From: Phaeosaccion multiseriatum
Taxonomy: Eukaryota; Protista; Ochrophyta, other classes
DNA length: 64,000 nt
Direction: 5' to 3'
Assembly (NCBI GenBank): GCA_965112735.1
Contig: OZ218951.1
Coordinates: forward strand, 5,518,001 to 5,582,000
The notes under the pieces are model-generated. The model saw only the letters and a list, made by a program, of their open reading frames with translations, ran no database searches and was not told where the DNA came from. Made by a program: the position numbers and the translations under genes. Positions 1 to 64,000 of this stretch are shown here, in pieces (positions within the stretch are counted from its first letter, which is position 1; every line of letters starts with the position of its first letter).

Positions 1-665
1 TGTACGAAAGCTCCCATTACGAACCGTGTCCTCCTCCTCCTGCTCTATTAAGTCAACCCGTCCTCTCCTCCAAGCCATAGAATGCCGTCTAACACTCTCT
101 CTATAGTGAGCGCACAGCCGATGAACAACATTCAATACAACCGACACTCACACAACAGGGGCCATCCCCTCCCCTCCTCACCCATCATCACACACATGTA
201 TTGTTTGCACCCGCTGTCCGACAGCCGCAGTGCTGTTTGGCCCGAGACCCCGCCTCCCCTCCCCCTCGTCCCAGACATTGGTCCCTCGGTCCCTCGGCCG
301 CCGTCGTCCGTCCCTCTCGTGGTGCTGCCTCCGCTGTACATGCACCTCGACCCCCCCCAGTGCTGCCCTCTACACTTTTGCATGCTATGAACAGCCCCAG
401 AGCAGGGAGGGAAGGAGGATCGGTGGATGGGTCACCAACCCCACCAACTCTCTCAGGGCTCCACCACCTCCCTCGCACCTCAACCCTCACTCGGTCGCTC
501 CCGCGCTCCGTGTAAGAAAAAGTACGGTGCCTTGGCCTTCACTTGCTCCTTCTTTCTAATGTCGGTTACACCTGCTCAGGGCGAGCTTGGCGTTGGTCAC
601 ACCTGCTGCTCTTCTTCCTCCCCGACCTCACTCGGCGTCCGCCTCAACGCCCGCAGCCCCACAGC

Positions 666-1988
666 TCAGGCCTGCCCCATGACGCGGGCCTCCTTCTGCC
701 TCAGGTCCTTGTCCTTGTCATCTGCTGCCATCGCAGACGAGGAGTCAGAGTCGCTCTCTATTTCGCCGTGCCCCCCCGTAGAGGAGAGGGGCGGCTCCTC
801 CGTAGCAACAGGAGCGGTAGTTGCAGAAGAAGGGAGCCCCGCTTCTATCCGTGGACGTTTCCTGCAGCCTGTCATGTTCGGCGAGATTTTGGGTCCTGCC
901 ACAAAAGCAGGAGTAGGAGTAGGAGTAGGAGTAGGAGCAGCAGCGGCAGCGGTAGAGGCGTGGCACGCAGCAGGGGCAGGGACTACAGCAGGAGCAACAG
1001 CAGCGGCGGCAGCGGCGTCGCGTGCGTCAGGGACAGCAGCTGCGGCTACCGGGAGTCGTGCGAGGCTGCTGCTGCTGCCGTGCCCGTTGGTCAGCCCGTT
1101 GGTCAGCCCGTTGGTCAGCCCGTTGGTCAGCCCGTTGGTAAGCCCATTGGTAAGCCCATTGGTAAGCCCGTTGGTCATACCCGGCCCCACCCCCCGCTTC
1201 ACCTCTGCCCACTCAGGGGAAGACACAGCTATCCGCCTGGGGGACAGAGGCAAAGACGAAGTCGGAGGCTTGGGCAGGGCCGGTGGCGCCGGGGTCAAGG
1301 GGGCGGGGCAGGGGAGGGGGTGGGTGCCCACTGCGGCCCCTCCGCCTCCTACGCCTCCCGCCAGGGGCTTGGCTTGCCTCTGACCCTGACCAATGCCCGT
1401 GCCCACACTGAGCGGCGGATTCTTCTTGGCAGGCACAGCAGCAAGCCTACTCGCAGAAGAAATAGAGGGAGAAGCCGGTCGGGAATTGCTCAGAAGAGGG
1501 GGCACACGCAGCAGGGACGGCAGCGGCAGCCCGCCGGGGCGCAAACTCGATGGCACTGCAGAAGGTATCGACGCGCTCATCACGTTGCACCTGGGCACGC
1601 TCGTTTCATGCTCCACACATAGCTCTCCAATCAGTGGGCGCTTGTCGCACCCTTCCACGATGCAGGCCGCCCAGGTGCCCTCGTGTTCATGCCTGAGGCA
1701 CAGCCCCCCTTGTCGGGCATCCCGCTTGCACTCCTCCACACTGCACCGCTTCCTCGCGCCTCCGTGGAGCAAGCACCGGCCCATATGCACCGCTCGCTTC
1801 TCGCAGCCCTCTGCGCTGCATGGGTACTTCTTTACCACCGCCCCATGCTTGATGCACAACCCCCCTTGCTGGACCTGCTTGTCGCACCCCTCCGCCTGGC
1901 ATCGCCTCCGTTGGCCCCCGTGCCTCATGCATGCTCCACCCTTCTTGGCGTACTTCTCACACCCCGGGTGCTTGCAGGTGCTGGGCAT
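666..1988 (-). CDS. WRKY19-like (C-x4-C...GG-x-C-x2-H) zinc-finger repeat protein, single exon
   Basis: The first in-frame ATG is at 1988 (the track start at 2048 is TTG). There are five repeats such as CKHPGCEKYAKKGGACMRHGG, CQAEGCDKQVQQGGLCIKHG and CSAEGCEKRAVHMGRCLLHGG, followed by a low-complexity tail with an NLS-like RKRPR. TGA is at 666-668. Confidence 0.8.
   Translation of the reverse strand: MPSTCKHPGCEKYAKKGGACMRHGGQRRRCQAEGCDKQVQQGGLCIKHGAVVKKYPCSAEGCEKRAVHMGRCLLHGGARKRCSVEECKRDARQGGLCLRHEHEGTWAACIVEGCDKRPLIGELCVEHETSVPRCNVMSASIPSAVPSSLRPGGLPLPSLLRVPPLLSNSRPASPSISSASRLAAVPAKKNPPLSVGTGIGQGQRQAKPLAGGVGGGGAAVGTHPLPCPAPLTPAPPALPKPPTSSLPLSPRRIAVSSPEWAEVKRGVGPGMTNGLTNGLTNGLTNGLTNGLTNGLTNGLTNGHGSSSSLARLPVAAAAVPDARDAAAAAAVAPAVVPAPAACHASTAAAAAPTPTPTPTPAFVAGPKISPNMTGCRKRPRIEAGLPSSATTAPVATEEPPLSSTGGHGEIESDSDSSSAMAADDKDKDLRQKEARVMGQA
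1083..1176 (-). repeat. Coding 12-bp tandem repeat encoding (TNGL)x8
   Basis: Units gcccgttggtca / gcccattggtaa lie in frame within the zinc-finger ORF. Confidence 0.9.
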
Positions 1989-2523
1989 CTCTGCTCCACC
2001 TTCCAAAGAGCTTGCTGATATGAGAGTATTGCCTTCCCCAAAGCCCAAGCGCTGTGTGTGAACCCTCTCCTCCCTCTTTTCTCCTCCAGGCTGCTGCTTC
2101 CACGACTGCGGGTGCTGGTGCTACTTCTGAGGCTTAGAAGACAGGCCAGGCAGTGATAGCATTGGGATTAGAGCAGATCACAGCAGGAGTGGGGAGGAGC
2201 GGTGGGCGGAAGGGAAAGGAGGTGCCCTTTTTGTTAAGGGTGGAAGCTCAGAAAAGGGAATGCTGCAAAAGGTTGGAGCGACATCCCCAACCCCGCTGTC
2301 CCACTGCTGCCGGTCTCACCTGTCTTTGTCCTTCGATGGTGCGATGTCCGCTTAAACCCTCTCTCCTCTCTTCATAACTTTGTGCCACAGCGCTCTCTCT
2401 CTTGAGAAGGGGAGAGGATCGGGAGAGGGTTCAGGCCCACCCGGGGGGTGCCTTCGGCCTAATAGTAATATCGATGTCTCTATTTTCAGGCTCGCGGTGG
2501 CGCATAAATCAAAATAGCTGGTA

Positions 2524-2772
2524 TCGGCCCTGGAAGAGGTTATCAGATTACTGATTACGGCCGGCGCAGCCGGCCTGATTACTGATTACTGCCGGCGCCA
2601 GCCGGCCTGATTACTGATCAAGGCGCCAGCCGGGTCTGATTACTGATTATGACCGGCGCCAGCCGGCCTGATTACTGATCATGACGGGCGCTAGCCGGCC
2701 TGATTACTGATTATTGGCGCCAGCCGGCCTGATTACTGATTATGACCGGCGCACACTGTCTTCCCGGGCCGA
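2524..2772. mobile_element. Putative MITE / non-autonomous TIR element (249 bp) with 6-bp TSD
   Basis: Left end TCGGCCCTGGAAGA (2524-2537) and right end TCTTCCCGGGCCGA (2759-2772) form an inverted repeat matching 13/14. CTGGTA flanks both sides (2518-2523 and 2773-2778). Confidence 0.65.
2546..2752. repeat. Degenerate ~30-bp tandem array (about 7 units) with internal GCCGGC palindromes
   Basis: Consensus GATTACTGAT-N2-7-GGCGCCAGCCGGCCT. Confidence 0.9.
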
Positions 2773-3267
2773 CTGGTAGCCCCTTTCGGGCCACCATTGA
2801 TTGGGGATCTAAATGAAACTGAAACCGAAACAACTGGGCGCCCACAGGCTTTGTGGCACGGTGAGCGTCCGCCCCCCGACAGGAGACAGGAGGCTTCGTA
2901 GGGAGGAAGCTTCTCACTCCATCATCCCACACCTCCGACAAACACACGACCACACAACCAACCTTGAGTCAGGGAGGGCCCCAGGAAAGGGAAGAGAGGG
3001 ATGGAAAGAGAGATCTCCATCCCTACCCTTCAGACGTGTTCATACGTATTCATACGTCATTCATATGTGAGGACGTGCAGGACAGCTCATCCCCTGAGTA
3101 TTCACTCAAACGCATACTCTCAAGCACGACACGGAAGCTTGGCTGCGGAAGCTTGGCTGGTGTGAGGTCAGAAAGATCCTCTATTTCTCGCTTCTGATTC
3201 TATCCTACTCCAAAGGAGCAGCAGAAGCAGCAGCAGCAGCAGCAGCAGCAGCGGCGACACCCTGAGC

Positions 3268-4833
3268 TTAGGGTGAAGCAGCAGCAGCAGCCAGGAGGGC
3301 CGCCGCTTCCGTCTCTCTCTGATAGCGGGCCTTGTCCTCAAGAGCAAGGGCATCGTACCGGGCAGACTCCTCTGGGGACATTGCTCTGTAGGGACAGTGC
3401 CGGTCGACAAGAGAGAGAGAGAGAGGGGGGGGGGGGAGCGGGAGGGGAGCGGGAGGGGAGCGGGAGGGAGTGGAAGGGAGTGGAAGGATGGGGGGTAGAG
3501 GGGCAAGAGGAGGGGCAGGGGCAGGCATATCGGCAGGGGCAGGCATATGGGCAGGGGCCATGACAAGCGTCAGAGGTTGTTGTCACAAGCGGGATGGAAG
3601 GAAGAGGGGAACAGAGGGGAGGGAGAGAGATGGGAAGAGGAAGATGGGGAAGGGAGAAATAGAGAGACAGGAAGGAAGGAAGGAAGGAAGGAAGGAAGGG
3701 AGGGAGGGAGGGAGGGAGGGGGACGGAGAAACAGAGAGGAGGAGATAGGGAGGGAGGGTAAGAGAGACAGAGGAAGAGGGAGGGAACAGAGGGAGAGAGA
3801 GAGAGCGCGAGGGGCCGAGGGAGAGGAACAGCGAGATAGTAGAGGGAGGGAGCAAGGGGGGCAGAGTAGAGAGAGAGCGTGGGGGAGAGCGAGAGAAGAG
3901 AGGGGGGGAGGGAGAGTACAGAGAGAGGGAGCGAGCGAGAGAAGAGAGGGGAGACGAGCGACGGATCGTCGAGACTGAAACACAACATCCTCACTCCCTC
4001 ACTCACTCACTCACTCCCTCACTCACTCACTCACTCACTCACTCACTCACCCACTCACTCACCCACTCACTCACTCACTCCCTCACTCACTCCCTCACTC
4101 ACTCACTCACTCACTCACTCACCCACTCACTCACTCACCCACTCACTCACTCACCCACTCACTCACTCACTCACTCACTCACCCACTCACTCACTCACTC
4201 ACTCTCTCACTCACTCACTCACTCACTCACTCACTCCCTCACTCACCCACTCACTCACTCACTCCCTCACTCACTCCCTCACTCACTCACTCACTCACTC
4301 ACTCCCTCACTCACTCACTCCCTCACTCCCTCACTCACTCACTCACTCACTCACTCACTCCCTCACTCACTCACTCACTCCCTCACTCACTCACTCACTC
4401 ACTCACTCACTCACTCCCTCACTCACTCACTCCCTCACTCACTCACTCACTCACTCACTCACTCACTCACTCACTCCCTCACTCACTCACTCACTCACTC
4501 ACTCCCTCACTCACTCACTCACTCACTCACTCACTCCCTCACTCACTCACTCACTCCCTCACTCACTCACTCACTCACTCACTCCCTCACTCACTCACTC
4601 ACTCACTCACTCACTTGTACAGTGCGGAGAGGTCCTTAAAAGTAATGGATCCGCCGCCCTCCGCGCTGTCTTTCCGCTTGTCGCTGCAGAACAGGATGAA
4701 GCGGTTGCGCGGCTTGAGCGGCCCCCCAGCCGTAGCACCAACAGCTGCCCCTGCGCTGCCCTTCCGCTTCTTCCTGCTGCTACTACTACCACTATTACTA
4801 CTACTTCTACTACTACTCCTACTTCTACTACTC

Positions 4834-4874
<41 letters not shown>

Positions 4875-6147
4875 GCCCTCCTCCAGCTTCGCTTTGTACT
4901 CTGCCTTAAGCCTGTCTGCATCGTCTTCGAAGGGCCTCTTTTCCTCCTCACTCGCCTCCTTCCACATCTGCGCCACCACAGCCATCGCCCCCGGCCCCTT
5001 CTTTGCCTCAGTCGCTGCCGCCCTACTCTGTGCCTCTGCGAAGTTGGCCTTGACGAAGAGAATGTAGGCGCTAGGGGGCCGCTTGACCCCCTCCCTATCA
5101 TCACCCTCCTTGCCCTTGGCCTTGGCCTTGGCCTTGCCCTTGCCCTTGGCCTTGGTGGTCGTTGCCTTTCCCTTCTTCTTCTTCTTCTTTGCAGAAGGGT
5201 CCTTCGCAGCCGCTTCGTTAATCGCCTCTATGGGTGTGTGTGTGCGTGTTATGTGTGTGTGTGAGTGTGCGTGAGAGAGAGTGAGTGTGTGTGGGTGGGT
5301 GTGTTGGAGAGGAGGTGGGGATGATGTGTCAGTGTCTCCCTTCCTCCCGCCCCCCGTCCTTCCATCCCTCCCTCCTCCCTCCTCCCTTCCTCCTCCCCTC
5401 CCTCCCTCCCTCCCTCCCTCCCTCCCTCCCTCCTCCCTAAGTACCCACCTATTGCCTCCTCCAAGGAGCACGCCCCGGGGTCGTCCTTATACTGCTTGGG
5501 TAGCTTGCCCTTTAGAGACCCACACTTGATAAAGAATCCCCACCTGCCCTTTGTGGCCCACACTGCCTCCCCCTCGTACTCCCCCAAATGGTGCCCGAGC
5601 TTCTCTCGGATCGCGTCGGCGTACTCGATGGCAGTGGATGGCGTCATGGTGTACACGTCGTCCGGCTCCTTGATGCTCTTGAAGGCACCCAAGTACCTCA
5701 CAAATGGCCCGAATCGGCCCTGACCTGTTGGTTGTATACACACACGTTGCGTTGTTGCGAGTGTTAGTCATGCATGGACAAGAGAAGAGGGAGGGAGGGG
5801 AGGGGGGGGGAGGGGAGGGAGGCGGAGGCTTTCGGCTTCCGCGTACTGCACAGATGGACACACGCACACACACACGCACCCATTGACCTACCTACCACCA
5901 CTTCCTACCCCCCACCCGCACGCACATAGACTACCATCCCCTCACCCATTGACATACCTAGCACCACCTCCTCCCCTGTGTCGGGATGCAAGGCCACGAC
6001 CTTGGGGAACGCTAGCAAGTCCAGCGCCTGAGAGAGAGAGCGTTAAGACAGACAGAGAGAGAGAGCGTTAAGACAGACAGAGAGAGGGCGTTAAGACAGA
6101 CAGAGAGAGAGAGAGCGTTAAGACAGACAGAGAGAGAGAGAGCGTTA

Positions 6148-6187
<40 letters not shown>

Positions 6188-6339
6188 AGAGAGAGAGAGA
6201 GAGAGAGCGTTAAGACAGACAGAGAGAGAGAGAGAGAGAGAGAGAGCAAATGGGAGAGAGAGAGAGAGAGAGAGAGCAAGTGGGAGAGAGAGAGAGAGAG
6301 CAAGTGGGAGAGAGAGAGAGAGAGAGAGAGAGAGCAAGT

Positions 6340-6375
<36 letters not shown>

Positions 6376-6420
6376 AAGTGGGAGGGGGGCAGGGGTGTGT
6401 GTGTGTGAGAGAGAGCAAGT

Positions 6421-6460
<40 letters not shown>

Positions 6461-6802
6461 GCAAGTGGGAGCGGGGCAGGGGTGTGTGTGTGTGTGAGAG
6501 AGAGAGAGAGGGAGAGGAAGAGAGAGAAAGGGAGAGAGGGGAGGGGTGAGAGAGGGGGAAAGACAAAGACAGAGAGAGAGAGAAAGGGAGAGAGGGGAGG
6601 ATGTGAGATTATATATGAGGGATAGACGGTGAGAGGGAGGGAGTGGGATGAGAGAGAAAGAGAGAGAAAAGAGGGAAACGCGCTCACGTACACACACATG
6701 CATACACAGAGAGCGTTAAGACAGACAGACAGACAACAGACAGACACACAGATAGATAGACAGACACACATGCATACACAGAGAGCGTTAAGACAGACAG
6801 AA

Positions 6803-6845
<43 letters not shown>

Positions 6846-6896
6846 TAGAAAGACAGACAGACAGACAGACAGACAGAGGCAGACAGACAGACAGAA

Positions 6897-6956
<60 letters not shown>

Positions 6957-8797
6957 CTACATACAGACAGACAGACAGATAGACCTACACACAGACAGAC
7001 CTACATACAGACAGACAGACGGACAGACCTACACACAGAGAGTGAGCGCGAGAGCATTAGCAAGAACAGCACACCGCCTGGCCGCACTCCATCAGCTCAG
7101 CTCAGCTCAGCAGCCCAGCAGCCCAGCAGCCCACCCCTTGTGCAAGTCCCCTCAACTTGCCTGTTGTAACGGCATTTGCTCCGCCGCATCTCTGTCCGCA
7201 GGCGGCACGCTCGCCCTCCTCTCGCCGGCCTCCACATACGGCCCGAACCGCCCGAGCTTGAAGGTGACGGTTTCGCCCGTCTCCGGACAAACCCCCAGCT
7301 TGGTGCCTCCTGTGCGGGCCATCTTGACGAGTGTGTCCACCAAGCCAGTTGTGAGTTGGTCGATGTCCAACTGTACCTCCATCGGCACCTTACCCCTCAG
7401 CACCAGCGCCTCTTCCTCTCCTCCGCCTCCGCCTCCGCCTCCTCCTCCTCCTCCCTCCTCCCCTCCTTCCCCTGCCTCCTCCTCCTTCTTCTTGCCCTTC
7501 TTCTTCGTTGCCTTCTTGTTCTTACTCTTGCTCGTCTCTTTGCTCTCTCTCCCCCCTCTCTCCAAGATGAGGTCTCCCCCGCCATCCACGACCTGCACGT
7601 AGGCTCCATAGTGCCCGACATACACACCCGTGCCCTCAGGGAGGGAGGCGAGAGTGGGCAGCACGAGTCTCCTCGTCGCCTCCGCGTCCATCGTCTGTGG
7701 CAGATGGAAGATGGCAGTGGATGGGAGTGGATGGATGGCAGAGGACGGCAGTGGATGGCAGTGGATGGGGAGGATGGCAGCGCACGGAGGATAGACGCAG
7801 CGGCGGGGAGTGAGGGAGAGCGGGAAGCACAGCTGAGCAGAGTTGAAGAGACATGGAAGGCAGTTACAGAAGACTCAATCCCCCCTCAGCCTCACAACCA
7901 AAAGCCAAAGCCTACTTAAGCTCCCCTGGTACTCTCTACTCACTCACTCACTCACTCACTCACTCACTCGCTCAATCACTTACTTACTTACTCACTCACT
8001 CTCTCACCCACTCAATCAATCACTCACTCCGTCCCTCCCTCCCTCCCTCCCTCCCTCCCTCCCTCCCTCCCTCCCTCCCTCACCAACTCCCTCACTAACT
8101 CCCTCACTGACCTTCTCTGTCCTGTCCACCCTCTCCCTGAGCCCCTCCTCTCCCAAGTAGTACCCCTCCAGATACGCCCCTCTGTCCGCCTCCCCTCTAG
8201 CGATGCTATCCAGAGAGCTCTCCATCTTGGCGGTGAAGCCCACGTCCGTGTAGTCCGGGAAGTGCTGCCATCCATCCATTGCCATCCATCCATCCATCCA
8301 TCCATCCATCCATCCATTGTCATACATCCAATCGAGAGAGGGGCCCGGGGGAGGGAGAGTGGGGTTGAGTTTGAGTGACAGTCAGGAGAGATAAAAAATG
8401 AACAAGTTTCAGTTTCAGTTCGTTAGCCCCTGCCCATCGCGGTGATGGTCGCTCCTGAGCTGAGCACGCCCCTCACTTCTCCTGACAGACCAACTCAAAC
8501 TGAATAAATGTCACAGAAAGAAACCGTTCCCTTCCCACCGCCCCCGGGCCCAAGACACACACACACACACAATTACGTAAGTCTTAGGGTTGATTCTCAT
8601 AAGTCAATACTATCCTACTTCTCACCCACCTCGTCAAGCATACGGGTAACGACGAAGGCAGCGAGGCTTGGCCCGAGAGAGCCCCCCTTCAGCACCACAT
8701 ACTGTCGGGCTTTGAGCGTTTCGCAAGTGGAGGCGTATGTCGAGGGCCGACCGATGCCACGCGCGTCTAGCTCCTGATAAGGTGAGATGGTGGAGGA

Positions 8798-8831
<34 letters not shown>

Positions 8832-8878
8832 GAGGGGGAGGAGGAGGAGGAGGAGGAAAAGGAGAAGGAGGAGGAGGA

Positions 8879-8909
<31 letters not shown>

Positions 8910-9489
8910 GAGCAGGAGGAGGAGGAGGAGGAGGAGGAGGAGGAGCAGGAGGAGGAGGAGGAGGAGGAGGAGGAGCAGGAGGAGGAGGGGAGGGAGGAGG
9001 AGGAGGAGAGGAGACACGCAAAGCAAAACGTAAAAAAGCATCAGTGCATGCATTCAGCACAGATACACCCACCCGCACATGCACACATACACGCAAGCTC
9101 TCCCTCTCTCTTGCGGGACGGGGTGGGGTGCTAGCAGGCGGAAGGCAGAGATGGATGCCCTCCAGAGGGAGCAAACTGCACCCCAAGTCCATCCATTGCC
9201 ATCCCTTCTCTCATCCCTAATCCCCTATCAACTGCAGGTCCGTGCTTCTTCTTTTCCCATGTGGTCCTCTCTCCAAGTAACAGTAAGTCAACAACCAACA
9301 CCTGACACACTTGACCCACAAGCGGGGCCCACTGAACAACCAACTCGGCCCCTGACCTTGATGAAGGAGGCCTCAGTGTACCTCCCGGGGGGGCGCGTGG
9401 TGTGTCCCACCGGGGCCACCCCGTCTGCCGTGAGCACGTCCCCCACATTGAGGGTGGGCAGGCGCAGCTTGGCCTTCGGAGGCTTCTTT

Positions 9490-9538
<49 letters not shown>

Positions 9539-9685
9539 GGTCGCTGTCAGATGAAGGTTCGGACTGTGGTGGGGTGGGTGCAAGGGAGGAGGGGAGAGAG
9601 AGAGAGAGAGAGAAGGGGGAGGAGGGAGAGAGGGAAAAAGAGAATGAGAGAAAGAGACAGAGAGCGAGAGAGAGCGAGAGAGAGC

Positions 9686-9716
<31 letters not shown>

Positions 9717-12393
9717 CGAGAGAGAGCGAGAGCAGCAGCAGGAGCAGCGATACCCATCCACCCACCCTAGCACCACGCACGCACACGCACGCACACGCAC
9801 GCACACGCACGCACACGCACCCACGCACCTCGATATCATAGGCGCTGAGGAAGCCCGGGAAGGCGACCACCGACCCCGTGGCCCTGAATTTGGCGACTCC
9901 TCCTTCTTCGAGGCCCACATCAAGCACCACTGGGTGTCAATGGGTGTCAATGGGTGTCAATGTGTGATGAGTGTGTGCAAGAGGGGAGGGAGGGGGCGTG
10001 AGTTGAGCATGTCAGAGACGTGTCAGACAGGAGGGGGGTGTGGTGTCAGGTGCCTGGTGTCAGAGGCATGGTCCTCTACCTGGTGTTCGACACTGCCACA
10101 GAGAGTGTGTGCGTCTGTGTGTGCGTGTGTGCGGGTGTGTGTGTGCCTGTGTGTATGTCCGTGTGCGTTTGTGCGTGTGTGTGTGCGTTTGTGTGTATAT
10201 GTACACTGTACCCACCTGTGGTGAGGTCTATTTTAGCGTTGGCCATGACGCTGGCCAGACTCCTCTCAAAGATGAGCGTGTAGAGCTTGAGCGCCTTGTC
10301 CTCCAGCCCTGTCGACAGGGGGTGCAGCCACGCAGTAGCAGAGCCAACATCGCTATTGAGGGCGGGCCGGATGGCCTCGTGGGCCTCCTGAGCAGACTCG
10401 GACGCCTTATTCGTCTTGTGTGTGTGTGTGTGTGTTGCAGTGAGTTTTGAGAAGGGCAAGACGAGAGCGAGAGAGAGGGGAAGGGAGGGAGGTAAAAAAG
10501 AGGGAAACCGGAGCCCAAACTGAAACTGAACAGCCGCACATAACATGACTTTCAACAGGAGGACCCCTTCAGGTGAGCAGCCCCCATCCACTGCCATCCC
10601 CCCCTCCCCCCCCCCCCCATCCACTGCCATCCCTCTTCCCTCCCCCTCCCCCCCCCTCCATCCACTGCCATCCCCCTTCCCTCCCCACCCCCCCCATCCA
10701 CTGCCATCCCCGTTCCCTACTTACCGCGGTGGCGTTATCATTATCTGGCTTGAGGAACTCATCCCCATACTTGTCCCTCACGAGGGCCCTTGCCTGCAGC
10801 GTTGCCTCCTTGGACAGATTGGGGTTGTCGGTGCGCATGTAGGTTATCAGGCCGTCCTCGTATCTGTCATTTGTGATGATCATGTGGACGAGGATGAGGT
10901 CAAGCATGAGAGGGAAGAGGGAAGAGGAGGGAGGGTAGGTGAGTAAGCGAGTGAGTGAGTGAGTGAGTGGGTGAGTGAGTGAGTGAGTAAGTGAGTGTGA
11001 GAACGGACGGAGGGAGGGAGGGAGTGAGTGCGCGAATGAGTGAGAGGGAGTGGGAATGGGAGGGCATCAAGCAAGTGAGAGGGAGGAGAGAGGAGTGATG
11101 AGAGTGAGGAGAAAGGAGCGTGAGTGAGTGTGTGAGCAACCGAACAAGAAAGCTCAGAGGAGTGGGTAGGCTAGCAATGGAGAGGAGGAGAGGAGGGGAG
11201 AGGAGAGGAGTTGCCAGTAGGGAAGAGAGGCTCAAATCCACCCCTTACAGTACACCCCCCCACTTACACCCAATGCACCACGCTCATGGTTTCTCTTCTT
11301 CCCTCTTTCTTCTCTCTCTCCCCCTCTCCCTCCCTCCATCCATCCATCCATCCATCCCTCCTCCCTTCCTTCTCTTCTCCCCTCCTTCCCTTTCTCCCCC
11401 CCTCCGTCCCTCCCTCCCTCCTCCCCTCCCTCCCTCCCTCCCTCCTCCCCTCCCTCCCTCCCTCCTCCCCTCCCTCCCTCCCTCCCTCCCTCCCTCCCTC
11501 CCTCCCTCCCTCCCTCCCCCCCTCCCTCCCTTCCTCCCTCCATCCCTCCATCCCTCCCTCCTCCCCTCCCTCCCTCCCTCCCCTCCCTCCCTCCCTCCCT
11601 CCCTCTCTCCCTCCCTCCCTCCCTCCTCCCCTCCCTCCCTCCCTCCCTCCCCCCCTACCTCCCTTCCTCCCTCCCTCCATCCCTCCCTCCTCCCCTCCCT
11701 CCCTCCCTCCCTCCCTCCCTCCCTCCCTCCCTCCCTCCCTCCCTCCCTCCCTTCCTCCCTCCCTCCCTCCCTCCCTCCCCCCACAGCCCTACTTACAGCC
11801 TCTGTGCCACGCTCATGGTCTCCCTCGGGCTCATGTGCAACTTCCGGCTGCTGTCCTGCTGCAGCGTCGAAGTGATGAAGGGGGTAGGGGGCTTGCGTGA
11901 CTGCCGCTTCTTGTCCAGAGAGCTCACTATCCACTCCTTCCCCTCCATGCTCTCCACAAGCCGCTCGGCAGCTTCTTCGTCCAGGCACACCTTGGGCAGC
12001 TTGGCATTGGTCTGGGGGGCAGGGCAGAGGGGGGGATGAATTGAGAGGCGGAGGAGGAGGAGGAGGAGGAAGAGAGGTAGGAGCAGCAGCAGCAGCAGCA
12101 GCAGGAGAAGGAGGAGTTGAGGAGGAGGAGGAGGAGGAGGAGGAGGAGAAGGGGGAGGAGAAGGAGGAGGGGAAGGAGGAGACGGAGCAACAGTAGCAGC
12201 AGCAGCAGCAGGAGGAGGCCGAGGAAGAGGAGGAGGAGGAGGCGGGACGGACTCCAAGCTTGTGCACCTTCTGTATAAGTTTCCCGTCGGGGCCGAAGTC
12301 CGCAGAGCTCGCCACGGACTGACCGTTCACCTCGAACAGAGCCACAGGGAAGGGCTGCAGCGGGGAGGAAGGGCTGTGGTGTCCAACGAGAAG

Positions 12394-12449
<56 letters not shown>

Positions 12450-13311
12450 GGGTACGGGGAGGGGGCAGGTGCGGGGGAGACATGTTAGACGCACGCACGC
12501 ACGCATGGTTGTTTACCCACTACCCCCTCTACCCCCTCTACCCCCTCTGCACACTACACTGTCCTGCGCTCGCAACACAACACAACACAACATCCTACTT
12601 GCCTGCTGACGTTGGCGGTGACGTCACTGTACCCACTACTTGCTACCCCCCACCCCCTCCCCAACGCCCTCCTTGTACTTGCCTGCTGACGTTGGCAGTG
12701 ACGTCACTGTAATTGGCTCTCACGAACTCCATCCTGCGTATCTCCCTGTCCACAACGAGCTTTAGCCCCGCACTCTGCACCCTTCCTGCGCTGAGGCCCC
12801 TCCCAATCTTCTTCCACAGCAAAGGGCTCATGGTGTAACCGGCGAGGCGGTCAAGTACACGCCGTGCTTCCTGCAGGGGGGGGAGAGGGTGGGGAGGGAC
12901 GGTGAGTAGGACATGCAAATCCACGCACACGACACGTACACACCCACTCACCCACACCCACACACACACACACCCCTACACACCCACACATACCCACACA
13001 CACCCCTACACACCCACACATACCCCACCCACATACCCACACACACCCCTACACACCCACACATACCCCTACACACCCACACATACCCCACCCACACACC
13101 AACCCACTCACCCACACGCACCACCCACCCACACACACATACACACACCCACACCCACACATACCCCACACCCACACACACACACCCGTACACACCCACA
13201 CCAACTCACCCACCCATCCACTCACCCACACCCACACACCCACACACATACCCCACACACACACACACACCCACACACCAACCCACCCACACACCAACCC
13301 ACCCACCCACT

Positions 13312-13354
<43 letters not shown>

Positions 13355-13445
13355 ATCCACTCACCCACACCCACACACACACACACATACCCCACACACA
13401 CACACACACACACACCCACACACCAACCCACCCACCCACTCACCC

Positions 13446-13485
<40 letters not shown>

Positions 13486-15392
13486 CCCCCCCCCCCCCCT
13501 ACCTGTGCCTGCACAAGATCGTGGTCGATGCCCCTCGCCTCCTGAAACGCCCGTGTGATGGCCGCCTCAGTGATCTCGTGAAACACTGCCCTCTTTACCG
13601 GCACCTGCGGTTTCAGTTTCAGTGTCTGTGTCAGTTTACTCGCCCTACCAATCAGTTAAGGTCATTGGTTAAGGTCTAATGAACAAAACAGAGCTGAACA
13701 GATCGATATCGATATCGACATCGACATCGAAAATCGATATCGAATTCTCATTCGTCTCAGTGGTGAGCCAACTCCCTCCCCTCCCTCCCCTGACCTTGGG
13801 CTGCAAGACTTCCATGAGATGCCAGCTGATGGCCTCTCCCTCCCTGTCCTCATCGGTGGCCAGCACGATGCTGTCGGCTTCCTTCACGCCCTTGCGCAGA
13901 CGGGCGATGGTCTTGCTCTTGCCAGACATCTGCCATGGGGTATTGGGCATCGGGCATCAGTTTTGGGGTATTAGGTATTGGGTATATTCGAATTCAAGAT
14001 TACGTAAACCAATGAGATAAGCAAGCGACCGGGCACAGGTATCAGGTATTGGGGTACAAGGTATTGGGTATTGGGGGTACTCCTCTCCCCTTCTTTGCTC
14101 GCTTTCTTCTGCCCTTCCCTTCTCTCCTCTGCCCTCTCCCCCCCCTCCGTTCTCCCTCCCTCTCACCGTCACATAGAGCGGTTTAAAGTCGTTCTGCACA
14201 TCGACACCCAATGAGGCCCACTTCTCCTTCTTGAGCTCCTTGGGCACCTTTGAAGCGTTGGCGGGAAGGTCTCTGATGTGGCCTTCGCAACTGTCCACCT
14301 GGGGGATGGAGGAAGAGGAGGGAGGGAGGGAGGGAAGGGAAGGGACAATGTGAGGGAGAGAAGCACGAAGCACGAGGGGGTGACGGGGAGGGAGGGAGGG
14401 ATGGGTGAGCGGGAGGGAGGGATGGAGGGGAGAGGAGGGTAGGGTTGGGAAGAGAGGGCGGACAAGGGCAGAGGAGGAGAGGGAGGGAGATTCACATTAC
14501 ACACAGATTGAGGCAGTCCTCTGACTCATTCTATCCACTCCGGCGACTCAGTCCTGGCGGCATTGAGCTGTGAGCGTGAGAGTGCTTCGGTGGCACCAAG
14601 CTGGGAGAGAGACACGCATTCGGACTCTGGTCTAGGGTATTGGTCTCTCTCTCCCTCGTCGCTCCCTCACTACCTCTCTCTCTCTCTTGCCTCTCTCTCT
14701 CCACCTCTCTCTCTCCTTCTCTCTCTGTCTCCTTTTCGCCTAACATTCCTCTCTTACGCCGTACTTCCGTATTGACAATACAGTGGTCCTCCCTATACTG
14801 ACTCACTCACTCACTCACTCACTCACTCACTGGCTGACTGAATCACTGTCTCACTGACTGACTGAGTGACTGAGTGTGACTGATTGAGTGACTCACTCAC
14901 TCACACTCCCCCTCTTACCTTGTAAATCAGGCCCTTCGGGGCGGTCCTTGCGAGGAACTTGCTGATAGTCCTCGCCTTTGCAGGGCTCTCCACAATCACC
15001 AGGCTGACGAGAGGGCCGGCCTTGGCCTTGGCCTTTGCCTTTGCCTTGGACTTTGCCTTCTTCGCGGTGACCCCTCCTGCTTCTCCTCCTCCTGCCGCAT
15101 CACTTTGCGCCTGCCGCCCCAGAGTGGTGAAGCACGAGGAGCAAGCCCCGGAAGAAGGCAACGTCCTCCTCAGGCTCAGCGCTCGATAGGTGGTCTGCCT
15201 CCTCCCTGCATTGAGGAGAAGAGACGTGCGCAGGGCCATGCCTGGGTCTGCCCAGGCGAGGAGCAGCAGCGGCACGAGTGTCACCTCCAGCAACGGCCGC
15301 CACCGCCGCCGCCACCGCCTCCCCGACGAGACCCGAGCACCCTGCTGCTGCTGATGCTGCTGTTGCTGCTCCTGCTGAGGACTGCCAGCCAT
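3268..15392 (-). CDS. topA: Bacterial-type DNA topoisomerase IA (probably organellar) with topoisomerase C-terminal repeats and two C-terminal HMG boxes; 18 exons
   Basis: Exons: 15392-14919, 14298-14167, 13929-13795, 13604-13503, 12870-12683, 12373-12268, 12011-11797, 10863-10725, 10414-10216, 9929-9829, 9563-9357, 8773-8630, 8264-8112, 7694-7161, 6027-5958, 5724-5449, 5227-4615, 3385-3268. Motifs: [45 protein letters not shown], catalytic [35 protein letters not shown] repeats. HMG boxes: [12 protein letters not shown]...[12 protein letters not shown] and [11 protein letters not shown]...[21 protein letters not shown]. Splice phases are compatible throughout. Confidence 0.9.
3990..4614. repeat. 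(TCAC)n microsatellite in the last topA intron
   Basis: About 620 bp of tcac/tccc units. Confidence 0.95.
6029..7040. repeat. Compound (GA)n/(GACA)n microsatellite with recurring GCGTTAAGACAGAC and GCAAGTGGGA interruptions (topA intron)
   Basis: Seen directly in the sequence. Confidence 0.9.
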
Positions 15393-15733
15393 GGACTCAT
15401 TCAATGGAATCTCTCCCGCCTTTTGGAAAGAAGAATGGAAGGAGGAGTGGCAGAGCCCCACTGCCTCTCGCTTTTTGTTGGCGAGGTTGAACTATTCTCT
15501 CCTCAGCTGCGGCTTCCTTCCACAGCAGCGGTAGTCAGAGTCACCACGGTCCACACTCGGAAGTTCTTCAGAAGACCTTTCACCCTCTGAGCTTTTATAT
15601 TAAGCGTTGCCCTTGCGTGTGGAAGCAAGGACGACAAATTATGTCAATGAAAGCCGTGGACGACCATCTTTCTTTGGCGGCTGAACGGTGAGCCGCTCCA
15701 CACTCTCTCTGCAGCAGAACTGGTAGGGTGACC
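15393..15733. promoter_or_regulatory. Probable bidirectional promoter, topA / CCT2
   Basis: 341 bp between divergent ATGs, with an AT-rich TTTTATATTAAG near 15593-15604. Confidence 0.55.
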
Positions 15734-18700
15734 ATGGCGACAGAGGCAGTACTGAACGCTCAAGCACAGGTAGACAAGGGAGCCAATGCTCGCCTTAGCT
15801 CCTTCGTCGGCGCCATAGCCATTGCCGACTTAGTCAAGACAACGCTCGGACCCAAAGGTACAGCGAACATGGCGGGGGAGGGAGCGAGGGACGGAGGCAT
15901 GGTACTGCAAGGTGTTTGTGGGGTAGTGAGGCTGGGGCGGAGGAAGTGGCAGCAGCAGGAGGAGCAGGATCCGCAACGGCAAACGCTGTCGCCTCCGACT
16001 TGCGCTGCAAATCTTGCGGCGCAGTCACTAAGCGGCATAGAGAGAGGGGGGGGAGCAGGGGTCCCAGGGATGTTCGGTGCTGCGATATTGTGATGGTTAG
16101 AGAGCCTAAGGAGGCGAGGGAAGGGGGGGGGTACAAGTCTTTGGCCTCTCAGTCCGTTTTACGGGGGTGTCCTTGAGGGCACGGGAGCTTCGGAAGGGAT
16201 GATTGGAGTCCTCCCACACAAATGCGCGGAAGGGCGGGAGCGAGCGAACGAGGGAGGGAGGAGAAGGGAGGCAAAGCTCTAGTCGGAGGTCTGGAGGGGA
16301 GGGCCTTCGATCTCGAGAGAGAGATAGCAACGCCATGGCACAGGCGACACACATGGTGCCGTGTCCTCCGCGACACCCTACCCCCTCCCTCCTTCCCATA
16401 CCCCACTCATCGCCCCCCCCCCCTGCCCTTCCCCCTCCTGTCCAACGCCCCAATATGGCCCGTCTTCCCTTCCTTCGTCCCTCCCTCCCACACCTTGACG
16501 CCTCAGGCATGGACAAGATCTTGCAGTCGATGGGAGGCAAGGGCAATAACATCCAGGTCACCAACGACGGGGCCACGATCCTCAAGTCCATCCACGTAGA
16601 CAACGCCGCCGCAAAGGTATGTGTGCGTGTGTGCGTGTGTGCGTGTGTGTGTGTGTGCGTGTGTGTGTATGCGTGCGCGTGTGCACCTACGCGGAAAGCC
16701 GCACGCCCTCTCCCATGGCCCCTCACCTTGCCCCTGCCCCTGCCCCTGCCCATATGACTGCTGCATGGTCCTGACACCAGGTGCTGGTGGACATCGCAAA
16801 GACGCAGGACGAGGAGGTGGGGGACGGCACCACGAGCGTTACAGTGCTGTGCGGAGAGCTTCTCAGAGAAGCTGAGGTCATGGGTGAGTAGGGAGGGAGC
16901 GAGGGGAGGGGAGGGAGGGGGGAAGGAGGAAGGAAGGACGGAAGGGAGGGAGGGAGGGAGGAAGGGAGGGGGGGGGGCAGGGAGGGTTCTGAAGGAGGGA
17001 CGGAAGGAGGGGCGGATGGACGAAACCCACCACCCACTAATTCAATCACCCACCCACCCACCCATCTGTGAACCCAGTGAACCAACGTGTGCACCCGCAG
17101 ACCATCATCGAGGGCTGGCGTATGGCCACAAAGATCTCCCGTGCAGTGCTGACGGAGGCCGCGCAGGACAACGCCAACGACGAGGCCCTCTTCAGGGAGG
17201 ACCTAATGAACATTGCCCGCACGACCCTCAGCTCCAAGCTGCTCACGCATGAGAAGGACCACTTCGCAGAGCTGGTAAGTCATCGAAACAACAGGGCTCC
17301 TCCTTCTTCCTCCTTTTCCTCCTTCTCCTCCTCCTCCTCCTCCTCCTCCTCCTCCTCCTCCTCCTTCCTCCTTCCCCTCCTCCTCCTTCTCCTCCTCCTC
17401 CTCCTCCTCCTCCTTGTCCGCCTCCTCCTTGCCCGCCTCCTCCGCCTCTTCCTTGCCCTTGACCTGTGCAATAACTCCCTTCCTCCTCTTCCCTCTACCC
17501 CACAGGCCGTGAATGCGGTGCTTCGGCTCAAGGGCTCCGGTAACCTCGACTACATCCAGGTACGCGTGGTGGTGGTATGGGTATGGGGCTCACAGATGGT
17601 GGGGCTCGAGAGAGCGAGTGAGGGAGAGAGAGCTTCACCCGTCATGTCATTCGCCTCCCTCCTTCCTCCTCCCCTCCCTCACCCCCCTCCCTTCCCTCCC
17701 TTCCTCCCTCTCTCCCCGCTCCCTCCCTCCCTCCCTCCCTCCCTCCCTCCCTCCCTCCCTCCCTCCCTCCCTCCCTCACCCCTCTCTCCCCCTGCCTCCC
17801 CCGCCCCACCCCTCCCCCTCACCCCCTTCCCCCCTCTCTAACAGCTGATCAAGAAGTCCGGCGGCACTCTGAAAGACTCCTACCTAGACTCAGGCTTCAT
17901 CCTGGACAAGAAGATTGGGGTCGGGCAGCCCAAGCGCATGGAGAGCGCGAAGATCCTCGTAGCCAACACCGCCATGGACACCGACAAGGTCAGTAGTACA
18001 GGAGGTGGTGATCCAGCAGCAGGAGTCAGTGGTACATGTACAGGTGTTGGTGGTACAGTAGTCGGTGGTACACAAGTTGGTGATACAGCAGCATAGCGAG
18101 CTCAGGTCAGATTCTGGCCTATTTTTTGCCTTACCAGTTACCACGGACTCTCTCCCTCCCATCCACTGCCATCCCATCCCTCTCCTCCCATCCACTACCA
18201 TCCCACCCCATCCACTGCCATCCCCCCCCCTTAGGTGAAGATCTACGGGTCCAGGGTGCGGGTGGACAGCATGCAGAAGGTGGCGGAGATTGAGGAGGCA
18301 GAGAAGGACAAGATGCGCAGCAAGTGCAACAAGATCATTGAACACGGCATCAACGTATTCATCAATAGGTATGTATGTATCAAAGAGGGCATACGGGTAT
18401 ATGAGGGCATACGGGTATATGAGGGCATACGGGTATATGAGGGCATACGGGTATATGAGGGCATACGGGTATATGAGGGCATACGGGTATATGAGGGCAT
18501 ACGGGTATATGAGGGCATACGGGTATATGAGGGCATATGGGTATAAGGGGGGAAGAGGTTAGGAGGCATCGAGGGGCAGGTGTGTCTGTCTCGGTATGTA
18601 CGCAGCGCCCGTATGTGTGTAAGAATATACACGCCTTACTTTTTTGCATCCATCCCCCCACTCCCCCCTCCCTTTCTTCCTCCCTCCCTCCCTCCCTCCC

Positions 18701-19543
18701 TCCCTCCCTCCCTCCCTCCCTCCCTCCCTCCCTCCCTCCCCAAAGGCAACTCATCTACAACTTCCCCGAGCAGATCTTCGCGGACGCCGGAGTGATGGCC
18801 ATCGAACACGCAGACTTTGAGGGTGTGGAGCGCCTTGCGGCGGTTACAGGTGGATCCATCTCCTCCACTTTCGAGCACCCTGAGCTCGCCAAGCTGGGAG
18901 AGTGTGACCTTATCGAGGAGGTAAGCAGAGTGTGGGGGAAGGGAGGGAGGGAGAGGAGGAGGTGATAGGTTCCGTCAACCCCACCCTCGGTCTCCACTCA
19001 CCACCCTCTCTCCCCTCTCCCCTCTCCCCTCTCCCTCCCTCCCTTCCTCCCTCTCTCCCCCTTCGTCCTTCTCTCCCCTCCCTCCCCTCCCTCCTGTCCC
19101 TCTCTCCCTCCTTAGGTGATAATCGGAGAAGACTGTTTGATCCGTTTCTCTGGCTGCAAGTCTGGCGAGGCTTGCACGATTGTGCTGAGGGGTGCATCAG
19201 AGCATGTGCTTGATGAGGCGGAGAGGTCGCTACACGACGTGTTGTGCGTGCTTACTCAGACCATTAAGGAGACCAGGACGGTGAGTAGCGGGGAGGGGAG
19301 GGGAGGGAAGGGAAGGGGGAGGGGGGGAGGGGAGTGGGGAGGGAGCGAGGGGAGGGGAGTGAGAGTGAGGGAGGGAGGGAGGGAGGGAGGGGTTGAAGGG
19401 GCGGAGGTGGGTGGGTAGTGAGGGGAGTGGGGAGTGGGGAGTGCATAGTGTATGGGCGACGTTACCTTTCTCTTCCTTCCTCTCCCTCTCTCTCCATGTT
19501 AGTCTAATCCCTTCCCTCCCTCCTTCCCTCCTTCCTCCTTCCT

Positions 19544-19574
<31 letters not shown>

Positions 19575-20218
19575 GTGTGTGTGTGTCAGGTGTGCGGGGG
19601 CGGCTGCATGGAGGTGGAGATGGCGGCGGCCGTCGATGCAGAGGTGCGTGTGTTTGGTGCGTGTGTTTGGTGCGTTGTGACAGCAAATGCCGATAGCCAA
19701 TAGCCAAGTGAGCCAAGCTGAGCTGAGCTGTGGCCCTGCCCCAGTCATGTCCACACCACTCTTTTAAGCACTTACTTAAAAGTACCATTACTGAGAATAG
19801 TACACGTATTAGAAGTGCACTTGAAGTTCTATTACTGAGAAGTATAGAGTAGAATTACTTGACCTCGTATATGCCTTACTGACTCACGTCACCATGACTC
19901 GCTGTGACTCACTGACTTACTAAATAGGTGGCCGCCACCCCTGGCAAGAAGGCTATGGCCATGGAGGGCTTCGCGAGGGCTTTGAGACAGATCCCCACCA
20001 TCATCGCCGACAACGGAGGGTACGACAGCTCGGAGCTCATCTCACAGCTTAGAGCGGCACACGCCCAGGGGGACAAGGTGAGGGGAGGGAGGGAGGGAGG
20101 GAGGGAGGGAGGGAGGGGGGGAGGGAGGGTGAAAGCCAAGGGTGCGCTATTTTGATTGGTGATGGCTTTTATTTGAAGCGGGTGGCTGGCACACACACAC
20201 ACACACACACACGCATCC

Positions 20219-20264
<46 letters not shown>

Positions 20265-20266
20265 CC

Positions 20267-20301
<35 letters not shown>

Positions 20302-20604
20302 TCAAACAAGGGAGCAGCGCCCCCCCTCAAATGCTTCCAATCCCTTACGTAAGCCCTCTGGCCCGATGTATATGCCTGCCATCCATTGCCATCCTCCTCC
20401 CTCCGTCCCTGCCTGCCATCCATTGCCATCCCCCAGACGGCCGGGCTCGACATGTACAACGGCTGTGTGGGGGACATGGTGGCCCTCGGTGTTCGAGAGG
20501 CCTACACCTCCAAGCTGCACGTGCTGGTGTCGGCAGCAGAGGCGGCAGAGATGCTCATGCGTGTTGACGACATCATCAAGCAGGCTCCCAGGCAACGGCA
20601 GTAG
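15734..20604 (+). CDS. CCT2: T-complex protein 1 subunit beta (CCT-beta); 12 exons
   Basis: Exons: 15734-15857, 16507-16616, 16781-16883, 17078-17274, 17506-17559, 17845-17988, 18235-18368, 18746-18920, 19116-19280, 19590-19643, 19928-20077, 20437-20604. Motifs: [107 protein letters not shown]. Confidence 0.96.
18385..18545. repeat. 18-bp minisatellite (GAGGGCATACGGGTATAT) x~9 in a CCT2 intron
   Basis: Near-perfect tandem units. Confidence 0.95.
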
Positions 20605-21748
20605 GCAGGCAGGAGGAGGAGGAGGAGTATGGGCAGGGCAGAGAGGAAGGCATATGGGCAGGCGCAGGACAGGGACGTGGCTAATAAAGGTTCCTTCCTG
20701 CTCTGGGCTTTTTTGTGCTGCCCGCCCCGTCCGGGGTGATGGTGTGTGCTGTGCACGATTTTTTCAGGCTTGCAAGTCTGTGTGATGGTCATGCCATCCA
20801 CTGCCATCCATCCCTGAGGGCAGTGCAGTGTAGTGTGGTTGTAGGCAGGAGAGAGAGAGAGAGAGAGAGACAGAGAACCCCGTGCACAAGTTTGGAGCAG
20901 CGAACAAAACAAACAAGCATTGTTTGTATCTATCCTGTCTATTACTCCTTCTGCAGAGTGAAGCTCCACACACTTCGCTCCTAGCACGCACCCACATGTA
21001 GCCTGTGCAATCGTTACTGGTAGGCAGACCCCATCCTCCTATCCCCCTCGGGTGAGAGTGTGGAGAGTGTGGAGAGTTCTATCCACCTTAGTCTCCAGAC
21101 CGGCCGCTTCAGTTCTATCCACCTTAGTCTCCAGACCGGCGCCGCTTCCGTGCGCTGGCACTGCGGCGAGCTCATTGGAGCGACGATCCCTCCAGGGGGG
21201 GCGGCAAGGGCCAAAAGGCCTCACCCACCCCTCACCCACCCTCACCCACCCTTGTGTGGGGGTCCAGTCTCACGCCCTCCCTCCCATGCTGAGGCGAGCG
21301 GGTGCGGGGTAGTTGTCGTCTGACTCATTCATTCCTAGTAGTCATTCATTCAAATCTGGGTGCAACAATACATGTAAGTCATCAAAAGACAAGCGTGGCT
21401 TGGAGTCATCAAGATTTTATTTGTTTTGGGGGGGGGGGTCCTTTGATGTTGAGGCCTTCCTTTGATCTTGAGGCCTTCCAAGGGTACTTGGGCCTTCCAA
21501 GGGTACTTGGGGCCTTCTCGGCATTTTCACACGGGGTTGGGGGGGGCGCTCCACAGAGGTGTACAGCCCTCCTCCTCCTCCTCCTCCTCCTCCTCCTCCT
21601 CCTCCTTCTCCTCCTCCTCCTCCTCCTCCTCCTCCTCCTCCTCCTCCTCCTCCTGCCTTCTCCCGGTCCGTGAAGCGAGGCAGTGTGTATCAAGCCATCG
21701 CCATTGTATAAATCAACGCCGTATTGCCTCATTATGTCAATGGATGCC

Positions 21749-24700
21749 TCAGAAGCCATCGTCCTCCTCCCCGTCGTCCTCCTCGTCGTCGCTCTCCTCA
21801 AGCTCTGCCTTGGTGCACACCTTGAGGGAGCGAAGAGAGAGAGGGAGGGGAGGAGAGGGATAGAGAGTTGAGAGGGAGGGAGGGGAGGGAGGGAGGGTTG
21901 TGGTTGATAGGCAGAGGGATAGAGGCAGAGGAGGGAAGGCAGGGAGAGAGGGAGGGAGGGACCCTCCCTTCAGTCTTTTCGTACACACCTTGAGGGAGGT
22001 CTCCGCAGCGGCATCTACACCCACGAACACAGGGGACCGCACCTCCACCTCCACCTGAGCATAGGGACAAGGGGAGGAGGAGGCGGAGGAGGAGGAGGAG
22101 GAGGAGGAGGCGGAGGAGGAGGAGGAGGAGGAGGAGGAGGAGGAGGAGGAGGAGGAGGCGAGAATAAGGGAAGTCGTGTGAGAGTGACGTACGTAAGGAG
22201 TTGAACACAGACCGTAAGGAGCACGTAAGGAGTACGTTGTGTCTCGAGGCTTGTCTTACGTCACAAGAGGAAAGGGATACACCCGCCAAACATGCACACA
22301 GACGCACACACGAACACACAGAGAGAGGCACACACGCGAGCGTGGCGCGCGCACACATGGACACACGCACATACAAATAGTGGGGAAAGGGGAAGAGGCG
22401 TGGAAGCCAGAGCGAGCAACTATAGAGAGAGAAGGAAAGGAAGAGAGAGAGAGAAAACTTGTTGCCTTACCAAGCCATGGACGACACGTGTAGTGACTAA
22501 TCAGATACACGCACGCACGCAAGTACGAATGGCTTTCTCTCCAAGTCAACAAGTACCCAATACCTGATACCCAATACCCGATACCCAAAAGGCCCACCAC
22601 CGAACTCCCAATACCCAACACCCAAAACATACCTCACACACGCCCGCCGACCTCGGTGCCCTGAGCTTGACGACGACCTCGCTCTCTCGCTGTCCAAGCC
22701 TGCTGACCATGAAGGGCTGGACTGCGAGAAGCTTGCCCGTGGCCTTCTCACTCACGAGCACCCACCAAGGCTCGCCCTTTGCGCCCACCGGGGAGTCCTC
22801 GGAGGGTGTCAAGGCACCTGTAGTTACAGAAAAGTCAGAGATGGTGGCACGTTACGGAATGATGTAAGACAGCGTTGCATGGGCAGGTGACCCCTCCCTC
22901 GCTCCCTCCCTCCCTCCCTGGGTGAGGCTCCGAAGGCGGGTCGCACGACTTGATAAGGCAAAGGTGGAATAAGAGACAGAGACAGACAGACAGACAGAGA
23001 CAGAGACAGAGACAGAGACAGAGACAGAGACAGACAGACAGACAGACAGACAGAGACAGACAGAGGGTACGTAGCAATGACGTACCGCAGATACCGAACC
23101 CCCTATAACTCTTGGCGTGTGCCCGGTGAAGTTTGACGGTACACTGCACAAGGTCAGCGGGGGCGATCTTGGACTCGCCCCAGGTCTCGAAGGGGGAGCA
23201 GGATAACTGGGGGGGGGAGGGGGATAGCAGTGGATGGATGGCAGCGGATGGCAGCGGATGGCAGCGGATGGGAGGAGATGGCAGTCCAAGTCAGTGCCTT
23301 GAGACACAACTTTCCTCCCCATCCTCCCTTCCTCCTCCCTCCCCTCCCATCCCCTCCCATCCCCTCCCCCCTCCTCCTCCCCCCTCCTCTTCCTTCTCAC
23401 CGTAACCTCCGGAACTGCGACACTCATGCTCTCCATCTCCTCCTGCTGCACCGCAAGGGCTTGAGCGTCGCCCTCCCCGCCCCACAACCTCCGCCTCAGC
23501 ATGGCCTTACACGCCACGACGGTGCGCATCAGGCCTCTGTCCTGAATCTCAAGCGCGAGCTGCACGCAGATGTCAAGCAGCTCCTGAGTGGTGTCACGCA
23601 AATGATATCAAGCGGGTATCAAGTGTCCGGGGAGTGCGTGAGTGCGTGCGTGCGTGCGTGCGTGTGTGTGAGTGGAGACGTGTGTGGGTGGAGACGTGTG
23701 TGGGTGGGGAGAGGATGAGGGAGACGACACAACAAAAAGAAGTGGGGCGGGGGGGGCGGGGTGGGAGGAGGGGAGGAGGGGGAGAGGGGGAGAGGAGGGG
23801 CAGAGCCTGTCCGAGGCAAGCCGCAGGGAGCAAAACGGAGGGAGCTTCAAGGAACGGAGGGAGACGCGGAGCACAGAAACCACAGCTCTGTCGCACTGGG
23901 TGGGTGCGTGCGTGGGTGTGTGCGTGTGTGCGTGGGTGTCTCGTGGCACCTCGTTGATGTATGGTATGACCTTCCTAGCTCCCCTACCTTCCCCTCCCCC
24001 CACTCCCCTTCCCTCCCCTCCCCTCCCCTACCTTCCCCTCCCCCCACTCCTCCTCTACGCACCTCCATCAAAGCCAAGCAGAAGGCCTGCTCCTCTGCCA
24101 ACTTCGCCGCCCCCTCCCCCTCCCCCCCCCCCCCCCCCTCCTCCTCAGCAGCGAGCTTATCAGCATATAGTGCACTCAGCAGCACGAGTAGCGAGTGCTT
24201 GGCAATTGCCGACCGTTCCGCGCCCGTTCCGTTGCTGCCCTTTGCTGCCTTACTAGCACCCCCTTTACCATTGTGTCTGGCGACTGCTGTACTCACGAGA
24301 GGGGCGACGCACATCTCTGTGAGCTTTGCCTCGAGAGGCCCCATCACGCCCACCTGGGAAGAAGCAGCAGGACCAGTTGGAGATACAGACAGCAACTGTG
24401 AGAAAGGCATGAGTGCTGGACAACGACGGGTGAAATGACGAACGAGAGAAGGATTTGAGGCTTCCAACCCCTCCCTCCCCCTTCCATCCATTCCCATTCC
24501 TCTCCCCTGCCATCCCCTGCCATCCCCTGCCATCCCCTGCCATCCCCTGCCATCCCCTGCCATCCTCCTCCCTCCTGCCTCACCATGTCTGCAGCTCGCT
24601 TCTTCCTCCCCTCGTCCTGTGTGAGCTGAGGCACGGAGGAGAGCATCTCCCACAGGGCCTCCGCGGGCACCCCCCTCTCGCGACGGAGCTGTGGGTTGGC

Positions 24701-24884
24701 GGGGAGCAGCTTCACCAATTCTGTAACGCCAATTGGATTGGATTGGGCGGGGGAGGAGGGGGAGGAAGGGGGGAGGAGGAGGAGGAGGAGCAGGAGCAGG
24801 AGAAGGGGGCGAGGAGGAGGAGGAAGAGGAGGAGGAGGAGGAGAGCAGCGGCAGCAGCAGCAGCAGCAGGAGGAGGAGAGCAGT

Positions 24885-24922
<38 letters not shown>

Positions 24923-25483
24923 GAGGAGGGAGGTGTATGTTGGCTGCAGACACGAGGCGCGAGTGCAAGCGGCAAGGCAGTTGGTGATACGGCTAGACTT
25001 GTCGAGCAGCTCTACAAAACAACATCCGAGTCCACACTTCCTGAAACCAAAACAGACACCGAGCCATCGAGAGTGAGACCTGACACAGAGACTGCTGAGC
25101 TGTGAGCTACCACTGCACTGCAAACTAGCTGCCGTATCACCAACTGCTGAGCCTCACCTTGTGCGATGTGCTCGGCGTCTTCCTTGGAGGGCTGAGGCCC
25201 CTCTAGGAGAGGAGGGGCGGACCAGGCGCGGAGGAAGTATCGGGTACCCCACACCACCATCCACAGGAGGAGCAGGTAGGCGGAGATGAATAGGAGGATG
25301 GACTTATGGTCACCCTGTCACGGGGGGGGTAGAGGAGGCGGGGGAGGAGGAGGAGGAGGAGGAGGAGGAGGAGGAGGAGGGAGGAGGTGGAAGAGGTGGA
25401 AGAGGTGGAAGAGGAGGAGGAGAAGGAAGAGGAGGAGGAGGAGAAGGAGGAGGAGGAGGAGGAGGGAGGAGGAGGAGGAGGAG

Positions 25484-25515
<32 letters not shown>

Positions 25516-25541
25516 GGAGGGAGGAGGAGGAGGAGGAGGAA

Positions 25542-25573
<32 letters not shown>

Positions 25574-27453
25574 GGAGGAGGAGGAGGAGGAGGAGGAGGA
25601 GGTCAAGGGACAGCATTGTGTGTTGTGTGTGTGGAGCCCACGATAAGGGGTGGCTGATTGGTTGAGCTGCCCTTCTGTCAAAACATCAACTCTCTTCAAC
25701 AAATGGCTCGAAAGCACGGCGCTCCCTCAACCAACTCACTACCTCACGGTACGATACGCTCAGTTCTACCATCAACTACACATCCACTGCCATCTCCTAC
25801 CACCTATCCACCCCCCCCCCCCCCCCCTCACCTGCTCTGGAGGCGACATCCAGCTGGGCATGGCGAAGTCAATCTCCCACTGCTGCGGCCCGTCGGGGTG
25901 TCCGTACAGCTCATAGTTGCGCTTGGAGGTCTACAGGTCAGGGCAGTGGTGATAGAGGTGGTGGTGGTGGTGGTGGTGGTGGTGGTGATAGAGGTGGTGA
26001 TAGAGGTGGTGATAAAGGTGGTGATAGAGGTGGTGATAGAGGTGGTGATAGAGGTGGTGGTAGAGGTGGTGGTAGAGGTGGTGATAGAGGTTGTGATAGA
26101 GGTGGTGATAGAGGTGGTGATAGAGGTGGTGGTGATAGAGGTGGTGATAGAGGTGGTGGTAGAGGTGGTGATAGAGGTGGTGATAGAGGTGGTGGTAGAG
26201 GTGGTGGTAGAGGTGGTGATAGAGGTGGTGATAGAGGTGGTGGTAGAGGTGGTGATAGAGGTGGTGGTAGAGGTGGTGGTAGAGGTGGTGATAGAGGTGG
26301 TGATAGAGGTGGTGGTAGAGGTGGTGGTGGTGGTAAGTACGGGGAGGCAAGAGCACGGGTGTGTCAGGACAGTGGACGGAGGGGTAGAGAGAAAGAAGGC
26401 CAAGCCTCTGGCCCGTGGGTGGCTGGTGCGCCAACGACCACAGGGAGCATGCTCTACCCTCACTTGGCGTGTTTGTAACGCCATACCCTCACTTTGGCGT
26501 GTTTGTAACGCCAGACTACAGCACAGGAAGCGCTGCTTGCGCTAAGCCCCTACTTGGAGTAGTCCGGTCCAACGCGAGAGGGTAAGGGGGGGTACTGACA
26601 GCAGGCTGAGGAACATTCGCCGGCCCAGGCGGCAACGCGTGACTTTTCCTGTCCCTCCCTCCCTTCCCACGCCCATCTTTCCTTCCGTAGTGCACTACTA
26701 CTGCGCCGCTGTGCAAGTGCTGGACTCTTCTACCACGTGCTACACTACTTCACTCCTCATTATTTGCAGCTTCCGAGAGGCCACCACCACTCACACACTC
26801 AGTCCCTCCCTCCCCCCCCCACTCACCGGGTCAACGAGCGCCTGATACGCCTTGGCCACCTTCTGGAACTGCGCCGCCGCCTTCTTGTCGCCCGGCCTCT
26901 TGTCCGGGTGGTTCTCCAGCGAGAGCTTGCGGTAGGACCTCTTGATCATGGTGCTGTTGGTACCAGGCCTCACGTCCAGCACCTCGTAAGGGTCGAAGCG
27001 CTCAGGATCGGCCGTGGCGGCCATGGAGAAGTGGTAGAAGCCCCACCTGTGGGGGAGGGAGGAAGGAGGAGAAGGAGGAGGCTCATCAGTTGGTGCAGTT
27101 GCTGGAGTCGAGGAAGGCCGGGGAGGGGGGGTTTGGAAGGAGGAGGAATGGTGGGTGGACGAGGAACAAGGGGTGGCGCTGGCCCTTGGCTTGACTCTTC
27201 CCCACTCACACACCACTCACGTGGAAAGCGCTAGCATGATGACTCTGACGATGTATCCCTTGGTCAAGAGCTTCGGCCGCTGCTTCCCCAGAGGCAGCGG
27301 GCCCCTCTTTGGGTCTCGTGGCCGCCTTAGCGCCCTCCAGGCCCGGCTCCCCACAGTGAGCCCCATGAAGGGAATGATCATGCCCAGAATGGCCGCGTAG
27401 ACCACATCAATCATTTGCGCCGAAGAGGCATCAGTCTCTGGGGGGGGTGGCAT
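21749..27453 (-). CDS. SEC63: SEC63-like ER membrane J-domain protein (divergent); about 11 exons
   Basis: Two N-terminal hydrophobic segments, then a J domain (FDPYEVLDV...IKRSYRKLSLENHPDK...VAKAYQALVDP|TSKRNYELYGHPDGPQ), a third TM segment (ILLFISAYLLLLWMVVWG), a Sec63/Brl-like C-terminus (ETWGESKIAPADLVQCTVKLHR, EPWWVLVSE, KLRAP, VRSPVFVGVD) and an acidic tail. An alternative in-frame ATG is at 27543. An extra exon near 23810-23895 is uncertain. Confidence 0.82.
24977..25147. repeat. Perfect 17-bp inverted repeat pair enclosing 137 bp (hairpin or MITE-like) in a SEC63 intron
   Basis: GCAGTTGGTGATACGGC (24977-24993) and GCCGTATCACCAACTGC (25131-25147). No clear TSD. Confidence 0.75.
25945..26335. 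repeat. 12-bp minisatellite (GTGGTGATAGAG / GTGGTGGTAGAG)n in a SEC63 intron
   Basis: About 30 tandem units. Confidence 0.95.
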
Positions 27454-27662
27454 CTTTGCTCCCTCTCGTCTTTTCTTCGTTGAGTGCTGGGGCTTGGCTG
27501 GGGCTCCCACGGATTTTTCGTTACTTTTATACGCGTATCTCATCTCTGTCAGCTTTCCCGCGGCTTTCTTCTTGTCACTCACTCATTTACTTCGGCCCCA
27601 CCCACGTCTGCTCTTCCCCCTAATTCTTCTTGTGGCAGGCTACTTGCGTATCAAGCCATCGA

Positions 27663-29141
27663 ATGTCAGAGCGTCGAAAAAGGTGCAAGCGGCTGTGAGG
27701 GCCCTCATCGCGAAGATCATCGGCGGGAGGAAGGCATTTGGATGCGCCCCATGGGATGGAAAACCCTCCCCTGCTCTTAGCTGTGGGGATGAAGAGGGGT
27801 GGTATCGTTGCTCTTTTGCTGCAGGAGGGGGCGTCGCCGAGTCCTGCAGAGCGTGTGTATGGCTTCACTGCGTTTGTTGGAGCCTGTACTTTTTGCGAAT
27901 GCTGCTTTTGTGCAACAGCTCCTCTCTCATGCACAAGCACTCGATGGAACAACAGCTCTTATGAAGGCCTGCGCCAGAGGGTCTATTATGGTAGTGCACA
28001 AGCTGCTCTCCGCCGGTGCCAGCGTGGACTTGACTGACAGTATCGGCGATGCCGCTTTGATCTGCGCCTCCAGGGTGGGACATCTTGCAGTGGTGCAGCA
28101 GCTGGTGTTGGCCGGTGCGAAGGTGAATTGGGCGAATAAGGCGGGGGTTACAGCGCTTATTCAAGCCTCGCGTAGAGGGGATGAAAGGGTAGTCCAACAG
28201 CTCATCAAAGCCACCCAAATGGCCGATGTAGAAGGCCTGGAAGCCTTGAATTGGGCCTCCCGTTTTGGACATCATGCGGTAGCGCAGTAGCTGCTGTCGG
28301 CGAGGGCTGATCCCAACCGGGTGAGTGGCAGAGGTGCTGACGGCGTCACCCCCTTGTTGATGGCCGCACAAGAAGGTCATCACAGGGTCACGCAGCTGCT
28401 GCTGACGTCTGGGGCAGATGCGAATTAGGCATCCCGCGATGGGAGTTGTCCGCTTTGTGCGGCAAGTCACAATGGTCATGGCATTGTGGTAGAGCAGCTC
28501 ATCACAGCCGGCACTGACCTTCAGTTGCGTAGCGGTGTGGAATGGAGAACCGCGTGATGTTAGCCACCACTTTCCGGCACCGAAGCATTGTGCGAAAGCT
28601 GCTGAGGGCTGGTGCAGGGACGACGGCGCTTGGTGGTGGTGACGGGTATGGAGCGATACACTTGGCGTCTTCAAATGACCATGCTCGTGTCGTGGAGGAG
28701 CTCATCGCGGGAGGTGCTGACGTGGAGATGCTCGATGGTCATTGGGCTACCGCTGTGCATACGTGTGCCAATAATGCCCATAAGGCAGTGAGTGGTCCAC
28801 GATGAAATGGTTTGCGGGGGCTGACCCTGTCAATGAGAGCACTTTGTCTTGGGGGACGCCCATGGCGCTGGCGATATATGGGTGCCACAGCGGGGCGGTG
28901 CTGGAGCTGCTCTCGGGAGGGGCCTCCGTGGCAAACACCCTGGCCGTAGTCGGAGGGCAAAACGATGGAGCCTATGCCGATTTCCTCCTGGGCCGCGGAC
29001 AGGCATCACTTTGCGTCACAGAGCGCGTTGGACCTGATGCGGGGCACTGACTTTCTCTTTGGCAAGGAAGGGAGGCTGAAGGTGTCGCAGAGAGGGCTCA
29101 GCCCTGAGGTGCTGCAGGAGGTGGCGAAGGAGATGGCATGA
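27663..29141 (+). pseudogene. Intronless ankyrin-repeat pseudogene, copy 1
   Basis: Ankyrin motifs GTTALMKACARG, GDAALICASRVGH, GVTALIQASRRG, GVTPLLMAAQEGH and GYGAIHLASSNDH. In-frame TAGs at 28288 and 28426, and several frameshifts (near 27895, 28555, 28800, 29020). The 5' boundary is approximate. Confidence 0.85.
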
Positions 29142-29454
29142 TGAACGAGGCGCCTCGTGCCTGGCTAGGGTGTGGTCAGGGCGGTGGTATCATTGGGAAC
29201 ACTTCCTCCTCGATCGATCGGAGTATTGTAGGAAAGCACGAGAGTAGAAGAGTTGGGGTACGAGCGGGAGAGCACGAGAACTAAACAGGGGCGTAGGAGT
29301 ATAGGAGAGCATGCGTGCTCTCTGTATATTTACATGTTAATTAAATGGATGCAGTGAAGATGGATTGAAGTCGAAGTGAAGTGAGTCGCAGTCCGTCACC
29401 GGGGTATTGTAGCCTGTTCCTCCACCTGAGTCGGAAGGGAGTAGAAGGGAAGCC

Positions 29455-29700
29455 TCCTCATCCTCCTCTCCTCCTCCTCCTCCTCCTCCTCCTCTCCTCC
29501 TCCTCCTCCTCCTCCCCCTCCTCCTCCTCCTCCTCCTCCTCCTCCCCCTCCTCCTCCTCCTCCTCCTCCTCCTCCTCCCCCTCCTCCTCCTCCTCCTCCT
29601 CCTCCTCCTCCTCCTCCTCCTCCTCCTCCTCCTCCTCCTCCTCCTCCTCCTCCTCCTCCTCCTCCTCCTCCTCCTCCTCCTCCTCCTCCCCCTCCTCCTC
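29455..29700. repeat. (CCT)n homopyrimidine tract between convergent 3' ends
   Basis: About 245 bp of near-pure CCT. Confidence 0.95.
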
Positions 29701-29919
29701 AGCGCGTCGCTTCCCCCCCCCCCATTCTTGTGGGTGTCCTCTCCCCACCTTCGACACTTACCCCACCCCCCACTCACTATTATAACTGTGCATCAATCCA
29801 TCTCCGAGCCGCGCATACATCACAGGTGCATGACATACCATAGAGAGCCGTGTCGAACCATCTAAAGCCATCTGGACAGAGTCCTGCAAAGCCATGGACC
29901 TAGGGTGGCAGAGTCACCG

Positions 29920-31153
29920 TCATCGATAGTCGTACTCGTCCTCAGAGGACTCCCCCTCCCCCTCCTCCCCCGCATATGTGCTGCTGGACTGCACGATGGC
30001 TCTGCCAATAGCCCCAATCCAATCGTCCTTCTCCTTCTCTGTGTTGGCGTACATGAAGTACTCCATGTCCTGAGTGGACACCTCCAGAGAGTTGCGGTGT
30101 CCAGTCTTTTGCTCGGCTGACTTGACCTGTTGGTGATACGAGGAGGATTAGGAGGGGGGAAGGGGGCGGAGAGGGGGCAGTAGTCAGAAGCAGGAGGAGG
30201 AGGAGGAGGAGGAGGAGGAGGAGGAGGAGGAGGAGGAGGGAGGAGGAGGAGGAAGGAGTGGTAGTAGTAATAAGAGCAGGAGTAGGACGAGTAGCAAACA
30301 GTAGCAGGACCACGTCGTCGAAGAGGGAGCTATGTTAGTGAAGAGGAGAGGGCAGACCGCACTCAGTTTCAGTCTACACGTGTCGATCAATATGGAGCAT
30401 ACACTGACAACGATTGGCTCCTGGAGCACTCTGTCCACTGCCACTACCAAAGGGCTCCGTCTCCCACACGTACACACCCAGCACTCTGCCTGATCCCATT
30501 GCACAGCTGACCTTCCGTCTCCCAAACCCATGGATCTCTCCTCTCCCCCCCCATCTCTCTTTTTCCCACCCTCTCTCTCCTCTCTCTCCCACCCTCCCTC
30601 TCTCTCTTCTCTCTCTGTCCCACCCTCTCTCTTCCCCCCCGCTCTCCTCTCTCCCTCTCCCCCCTCTCTCTCTCTTGGTGCGCATCGTACCGTAATGCAC
30701 GTGCCGAGGTCGATCATGCCGTGAGGGGCCACAGCTTCCGACTGCTTGGCAGAGCAGGGGAGTGGAAGAGAGGATTGAGGGGGCAGGGCAGGGCAGGGCA
30801 GGGGAGACAACTTTCACCTCCACCTCCTCCTTACTTTGCAGAAGAAGAGCCTGGATCCCTTGAGTATCATGAAGCGGAGGCGCCAAGACTTTAACCACGC
30901 GCTCTGCTTATACAGCCAGCCTATCGTACACAGAGAAAGGGAGAAGGTCAGAGGTAGGTTGGGGGGAGAGAGGGGGTCGACGGCTGAGTGAAGAGTGCGC
31001 TGCTCCACGCGAGAGTGAGCGAGAAAACGAAGGTGGGTGCAAAACACAGGAGATAACAATCAACAAGTACTCACCCGTGCACTCTCCTCCATTGCAGTCA
31101 TAGCGCATGCCTGTCGCCTGGTCCACATACGCCGGCCGTGCGCCCCTCGCCAT
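29920..31153 (-). CDS. Small pleckstrin-homology (PH) domain protein; 4 exons
   Basis: Exons: 31153-31075, 30920-30835, 30741-30691, 30126-29920. Protein reads GWLYKQSAWLKSWRLRFMILKGSRLFF...PHGMIDLGTCITVKSAE...YFMYANTEKEKDDWIGAIGRAIVQSS, then an acidic tail and TGA at 29920. Confidence 0.9.
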
Positions 31154-31573
31154 GCTACAGAAAGATTCTACTCCCTACGTAAAAGAGGGGCAGGAAGTCT
31201 GTCTATCTACGTCAGACCCACGGATCCTGACGCGTGCTTAGTGCAACGGCGATGGGCTGAGCAGCGTAGGCAGCAGCCACTTTTTCCTGTTCCTTGAGCT
31301 CCGGGAGGTGGGTTCCTTGAGCTAGATTAACGCTGGCACCTTTCTCCGCCCCAAAAGACCACCAACACACCTGCTATCGTCCACTCGTCTGTCAGGCCCT
31401 CCTCCTGCCTTAATGTAATGCAATGACTACGGATGATCGGTCTGCTGTACGGCTTTTTTTTCTTCTTTTTTTTCGCCTGTAACATGCTGGGACCGTCCAG
31501 CAAAATCCCGTTCCGAAGGCGATATCTAATTACACACAGGGAGATGTAGACAAGGAAGAAGAATATTGCATCC

Positions 31574-34500
31574 ATGTCGGAGCAGCATCTGGAGGAAGAA
31601 GGATCACGCTCGGTCCAAGCAAGGAGCAGGAGGAGCAGCAGGAGGAGGAGGAGGAGAACAGAGTCGGCAACAAGCCTGCACGCGCTGCTTCTCATGCTCA
31701 CCGTACCTCTGTCTCGCACGCTACGCCTGGTGCGGGCCTGGCGACCGGCAGTGCGTTTTTCAGCCACCCCACCCCCACGAGGAGCAGCAGGAATCTTGGG
31801 CGAGGGGCATGCCAACTGGGTTTGCTGCTGGAGAGCGAGTAGTAGCGGGCCAGCAGCAGGCAGGGCTCTTACAGCCTTGGGTGCGGCGAGGCGGAAAAGT
31901 AGTAGTGACAGCAAGAGTGCAAGTACACTCACCGGTGGTACGCTCCGAAGAAGAAGGTCCTCGTCTCTCGTCGAAAGGAAAGAGGATGATGCAAATGCAA
32001 CAGTGGCAGCTATCACGAGGTGAGCATCTACATCCCTGCACCCTGCTCGTGGGCGTCGGTCACTCTGGTCTACACACGGTACAGTCGTTGCTGTGGCTTT
32101 TGTTTTGTCAATGATCGCATACAACCAAGAGCCATTGTCCTACGCCCCCACCCCTCCACCTCTTAAAGCCCTGCTACGCCTACCGCACCACTCCACCCCC
32201 CTCTTTGACAACATAACACCGCAGGAGAACAACACGCCGCGCCCTGACGAACGCCGAGCTCCTGGCTGCCCTGCCATTGGCCGAGCGAGCCTTGTGTGCC
32301 GCTCTGGAAGGGCAGGCCCGGAGGTTCCACCTCGGACTCGACATCAACACACAGAGCACAGGCTACGCCGTGCTGGGCGGGTGGGGTGGGTGGGAGGAGA
32401 GTAGAAGCGGGAGGGGGAGGGCTCTGCCGCCGCTCGTGGTGGAGTGGGGCACCGTGACAGGACCCAAAAAGTGCGATTTGCTGGACATGGGCGGCCTCAT
32501 CGCCGAGGAGCTGAGCAGGGTGAAGGAGCGCTGCAACCGAGGTGTGTGTGTTTGTGTGTGCGTGTGTGTGCGTGTGTGTGTGTGTGTTTGTGTGTATGTG
32601 GATGGATTTTCTCTTTCTTCTTTTTCCCTGATGGATGTGCAACCTTGTTTGTCTCCTCTTCCCCTGATTCCTTGCCTTGTCAAACTTCTCCACCCCCTCA
32701 GTCGCCGGCACCACTCTTGGACCCCGCGAGAATACAGTAGGGGAAGATGAAGAAGATCAAGGAGGGGGAGAGGCAGAGTGGGAAAGGCCGGAGTGGACAG
32801 TAGGCATCGAAGACTTCATGAGGGCGTTTCGGCCCGGCAAGTTTCAGACCAAAGCCCTCTTCCAACTCGCACAGGTAGGTGGCAAGGAGGTATGTGGGCA
32901 TCCGGTGCGGTTTCAGTTTCAGTTTCGTTTCAGCTTCAGTTCTCAGACGGAGTCGATCAATGATGCACAAGCCTTTCCCTCCCTCCCTCCCTCCCTCCCT
33001 CCCTCCCTTCCTCACTCCCTTCCTCCCTCACTCCCTTCCTCCCTCCCTCCTTCCCTCCCTCCCTCCCTCCCTCCCTCCCTCCCTCTCAGCTGAACGGCAT
33101 CGTCAACTACAGCTGCTTGGGCCTCTTCGGCAGCAAGCCCAACACTGTCCACCCTAACGCAGCCAGAGCCTTCTATAGCCTCAAGAAGACAGAGGTGAGA
33201 TCGCTTATGACCTTGCCCCGAGAGACGCGAACCACCAACATGCCAAGTAACATGTCCAGTCCGCTACTATTGGGCCATGGCGTCCCACCCCTCCCCCCCA
33301 GCCCACTCTCTCACTCACTCACAGCCCGTCAGCCATAGATAGCCCCTCTGCTCTCCTGCCTCTGCACATACACTGGTCGTCATGTCGTGATATTTGTCAA
33401 AGTCGCTCTGTGCATCCTCCACACCTCGCCAAGGGCCTGCCTTACGTAGCCTTACGTAGCCTTCTCCTCCCGTTGTTCCAAGGAGATGCCCCCCCCCACC
33501 CCTCTTGCATCCCTCTCATACTCCTCTTCCCTATTCCAACTACCCTCCGTCCCTCCGTCCCTCTCTCCCTCCCTCCTTCCCTCCATCTCTCCCTCCCTCA
33601 TTCCCTACCTCCTCCCTCCCTCCTCCCTCCCTCCTTCCCTCCCTCCTCCCTCCTCCTCCCCCCGCCTCGCCTCCTTAGACCCAAGACGTGAAGGAGAGAG
33701 TGTTTGCCTATGTGATCCGACAGCCTGACTTGGTGTGCCAGACGCACCCCTGGAAGCTGAAGCGAGGAGGGGGGGTGCACAGGGACAATTTTGACGTTAC
33801 GGATGCCTACCTCGTTGCCTTGCACTCTTGGCACAATACCGTCCTCACGGACCTCAGCCTCAACACTGCCCTACGGGACAGGTGAGTGAGTGAGAGTTTT
33901 GTGTGTGGGTAGGTGAATGAGTGAGTGAGTGAGTGAGAGTTTTGTGTGTGGGTGAATGAGTGAGAGAGTGATTGAGTGAGTGAGTGAGTGAGTGAGTTAA
34001 TGTGTCTGTGGTTGAATGGTTGAGTGAGTGAGTGAGTGAGTGAGTGAGTGTGTGTGTGAGTGAGTGTGTGTGTGGTGTGTATGTACTACACCTGCGGTGC
34101 GTCTATTACCATCGCCAGTCGCCTCAGTCGTATACCCGTGTCCCTCCTCACCCCTCCCGCCCCTCTTTGGGTCCCTTCCCACCTCTCTTTGGGTCCCCTC
34201 CCACCCCCACCACCCTCTATGACTCCGCCGGAATGGAATGGTCGGACGCCCCACACAGCTTCATCTCCTGCTATGAACAAGAAAACGCCCTCAAGCTGGC
34301 CGCGGCAGAGAGCCGCTTGCTCAAGAAGGCGGCCAAGGAGAGCAAAGGAGGCCACGCGGACCTCGGGGAGAAGGGTCAACAGAAACGACTCAAGGACGAG
34401 CAGAAACAGCAGCAGAAACTGCTCAAGAAGCACCGAGTAGAGGCGCGGGAGAGGACGGAAGCACTCTTTGAAGAGGCGCTGGAGTGCTGGGTCAAAGGAA

Positions 34501-34586
34501 GAATGGTGATTCAGGGCGGGAACGAGGAGGAGGAGGAGGAGGAGGAGGAGGAGACGACGGAGGACGAGGACGAGGAAGAGGAATGA
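31574..34586 (+). CDS. RuvC-like (RNase H fold) Holliday-junction resolvase with N-terminal organellar-type presequence; 6 exons
   Basis: Exons: 31574-32019, 32225-32541, 32702-32874, 33090-33194, 33679-33881, 34259-34586, with compatible phases. Motifs: HLGLDINTQSTGYAVL, VGIEDF, LFQLAQLNGIV, VHPNAARAFY, DVKERVFAYV, NFDVTDAYLVA, giving the RuvC D/E/D/D acidic set. The C-terminus is K/E/Q-rich. Confidence 0.78.
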
Positions 34587-34679
34587 CAAGGGGAAGAGGA
34601 AGAAGAAGAAGACGAAGACGGACAAGAGGACAGGGGTGTACTGTGTTGAATTTCTAATTTCAAACACGGGTACTGTACA

Positions 34680-35522
34680 AGGGGCGCTGTGGCGGAGCAG
34701 GCTCATCACAGCGGCGCTGACCTTGAGAGGCGTTACAGTGATGACGATGGGAGAGCAGCCTTGATGGCAGCTGATGGCAGCCTTGATGGCAGCCTTGATG
34801 GCAGCTGATGGCAGCTGAGGGCAGCTGATGGCAGCTGATGGCAGCTGATGGCAGCTGATGGCAGCTGATGGCAGCTGATGGCAGCTGATGGTAGCATCTG
34901 TGGAAGGGCACCCCGAAGTGTTGTGCGCAAGCTGCTCAGGGCTGGGGCAGAGGTGAATGCGATGAGTGGTGACGAGTATGGAGCGATACACTTGGCATCT
35001 CGGTTTGGCCATGCTCGTGTCGTGGAGGAACTCATCTCAGGAGGTGCCGATGTGGAGATGCTGACTGATCCTGGTCTTGGGGGCTTCATACCTTTGTATG
35101 AGGCTGCTCTGCACGGCCATGGGGCAGTGATCCGCGAGCTCTTGTCTGCGGTACCAGCACTTCCAAGTAAGAGGAATGTGCCTCTCCTCTCCTGCGAGGC
35201 CCTCGCTTGCTGCGGCAGAGCGCTGGAGATGCTCTCAGGAGGGGCCTCACATTGCAAAAGGCTTTGTCTATAACCCTTCGGATCTCCTGTCTCTAACCCT
35301 TCGGATCTCCTGTCTCTAACCCTTCGGATCTCCTTCGGGCTATACAACGGAGCCTCTATCCTCTGTCCACTGCCCTTTGGCGACGGACAGACGACAACAC
35401 TTTGCGCGTTGGACTTGATGCGGGGCCCTGACCTTCTCTTTGGCAAGGAAGGGAGGCTGAAGGTGTCGCAGAGAGAGGTTAGCCCTGAGATGCTGCAGGA
35501 GGTGGCGGAGGAGATGGCATGA
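34680..35522 (+). pseudogene. 5'-truncated ankyrin-repeat pseudogene, copy 2 (paralog of 27663-29141)
   Basis: VVRKLLRAGAEVNAMSGDEYGAIHLASRFGHARVVEELISGGADVEML matches copy 1. The 3' block (CTTTGGCAAGGAAGGGAGGCTGAAGGTGTCGCAGAGAG...GAGATGGCATGA) is near-identical. Disrupted by a (GATGGCAGCT)n array at 34763-34892 and a 22-bp triplication at 35265-35335. Confidence 0.82.
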
Positions 35523-35635
35523 CAGTGGGCAGTGGGTTCGTCAGGCTCTGTCAGGCTCTCTTCGGACTGGATGCGTACAAGAGACTGGTGGTGGCGTCTC
35601 TCTTCTCTTCAAGTGCTGCTGCGCAGGGAGACACG

Positions 35636-35676
<41 letters not shown>

Positions 35677-36593
35677 AGAGAGAGAGGGAGAAGAGAGGGT
35701 GCCGTGGCTACATACACAGCGAGCACACGCACAGAGAGAGAGGGGATTGTGTAACCGCTTCTCATTAATTTAACTTTTCGAACCCTTCTCGCCTCTCTGC
35801 CCTCCACCCTCCCCCCTCGGGAAGGCTCTATAATCTAATGAGCGTATACATCGGCAGGGGCGGAGTGTAAACAGCAGAATACTTCTCTACACAACAAAAA
35901 ACACTACACAACCGACCGGAAGCCCTCCTCCCTTTTAGCTTGACGCGCGCGCACGCACACGGAGACTTAAACTCAAACTCAAACTCAATCACACCCATGC
36001 CACACTCCAGCGTCCGAAAGACGCTACAATGCAATTCAGCATGGCACAGCGTGGGAGAGCGTCAAAGGGAGGGAGGTTGGAAGGTGGTTAGGGGGTTGGG
36101 GTGAGGGGAATGAGGGGAGGAAAGAGAAGAGGCCAATGACATTCATTGACATATCCTCCTCTGCTTCCCTCCCTCTTTCTCTCTCTCGCTCTTGCCGTCA
36201 GAGCTACGGAAAGCAACTTTAGGGGGAGGGAGGGCGGGAGGGAGGGAGGAAGGAAGGAAGGGGCAGCTCAACAATCCAACCGCTGCCAACACCTCACACC
36301 TCCACCAACCCACTCCACTCACCAGTCCACACGAGAGGGAGGGAGAGTAGATTACAGCTAGCACTGCACTACTTTTTCTCTCACTTGTCTCCTCTACCGC
36401 ACTTCAAGCCCCCAACGTCCCCCTCCCAACATGAATATATACACACCCAACTTGGATGAATGACTTGGTGGGCATCGGAGCCGGAGACGGGAGCGACGCC
36501 ATTCCCTCACGCACTCCCCCCCTCACCATTGCCTCACCACCACGGCTGCTCCTTGACCGTTCTCTCTCCGCTCTCCGAAGGGGCACAAGCTAC

Positions 36594-38168
36594 TTACTGA
36601 TGCTGCTGCCCCTGCTGCTGCTGCTGTACCACCAACTGCTGCTGCTGCTGTACCACCAACTGCTGCTCTGTGCCCCCTCCGTGTACCTCTCCTCCTTGCC
36701 ACTGCCCCGTCTGCCGCTTGCCCCCCCCCTGCCCACCCATGATGGGGGTCTGCATGCAAGAGAGAGCGAGAGAGGCCGGGGAAAGGCCCTCGTCAGCCCC
36801 CCTTGCCATGAGGGATGGAGCCAGGGGGGAGGGCATATTGTCGTCTGTGGCGTGTTCGGCATGACGGAGCGGAAGCCCATCTGTGTGGGTACCACACGTG
36901 CCTCCTCCTTCTCGTCCTGCTGCTGTTCCTCCTCCTTCTGCTGCTGCTCCCCCTCCTCCTCTTTCTCCTCCTGCTGCTGCGGCGGCGGCTGCTGGTGCTG
37001 TTGCTGCTGCTGGTGCTGCTGCTCCTTCTTCTCCTTTGCGTTGTGGCTCTTGTACAGGGGGCAGTGGCAAGGCAACGGCTGCTGTAGCACCAACTGCAGT
37101 AGCACCAACTGCAGTAGCACCACCTGCTGTAGCACCAACTTCCCCAGCTGCTGCCGGGACAGGAGTCGCCGCCGACTGTTGCTCGACCGGAGCCGCAACA
37201 TCGGCAGGAGCTACGCCTGGCGCCCCTTGTACTTGTGCTGCTTGTGCTTGTACAGGTATTGGTGATACAGCAGCAGGCAATGGTGACGCCGTCGCAGCCC
37301 CACTACCATCACCATCAACACCAGCAGTAGCAGCAGCAGCCCCCGCAGCCGCCGCAGCAGTTGGTGATACAAAGCTTTCAAACGGCGACTTTCCATCATC
37401 TCTCAAGACTTCGAGGATCTGCTGGAAGGAGGGTCTCCGCTCCGGCTCTTGGCTCCAGGAAGCGGTGATGAGGGAGCGGAAGTAGGCGGGGCACCAGTCG
37501 GGGATGGATGGACGAGCCGACGTGTTCAACACGGCAAGAGCGACTGGGGGAGGGGAGGCAGGAAGGAGAGGGAGGGACGGAGGGGGCGAGGAGGGAGGGA
37601 GGGGGGGAGGGAGGGAGAATGGAGGGAATGAAGTGCGTGAGGAGGGAAGGAAGGAGGGAAGGGAAGTGTCCACAAAAGCAATCACAAGATACAAAGAGGA
37701 GCGAAGAGCCCCGTGGATACAAAGAGGAGCTGTGGAAGGCCTTGTCGTATGCAACAACGCCATTCTCTCCCTCTGCCCCTCTTCCTCCCCTCTCCCCTCC
37801 TCTCCCTCCTCTCCCTCCCCCCCTCTCGCTCTCCCTCCCTCATTCCTCCACTCTCCCTCCTCCTCCTCCCGTCATCTCCCTCTCCCTCTCCTCTCTCCAT
37901 CCTCCCCCCCCCCCTCCCTCTTCCCCTCCCTCACCTTGTATCTGACTCATGCCCTCGTAGGGGCACTCTTTGGACAACATTTCCCAACATACGATGGCGA
38001 AACTGACATAAGCATATGGGCATGGGCATGACAAGCATATGGGCAAGAGCAAGCGCATTAGACAGGGATGGATAGAGGTAAATAAGGGGGATACATAAGG
38101 GTACATAAGGGTACGTAGGGGATGGAGGTGGTGTTCAACTAGGGTGGCCACACTTGTCCGGTCCGACA

Positions 38169-38230
<62 letters not shown>

Positions 38231-38732
38231 TCCCTCTCCCTCTCCTCTCTCCGCACATGCCTCTCTGGGCCACGCACTCTCGATACCACCCACACCCCCA
38301 CCCACCCACCCACCCACCTACCCACCCACACCCACCTGTACACGTCCGCTGGAGTAGAGTACTTCTGATTGGCCAACACCTCTGGTGCCATCCACTGCAC
38401 CGTGCCGCAGCTCCCTGTCATGGAGTTGGTGTAAGCCTTGAGCCTGGCCAGACCAAAGTCGCACAAGCGCACACCGAAACTGTCGTCCAAGAGAAGGTTG
38501 GCGCTCTTGAGGTCGCGATGAAGAATGGGTTGGGGCGAGTGCTGATGGAGATAGTTCATCCCGCACGCGGTTCCCTCAGCCACCTTTCGAATGACGGGCC
38601 AGCTCCAGCGGTCAGCAGGGGTGGGGTAGGTGGAGGTGGAGGAGGAGGTTGTGTGTTCGCTCCTCCCTTCACGCTCGTCACGAAGAGCCCCCCATAGAGA
38701 GCCGCGGCTCACAAGCTCCTGTGTCAGTGCGG

Positions 38733-38791
<59 letters not shown>

Positions 38792-41700
38792 GTTGTGTGT
38801 GTGTGAGTGTGTGTGCGAGTGCGTGCGTGCGTGTTTATGGGTGCGTGTGTGTGTGTGCGCGTGTGTGTGAGTGTGTGTGAATGTGTGTGTGTATGTGTGG
38901 TGGTGTGTATGTTTGGGTGGTGCGTGAAAGGAGGAGGGGAAGATCAGTTAGAGGCTTATGGGAGTATCAGTTCGATGTACACGGAGGGGAGGCGGTTCAA
39001 ATGCATAAACTTGTCTTGTCAATGCTTCATCTTCTCACCGTGACGATGGCCCTATTGGGTGGGCTTAGACACGCCCCCATAAACAGGCAAATATTGGGAT
39101 GCCTGAGGCCGGCAAGGATGCCCACTTCTGCCTTAAAGTCGCTGATGAGTGTGTCTGAGGCGTTACGCTGAGCTGCGGCCATGAGCACTTTGATCGCCAC
39201 CGGAGTGCCCCTCCAGGTGCCTTGGTACACCTATAGAAGAGAAGAGAAGAGAGGGAGATGGCAGTGGATGGGGGGGCAGTGCATTGGAGAGAGAGGGACG
39301 AGCGAGATGATGCTCTGACCGTGAGAAGGAGTTAGATGGATGGGAAGCTTCGGACAACAACAAGGAGGTACGACGGAGAGAGAGAGAGAGAGAGGGAGCG
39401 AGCGAGAATGAGAGGGACAGAGCGAGAAGAGAGAGAGAGGGAAAGAGAGGGAGAAAGAGGAAGAAGAGCACGAACATCCTTCCCTTGACTCTTCACCCCC
39501 CCCCCCCCGAGCGGCGCACGGTCACAACTGGCATATGTATGCCGTACGTACCTGCCCGAATCCGCCCCCTCCGATGAGCTCTCCCATGACGAGTTCGCTG
39601 TAGTCAATCTCAAAGAACTTCGGCGCCACCCCCCCGGGAGAAGACAGACCCTCCTCCTCCTTCCCGCCCGACCCCCCGGGGGTGCCTGGAGCAGCAGCAG
39701 TGGCCGCAGCAGAAGGAGTGGTCGCCTCCGGAGACCCAGCCCCCCTGGAAAACGCCCCCTGACCTGTGCTCGGGGCGGCATTGCTCCCTCCTGCTCCTCC
39801 TCCTCCTCCCCGCCCAGCAGCTTCATCAGATCCAGCATACTCCCCCCCCCCACCACCCGTCTTGCCCTCTTTGTTGCTCTCATCAGCGCCCCCCGCCGCC
39901 GCAGCCAGCAGCTTGCCCGGCTTGTAAAGAGGGGAGCTATTGCGGATGCCCGCGCCCCGCTCTTGCTCCTGCAGTTGGTTCTTCATATTCGCCAAACGGG
40001 GATCGATGGGCGGCGGTGGTGGCGGTGCCAGCGCCACCGGGGGTGGTGGTGGTGGTGGCGTTTTCGCGGAGTGTAAATTGCGCGTATTCCTAAGTCCTTC
40101 ATCAGCACCCAATACAGCAGTAGTAGCAGCGGTCGCGATGTCGGCGGTTTGAGTTTCAGTCGGGAGGCCCATGCCGATGGGGGCCGTCGGAGCCCGAGAG
40201 AGGCGGCCTGTATCCTCGTCATCCTCATCCCCCCATGCCCAGCGATCTGCACTGCTTTCCCCTTCTCCTCCTACCGCAGTTGGTAATACAGCGGCGGGAG
40301 GAGGAGCACCAGGAGCGCTGCCAGCCTGCTCCTGCGGCGTTAGAGACAGCTCGAGCTCCAGTGCTGCCTCGTCATTGACGTCCACAGTGTGAGAAACGCC
40401 GCTGTACTCGGGCGAGGGCAGCGAGGAGGGGGTCACATCCTCCATATTGTCCATATTGTCCATGCCTCCGTGTTGGTACGAGACTGTTCCGGCTCCCACG
40501 CGAAGGGGCTGCTGCTGCCGTTGCTGCTGCTGCTTTTGCTGTTGCTGCTGCTGCTGGTGATGTTGTTGCTGTTGCTGTTGCTGCTGCTGCTGCTGTTGCT
40601 GCTTCTGCTGCTGTGCGTGTTGGTGATTCGGGCGCCTCAGTTGGAGCGCGGATCGTGCTCTGAGCTGATTGGGCGAGGGATAGGGCAGGGGCATCGCTGG
40701 GGAGGGAGGACCGGGCCGCTGCCCCTGCCCTTGTATCACCAACTGCTGCTGCTGGAAGGGGTTGGCAGGAGCTTTGCGTGGGGGAGGAGCATGCACGGAA
40801 TGCTGCTGTTGCCCCTGTTGTTGCGGCGGCGGCGGCGTAGGCGGGGTGATAACATCCCCCTCCCCTCCTCCTCCTCCTGCTCCTCCTCCTCCTCCTCCTC
40901 CTCCACCACCGCCGCCGAACGAGTGCGCTCTGGAATGCATTCCTCGAGGCTCCTGCTCGCTCCTGCTGCTGGCCCTGCTTGTAGTGCTATCCAAAAGGAT
41001 GCTGTGGCTGTGGCTGCTCACTTCCCTCGCATCACGCAAGCCCCCCTCGATCCATCCTCCGGTCGGTGTATCACCAACTGCTGCTGGTGCTGCGTAACGG
41101 CGACTCCCCCCTATCGACAGTCCATCCGGAGAGGGAAACCCGCCATACCCCACCCGTCGGGGAGAGGGAAGATAGCCCCCCGAGGCTCCTCCGAACCTCG
41201 CTTGCCCCCCTGGGGACTCGGAAACCCTCCTCGATCTCCTCCGCTCCCCCCCGGGAGAAGGCAGAGGAAGGTGCAAGTAGTGGGGTGTATTATTGTGGCC
41301 GGCGTACGGGGTGTCAGGAGTGGTGACTCCCCCCGGTGTGGCACCCTCCCACGGGAGACCACTCCTGTCCACGGGCATTGCTGGTCTGCCTCTTCCTCCC
41401 CCCCCCCCTCCGTCGTCCAACCACTCGGCGGTGCCCAACAAAGGCTCCGGCCGGGCGCCCAAGGACTGGCCCGCCGGTCGTGGCAGGTACTCACTGCCTT
41501 GCCTCTGTACCACCAACTGCTGTGGATGCCCCTCGGAAGCGCTGTGCTGTAGCAAGGGGCGCCCCTCTTCCTGCCCGCCCCCGCCTCCAATTCGACCACT
41601 TGTACCGTCGAGACTCCCGTGCTGGCGCTCTGTGCCCCCCCCACCCTCTCCCCTCTCATCTCCCCCCCCCCTCCTCCTCCTCCTCCTCCCCCCCCCCCTC

Positions 41701-43021
41701 CTCCTCCTCCTCCCATGTCCTGGAACGACACATCCTCCCTGATGGGCTGTATTGGGGAAGCCCCCCCCGTGGCTGAGGGGATGGACGTCGCTTTCACCAG
41801 GCCTGTAGTCAATCCAAAATCTCCAGACGCGCTTAACCTATGCACGCTGCTCGCAGAGGGAGGGAGATATGAGGCATATGGGGAGAGAAGGACATGCTTA
41901 GAGAGCCAGGGGGGGGTGGGCAGCGTGTGGAGGCCGTGGCCGGGACGAAGGCTGATGCTCTGGAGTGTATGTACATCTGCAAACATAACGCTTCCGTATT
42001 TGTGTCGCTCTCTTCTGTCCGTCTCCCTCTCTCTCCCCTCTCTCCATCTTCTCCTCCTCCCTCCCTCCATCTCCCACCCTCTCCTCCCTCCCTCCGCCGC
42101 TCTCTCACCCCCCCCCCCCGCTCCCCCCTCTCCCTCTCACCTTCTCCGAAAGGCCCCAGTACTCCCCGGTGCGTGCGCTCCTAATCGGGAGGAGGACTTG
42201 CCCGCTCCTAAGAACCCCATTTCCATATCAACATCCTCGACTTTCGCCCCCCCAAGCTTGCCGCCCCTGCCGAGATAACCGTCCGCCTTCCACTTGATGT
42301 GGCCATGCCCGTCTCTGGCACCACACAGGCCACCGCCGCTGCCACAGTGGGCGGCCGACCACCGCCTGATGGACACCAGGACGCGGACGGCGACGACAAC
42401 CACAAGGCACAACACTACAGACACCATCACCACGTCGTCGCCGTACAACAGCGCCGAAGCGACAAGCCCCCCCCGACCGTTGCCGTGGGCGCGGGTGCTG
42501 TGCGGCGAAGAGCTGCTGTCTGCAAAGGGCGCCTTGGCTGCACTGCCCTTACCCATGGTGACGACGCCTTTGTGACTAACCTTGCTGCGTGCCTCAACGG
42601 CCGCCGCCACTGCTGCTGCCCCTGCCCCCGCCCCTGCCCTGCCCACCACCCGGGGGTGGGCATCTGGTCTACTTCTATTCTTCACTTGCCAGCCACTGCC
42701 ACCGCCATCAGCCGCGGAAGCACCCGTGCCCTTTTGCTGCAGCTGCTGCTGGCCCCGCTGACCCAGGGCTCGGGCCTGGACTTGAGCCTGAGTCTGACCC
42801 CGACCGTGCTGACTCGCCCGCCGCTGCCGCTGGTCAGGCCCACCAATGAGCACCCCATCGGGTGACACCCTCTTCTCCCCTCGTTGTTGAGGAGCAGCCA
42901 TAGCCTCATGGTGGTCGTGGGGGTTGTGATAATTGTGAGGGGGCCCGAGTGAAGGCGCGTCTCTTTCATCGCCCTTCCTCGCCTTCGCAGAGAGGGAGTG
43001 GTACCGCGACGCGGGCGTCAT
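36594..43021 (-). CDS. TKL / Raf-like Ser/Thr protein kinase with long disordered N-terminus; 6 exons, one apparent frameshift in a G-run
   Basis: Exons: 43021-42141, 41837-39552, 39230-39039, 38718-38336, 38002-37935, 37543-36594. Motifs: [83 protein letters not shown]. The frame changes within the poly-C stretch at 41661-41713. Confidence 0.9.
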
Positions 43022-43401
43022 TGGTTCCTCTTCTGAAGCCTTTTCTGCTGCTTCTCGTCCTGCAGTTGCGTCATCTCGACCAACCCAACCCAGTGCGGTA
43101 GCCCTATTATTTGTTTCCTTTCAGGGTGGGCTTGCTACATCGAGTACGGCCTTCTGAAACCATAAATGTCCCATGTTGGATGTTCATACATCGCCCAGAG
43201 TGAGGGCACGCCAGCAAGGTGCCTGTGAGCAGCTCAAAGCTGCTAGGGGGGCCGAAATTGAACGAAGTCAAGTGAGGAAAATCAGAACGCAATCCACTGC
43301 CATCCCATACAGAGGCATATCGATCGTTTGTGATCTTTGTGGGGATTGATTGGGGGGATCGGGGGAGCACGGACGGAAGGGCGGGAGGGAGGGTTGTCAC
43401 A

Positions 43402-44619
43402 ATGCAAGAGGGCGGGAACAATGTGTGCGAGGTCTGCGGCAAGACGGCCTCCATGACCTGCCCCACGTGTATGAAGCTGGGCCTGCCGCCCTCCATGTAC
43501 TGCAGCCAGGCTTGCTTTCAGGGGCAGTGGAGCTCGCACAAGGGACTGCACAAGATGGCCAAGTTAGCGGCGGCTACAGCCAGCAGTACAAGTAGTAGTA
43601 ATCATAGTAGTAGTAACAGCAGCAATGGTAGCAGCAGCGGTGGGGGCGGCATCCTTCCAGTCCCGCCAGAGTTCAACGGGTACTCTGGGTATACCGGCTC
43701 GCTTCGGCCTCACCCTCGCTCTGCCCGGAGGTCGGTGCCGGATCGCATCCGAAAGCCGGACTACGCGACACACCCGGGAGGCAGGGCGGCGGGGGAGGAG
43801 ACGTCCAAGCGGGCAGGCGGCAACGGGATCCGGTGTTACACGCCCGGGCAGATCAAGGGCATGCGGGAGGCCTGCCGGGCCGGGCGGGAAGTGCTGGACA
43901 TTGCGGGAAAGGCCGTGAAAGTGGGGGTGACTTGCGACGAGATTGATCGCGTGGTGCACGAGGCCTGCCTGGAGAGGGACTGCTACCCCTCCCCCCTGAA
44001 CTACTACACCTTCCCCAAGAGCGTCTGCACTTCGGTCAATGAGGTGATTTGCCACGGCATTCCCGACATGTACGAGCTAAAGGACGGAGACATTGTCAAT
44101 GTCGACGTTACCACCTACACCGGGGCAGGCTTCCACGGAGACCTCAACGAGACCTTCTTGGTAGGGAATGTGGACGACGATTCGGTGAGACTCGTCGAGA
44201 CGGCCTTTGCCTGCCTGTCCACTGCCGTCGCCATGGTCCGCCCGGGCACAATGTACAGAGACGTGGGCAACGAGATTCACAAGGTGGCCTCTGCTGCGGG
44301 GTGTCAGGTTGTTAAAACCTACTGCGGGCACGGCATCGGGGACCTGTTTCACACCACCCCCAACGTTCCACACTACCGCAAGAACAAGGCCAAGGGGATT
44401 ATGAAGGCGGGGCACATCTTCACTATCGAGCCTATGATCAACCTAGGCGGCTTTGCAGACAGCACCTGGCCCGACAACTGGACAGCAGTGACCAGGGACG
44501 GCTCTCGCTCGGCGCAGTTCGAGCACACGCTGCTCGTAACAGAGACCGGGTATGACATCCTCACCGCGAGGGACGACGAACCCGTCATGAAGTGGAACAG
44601 AGACCTCGTGCAGCGGTGA
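43402..44619 (+). CDS. METAP1: Methionine aminopeptidase 1 with N-terminal C6H2 zinc finger, intronless
   Basis: CEVCGKTASMTCPTC...YCSQACFQGQWSSHKGLH, YPSPLNYYTFPKSVCTSVNEVICHGIPD, GDIVNVDVT, FHGDLNETF, YCGHGIG, FTIEPMIN, SAQFEHTLLVT. Confidence 0.96.
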   Translation: MQEGGNNVCEVCGKTASMTCPTCMKLGLPPSMYCSQACFQGQWSSHKGLHKMAKLAAATASSTSSSNHSSSNSSNGSSSGGGGILPVPPEFNGYSGYTGSLRPHPRSARRSVPDRIRKPDYATHPGGRAAGEETSKRAGGNGIRCYTPGQIKGMREACRAGREVLDIAGKAVKVGVTCDEIDRVVHEACLERDCYPSPLNYYTFPKSVCTSVNEVICHGIPDMYELKDGDIVNVDVTTYTGAGFHGDLNETFLVGNVDDDSVRLVETAFACLSTAVAMVRPGTMYRDVGNEIHKVASAAGCQVVKTYCGHGIGDLFHTTPNVPHYRKNKAKGIMKAGHIFTIEPMINLGGFADSTWPDNWTAVTRDGSRSAQFEHTLLVTETGYDILTARDDEPVMKWNRDLVQR

Positions 44620-46141
44620 CCTTCGCGACCTTCGTGCTCGGACTTGGGGGTGGGGGGCAAGGGAGACCCAAGTTGGTGTGGAAGCACTGGTGGGGGCGGG
44701 GCTGGGGGGTGGGACCGAATCACCCCCAATGTGAGTTTGGCGGCACTGAGGGAGTGAGGGAATGGGCCTGCGGCAGGGAGTAGACCAGTGCCCGGTATAG
44801 ACCTGTATACCCTATGGCCATGGCCACCGTATGTAATGAATGGGTCTGCTCGCTTGCGGCCTCATCTTCTCAGCCCCCCTGGCCTTGTTGGGCCTCTGCG
44901 TTGAGCCCTCTCAACTGCCTTTCAAAGGCCCAACCTCTCTCACTTCATTGCCAAGAGCCTCACTCACTCACGCACTCACTCACCCTACCCCTCTCACTTC
45001 ATTGCCAAACCTCACTCAATCATACCGCACGGATAGAGTGGGCGGAGGAGGTGGGGGCGAGGGGAGGCGAAGGGAGAGACGTCTCGCGCTGTGGTGTGGT
45101 GTGCAGATGTGTGCGTGTATATATGTATACACACCTAAGCACCTACGATATACGTTACAGCCAACCCCAGCAGCCCATACGCTCAGCTTCTCCCCTCTTG
45201 GTCTCCTTGATGAGCATATATAATCAATGAGTCAATTTTCCACCTTCTCATTTATTACTTACTACTAAGTAGTATCTCTTTATTCTCATTGGGGAGAAGG
45301 CCTCCACTCCGCGAGAGCATGCTTCCCCCTCAGTGAGCCACGTGGGCCCACTCTGGGATGCCCACTCTGCCCGTTGTGGCCCCTCTCGGATACCCTCTCT
45401 GGGCACCACTCTGGGGTACCCAATCTGCTCCAGCACACTGGCTGTGTGGCTTCGTTCGTTCGCCTCGACTCATCTGCGTGTCGAGCCGAGGAATCACCAG
45501 GGCACCAGGTAGTGGGTGGTGAGGACCCAAGTACATGTACACGCGACAGCCCGCGCCGCCGCCATCCTCCTTCAGTCAAGCATCCCTCCCCTCCCCCCCG
45601 GTTATAGGGGAGCCCGTCAGCGTTGTTAACGACACCGCATGCCCTGCGGAATCGCGAAGGCAGCAACTGGACCTCATCTCCCACACGGACCGCCTCCCTC
45701 TTCGTGGCTGCGGTGGTGGTGGTGGTGGTGGTGGTGGCTGGGCTGCTCCTCCCCTTGCCCCCCCCCTTGCCCTCCCTGAGCATGAGCAGCAACGGCTGGG
45801 CCAGAGGCGGTGCGCGGCTTCCTCGCTTTTTGCTTCGTACGCTTTCTCCCCACGGAAGCCTCCTCCTCCTCGCGGCCGTCGCAGGAGGGGGGAGTTGTTG
45901 AGGAAGGAAGGCCTCAGCGGTCGATGCATCACGAGGCTGTGCACTCTCTGTCTACTCTCCTCTTGTTCCTGCTCAGGGGAGCAGACAGCAGACAGAGGCA
46001 CGAAAGCTACCAGACACTGCAGAGAGAGGGGAGAGAGACAGGGACACCGACAGAGACACAGCGCTCCTGCTGCTGCTACTGCTCTTGCTGCCGCCGCGGT
46101 GCTCTTGCTGCTGCTGTATCGCCAGCTGCTGCTTCTCTTGT

Positions 46142-48602
46142 TCAACGCTTGGAGAGAGTGTAGGAGTAGTCCGCTACTGTCCTCCCCTCCTGCCGTGCCT
46201 TCTCCTCGTATGTCGTCACGGGCCTCCACGCAGGCCTCTCGTCTAACTTGCCTCCTTCCCACCTCCACTTCACCTCGGCTTGCAGAACCGACTGCTCCTG
46301 CCGCTCCTGCTGCTGTATCACCAACTGCTTCTCCTGCTGTTGCTGCCCCATGACCTCTTCGATGTGCGCCTTGTACGCGTCGTCGTCAGTTGCAATGTGC
46401 AGATGCCCACCATGCCTGGTTCGGGCCGCCAGCAACTCCAGTAGCAGAGGCCGCACCAGTCGCCGCTCGGGGGTGGTGGGGAAGGGGTCGGGGAAGAACA
46501 CGTGTGCTCGGGACAGACTGTCGTCTGGCAGTGGATGGCAGGGGATGGCAGTGGATGGAGAGGGCGGGGGGAGGGGGGGGGGTATTAGACGGGTAGTGGA
46601 TGGCAGTGGAGGAGAGGGCCGAGGGGGCAGTGGATGGCAGTGGGTGGCAGTGGGAGGCAGTGGATGGCAGTGGATGGAGAGGGCAGAGGGGGTTGTTGGA
46701 GGGGGGCACAGTAACGTGATGTGTCTACAGGTGGCGGTGTGGGGACTCGCTTCAGACACAAGGATTCGACCCCCAACCATTCAACCACCCCCACTCACCC
46801 CCAACCACGCCCCGCCCCCCCCCCCGCACCTTGGATGTGGTCCATGAGGACTGCGATGGCGTCTCCGCTGCACACTCGCACGTTGTCGTTGTCTCCAGCA
46901 CCGGTCTCCTCCGCCTTCTCCTCCTCCTGCTCCTGCCCCCGTCCCACCTCGCCCTCCCCCTCCTGGGCGCCCCTGTCCCTTAGAGCCTGGAGACAAGCTG
47001 CGAGGGCTGGCCGGTGCACTTCACAGCCCACAAAACGCCAGTCAGACTGAGCGGCGGACTGGAGTGGAGCAGGAGGAAGAGAGGGGAAGACAGAGGGGTG
47101 GGCACACGGGCAGGGCAGACGAAACCGACGAAACCGACGAAACAGAACACAAAGGGAGAGAGAGCAGAACTTCAATTCAATGGAATCACCACAGCAGTGG
47201 CGTGCAGCTCTCTTCACCACCCCACCCAAGAGGAGGATGAGAGCCCTGATGTCATAGAGTGCCATTCAGGGGGAGAGACATTCCATGGTACGCTCCTCCT
47301 GCCCCCCACGCCTTCACTATCCCCCTCTACCTCCCTCACTCCCACTCTCCTCATTTCACTCCTTCTTTCTCTCACTCTCACTCGTCTTTCTCATACTCTC
47401 TCCCCCCCCCCTCTCTCTCTCCTCATCCCCACCTCATCCCCTCCCTCCCCCTCCTCTCCTCTCTCTCTCCCCACTTCCACGCACGCACCATTCCGACAAT
47501 ACTCTCCCCCCTTCCGAAGCCAATGTCGAACACCACATACTTGGCCTCGCCTCCGAACAGAGAGGGCAGGTCCCACCCACTCTCATTGTACTCCATACTC
47601 AAGCCGAACTTCGGCCAGAGGGTCTGGGGAGACATTGGTGAAGTCAGGGTAGAGGAAAGGTGGGGGCCACGGATGCCGCAGGGGGGGAGGAAGGGGCAAG
47701 GGTGACGGGGTAGTTGTGTTGTGTTGTTCTATCGATGTGATTGATTGAGTTAGGGGGGTAACAGACCAAAGGTGGCTGTCGTGGTCTTGCGTTGTTTGCT
47801 TGACTTGACTCACTCACCCTCAAGGCTGCTCGTTGGCCCTTGGTGATGGGGGCCGCCCTGTTGGGTGTGAAGACGCATGTGTGTGTGCATGTGCGTGAGT
47901 AAGAGGGAGACGAAGAGAGAGGGGACAGACACATACACACAGAGAGAGAGGCAGACGGAGCCAAAGGGAGTCAGAAGAAAGAAGAGAAGTAAAGGAGGAA
48001 AGCTCCAGCCCGATGGCGGTTACGAGGGAGGTAGAGAAGACACGACGACGCCTCAAGCCTCCCGCCCCACGACCGACTATTGGCTTCCATCTCGACTGCC
48101 GCCTCGAGTGGACAATGGCACTGCAGCTCACACCTCTCAGAAGGGAAAGGGAAGGAGATACCCTATGGTGCCCCTCTCACCTTCGCCGAAAGCTTCTGGT
48201 CTTCTTGGCCTCTTTGCGGTCTGCCCGGCTAGTCACTCGCGATAAAGCTCGGGGACTAGCGGCGGCAGCAGAGGCTGCAGCAATAGGAGGAGGAGGAGGA
48301 GGAGGAGGAGAAGGAGGAGGAGGATGGATACTCCGGGCCGGGCCTTCAAGAGCTGTGCGCTTTGCTTCTTCAGACCGAGGGAGCACAAGCTCATCCAAAT
48401 GGCCATGACCACCAATACTAGTTTCCCATCCTCTTAGAAGAAAAGGTGGTTCACTGCCACTGGGGCTGCTTCTGCGGCTTCTACGGCTTCTGCGGCTCAC
48501 AGCCGTGGGGGTGAACGCCGTGAGAGCTACGAACTGGCACCATAATAGGGCTGAGGCCAGTAGGCAGCAGCACCTACGCGTCTGCTTTTTTGCACAGCTC
48601 AT
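46142..48602 (-). CDS. trmB: tRNA (guanine-N7)-methyltransferase, bacterial TrmB type, probably plastid-targeted; 5 exons
   Basis: Exons: 48602-48181, 47857-47818, 47623-47489, 47058-46830, 46524-46142. Motifs: RSFRRR-AAPITKGQRAAL, VFDIGFGRGESI, FVGCEVHRP, GDA, HVFFPDPFP, HIATDDDAY, RPVTTYEEKA. The N-terminus is a signal peptide, then LTA|FTP and an R/S-rich transit-like segment. Confidence 0.9.
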
Positions 48603-48885
48603 TTCTGCGGATTGCCATGCTAGCCTGTTGGTTGTCCAATGGTCGACAGGATTGAAGAGGTGATGGTGATCCCCCCCTTCCAAAGCAAGCAAGCCAGGAG
48701 TCTCTTCTCGTTTATCACAAGGCGAACTGATTCACAAGAAGATAAGCACTCGTGCTGGAGAGCTGGTTGTGTGTGTGGTGGAAGGGAACAGCAGCAACAC
48801 GCCAAGCTGGCTGTGCTTCAATCCAATTTCCGCTTGAGTTTTATTCTCAACCGTCGACTTGCCGTCGAGTGTGGGTGGAAAAGTT

Positions 48886-49983
48886 ATGGCGAGTAGGAGG
48901 AGCAGTGCATCCACTGCCACAGCTGCAAAGGTGATGGAGGCCATCGCGGCGGCGGCACCGAGGGAAGCAGCAGCGGCGGCGGCAGAAGCAACGACAGCAG
49001 CAGTAGCAGAGGGAGGGGGCAGGGGAGGCAACGGGACAGTTCCGGGAGCAACCATCCGGAGGCCCAGCGGTGCTTCTTTGGCAGGGTCGCATGGTGCAGT
49101 GCGACCAGCATGGGGAGGGACCGGCAATAGGAAGGCTTCACTGACGCCCCTAACCTCCTCCACATCGTCAGCTTCCGCCGCCACCCAGGCAACGAGGTTA
49201 AAAAACAAGCAGCAAAGGGGCAGGCACGGGCCAACTAAGAGCAGTGGTGGTGCGGGATCGCATGTTTCGGAGCAGAGAAGGAGGGTGACAGCCACTGCTG
49301 CCGACCCAATGCTGGGAGCAGGGGAAGGAGGAGGGGTGCGAGGGCGAAAGCTGTCCAATTCCAATACAGCCGTGGACACATTGGCAGCAGGAGGAGGGGG
49401 AGATGTGGGCAGAGTGGCCAGAGAGCAGATTCGGGAGCTGAGAGCGAGAGAGGCGGATTGCCGCACAGCTCTGCAGATGAAGGATCACGCCCTGGTGCAG
49501 CTACGGAGACAACTCGCCGAGAAGTCGGCCCTTGTGGATAAGGTTAGGGGGGTGCAGGAGGAGCGGCAGAGGCAGCAGAAAGGGTGGCAGGACACCAAGG
49601 AGGAGCTAAGAAGGCTGGTGAGGAAGCTGGAGAGGAACGGCATCAACGCGGTCACCCTGAAGAAGCTTGATGCCAGCGAGACGGCCGCCCTCAAAGCGGA
49701 GATGGAGAGCCTGCCCGTGGGGTTGGGGAGGGTTGTGGATGACCGACTCAAGGCTGCGATGGAGGGGGGCGAGCGCTGCAAGCGGCAGACGGAGAGCATG
49801 CTAGAGGAGACTCAGGAACTGATTCTCCTCCTCAGTGCAGGCCTCAACGAGCTGCAGCAGGGGCAGGGGCAAGAGGGGCAGTGCATCAGCAGCACCAGCA
49901 GCACCAGCACCAGCACCAGCACCAGCAGTAGCGACGGAGGAGCAGGGGCAGGCGGGCCTCAACGCCGCGCGGATTCGGAGTAG
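48886..49983 (+). CDS. Hypothetical protein: basic disordered N-terminus plus C-terminal coiled coil, single exon
   Basis: A 365-codon ORF from ATG 48886 with heptad-like E/R/K/L/Q runs (EQIRELRAREADCRTALQMKDHALVQLRRQLAEK...). It lies divergent to trmB. Confidence 0.65.
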   Translation: MASRRSSASTATAAKVMEAIAAAAPREAAAAAAEATTAAVAEGGGRGGNGTVPGATIRRPSGASLAGSHGAVRPAWGGTGNRKASLTPLTSSTSSASAATQATRLKNKQQRGRHGPTKSSGGAGSHVSEQRRRVTATAADPMLGAGEGGGVRGRKLSNSNTAVDTLAAGGGGDVGRVAREQIRELRAREADCRTALQMKDHALVQLRRQLAEKSALVDKVRGVQEERQRQQKGWQDTKEELRRLVRKLERNGINAVTLKKLDASETAALKAEMESLPVGLGRVVDDRLKAAMEGGERCKRQTESMLEETQELILLLSAGLNELQQGQGQEGQCISSTSSTSTSTSTSSSDGGAGAGGPQRRADSE

Positions 49984-50255
49984 AATGCATTCCTTGCTTT
50001 GTTCTCAAGCCTCCCTCAATGACTTGTGACGGATGGGCAGCGAGAGTCGCCCCGCTGTCACTGGTGAGCACCGAGGGAGAGGGAGAGAGAGTGAAAGGGA
50101 GCCAACAGATGAGGGAAGACGAAGGAAGAAGGAAGAGGGCCGCACAGAGGCTGCCAAGGGGAGGCGCACAGGAGTTGGACGTACGCTTGTGCGGACGGGA
50201 TGGAGTGACGGAGTGTCGCTAAGCTGTGAGCGGCGGACAGAGAAACAGAGCGAGC

Positions 50256-50327
<72 letters not shown>

Positions 50328-50888
50328 GAGGGCTAGAGAGAGACGGAGTGAGATTGCGATGGCCAGAGAGAGAAAAGAGAGAAAAGGAGAAGGTGCCTGG
50401 TATCCCCCGCAGCCGAGGTGAGCAAGCGACCGAAAGCGAACCGAGTTGTGGCGTTCTGACCGACAGCCCCAGAGGGTTTTTTGTGTTTACTGCTGATGCC
50501 ACCGCGCCCCATACTCACGTCAATTTTTGCCCGGCCTCTCGGGGTCCAAAACTTCAAGAACTTACGGGCCAGCATTACGTAGGACTACGTACGGTGTGTG
50601 AAGTAGCCCGTGCTCATGTGACGAATGTTCGAGAGCCCACAGAAGCAAGTTTTTAAAAAAGTAAACCAAATGGAATTTTTTCATGACTGTTAAGAAGCGT
50701 CCTACTGTGTGGTTGATTCTGGTGCAAGTTTGCGTGCCCTCATAACAACCAAGACATCGACATCGAATGTATTATACTAGTAAGTATTTAGTATGTCAGT
50801 GATCTCGTGTTTGTGGGTGTGCGTCTCTCTGTGTGTGGGTGTGGGAATTCGAAAGCGAACTGGGTGAGGCTCAGTAGTCACGCGTGCT

Positions 50889-50896
50889 TGTGTATG

Positions 50897-50930
<34 letters not shown>

Positions 50931-51055
50931 TGTATGTATGTATGTATGTATGTATGTATGTATGTATGTATGTATGTATGTATGTATGTATGTATGTATG
51001 TATGTATGTATGTATGTATGTATGTATGTATGTATGTGTGTGTGTGTGTGTGTGC
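50889..51055. repeat. (TATG)n microsatellite followed by (TG)n
   Basis: Seen directly in the sequence. Confidence 0.95.
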
Positions 51056-51836
51056 CAAAGAAGAAGAGAGAAGCGGCGGACATGGCACTAAGCAGACAAG
51101 CACCCGGTAGCATCATCGACATTGTTCACTATTAGATATCGACACTGTCCACGATTAGATATCGTAGTAGGTATCGCCTCCCCCACCGTTGGAACAGGGC
51201 CCTACTTTTCTCCGAATGTTTCATTCATGTTCGACGAGGGCCCTACTTCTCTTTGTACGGCCCTTCTTCTCTCCTAATGTTGCATTCATCGTCCGGCCGG
51301 GCCGTGACCACACATGCCTCCACGCCTCCCTCCACGCCGGGGGAGGATGTGGTAGGAGTCCATTAGGGGCTCTCTCTCCGCTTGTCTCCCTCACACAACA
51401 GCGGCCTGGCCTCAAGCAGCAAGCTTCACTGGCGTCATGATGTGTGCTGTGCCGTGCGTGGCTAAGCCTCCCTCCCTTTCTCCCTCCCTCCCTACCTACC
51501 TTCTCCCTCCCTCCTTCCCTCTCTCGCCTTCCCCCCCGACATTCCGCCACCCCTGTTACCAAACCATCCTCTTCATACTGCCTACGTCCTTCTCTTCTCC
51601 TCGTGTGTACTCTCTCTCTCTCTACGCACTGCACTCCTCAGCCGCACACACACACACACACACCGCACATCGTGTCTCACTACCGAACCAAAGCTTCGAC
51701 AGCACAGCCTAAACAAGTCGACAACTCAACAACAACAGAGCAGACTCACCAGACGCAGCAGACTCAACTCACTCACCGACTCAGTGCGTCTAACCCAAAC
51801 CCCCACCCCCACCCCTCCTTCCTCTACCATCGCACG

Positions 51837-54800
51837 CTATCGCACAGTGCCCTTCATGACCACCTGTGGGGCGTCGTCGCCATCCTCCCTCCCCTCCAGG
51901 CCCCCGAGCACCAACACGTCCGCCTCTCCTGCCTCTCTCAGCAGCTCCAGCGCCTCCGCCTGGCGATCCGCCGCCACCACCACGCACATACCCACACCGC
52001 AGTTCAACGTACGCAGCATCTCCTCCTGGCTCATCTTCCCGGCGTCCCGCAGCCATCCAAACACTGGGGCAAGCTTCCAACCACTCGACTCCACCTCCAC
52101 CACTGCCTTAAGGTGGGCCGGCAGCACTCGCGGAACGTTCTCCAGGAGCCCGCCCCCTGTGATGTGAGCCATGGCCTTTACCACCCCGGCCTTGAGGAGG
52201 GGCAGGAGGGCCCGCACGTAGATACGCGTGGGCACGAGCAGCGCATCCGCCAGCGACTGGGTCTTGTCAAAAGGAGCAGGATCCGAGTAGGCCAAACGCT
52301 CCAGCTCCACAATCTTGCGCACTAACGAGAAGCCGTTACTGTGCACTCCCGAGGAGCGGAGGCCGAGCACCACATCCCCAGCGGTGAGCTCGGATGTTTT
52401 GGGCAGCACGCGAGTCCTGTCCACCGCCCCGACCGAGAAACCCGCCAGGTCGTAGTCGCCATCTGCATACATGGAAGGCATTTCGGCGGTTTCACCTCCA
52501 ATGAGGCCGCAATTGGCTTGCCGGCAGCCCTCTGCGATACCCTCCACCACCTGGGCCGCCTCTGTGACGCTGAGTCTGAGAGGGGTGTAATAGGCCGTAG
52601 AGAGAGGCACGAGGAAGGGTAGGCAGAGCGGGCAGTGCGGGCAGAGCGGGCAGTGAGGGAGTCAGAATGGACACGGTGGGTGGGTGGGTCGGTGAGTGGG
52701 TGAGGGGATGGATGGTGAGTGTGTGGGAGTGGGTTGGTTGGAGGGTTGGTGAAGGAGGCGCGAAAGGAAGGAAGGAAGGAAGAAAGGAAACAGAAAAAGG
52801 GAAGGGAGGAAAGGCTCAGAGTCAGTCAGTCAGCCAATCAGCCAGCCAGCCAGTCACTCATTCAACGACGTACCTGCCCGTAGCGTAGTAGTCGAGGAAG
52901 AAGAGCGGCTCTGCTCCTGCCACGATGAGGTCATTCACGCACATAGCAACGAGGTCCACCCCCACACCTGTGTGCTTGCCTGCGATCTGGGCCACCTGGG
53001 GAGTTCCAGATATATGGCAGTGCGTGGCAGTGCGTGGTAGTGCGTGGTAGTGTGTGGTGTGGGTGGATGCGTGCGTGCAGACATTAGCCTTCAATGCGTC
53101 CTGCTGCTTCATGCCGCTACTTCTTCATGCTCCCCTCTCCTCCCCTCTCCTCCCCTCCCATCTCCTCTCCTCCCCTCTCCTCCCCTCCCCTCTCCTCTCC
53201 TCTCCTCCCCTCCCCTCCCCTCCCCCCCCCCTCCCCTCTCACCTTAAGCTTGGTGCCCACTCCATCCGTCGCCCCAACCAGGATGGTGTTGGCGGTTTCA
53301 TACCCCGCAGCGGCAAGGTCAAACAGACCTCCAAAGCCGCCCAAGTCGGCATCACACCCCGCCCTCACCGTAGACTTGCATGCCGGCTTGATCCTCTCCA
53401 CCAACGCGTTGCCCGCATCGATATCTACCCCTGCACTCTTGTAAGACACCCCCCCTCCTCCTCCACCACCACCTTCCGCAGCAGCAGCAGCAGCAGCGGC
53501 GGCGGTGGCGGCGGCGGCGGGAGCGCCCACCTCCCCTCGTTGGAAGCGAGCAATCGCCTCCAGGAAAGCCTCTCCTTCCTTGGCCTGCACCTTGGCCTTT
53601 AGGCTCTCCGCCGTTTCGGTTTCTGTAACCGCCACCTTACTCTGCACGATTATGGGCCCCCCATCCACCTCTTCGGTGACGAAATGAATGGTGCAGCCTG
53701 ACTCCTTCCTACCATCGGCGACCACCGCTGCGTGTACCTCCAAGTCCATACCTCCAGCGAAGTCGGGGAGGAGGGAGGGGTGCACATTCATGCATCGGCC
53801 GGCCCACGTTTGGCAGAACTTGGGGCTCAGGATGCGCATATACCCAATCAGAAGCACCAGGTCTACGCCCGCGTCCGAGAGGATGGTGCTCACCTAGGGA
53901 GGGAGGGGGTGGAGGGAGGGAGGGAGGGAGGGAGGGAGAGAGAGAGGGAGAATGGGCGGAGGGAGGGAGGGGGGTGGAGGGAGGGAGGGAGGGAGGGAGG
54001 AAGCGAGGGAGGAAGGGGGTAGGGAGGGAGGGAGGGAGGGAGGGGCGGAGGAAGGAAGAGAGGGAGGGAGAGAGAGAGGGAGTGAGTGAGTGGGGGAGTG
54101 AGGGAGGGAGGTAGGGGGTGAGTGAGTGAGTCGGTGAGTGAGGTAGCGAGTGAGTGAGTCCGCGAGTAAGGCGCCTACCTCTTCGTCAAAGTCCGCCCTC
54201 GTCCTGCCCTTGCCCGACACGAAGGAGCTTGGGATGCCTGCACCCTCACACCGCTCAAGCACGAAGGCGTCCGACTTGTTGGAGATTGCAGTGACCACCT
54301 GTGCGTGTTGGTAGTTCGGTGGGGTTACTTTTTACTTGTTGAAGTTGTGGGGGTTGGCTGGGATTGGGGCTGCCTAACCACCCCAACCCGCCCACCCTCT
54401 ATCCTGACACCCACTCATCCTCTATCCTCAGACCCACCCACTCTGTCCTGACACCCATCCACCCACCCACCGTGGCATTGATTTGCCCCGCCTCAATGAC
54501 GTCAAGCACCCAACTTCAATCCTCTACTTTCTGTCCTGACACCCACCCATCCTCTGTCCTGACACACGCCCTCTATCCCCTACTTTCTGTCCTGACACCC
54601 ACCCACCCACTCTGTCTTGACACGCATCCACTGCCATCCCCTGCCAGCTGTGACCCACCTTGGCGTTGATCTGCCCCGCCTTAATGGCGTCGAGCACAGG
54701 CTGCAGAGCAGTGCCCCGACCACTCGCAAGCACTCCGACCCGCAGAGGGGCGTGTTTGGCTCTGTGGCCGATGTCTGTTCTGAAGTGCGAGGGGGAGAAG

Positions 54801-56034
54801 GAGATGCACTTCACCCCGGCGTAGGCGCGGTCGAGGGCCTCCCTGGTAGGCGGTAGGGAGGGGAGGGAGGGAGGAGGGAGGGAGGGAGGGAGGGGAGGAG
54901 GGAAGGAGTGAGGGAGGGAGGGGAGGGCGGGCGGGGAGGAGGGAGGGAAGGAGGGAGGGAGGGAGAGGAGGGAGGGAGAAGGGGAGGGAAAAGAGGGAGG
55001 GGTGTGTGAGTCCTCAGCAGCTGTACCAGGGGATGCTTGTGGCGGTGTGTGGAGTGGAAAGGTAAGAGCAGTAAAGAATCATGACGGCACCGCCAACCGC
55101 ACACTCACGCCACCGCAGACAGAACCTAAATCTTCAAAACACTCACCCACACGCACCCCCCCCCCCCAACACAGACACCCACAAACACACAACACACAAC
55201 ACACGCACACACACGCATACACACACACGCACACACACGCATACACACGCACACGCACACACACACGCACACACACACATACATACACACACACCCCACG
55301 CACGCACCCACATAGCCCTACACACCTAAAATCACTCCCGCAGCCCGTGACGGCAAGAACCCGTCCCCCCGCGGCCTCCACGCCGTCCCCTCCCCCTTCG
55401 CTGCTGAGCTTGGTGCCTGCATGAAACACAGACACGCCCTCCTGGCTTGAGGCGTCCTGGATGCCTGAGATGGGCATTCCCTTGGGGTAGCTACCTGGGT
55501 ATCCTCCTGCGGCCATCACCACGGTGGCAGCAGAGGCGTCCAGGAAGCTCACCTGTTTGGGGTGTGGGTAGTGGCCCAATCAAGAGGAGGGTGGGAGAAG
55601 AGGGGGGTGGTGGTGGTGGTGGTGGGGGGGGGGGGGGGGTTAGAGACTGGGGGATGGAGGGAGGGAGGGGGTGCAGTGGACGTTCCCTCTTTTCTTCTTT
55701 CTTTTGAGTTACTCATGAAGGGCAACTTACGCACCGACTGACCCACGCACTCACTCACTCACTCACCCACTCACTCATTGACATAACCCACCTCTGTCTC
55801 TGCGAGCCGTCCCTCTGTGCAGGCGGAGAAGATGTCGTAGAGATCAGAGCGCAGGAGGGGAAGCACCACCTGGGGGCAGGGGAGGGGAGGGATGGCAGTG
55901 GATGGCAGTGGGTGGGCAGGGAGGAGGGCGCACGTGCACGTCAAAGAACACGCACACACATACACACACACCCACACCCACACACATACACACACAAACG
56001 CGCACACCCATACGCACGCACACACACACACACA

Positions 56035-56083
<49 letters not shown>

Positions 56084-56482
56084 CACATGCGTATTCTAAA
56101 GAATTTTGGGGGCCGTCCTTAAAAAGGAGAAGCAGAAGAGAGGCTGAGAGGCCAAAAAAATTGAAACTGAAACTGAAACTTGCCTGTGTCTCTGGGTCGC
56201 CCATGCGTACATTAAACTCGAGCACGACGGGCCCGTCCGCGGTCAGCATGAAGCCCGCAAACAGCACCCCTACGAAGGGAGAGCCTGACTCGGCCATGGC
56301 GGTTACGGTGCGCTGGCAGATGGACGCACACTCGCGTTGGAGGGCTGTGGGAGGGGGAGACGGGTGGGGGTGGGGGGAGGGAAGAGAAGGGAAGGGGGGG
56401 GTAAGGGGAGGGCGAGGGGAGCGAGACGGGAGGGGGCAGGAAAAAGTCACTTCTACTACTACTATTCCCACCGCAACCATTG

Positions 56483-56519
<37 letters not shown>

Positions 56520-56978
56520 CTCCTACTCCCCCGCCGCCTCCTCCCCCGCCTCCTCCTCCTCCTCCTCCTCCTCCTCCTCCCCCTCCTCCTACTCCCCCGC
56601 CGCCTCCTCCCCCGCCTCCTCCTCCTCCTCCTCCTCCTCCCCCTCCTCCTCCTCCTCCTCCTCCTCCTCCTCCTCCTCCTCCTCACCGGGAGTGAGGCAG
56701 GGGGCAGGCGCGTAGGCCCCCATCCCCCCGGTGTTGACCCCCTTGTCCCCATCAAGGGCTCTCTTGTGGTCCTGTGCCCCAGGCATGCACTTGGCGGTGG
56801 TGCCGTCACAGAGAGCGAGGATGGACACCTCCTCTCCGATAAGCAGCTCCTCCACCACCACCTCGTCCCCCGCCGCGCCGAAGACGCGATCCACCATAAC
56901 CTGTTTGGTTGAGCAGTTGGTTGTTCGGAGTGTGTGAGTGGGGAGTGTTGGTCAGTCGTGTGGAATGCAAAGTATTGT

Positions 56979-57016
<38 letters not shown>

Positions 57017-58221
57017 GCGTGCCGGTGGTGGATTGTTCGCCGGAGTGTGATGTGTGGAGTGTGGGGTGGGGAGTGTGAGCGTTGCGTGGCTTGAGATTGG
57101 TAATGGTGGTGGTGGTGGTGGGGTTGAAAACCCTCTCCTCCCTCCCCTCCTCCCTGCCTGCCTCACTGAAATACTGACCTGCTTGAGTGCAGCGAGGGTT
57201 TGTTCCTTCCCCTCGGGCATCAGCACGCCCTTGCCAGCCGCCAGCCCCGAGGCCTTGACCACCACGGGAAAGTCGATGGACTCGACATACGCCTTGGCAG
57301 CCTCAAAGCCCCCCCCTGCTGCGTTGTTCGAATCGGAATCGGAACAAGAGAAGTTCTTGTAACGGGCCGTTCGAATGCCATGTTCCGCCATAAAGTCCTT
57401 GGAGAAGGCCTTGGAGGCCTCGAGGCGAGCAGCAGCGGCGCTGGGCCCAAAGCAGGGGATACCTTGGGCGAGTAGGGCATCTGCCAGACCCCCAACCAGG
57501 GGTACCTCAGGACCCACGACCACGAGACCGATGGCCTTGGACGGGTCCTTACAGAAGGCGACGATGCCGGCATAGTCAGTCACGCCCAACGTGGACTCGT
57601 TGCTAATTTTGTCACAGCCGTGGGCGGTGCCTCCGTTGCCCGGAGCGACGAACACGTGCTGGACGCGTGCGCTCTTTGCAAGCTTGTCGGCGATGGCGTG
57701 CTCGCGCCCTCCAGAGCCGACCACCAACACGCCCACCTGACTCTCCGCAATCTGCAAGTCCTTGGCCAGGAGCTCCGCGGACTGCAGGTCGAGGGTGGCG
57801 GCGGCACGTAGAGCCTTCACTGCAAGCTTCTTCCTCTGCGACTGGGAGATTACCACCTCTGCTGCTCCTGTCCCACCCACTCCTCCTCCTCCTCCTCCTC
57901 CTCCTCCTGCTGCTGCTGCTGCCGCTGCTGCTCGTTCTCCCACCCAGACATAGTCTGCGGGGTCTGTGACGACGATGCACACATCGTACTGATTGGCAGC
58001 GGCGCGGACAAGGCCCTGGCTGCCGATGTCCACCACTTCGCTCGGGGGGTTCGGAGTGGATGTGGGGGGAGAGAGGCCTCCGGCGACGACGACGGACAGG
58101 TCCGAGGGGAGGTGCAGAGTGTCGGCCCACTGAAGAGGAGGAGGGGGAGAGGGGGATGAGGAAGGAGGAAGATGAGGAGGAGGAGGAGGATGAGGAGGGG
58201 GAGAGGGAGGAGGAGGAAGGA

Positions 58222-58254
<33 letters not shown>

Positions 58255-58814
58255 GAAGGAGGAGGAGGAGGAGGAGGAGGAGGAGGAGGAGGAGGAGGAG
58301 GCCCAGATAGAGTGCAGATATGAAATCGAGGTGGGGGGAGGGGTCAGTGCTTGTTTGCGAAGGGTGGGAGGGCTGACGGATGGACAGGAAGGCACGTGAC
58401 TATAGTCGGTCGCTGGATATATGGTGCATGGCCTGTGCCCTCCGTCACACATTCGCGCAATACGAGTGCGCATCCCTTCGCTCTAGACAGTTTTCTGCTC
58501 CAGTCTTGCCCGAATGGTTTCTGCTCCTCGTGCCCTCCCTCTGAACCCTCCCCCCTCCTCCTCCTCCTCACCTCAGGCCGTCTCCTTCACGTTCTCCCTC
58601 GCCCTCATCCCCCCCCCCCCAACACCCTGGTCAATCTACCCATCCTGCCCTCTTTCCCTTCGCTTACCGCTTTGTGCTCGACGCCCGCTGCCGTCAGTGC
58701 CGCATGTGTATCTGGAGCATTCACACTCGTCACCTCCAGCCCACAAGCCGCCAGTCTCCTGGCGAGAGGCACCATGCCCTCCTCCAGCGGGCCTACAAAC
58801 ACCGCCTGCCCCAT
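51837..58814 (-). CDS. purD-purN-purM: Purine biosynthesis fusion: degenerate IMP-cyclohydrolase/MGS-like domain, GAR synthetase (PurD), GAR transformylase (PurN), AIR synthetase (PurM); 11 exons
   Basis: Exons: 58814-58668, 58129-57179, 56900-56687, 56344-56184, 55869-55792, 55552-55326, 54842-54659, 54298-54179, 53893-53243, 52995-52874, 52575-51837. PurD: [64 protein letters not shown]. PurN: [36 protein letters not shown]. PurM: [46 protein letters not shown]. Confidence 0.93.
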
Positions 58815-59376
58815 GATCCTGCTGCTGCTACTACTTCTGCGGCTGGTACTGCTGGTCCAGCTATTACTGCGGTTTCCCTGCCACTGGTCGCCGCTGCTTT
58901 CTCTAATGTTGAGGCTCCTGGTACTGCCCTGACCCAACCCTTTCGTCGCCTGTGGAGGCACCCAAAAGCCCGCACACAGTCCTAAGCAGCTCCAATACCA
59001 CCACCAGCAGCCAAAGAGCGACGCTACCTTCCGCACGGGCCCTATCCTTCCTCTCGTCTCGCCTTTGATGGCTTTTTTTCTCTTTCTTTCCCCGCCTTTG
59101 AAATCGAATAGGAGCGGCGAAGCACCAACACGTGCGTCGAAGTAGCTGAAATTCGAACTTTTGCCGCCTGAAACGCCATACTCTGTCTCGTCAATACCTC
59201 TCTCGTCAAGACACAAGAGACTTGAGCAGTGGTAGCAGGAGTGGTGCAAGGTGGGACTAGATCGGGTGCCTGCCTATATTAGTGATGAGGTCTCGGTGGG
59301 GTTGACTATAGAGTGTGCGCGAGAGAGAATAGGAGAAGGAGAAGGGGGATTGGAGAAGGTGCAGCGCTGAGGCAAA

Positions 59377-62300
59377 ATGCTTGTCTTCGGACATACTGTG
59401 GTACCTGGGGAGGATCCCGATGGTGGAGAGCAGAGGACTGCTGGACCAGCTGGAGCGGGCGCGGTAGCCGCGACACACGCGGTGGATAACTTCGGGCCAC
59501 CCGGGGGGATGCATCCTTCCTTCGGCAGCTCTAGCGCGGAGCTCAAGGCAACTGTCAGTAAGCTGACCAAGCAGCAGCGATTGTGAGTACTGAGGAGATG
59601 ATTACGGAAAGGAATGGGTCTGTTCGCCTGTACTCAGCGATGACGTGCAGGGTCGCGTGGACAAGCTGATATCCTTTACTTGCTCTAGAGCTCTTGTGAT
59701 GGTAATCACCTTTACTTGCTCTAGAGCTCTTGTGATGGTAATCACCCTCCTCTTCTCCCACTGCTTTGTGCAGCCCGGCCCACCTTTCTCTTGTTACCTC
59801 CCTCTTACTCCCCCCTTCACTCCTACATCTCTCTGATCTCCCTTGTCTCTCCCGTCCCCCCCCCCTCCCCCCTTGGCGGCTGTATTGAACCACCCCCAAC
59901 CTCAGACTCCTACACGAGCTAGAACGAACAAGGAGAAAGCTCAAGGAGGAGATTGAAAGCAAGGTTACCCTCGCACAGTCACAGTCGCAGTCTGCCACCT
60001 TCGGCCACCGCCAGGGGTATGACCTCGGCAACATCACCACTGGCGGTGACTTGGATGTGGCGTCGCCTAGCAAGGGGTCACCCAAGAAGGCGTCGCCCAA
60101 GAGGCCCTCAAATGGTCTCACCACCGTCACCCAGCAGCATGGCGCTTGCACGGCGTCCCCCAGTAGAGCGGCGGGAGGAGGAGGAGGAGGAGGAGGAGGA
60201 GGAGGAGGAGGAGGAGGAGGAGGAGGAGGAGGAGGAGGAGGAGGAGGGGGAATGGAGGTGAAGACCAAAGTGGACATGCTCCCCGTGCTCTCCACCACAG
60301 GGGACTTTGCAATGGAGACGGGTCTTTCAGACTGCCCCCCTCGCCACTTACTGCCGGTGTTCCGCCTTCCGGAGGTGAGGCGAGTGGCCTCTACGGACTT
60401 CATCAATCGCCTGCCGAGGAACGAGAGTGCCGCCGAGCAGCGAGCCAAGGCGGAGGAGGAGAGGCACTTTGAGCTCATGAAGGAGAAGCTCGGACTCACC
60501 AGTGCAGATGTAAGAGACCTGGAGGTGCGCTTGACCGGGAGTACGAGAAGGGGAGCTGCAGATGGCGACGATCATGGAGGAGGAGAAGGTGCGGGGGGGC
60601 TGCCAGAGCCACCGTCTCCGGCGATGGCCTTTTATAACCGATACACTTCGACGGTGAAGCTGGCGACATCAGCAACAGGAGGAGGAGGAGGAGGGGGAGG
60701 GAGGAGAGGTCGGAAGAGGCCTCGAAATGGAACGAGAGGCGCGGGGCAGGCGGGACAGTCGGGGGCACAGGAGCAGCAGGATATCTATCTTGATCGGCCA
60801 ACGCCCCGTGCGCTGAAGGAGTGGGCAAGCACTGTGAATGGCACGACGGTGATGAATCACCAACACACTGGGCGGGGAGGAGGAGGAGGAGGAGGAGGCA
60901 TGGGCTCCACACTGGCACTGACGATGAAGGGGGAGTGGGGAACCGTCCGGCAAGAGATGGGAGGAGGAGGGAGTAGCGTGGTTGGAGGCGGGTTCGGGCT
61001 GACTGGTGTGGGGGATAGTCCGCACGACCTCCAGAGGCACCAACAGAGCGACATGACTCAGATCGAGGCCCTTCGAGAGGAGCTGAGTCGAAGCGTGGGG
61101 GTGGTCGGACACCTCACTCATGCGGTCAGGAGCGACGTGCTGGGGGTGGTGCACATGTGTCCGGTGAACAATCCGAGGGCGAAACGCTTCCTAAGGCAAT
61201 GGGCGTGCGAGCGCATCTTTACCGTGCTGGATGATATGATGTTCTCGTGGCTGGGAGCTTCCTTTGACAGGTATGTGTATGTGTGTGTGTATGTGTGTGT
61301 ATATGTGTGTGTATGTGTGTGTATGTGTGCGTATGTCTCTGTGTGTGTGTGTGGGTGTGTGAGTGTGTGTGTGTGGGTGTGTATGGGTGGGGGGGTGGGG
61401 TCGAGGGGGTTTACGGTGGGGTGGGGTGAGGTGGGGTGGGGGAGGGGTCAGGACGGGAAAGTTCCAAGCAAGCAGGAAGGACGGAAGGAAGAAAGGAAGG
61501 AAGAAAGGAAGAAAGGAAGAAAGGAAGGAAGAAAGGAAGAAAGAACAAGCAGAAAGGAAGGAAGGAAGGAGGGAAAAAAGAGAGGGAGGAAGGGAGGAAG
61601 GAAGGAAGGAAGGAAGGAAGAGAGGGAGGGAGGGAGGAAGGAAGGAAGGAAGGAAGGAAGGAATGAATGAAGGAAGGAAGAAAGAAAGGGAGGAAGGGAG
61701 GAAGGGAGGAAGGGAGGAAGGAGGGCTCGCTCTCTCGCCCCTTCCACACGTAACGGATGCAAACACCCTCACCTCCACGTAACGGATGCAAACACCCTCA
61801 CCTCCACGTAACGGATGCAAACACCCTCACCTCCACGTAACGGATGCAAACACCCTCACCTCCTCTAAGCCTGCCCTAACCCCTCCCCCACCCCTCCCCC
61901 CAATCAGATGGAACATGGCTGCTGCCCTCAAGCGCCGTGCCGAGAAGCTTGCCATATACAAAAAGTACCAGGGAGGGGCCAAGATTCAGCTCGTGCTTAA
62001 CGGTATGTACCTCCAGCGCGTCGCCAATGCTTGGAAGGTGTGGTCCAGCGCACGCGACGCGCATCGCCAGCAGGAGGCACACGAAGAGGAGGTGGGTAAG
62101 GTGTTTGAGTTTCAGTTTGACGTGTTGAGGTGCGTTTGTGTGTGCGGTTTGGAAAGAAGGCTAGAAAGGAAGACTGTTCGGGTTTTAGTTTGTTTGCCCG
62201 CTTCTGCACGTCTCCAATAACGACATCATAACGAACGATACCCCTATCAGATGGAGGCGATGCACTACATGCATACATATGTACATACATAACAACCTGG

Positions 62301-64000
62301 ATATCATCGGAATGTCTCATATCTTCCGTAGCCCAGCAACAAACACTGTCGGTACTTCAACAACGTGCACACCTCCCCTCTCGTTCTGTCTTTGGTCAGG
62401 TGCGGTGTGTGGTGATGCTCCAGAGGGCATTCCGAGGGCATGCGGCGCGCAACTATCGCCAGCAGCTGGCCAGTGTGGTGAAACACAAGCGTCGCCAGGA
62501 TGCAGCCACGCTTATCACCAAGGTGGTACGGGGCCGTGTGACGCGGTCGAGGCTCCATCTGCTGAGGAGGAGCATGGCGGAGGAGGAGGCAGGGGAGACG
62601 TTGTCGAGGGTGGCGAGGGGGTGGAAGGGGAGGAGGAGGGCGAGGGAGGCGAGGGAGAACAGGGCAAGGCTCTTCGTGGCCACGAGTATGCAGACAGTCT
62701 TTCGGGTCCGCAAGGCCATGGCCCTTGTCAGGTGAGGGCTGGGTGAGGGGGGGAAGGGAGTGAGGAGGAGGGAGGGAGGGAAGAAGGGAAGGAAGGAGGG
62801 AGGGAGGGAGGGAGAGGGGGAGAGGAGGGGGGGGGAGAGGGTGGGAGGGAGGGAGTAAGGAAGTGAGTGAGGGATTGAGTGAGGGAATAAGGGAGGGATG
62901 GAGTGAGAAAGTGAGTAAGTGAACCCAACCCAACACACCCCAACCCATTCCAATCCCCGCTGTCCGTAGAATCGCCCGTCAAGCCAAGAGAGAGTCAGTG
63001 GCGGCCACCACGATTCAGTGCATGGCGCGCTCCCGCAGTGCCAGAGACAAGGTCAGGGCCATTCTCCGCCGTCGGAGGGAGGACCGTAGCGCAGTTCGGT
63101 TACAGACTTTATCGCGGGTGTGGCTGGCCAAGCGACGGATACATCGAGTCAGGGAGGAGGCGGCGACGTCGTTGGGGGTCAGGACCGAGGCGGCGACGAA
63201 CATTCAGAGAGTGTTCCGCGGGCACCACTCGAGGGTGATCAACTCCATGAGTCTGAGGGTGGGGAGGGCGGTCAAGCAGCGGCAAGACGCCGCGGTCGTG
63301 GTGATGCAGCAGCTGGTGCGGCGACATCAGGCCAAGAAGAAGGTTGCCAAGTTGGGAAGACAGCGATGTCTACAGCGTATGGCCAATGCGCGTTTGTGGA
63401 AGGAAACGTGGAGCGAGGACGCAAATGCCTGGTTCTACCACAACGCTTCCACCGGAGAGGCGCTTTGGAGGCCACCTAAGACGGGCTACACCAAGGGGGA
63501 CGGTACCGAGAAACTCGTGTTGGAGACAGGGGAGGTGGTGGATGATCCGGAGGTGAACATGACGGACGAGGACAGGCTTGAACAGGTAAGGTGTAGGTGA
63601 AGGGGGAGGGGGGAAGGGGAAGGGTAGGGCAAGGGTTTACTTGTGGAAGCGTCGCTCTCTCTCTCTTTCTCTCTTTCGTTCACTCTCTCTCTCCTCCTGC
63701 TTTGATTTCCTCCACCCAGGCTAGTACAGACTGGGCGCTTCTGCTCTTCTCTCTCTGGCTAACTCTCCCTCTCCCCGCTCGCTCCTTTGACTCCCTCTCT
63801 CTCATACGACCCCTCCCCTCACCCCCCCCCTCTCCTCCCGTCCCCCAGGTCAACAAGCTCAAATGCGTCGAATGCGAAGACCGCCGCGCCTCCCGCCTGT
63901 GCGAGCAGTGCGGCGACAAGCTCTGCACAAGCTGCTTCAACGCCACCCACGCCACCGGCCGGAGGGCTCAGCACACTTGGTCCCGCATCGGCCCCATGGA
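59377..64000 (+). CDS. IQ-motif, WW-domain and B-box zinc-finger protein (3' end beyond the window)
   Basis: Exons: 59377-59582, 59906-61270, 61908-62091, 62400-62731, 62970-63585, 63849->64000. IQ motifs LQRAFRGHAAR, IQCMARSRSAR, IQRVFRGHHSR. WW: WKETWSEDANAWFYHNASTGEALWRPP. B-box: CVECEDRRASRLCEQCGDKLCTSCFNATHATGRRAQH. Confidence 0.85.
61747..61863. repeat. 29-bp tandem repeat x4 (CACGTAACGGATGCAAACACCCTCACCTC), intronic
   Basis: Perfect head-to-tail units with no spacers. Confidence 0.95.

Follow-up and report, generated by a model that had tools for sequence, protein, structure and literature searches.

A nuclear gene of Phaeosaccion multiseriatum, read on the minus strand of the window (the whole 64,000-nucleotide stretch of contig OZ218951.1 analysed here), probably encodes an organelle-directed bacterial-type topoisomerase I in which a basic linker leads on from the C-terminus to two added HMG boxes that would tether the enzyme to DNA. 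The gene runs from 15392 to 3268 in 18 exons that sum to 3,891 nt, or about 1,296 codons, fully in frame. Its predicted product is a bacterial-type topoisomerase IA that continues through a linker rich in Lys and Ala into HMG boxes 1 and 2, the second of them split by an intron, with the HMG part encoded by the final two exons (17 and 18) of the topoisomerase gene (Table 1). An in-frame fusion of such an enzyme with two eukaryotic HMG boxes is what the original prediction had proposed, and it has stood: the frame is intact and the junctions match continuous homologues. The positions given with it also hold on the minus strand (exons, phase-1 intron 5448-5228, phase-2 intron 4614-3386), with the minor correction that the short exon starting at 6027 ends at 5958.

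Type IA topoisomerases differ mainly in their C-terminal DNA-binding tails, and these tails set processivity and partner choice. Tails made of eukaryotic HMG boxes are present in public sequence data, though we found no description of them in the literature searched. To our knowledge, almost nothing is known of how organellar DNA is supercoiled and organised outside plants, green algae and animals, and an HMG-tailed topoisomerase that is conserved in several major groups of algae, the ecologically dominant diatoms among them, would offer a direct handle on both processes in these algae. The fusion is also a clean experiment of nature on whether modules that bend the duplex alter what a single-strand-passage enzyme does, and a family member is present in transformable diatoms, so that this question can be put to the test now.

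The 18-exon model combines splice sites read by eye, tblastn to homologues, Pfam on single exon pieces and sequence reading. By sequence reading, the Toprim Glu lies in IVESPAKA (codon 14990-14988, exon 1), the Toprim DxD in ATDEDREGE (codons 13854-13846) and the catalytic Tyr (codon 10841-10839, exon 8 region) within a G-x-I-T-Y-M-R-T-D-type motif. In tblastn, the exons encoding Toprim match the corresponding domain of P0179 and P0169, and exons 2-5 (12679..14298), which hold the rest of Toprim and the start of Topoisom_bac, are 53-70% identical to P0169, P0181 and P0179 (tblastn). Pfam recovers Topoisom_bac (PF01131) on three exon pieces (best 1e-13) and Topo_C_Rpt (PF13368; Pfam Toprim_C_rpt) both in the exon 14 region (7.7e-11 on the 7691-7152 piece) and in exon 16 (1.7e-14, two stretches, on the 5722-5450 piece). 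The latter exon, the last with Topo_C_Rpt repeats, has 160 matches in the protein library; a solved-structure search with it gave no match. The predicted product thus carries the Toprim, Topoisom_bac and Topo_C_Rpt features of a bacterial-type DNA topoisomerase I (TopA). Two details of splicing deserve mention. Exon 5 may end at a GT donor at either 12690 or 12678, both of which keep the frame, and a GC donor there (CAG|GCAAGT, 12683/12682) was rejected, as it would put exon 6 out of frame. Exon 14 does end at a GC donor (CAG|GCAAGT; intron 7160-6028), the only one that keeps the frame into exon 15.

Table 1. Features of the HMG-tailed topoisomerase gene (positions within the window).
Feature	Position	Strand	Content and support
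Exon 1	14919..15392	(-)	Start codon 15392-15390; N-terminal extension of ~130 residues, then start of Toprim
Exon 1, support	14919..15392	(-)	tblastn match to P0179 residues 13-29
Exons 2-4	14298-14167, 13929-13795, 13604-13503	(-)	Splice sites read by eye
Exon 5	12870-12679 or 12870-12691	(-)	Splice sites read by eye; two alternative ends
Exons 6-9	12354-12268, 12011-11797, 10863-10725, 10414-10216	(-)	Topoisom_bac core; Pfam, tblastn, sequence reading
Exons 10-13	9929-9829, 9563-9357, 8773-8630, 8264-8112	(-)	Topoisom_bac core; Pfam, tblastn, sequence reading
Exon 14	7161..7694	(-)	Start of C-terminal domain, Lys/Glu/Gly-rich low-complexity insert, Topo_C_Rpt repeat
Exon 15	5958..6027	(-)	Ends with G (phase 1); aligns to P0169 residues 1018-1034
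Exon 16	5449..5724	(-)	Last two Topo_C_Rpt repeats; ends ...CSLEEAI + G (phase 1)
Intron 16	5228..5448	(-)	GT-AG, phase 1, 221 nt; (GGGA)n-like array inside; topoisomerase/HMG junction
Exon 17	4615..5227	(-)	Lys/Ala-rich linker, HMG box 1, Ser/Arg-rich run, KKRK motif, N-terminal half of box 2
Intron 17	3386..4614	(-)	GT-AG, phase 2, 1,229 nt
Exon 18	3268..3385	(-)	C-terminal half of HMG box 2, short Ala-rich tail, TAA stop 3270-3268

HMG box 1 occupies residues 47-116 of exon 17 and is recognised by HMG_box (PF00505) on the 5225-4617 piece at 2.2e-14 (54.1 bits, with the cut-off at 25.4; positions 1-65 of the 69 in the profile), and at 6e-25 by a family-specific HMG model. Box 2 is divided by intron 17. 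Scored separately with the family model, its N-terminal half at the end of exon 17 covers positions 3-25 (3e-4) and its C-terminal half in exon 18 covers positions 40-65 (8e-6); with the HMG_box profile, exon 18 alone matches positions 41-66 at an E-value of 0.019, below the Pfam cut-off. Together the halves fit one HMG model, each matching a different part of it, and in P0179 and P0181 they align in order to single boxes. When the HMG exon alone was the query, a word search returned only three ordinary HMG proteins of ~280 residues, its length window leaving out the full-length fusions.

In the gene model, two splice junctions bring in the HMG exons. At the first, SLEEAI|E in Phaeosaccion multiseriatum has the counterpart PLADAIEAILAKADQDP in P0179, where residues 880-909, then E910, then 911-927 are aligned in order, and TLEEAIESIKLKS in Guillardia; continuous homologues read LEEAIE-SI, LADAIEAI or LAEAIQAI across this point. 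At the second, P0179 matches the end of exon 17 (...LSALY + AA) with residues 1070-1109 and exon 18 from residue 1111 onwards; exon 18 is also 67% identical to the C-terminus of the Tribonema minus protein P0181. The same domains as in the fusion protein are found in P0179, P0184, P0298-P0306 and others. Both predicted junctions are therefore supported by colinearity with continuous homologues, among them an intron-free ORF (P0042, an uninterrupted 1,120 codons with the fusion on a 17.7-kb contig) and a UniRef entry of Guillardia theta (P0005, A0A7S4L2Z8). The Guillardia entry overlaps the genome model P0012, with 335 of 350 residues identical, and runs past the end of this truncated model into two HMG boxes.

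We consider it very unlikely that the HMG exons form a gene of their own further downstream, or enter only a minor isoform, and that the joined model is an artefact of prediction. Such a reading could draw on the last intron, which is long and repeat-rich (about half of it is a 626-bp (GTGA)n microsatellite, 3990-4615), and on the stops met by read-through of either donor: near 5249 in the topoisomerase frame for intron 16, and an immediate TGA (LYK*, 4614-4612) for intron 17. A search of sequencing runs gave RNA runs small shares only. No RNA match spans the junctions, as the RNA-labelled sequencing runs X1, X18 and X2 match only the low-complexity stretch 5784-5828 (the query lacked the (GTGA)n array, and junction 2 fell outside it), and X19, the sole true match among the sequencing runs, is genomic DNA. 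The genome models P0012 (Guillardia) and P0004 (Chrysoparadoxa) also end before any HMG box; however, both are marked partial, and the fusion is present in intron-free ORFs and in the separate Guillardia entry. Moreover, the helix that ends the last Topo_C_Rpt repeat crosses junction 1 exactly as in the continuous homologues, and no in-frame ATG occurs from 5471 to halfway through box 1, which leaves the HMG part without a separate start, as originally proposed. Intron retention at either junction would yield a protein without complete HMG boxes, and such isoforms may exist alongside the joined protein.

On the rarity of the fusion the original prediction, which knew of no described protein of this kind, is not borne out as worded: at least 20 public protein clusters combine topoisomerase IA with one to four HMG boxes, and the same architecture occurs in the public protein sets of Tribonema minus, the diatom Amphora coffeaeformis, Guillardia theta, a pedinophyte (a green alga) and many marine eukaryotes. 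That the architecture might turn out common and already characterised had been foreseen as an outcome that would speak against the claim. It is indeed common, in many public proteins, but no paper characterising it was found in the literature on topoisomerase or Toprim with HMG, on plastid nucleoid HMG-box proteins, or in a review of TopA C-terminal domains. The Tribonema minus 'DNA topoisomerase' (P0181), the Amphora coffeaeformis EukProt entry (P0304) and the Guillardia protein (P0005) share the domain order of Phaeosaccion: Toprim, Topoisom_bac, Topo_C_Rpt repeats, basic linker, HMG boxes. They also share the junction motif LEEAI-E-AI and a last HMG box that is up to 67% identical, whereas core identity is only ~45-70%. 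Diatom members carry three to four boxes by the family HMG model, against two in Phaeosaccion. The N-terminus of the Tribonema model also carries an Rpn13 part, which probably comes from a neighbouring gene merged into the model.

In a tree of sampled members other than the Phaeosaccion multiseriatum protein, 13 HMG-bearing proteins form one clade with the Chrysoparadoxa and Guillardia models that lack HMG boxes (SH-aLRT 100). As judged from these sequences, the same architecture is conserved in an algal clade that includes diatoms, a xanthophyte, cryptophytes and marine eukaryotes. The pedinophyte protein lies outside this main clade, suggesting that fusion happened a second time independently. 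When the bit scores of the Phaeosaccion exons are added up, the highest totals go to Tribonema, Chrysoparadoxa, P0179 and Guillardia, with bacterial sequences close behind. Balneolales-like bacteria appear as the sister group in the tree but should not be taken for the donor, because the bacterial rows had been chosen by similarity to one query; the sample was drawn without red-algal, plant or wide cyanobacterial sequences.

An organellar location had also been proposed, and the N-terminal extension does look like an organelle-targeting sequence. It comprises a hydrophobic stretch and, following it, one rich in Arg, Ser and Thr that contains another in-frame Met (15239-15237). Several relatives have a signal peptide followed by Phe (...TLG|F, ...ASA|FSLLP, ...ASA|FTRPP), which points to a complex plastid, while the N-termini of two diatom relatives look mitochondrial instead. 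We infer that the enzyme is located in the complex plastid, and possibly in the mitochondrion as well. Nuclear-encoded type IA TOP1 goes to the plastid in a red alga, and in Arabidopsis it has a dual location (PMC4166229). It is hard to credit, by comparison, that the enzyme is nuclear (or resides in the nucleomorph compartment in cryptophytes), with its HMG boxes on chromatin and an N-terminal extension that is no organelle signal. HMG boxes and basic runs such as KKRK are characteristic of nuclear proteins, the nearest solved relatives of box 1 are the nuclear HMGB1/2, and the Phaeosaccion presequence is atypical, with a long Gln-rich start, no Phe after the hydrophobic stretch and no clear Ala-x-Ala|Phe motif. 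However, every localisation of a type IA TOP1 of the bacterial kind has been to organelles (PMC4166229), eukaryotic nuclei employ Top3-type IA enzymes (PMC9369019), and the N-termini of the relatives show either clear signal-plus-Phe motifs or presequences that resemble mitochondrial ones.

What the HMG boxes do for an organellar topoisomerase is most likely to anchor it on duplex DNA or to target it. The N-terminal domains would nick DNA and pass single strands, relaxing negative supercoils, with the Topo_C_Rpt repeats gripping the single strand as it passes. The HMG boxes would bind the minor groove of the duplex without sequence preference, favouring bent, crossed or underwound DNA, and from this we propose that they would fix the enzyme to the organellar nucleoid, direct it to DNA under strain and make it more processive. 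Some bending or bridging of nearby DNA would then be a by-product, as opposed to bulk packaging.

The dual-function nucleoid protein of the original prediction, whose HMG boxes would compact organellar DNA while the same molecule relaxes the resulting supercoils, is an unlikely reading, although one with points in its favour. Two tandem HMG boxes are the hallmark of TFAM, Abf2 and Glom in mitochondria and of the nucleoid protein HBD1 in the Chlamydomonas chloroplast (PMC8157925); the basic linker would bring further DNA affinity, and the expansion to three or four boxes in diatoms is explained more easily if selection acted on the organisation of DNA than if it acted simply on tethering. But these packaging proteins are small, very abundant, stand-alone and devoid of an enzyme, whereas the Phaeosaccion boxes form the tail of an enzyme of ~1,296 residues, a size that makes bulk packaging improbable. 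HU-type proteins are already present in red-lineage plastids (PMC8157925), and the closest solved structures to box 1 are the HMGB1/2 boxes, a specific tie to TFAM or HBD1 being at most conjectural. We would extend the idea further only as a speculation that we think will probably prove wrong: in algae with red-derived complex plastids, the topoisomerase itself, a conserved TopA bearing two to four HMG boxes, could be the main HMG-box protein of the organellar nucleoid, shaping as well as relaxing plastid or mitochondrial DNA, and would have evolved at least twice (main clade and pedinophyte). If true, this would place a eukaryotic chromatin module inside a bacterial-type nucleoid.

A role in anchoring, targeting or processivity seems by analogy to fit the known C-terminal add-ons of TopA better than packaging does. 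In Streptomyces TopA, C-terminal lysine repeats stabilise the enzyme-DNA complex and give high processivity (PMC5714199), and Chlamydia TopA bears a SWIB domain at its C-terminus (PMC12445093). The lysine-repeat enzymes of Streptomyces and Mycobacterium, the SWIB enzyme of Chlamydia and TopA with an HC2 tail all resemble the Phaeosaccion protein in joining a type IA core and Topo_C_Rpt repeats to a basic or chromatin-type module; here, in contrast, the module is a pair of eukaryotic HMG boxes that bind and bend duplex DNA, and the host is a eukaryote. Among organellar enzymes, Arabidopsis AT4G31210 and Cyanidioschyzon CMI252C are homologues of bacterial TopA that are encoded in the nucleus and enter plastids, mitochondria or both (PMC4166229); HMG boxes are not among their reported features, a distinction drawn from their descriptions rather than their sequences. 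Histone-H1-like (HC2) tails were seen on P0032 and P0311.

The gene at 15392-3268 (minus strand) is, judging by its domains and relatives, a further member of a conserved algal group in which a bacterial-type topoisomerase IA (TopA) continues into C-terminal HMG boxes. The original prediction knew of no described TopA-HMG-HMG protein; two word searches with a full-length fusion member as query, followed by Pfam checks, returned at least 20 public clusters combining Toprim, Topoisom_bac, Toprim_C_rpt and HMG_box. The clusters with a named source include Guillardia theta (UniRef), Tribonema minus (NCBI, annotated as 'DNA topoisomerase'), Pedinophyceae sp. YPF-701 (NCBI, P0308) and Amphora coffeaeformis (EukProt). 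Tribonema and the cryptophyte-like members carry two HMG boxes per protein, and the diatom-like branch three to four. In a rapid maximum-likelihood tree restricted to the catalytic core, built from rows other than the window gene and with a biased bacterial sampling from which the donor lineage should not be read, 13 HMG-bearing proteins and the genome models of Chrysoparadoxa and Guillardia form one clade (SH-aLRT 100). P0308, a type IA enzyme from a green alga with a zinc-ribbon C-terminal domain and two terminal HMG boxes, falls outside this main clade, which suggests a second, independent fusion, with the caveat that its branch is long. Two proteins in a branch with bacterial-type TopA rows (P0032 and P0311) follow their Topo_C_Rpt repeats with a Lys-rich tail resembling histone H1 (HC2), a bacterial parallel in which a chromatin-type DNA binder has been added to TopA. 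In the deposited Tribonema model (P0181), residues 1-304, before the topoisomerase, are Rpn13 (Pru and UCH-binding domains); these are probably two adjoining genes fused by the gene caller, masking the real N-terminus.

The window is eukaryotic, GC-rich DNA (57-63% GC) with abundant microsatellites in its introns. Homology searches were run per exon, and the top matches, Tribonema minus and Chrysoparadoxa australica, are consistent with an ochrophyte host. The summed exons give 3,891 nt, or 1,296 codons and a stop, with matching phases at all junctions and GT-AG borders in every intron except 7160-6028. This 1,133-nt intron, packed with (GA)n and (AGAC)n arrays, is GC-AG (CAG/GCAAGT ... CAG); only the GC donor keeps the reading frame into exon 15, and homologues are colinear across it. 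The final ~25 nt of exon 5 and its donor region (ACAGTGACGTCACTGCCAACGTCAGCAGGCAAGTA) recur ~80 nt downstream within the intron with one mismatch (12710-12590, minus strand). This duplicated splice-donor region is reminiscent of the intron gain by tandem duplication proposed earlier for another part of the window.

Exons of the TopA-HMG gene, with splice sites read by eye
Feature	Position	Strand	Remark
exon 1	15392-14919	-	
exon 2	14298-14167	-	
exon 3	13929-13795	-	
exon 4	13604-13503	-	
exon 5	12870-12679 (or -12691)	-	two possible 3' ends
exon 6	12354-12268	-	
exon 7	12011-11797	-	
exon 8	10863-10725	-	
exon 9	10414-10216	-	
exon 10	9929-9829	-	
exon 11	9563-9357	-	
exon 12	8773-8630	-	
exon 13	8264-8112	-	
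exon 14	7694-7161	-	
exon 15	6027-5958	-	
exon 16	5724-5449	-	
exon 17	5227-4615	-	
exon 18	3385-3268	-	

A Pfam scan of the exons found Topoisom_bac on three pieces and Toprim_C_rpt on two. The catalytic residues are all present (the Toprim Glu in IVESPAKA, the DxD cluster in ATDEDREGE and the Tyr codon at 10841-10839), and the predicted product appears to be an active topoisomerase I of the bacterial type. As for the HMG part, our reading of the sequence agrees with every coordinate originally proposed for the joints. Exon 16 closes the topoisomerase repeats with ...CSLEEAI and a G, and a phase-1 intron of 221 nt leads in frame to exon 17, which opens with the split-codon E, a Lys/Ala linker and HMG box 1 (Pfam E 2.2e-14, 54 bits with the cut-off at 25.4; 6e-25 with a family-specific model built from the HMG boxes of TopA-HMG proteins). 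A separate start for the HMG part had been denied, and indeed the stretch from 5471 to the middle of box 1 contains no ATG in frame. Exon 17 continues with a Ser/Arg run, KKRK and the N-terminal half of box 2, closing with ...LSALY and AA; after the predicted phase-2 intron (1,229 nt, half of it (GTGA)n), exon 18 resumes with K and runs to the stop. Scored separately with the family-specific model, the end of exon 17 covers positions 3-25 and exon 18 positions 40-65; by this match they look like complementary halves of one HMG box.

Support for both junctions is comparative, and it is strong. RNA-labelled sequencing runs share 10-13% of query words, with contact confined to the low-complexity stretch 5784-5828; the one run truly matching the locus is judged to be genomic DNA because the depth of its unitigs stays even across exon-intron borders. 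Exon 16 was searched against the whole library and the matches were scanned with Pfam; this retrieved proteins that run from the last Topo_C_Rpt repeat directly into HMG boxes. At the first junction, the window's SLEEAI/E/ has uninterrupted counterparts in PLADAIEAILAKADQDP (the HMG-bearing relative P0179), TLEEAIESIKLKS (Guillardia) and PLAEAIQAIQAKA (another such relative, P0169); against P0179, residues 880-909, 910 and 911-927 align without gaps and the split codon yields an identical Glu. At the second, the end of exon 17 lies on P0179 residues 1070-1109 and exon 18 begins at 1111; exon 18 and the extreme C-terminus of the Tribonema protein share 67% identity. One relative (P0042) encodes the fusion as a single unbroken ORF of 1,120 codons on a 17.7-kb contig. 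The Guillardia UniRef protein P0005, presumably transcriptome-derived given its accession style, matches a shorter genome model (P0012) at 335 of 350 overlapping residues and extends past its end into two HMG boxes. In P0169 (L003 5100-5620), HMG box 2 is cut by two introns overlooked by the gene caller, one of them 2-3 codons away from where the last intron of the window's gene lies (after ...KKLSA, before MWGGLEDGE).

Single-strand passage is the means by which type IA enzymes remove negative supercoils, and HMG boxes of the HMGB type bind the minor groove of duplex DNA with a preference for distorted DNA. The closest relatives of box 1 with solved structures are of this type. The Topo_C_Rpt repeats bind the single strand as it passes (PMC7192597), added basic tails increase processivity in Streptomyces TopA (PMC5714199) and Chlamydia TopA has gained a SWIB domain (PMC12445093). 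Because of these tail precedents and the duplex and distorted-DNA binding of HMGB-type boxes, we favour a role in which the boxes would tether or target the topoisomerase, or make it more processive. For the stronger idea originally put forward, that the enzyme doubles as a nucleoid packaging protein, HBD1 of the chloroplast, with its two boxes, is a precedent (PMC8157925), and the rise to 3-4 boxes in diatoms also favours it, but a 1,296-residue enzyme is improbable as a bulk packager and we consider it unlikely. The window protein is a TopA bearing an appended C-terminal DNA-binding module, here made of HMG boxes. Such extra modules are already known, and we rate the HMG boxes as a new variant. 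We found no description of this architecture in the literature on topoisomerase/Toprim with HMG or on plastid nucleoids with HMG-box, nor in reviews covering the C-terminal domains of TopA (2022) and the enzymes of organellar replication; the sequences are public yet unstudied.

About 130 residues precede Toprim in the window protein; they start Gln-rich and include an Arg cluster and a hydrophobic stretch, followed by an Arg/Ser/Thr-rich stretch that opens with a second Met. Under the 'ASAFAP' rule of ochrophyte plastid import, a signal-plus-Phe pattern marks plastid proteins. Among relatives, plastid-type patterns occur in Chrysoparadoxa (...QFTLG/F) and in the homologues P0298 (...IFASA/FSLLP), P0299 (...HLASA/FTRPP) and P0300 (...VTG/FVP), unlike the Amphora pair, whose N-termini are mitochondrial-looking. 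Published work localises type IA TOP1 to the plastid in a red alga and to plastid and mitochondrion alike in Arabidopsis (PMC4166229). Our estimate for the window protein is a plastid location, possibly with dual targeting. An out-of-frame ATG (15400-15398, minus strand) starts a short upstream reading frame, ~38 codons long, which runs over the main start (15392) and stops ~50 nt before the second in-frame Met (15239-15237), and the peptide beginning there resembles a mitochondrial presequence; alternative initiation could lead to dual targeting. The next ORF downstream (666-2048, minus strand) encodes many Cys-rich repeats, C-x3-GC-x-K-x-A-x3-G-x-C-x2-HGG, and a (TNGL)n run.

Follow-up and report, generated by a model that had tools for sequence, protein, structure and literature searches.

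Fungal mitochondria untangle their genomes with Cce1/Ydc2 (PF09159), an organelle-targeted, nuclear-encoded resolvase of the RuvC fold with extra helical elements. In bacterial RuvC (PF02075; the Escherichia coli, Thermus thermophilus and Pseudomonas aeruginosa enzymes), motif I reads GIDPG. Phages contribute the RuvC-like proteins of PHROG families 159, 827 and 1770, which are bare single domains encoded within replication/recombination gene modules. The corresponding task in green plastids falls to the chloroplast resolvase MOC1, which combines a nuclear-encoded RuvC fold with an acidic tetrad and dimerises via its alpha2 helix (PMC7078210). Our literature search found no account of organelle DNA untangling or partitioning in algae with red-derived secondary plastids.

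Here we describe a gene on the + strand at positions 31574-34586 of a 64,000-nucleotide stretch of Phaeosaccion multiseriatum DNA, the whole of which is referred to as the window. The gene probably encodes a metal-dependent junction nuclease with a RuvC fold, nuclear-encoded and a member of an undescribed algal family that would be phage-derived and organellar. Like the proteins of PHROG 159/827/1770, its product carries LGLD-I/x-S/N-T..TG, IE, F.PG, LA..NGI, AR, K and D..D[AS] motifs and a D-E-D-D tetrad. Unlike them, it is nuclear, has five introns and 523 aa, and bears additions at both ends (a leader and a pre-domain helix before the core, and three conserved helices as a C-terminal extension) as well as variable loops of low complexity. 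Judged from its sequence, the window gene is not itself a phage gene but a derived offshoot in a eukaryote. The family differs from bacterial RuvC in motif I (GLD-I-[NS]-T versus GIDPG), in standing outside any RuvA/RuvB context and in its eukaryote-specific extensions. It resembles MOC1 in being a nuclear-encoded RuvC-fold protein with an acidic tetrad and a predicted alpha2 dimer, although the fold alone is common to the two; the two belong to different lineages, the family being one of ochrophytes, whose secondary plastids are red-derived, and they differ in apparent source, which for the family is phage-type. Nuclear encoding, extra helical elements and, putatively, organelle targeting are also traits in common with Cce1/Ydc2, which belongs to another lineage.

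Gene structure and distribution of the family

Splicing of six exons bounded by GT-AG introns gives one open frame of 1572 nt, with 523 codons and a stop. Exon 1 (31574-32019; aa 1-148 plus 2 nt) was assigned from its open reading frame and GT donor, and intron 1 (32020-32224; phase 2, GT..AG) splits an Arg codon just 5' of the conserved pre-domain helix. This helix opens exon 2 (32225-32541; aa 149-254), which continues with beta1-beta3, motif I (LGLDINTQSTGYAVL), alpha1 and a Gly/Trp loop, as assigned from phmmer matches, alignments and the secondary structure of homologue models. The Gly/Trp loop is lineage-specific. Intron 2 (32542-32701; phase 1, GT..AG) contains a (GT)n microsatellite and, because the flanking loop is variable, its exact boundaries are set by GT-AG and frame only. 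Exon 3 (32702-32874; aa 255-312) encodes a variable acidic loop, beta4 (WTVGIEDF), the FxPG turn and the start of alpha2, the predicted dimer helix. Intron 3 (32875-33089; phase 0, GT..AG) consists for the most part of a CCCTCC repeat, and its removal gives LAQ/LNGIV, which is unbroken in all homologues in the alignment. The remainder of alpha2 (LNGIVNYSCLGLF) lies in exon 4 (33090-33194; aa 313-347) together with beta5 and a conserved HP..AR motif (R338). Beyond intron 4 (33195-33678; phase 0, GT..AG), exon 5 (33679-33881; aa 348-414 plus 2 nt) holds a Lys helix (DVKERV, K352), a loop and the catalytic helix FDVTDAYLVALHSWH; the Lys helix is conserved. Intron 5 (33882-34258; phase 2, GT..AG) contains (GAGT)n repeats and leads to exon 6 (34259-34586; aa 415-523 plus stop), which encodes a helical extension followed by a Glu/Asp tail. 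The sequence of exon 1 is not alignable to homologue leaders, and the start codon of the window gene is a candidate only. When two RNA runs were compared with the locus, simple-repeat words alone matched; the remaining runs are genomic contigs with the introns present.

The exon 2 query alone retrieved nine relatives by phmmer (E 5e-7 to 7e-4, among 1.84 billion proteins), and the spliced product is 42-44% identical to full-length homologues over 278-345 residues. These homologues are intronless or annotated copies; they come from brown algae, Phaeothamnion and a xanthophyte and match it colinearly across every exon junction. On this sequence evidence the gene is far beyond chance and is confirmed as a real six-exon nuclear gene in an alga related to brown algae, and the family, by the same alignments, spans Phaeophyceae, Phaeothamnion, xanthophytes and the window genome. 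Existing annotation names the Ectocarpus copy "conserved unknown protein" and copies elsewhere "unnamed protein product".

Phaeothamnion has introns of the same position and phase as introns 1, 2, 4 and 5, and Ectocarpus has such counterparts of introns 4 and 5. The Phaeothamnion intron at the site matching intron 1 is likewise of phase 2 and splits an Arg codon that precedes x-T-T, and an intron of the same phase as intron 2 occurs in Phaeothamnion at the same aligned column. The intron 4 site, four residues past a conserved FY[GS]L, is matched in both Phaeothamnion and Ectocarpus; xanthophyte gene calls and a Heterococcus transcript break or hold an insert at this point. The position of intron 3 is absent from both Ectocarpus and Phaeothamnion. 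As introns are common between algal classes, the capture would date from before the class split.

In the tree, which left out MOC1, Ydc2 and poxvirus A22, the algal sequences form a single clade (support 100/99) in which the brown algae branch in a species-tree-like manner with Discosporangium basal. The algal clade falls within the phage-type set, a placement that is only moderately supported (90/78 and 92/59) in a tree with a very long outgroup branch. The suggestion in the initial annotation that the gene had been domesticated agrees with the introns common across algal classes and with the single algal clade, and its view of a separate acquisition is in keeping with the lack of any sequence link to MOC1 or Ydc2 in our searches. 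It had also named a TopA-HMG gene (window 3268-6027) as a plausible partner; this idea found no backing, as nothing links the two genes, which lie 25 kb apart in a eukaryotic genome.

The gene is present in one copy in the 67-Mb assembly. Its GC content is 0.60 compared with 0.593 for the window, and its composition and CCCTCC-repeat introns are usual for the host genome. The neighbouring genes are eukaryotic, with ankyrin and PH-domain matches.

Catalytic residues and relationship to phage-type RuvC proteins

The motifs of the window protein follow one another as LGLDINT (aa 185), GIEDF (289), LAQLNGIV (310), NAARAF (335), DVKERV (350) and FDVTDAY (385). The first catalytic aspartate, D188 (codon GAC, 32340-32342, + strand), aligns to E. 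coli RuvC D7 by hhalign (E 3.7e-5). The catalytic glutamate E291 (codon GAA, 32809-32811, + strand) lies on beta4 in the models and corresponds by motif order to E. coli RuvC E66. A D-x-x-D pair, D386 (33793-33795) and D389 (33802-33804; together 33793-33804, + strand), was matched by motif to D138 and D141 of E. coli RuvC (ADAADALAIA) and begins the C-terminal helix of the core in the homologue models. None of the four residues varies among 13 algal and 110 phage-type sequences (124 with the window's own). The initial annotation had described six exons splicing to a RuvC-like protein with an intact catalytic set, and this description holds: the exons form one frame, every quoted motif is present and the tetrad is invariant.

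Comparison of the algal alignment, including the window exons, with the phage-type alignment by hhalign gave a probability of 99.8% and an E of 2.3e-28 over 174 columns, a match that spans the whole phage protein. P0035 has 34% identity to the spliced window protein across 174 aligned positions that span aa 185-415. The algal homologue P0003 matched phrog_159 at 7.2e-8, and the short relatives (~175-190 aa) matched phrog_159, 827 and 1770 at between 1e-13 and 1e-5; these PHROG families are annotated as "RuvC-like Holliday junction resolvase". One phage-type relative, P0039, also lies above the cut-off of the Pfam RuvC model PF02075 (23.3 versus 22.2 bits). The short relatives sit in phage-like marine contigs, adjoining a primase gene and a Metallophos + AAA_23 (SbcCD/Mre11-Rad50-like) gene. 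At the level of sequence profiles, the ~240-aa algal core is therefore homologous over its full length to the ~175-190-aa RuvC-like resolvases of tailed phages. The profile link, the PHROG matches, the phage-like gene context and the tailed-phage structural neighbours bear out the earlier guess that the GLD-x-[NS]-T..TG signature is phage-type.

Direct searches recovered little of this relationship. Neither the exon pieces of the window gene nor the full-length algal homologues matched the Pfam resolvase models; they did not reach the PF02075 gathering threshold and gave no match to PF09159 (Ydc2-catalyt). With single exons as queries, Pfam returned noise alone, on the charged exon 6, the NCBIfam scan was empty, and PHROGs returned phrog_827 alone (E 0.43, at motif I in exon 2). 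Exon-piece queries found no matches among PDB sequences. Family profiles found no resolvase there but the Cas9 RuvC-I motif alone (E 1e-3 to 1); the full PDB sequence set includes Zm and Nt MOC1, neither of which was retrieved at an E of 10 or below. A word-index search used the stop-free frame that surrounds exon 2, with scoring limited to the exon, and gave no match in its 97-310-aa length range. Exons 2 and 5 gave nothing significant by tblastn against 50,697 phage records, and P0039 gave two weak matches in the same records. Six-frame scans of the host genome with phrog_159, PF02075 and PF09159 were all blank; since phrog_159 missed the window gene itself, such scans are blind to short exons and their outcome does not imply that canonical RuvC or Ydc2 is absent.

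Fold and predicted dimer

The fold and the dimer were tested on two homologues, P0003 and P0018, whose identity to the window protein is 39-44%; the window exons entered the analysis as alignment rows. Both models were confident (pLDDT 88.0 and 86.8) and show an RNase H-like core in the order beta1-beta2-beta3-alpha1-beta4-alpha2-beta5 plus C-terminal helices, which superposes on solved resolvases. In Foldseek against the PDB the best 12 matches were all bacterial RuvC (E as low as 6.5e-7; TM by target 0.66-0.77), confirming for these models the RuvC/RNase H fold that had been proposed. By VIA-align, P. aeruginosa RuvC reached Z 16.7 (152/153 residues, rmsd 2.4), T. thermophilus RuvC Z 15.8-16.5 and MOC1 Z 15.3-15.6; bacterial RuvC as a group gave a near-whole-chain match (Z 15.7-16.7, rmsd 2.4) with the same order and type of catalytic residues and a motif I that aligns by profile. 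Joint best was the RuvC of Lactococcus phage bIL67 (phage 67 RuvC; PDB 4ktw), also of phage origin, with Z 16.6-16.7 over 153-154 residues. Within this tier of RuvC, phage 67 RuvC and MOC1, 150-157 residues aligned to the models. No sequence similarity was seen to bIL67 ORF16, which was taken for this RuvC by length only, in a record that does not name it as such; the family profile found no match there by hhalign. The sequence relatives of the family form a different phage RuvC-like group. Cce1/Ydc2 scored clearly below the upper tier (Z 11.5-11.7; Foldseek E 2.9e-5). The closest structures overall came from tailed-phage clusters (TM 0.84-0.89, rmsd 2.1-2.7), and a match in BFVD had an E of 3.4e-10.

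According to these models, the family has the RuvC/RNase H fold and groups with RuvC, phage RuvC and MOC1, and not with YqgF or a transposase, the groupings against which the proposal had been set. YqgF/RuvX matched at Z 8.4-10.7, some 6 units under the RuvC tier, and had no Pfam match; we rejected this identity on the gap between Z 10.7 or less and 15.3-16.7. The IS110-type (DEDD) transposases IS621 and ISCro4 reached Z 10.1-10.7 with a TM of ~0.25, and a DEDD transposase identity was likewise rejected on the low Z and TM, the single-copy gene and the conserved introns.

The predicted homodimer gave an ipSAE of 0.66 versus 0.06 for the best control, with at least 81% of contacts common between runs and a partner pLDDT of at least 68. 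The mark for a dimer was reached by 21 of 30 solved homodimers and by none of 23 solved monomers. The interface falls on model residues 143-161, the alpha2 helix TRALFTLAQLNGIVKFSC that corresponds to the exon 4 helix in the window. The family is thus predicted to form a homodimer through alpha2, the same helix as in RuvC and MOC1, although this result may be the model's recall of solved RuvC dimers.

Likely location and role

The exon 1 leader is non-conserved. In a hydropathy and charge scan its start is acidic and then rich in Arg, aa 37-47 are hydrophobic, and there follows a basic region rich in Ser/Thr/Ala and nearly devoid of acidic residues; homologue leaders are similar in character. 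The 36-residue acidic and poly-Arg start is atypical for a signal peptide, with a possible VRA/W site recognised by eye only, and the leader is ambiguous as an organelle targeting signal; the Arg/Lys runs at both ends of the protein could be nuclear localisation signals instead. The xanthophyte copies P0001 and P0011, judged by eye, carry a clear plastid-type signal, with a strongly hydrophobic signal peptide (hydropathy 2.4-2.6) and SMA/F followed by at least 60 residues without acidics. Kelp and Ectocarpus copies have ALA/FGVP past the first ~15 residues, also noted by eye, a weaker plastid-type signal than that of the xanthophytes. At the other end of the protein, the exon 6 extension (SF..Y...H...L..AE, then HR......R....FE.A...W) is kept in algal homologues and missing in phage-type proteins. 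It forms three confident helices in the P0018 model, and no solved resolvase aligned past the core by VIA-align. The Glu/Asp tail is specific to the window species. By analogy, the family most likely works in an organelle nucleoid, with the plastid favoured, and MOC1 and the family probably do the same kind of organellar job.

The RuvC fold and the intact tetrad, as read from sequence and models, do not by themselves establish specificity for four-way junctions, and several other roles were weighed. It is unlikely that this class of enzyme acts instead in the nucleus or cytosol, as a structure-specific nuclease for the repair or recombination of nuclear DNA. Such a location would suit the window N-terminus, with its poly-Arg run and without a clean signal peptide, the Lys/Arg-rich C-terminal extension and the nearly leaderless divergent environmental homologues P0025 and P0026, but the bipartite plastid signal of the xanthophytes and ALA/FGVP in kelp and Ectocarpus argue against it. 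Eukaryotic nuclei already use GEN1, MUS81 and SLX1 and, to our knowledge, all characterised eukaryotic RuvC-fold resolvases (MOC1, Cce1/Ydc2) are organellar. Marginally less likely again is an active RuvC-fold nuclease with another substrate or role, be it forks, flaps, D-loops, organelle DNA degradation or concatemers. Fold and tetrad are common to Cas9, IscB and terminases (Z 9-12), the family profile reaches as far as the Cas9 RuvC-I motif, broad debranching activity is frequent in phage RuvC-like nucleases, and the algal helical extension is without counterpart in solved resolvases. However, the best near-full-coverage structural matches are all dedicated dimeric junction resolvases, and the predicted dimer uses the resolvase interface.

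We regard as very improbable a catalytically silent RuvC-fold scaffold akin to the mitochondrial transcription elongation factor TEFM. TEFM is organellar and a mid-rank structural match (Z 12.5-12.8), yet it is regarded as nuclease-inactive, whereas the four acidic residues of the family are invariant in 124 sequences, and the tier of RuvC, phage RuvC and MOC1 stands 3-4 Z units above it. Just as small is the chance of a non-host gene, whether inserted by a giant virus or phage, carried by a transposon, introduced by contamination or decaying as a pseudogene. Brown-algal genomes hold many phaeovirus insertions, and the phaeovirus resolvase FirrV-1 B26 is among the structural matches. A giant-virus origin was nonetheless rejected: B26 ranks only 41 among viral structure matches, a far weaker match than the tailed-phage proteins, and the sequence searches returned no giant-virus sequence. 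Against the wider non-host reading stand five spliceosomal introns, four of them common with another algal class, the genome-typical composition and intron repeats, the single copy, the intact frame and invariant tetrad, the species-tree-like branching and the eukaryotic neighbours (ankyrin, PH-domain).

Our tentative preference, by analogy with the described resolvases, is that in brown algae and their relatives the family resolves Holliday junctions in an organelle, most likely the plastid, and arose by a single tailed-phage capture. On the model of RuvC and MOC1, two subunits would pair via alpha2 (LAQLNGIV...). The basic cleft of the dimer would hold a four-way junction, in which two symmetric nicks would be made, and this nicking would separate recombining or replicating DNA circles. 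The family would have been acquired once, before the algal classes diverged, and would after uptake have gained introns, an N-terminal targeting leader, the pre-domain helix and the three-helix C-terminal extension. Its organelle role would parallel that of MOC1 in green plastids and of Cce1/Ydc2 in fungal mitochondria. Junction-specific cleavage we infer by analogy, and we likewise infer the organelle, biological role and direction of transfer of the family.

The gene is a concrete candidate for organelle DNA resolution in brown algae, kelps and relatives, from a family without a Pfam model and previously undescribed. If the preferred reading is true, it would be a third independent recruitment of the RuvC fold to a eukaryotic organelle, beside MOC1 and Cce1/Ydc2, and one more phage-derived part in organelle DNA maintenance. 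It has the look of a clear-cut conversion of a phage enzyme into a eukaryotic housekeeping gene. With the family profile and the four catalytic residues in hand, the idea is open to direct tests. Being compact and dimeric and of a new sequence type, such a junction nuclease could also serve as a structure-specific DNA tool, a use to which MOC1 has been put (PMC10867802).

The gene and its algal relatives

We confirmed the six-exon RuvC-like gene of the initial annotation, catalytic set included. Its six coding pieces were found again in window 31000-35200 by sequence reading and ORF listing. Joined by script, the exons (31574-32019, 32225-32541, 32702-32874, 33090-33194, 33679-33881 and 34259-34586, forward strand) amount to 1572 nt and form a single open frame of 523 residues with the stop TGA at 34584-34586. 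All five introns are GT...AG by script, and every motif originally quoted is present in the spliced protein. The 67-Mb, 22-contig assembly contains a single copy of the gene, and G+C in its exons (60%) and introns (57%) is in keeping with the 59% of the window.

A phmmer search of 1.84 billion representative proteins with exon 2 alone gave nine matches (E 5e-7 to 7e-4), and profile searching of proteins gave 38 and later 295. All named matches belong to ochrophyte algae, namely Ectocarpus, Laminaria, Scytosiphon, Hapterophycus, Discosporangium, Phaeothamnion and the xanthophyte Heterococcus; the Ectocarpus homologue is annotated "conserved unknown protein" and the Heterococcus entry, from its record name, appears to be a transcript assembly. 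No homologue was found in diatoms or other named lineages by the search with exon 2, the exhaustive one, or by word-index searches, which score the 8000 best candidates. Over 278-345 residues, the spliced window protein shares 42-44% identity with its Phaeothamnion and Discosporangium counterparts, and these homologues run unbroken across its splice junctions (e.g., LAQ/LNGIV and LRD/SF).

The Ectocarpus and Phaeothamnion proteins were then placed on their genomic loci, and exact splice sites and phases were solved. Window introns 1 (phase 2), 2 (phase 1), 4 (phase 0) and 5 (phase 2) coincide with Phaeothamnion introns in position and phase, intron 1 interrupting an Arg codon followed by x-T-T in both genes, and introns 4 and 5 coincide with Ectocarpus introns as well. 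Exactly at the intron-4 site, xanthophyte gene calls break and the Heterococcus transcript has an insert. The comparative evidence for the predicted gene model is strong, with exon 1 and the putative start codon lying outside homology support and the borders of intron 2, in a variable loop, set by GT-AG and frame only.

Several features of these introns were observed in passing. At the position of window intron 4, the Ectocarpus siliculosus intron (locus L013:7865-9161) has a GC donor rather than GT. The Heterococcus transcript (P0010) carries its insert of ~40 residues exactly there, which looks like a retained intron, and the ends of the JGI xanthophyte gene calls P0001 and P0011 (L012:2625-3560) are unrelated from this point on, as if read into the intron. 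The introns of the window gene are largely microsatellite, with (GT)n, coding-strand (CCCTCC)n and (GAGT)n at 32542-32607, 32968-33088, 33520-33670 and 33882-34070; CCCTCC-type arrays, which fill introns 3 and 4, are found at about 50 other places in the window. Logan contigs from genomic runs end at each of these intron microsatellites. Words common to the locus and two RNA runs are simple repeats only, and the remaining runs are genomic contigs that keep the introns. Between the stop codon and the next ORF, the 10-bp unit GATGGCAGCT forms a tandem array (34762-34895), and one genomic run differs there in length or sequence at 34762-34800.

Fold, catalytic residues and predicted dimer

No Pfam, NCBIfam or PDB-sequence match was obtained for the exon pieces or for nine homologues, full-length ones included, and no curated model exists for the algal family. 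We predicted structures for two algal homologues as stand-ins, P0003 and P0018, with the window's exons as rows in their alignments. Both the model of P0003 residues 140-432 (pLDDT 88.0, pTM 0.86) and that of P0018 (pLDDT 86.8, pTM 0.85) have the beta-beta-beta-alpha-beta-alpha-beta-alpha order of the RNase H/RuvC core. Against the PDB, Foldseek ranked bacterial RuvC chains 1-12 (E 6.5e-7 to 1.8e-5, TM by target 0.66-0.77), followed by Ydc2, TEFM, Lactococcus phage 67 RuvC, MOC1 and fowlpox resolvase. A second, independent all-against-all aligner gave the highest Z scores, for models 1 and 2 respectively, to the RuvC proteins of Pseudomonas aeruginosa (16.7, with 152/153 residues at rmsd 2.4, and 15.7), Lactococcus phage 67 (16.6 and 16.7) and Thermus thermophilus (16.5 and 15.8). 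Two MOC1 entries scored 15.4-15.6 and 15.3-15.6, TEFM 12.3-12.5 and 11.4-12.8, canarypox resolvase 12.3 and 12.0, and Ydc2 11.7 and 11.5, with YqgF/RuvX and IS110-type transposases at 8.9-10.7 and 8.4-10.1. Because of these two rankings, neither another fold nor a grouping with YqgF or a transposase describes the family, and the proposed RuvC fold survives, as judged from the homologue models.

Four acidic residues, D188 (32340-32342), E291 (32809-32811), D386 (33793-33795) and D389 (33802-33804, all forward strand), do not vary across 13 algal and 110 phage-type sequences, nor do T191, G195 and K352; G300, N314, G315 and R338 show at most one exception per set. D188 aligned with D7 of E. coli RuvC in the profile alignment. 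By motif order, not superposition, E291 would correspond to E66 and the D-x-x-D pair to D138 and D141.

MOC1 is a dimer formed via its alpha2 helices, and disruption of the dimer drastically impairs cleavage (PMC7078210); therefore, two copies of the modelled domain were tested as a dimer. The predicted homodimer scored 0.66 against 0.06 for the best control, with at least 81% of contacts common between runs and a partner pLDDT of at least 68, and so passed a mark that 21 of 30 solved homodimers and none of 23 solved monomers reach. The predicted interface is symmetric and comprises model residues 143-161, the conserved alpha2 helix, and the start of alpha1. This pass may reflect recall of solved relatives by the predictor.

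A phage-type family and its probable transfer to algae

The tail of the profile search contained proteins of ~175-190 residues with the motifs ILGLDISTS.TG, IE, F.PG, LAKFNGIVSW, AR, K and D..D[AS]. These short proteins match the Holliday junction resolvase families PHROG 159, 827 and 1770 (1e-13 to 1e-5), and one of them passes the Pfam RuvC threshold; the algal P0003 matches phrog_159 directly (7.2e-8). When the algal alignment, which contains the window exons, was compared profile to profile with that of the short proteins, the probability was 99.8% (E 2.3e-28) over 174 columns, the entire short protein, and the spliced window protein aligned locally to the short protein P0035 with 34% identity (174 aligned positions, aa 185-415). 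Two short proteins sit in phage-like contigs of densely packed same-strand genes, most of them without a family, and near the short RuvC-like gene lie a primase and a ~1050-aa Metallophos/AAA_23 gene resembling SbcCD/Mre11-Rad50. Of all structural neighbours, tailed-phage clusters in the ESM Atlas are the nearest (TM 0.84-0.89, rmsd 2.1-2.7 over 174-184 residues), and no solved structure comes as close; the best BFVD match has an E of 3.4e-10, and a feature search with exon 2 alone also pointed to phage. In contrast, E. coli RuvC was matched by profile at motif I only (E 3.7e-5). The phage-type reading of the signature in the initial annotation is thus supported by PHROG, profile, genomic context and structure alike. 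Family-profile searches of PDB sequences did not find RuvC, MOC1, Ydc2 or phage 67 RuvC.

Some side observations concern these relatives. The short RuvC-like gene lies within a few genes of the primase and the Metallophos/AAA_23 gene in two unrelated phage-like metagenome contigs (L004:3760-9757 and L007:8001-13990), in what looks like a conserved recombination module, and L007 additionally encodes Thg1-like and Ro60/TROVE genes. The only solved proteins touched when the family alignment was searched against PDB sequences were Cas9 enzymes at the RuvC-I motif (GLDIG..SVGWA; best E 1.2e-3), and the motif-I wording of the phage/algal family is nearer to that of Cas9 than to the GIDPG of bacterial RuvC. 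A brown-algal giant virus, Feldmannia irregularis virus a, has its own RuvC-fold resolvase (FirrV-1-B26, BFVD Q6XM10); since its structural similarity to the algal family is only distant (rank 41, E 4.6e-5), host and giant virus appear to use different resolvase lineages.

A maximum-likelihood tree was built from 38 rows, with E. coli RuvC as the outgroup to 12 algal sequences (spliced window core included) and 25 phage-type ones (the 110 thinned by 3-mer similarity). All algal sequences fall into one clade (support 100/99), with brown algae as a sub-clade in which Discosporangium is basal and the window protein outside it, near Phaeothamnion and Heterococcus. Support for the attachment of the algal clade within the phage-type set is only moderate (90/78 and 92/59), and a very long branch leads to the outgroup, so transfer from a phage-type source to the algae is likely, not proven. 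Taken together, the tree and the shared introns indicate what would be a single uptake before these algal classes diverged, followed by vertical descent.

Full-text searches of the literature returned MOC1 and RuvC papers, and none that reports a RuvC-like resolvase from brown algae, xanthophytes or any other ochrophyte; resolvases also go unmentioned in a review of organellar replication enzymes in photosynthetic eukaryotes. As read from sequence, the gene product belongs to an algal branch, so far undescribed, of the phage-type RuvC-like resolvases. The enzyme is of a known kind, but its lineage and architecture are new, and its origin is apparently independent of MOC1 and Cce1/Ydc2. The testable parts of the original interpretation, RuvC fold and phage-type family, stand; junction cleavage, organelle and cellular role remain putative.

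Genomic neighbours, algal additions and targeting

The resolvase gene is flanked by ordinary eukaryotic genes without a link to DNA metabolism: an ankyrin-repeat ORF downstream (34878-35270, forward strand; Pfam Ank 5.7e-12) and a fragment with a sub-threshold PH-domain match upstream (30817-31059, reverse strand; 2e-4). We found nothing that links it to the TopA-HMG gene (3268-6027), its suggested partner; as the two lie 25 kb apart in a eukaryotic genome, their proximity has no functional meaning.

Three elements of the algal proteins are absent from the phage-type ones: an N-terminal leader, which is not conserved, and two conserved parts, a helix directly before the core (S-N-x-x-L-L...C) and an extension at the C-terminus. 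The full-length model shows this extension as three confidently predicted helices (285-298, 300-316 and 333-363), and no solved resolvase aligned past the core in the structural comparison of the P0018 model. We infer that the extension may serve DNA or nucleoid tethering. Unlike the other algal copies, that of the window has a Glu/Asp tail at its end.

N-termini were compared by hydropathy and charge scans. A hydrophobic signal, an aromatic +1 residue and an acid-free stretch constitute the heterokont bipartite plastid-targeting pattern. In xanthophyte copies, a strongly hydrophobic signal peptide runs up to SMA/F and is followed by at least 60 residues without acidic amino acids; kelp and Ectocarpus sp. 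copies show this in a weaker form that ends in ALA/FGVP. In the window leader, an atypical acidic and poly-Arg start precedes a hydrophobic stretch (aa 37-47) and a possible VRA/W site; among environmental copies, one looks mitochondrial and two have nearly no leader. On the basis of these patterns, organelle targeting of the family is likely, with the plastid favoured, and for the Phaeosaccion copy it is tentative; the resolvase could still be nuclear.

In a comparison involving the Ectocarpus siliculosus locus (L013:1501-11640) and proteins P0017, P0021 and P0014, the E. siliculosus model (442 aa) begins MCLWAAAT, and the Ectocarpus sp. 12 and Laminaria proteins have ~45-65 extra N-terminal residues upstream of the same MCLW/CVW point, containing ALA/FGVP or AFA/FGVP. 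The E. siliculosus reference annotation is probably short at its 5' end, hiding a targeting leader.
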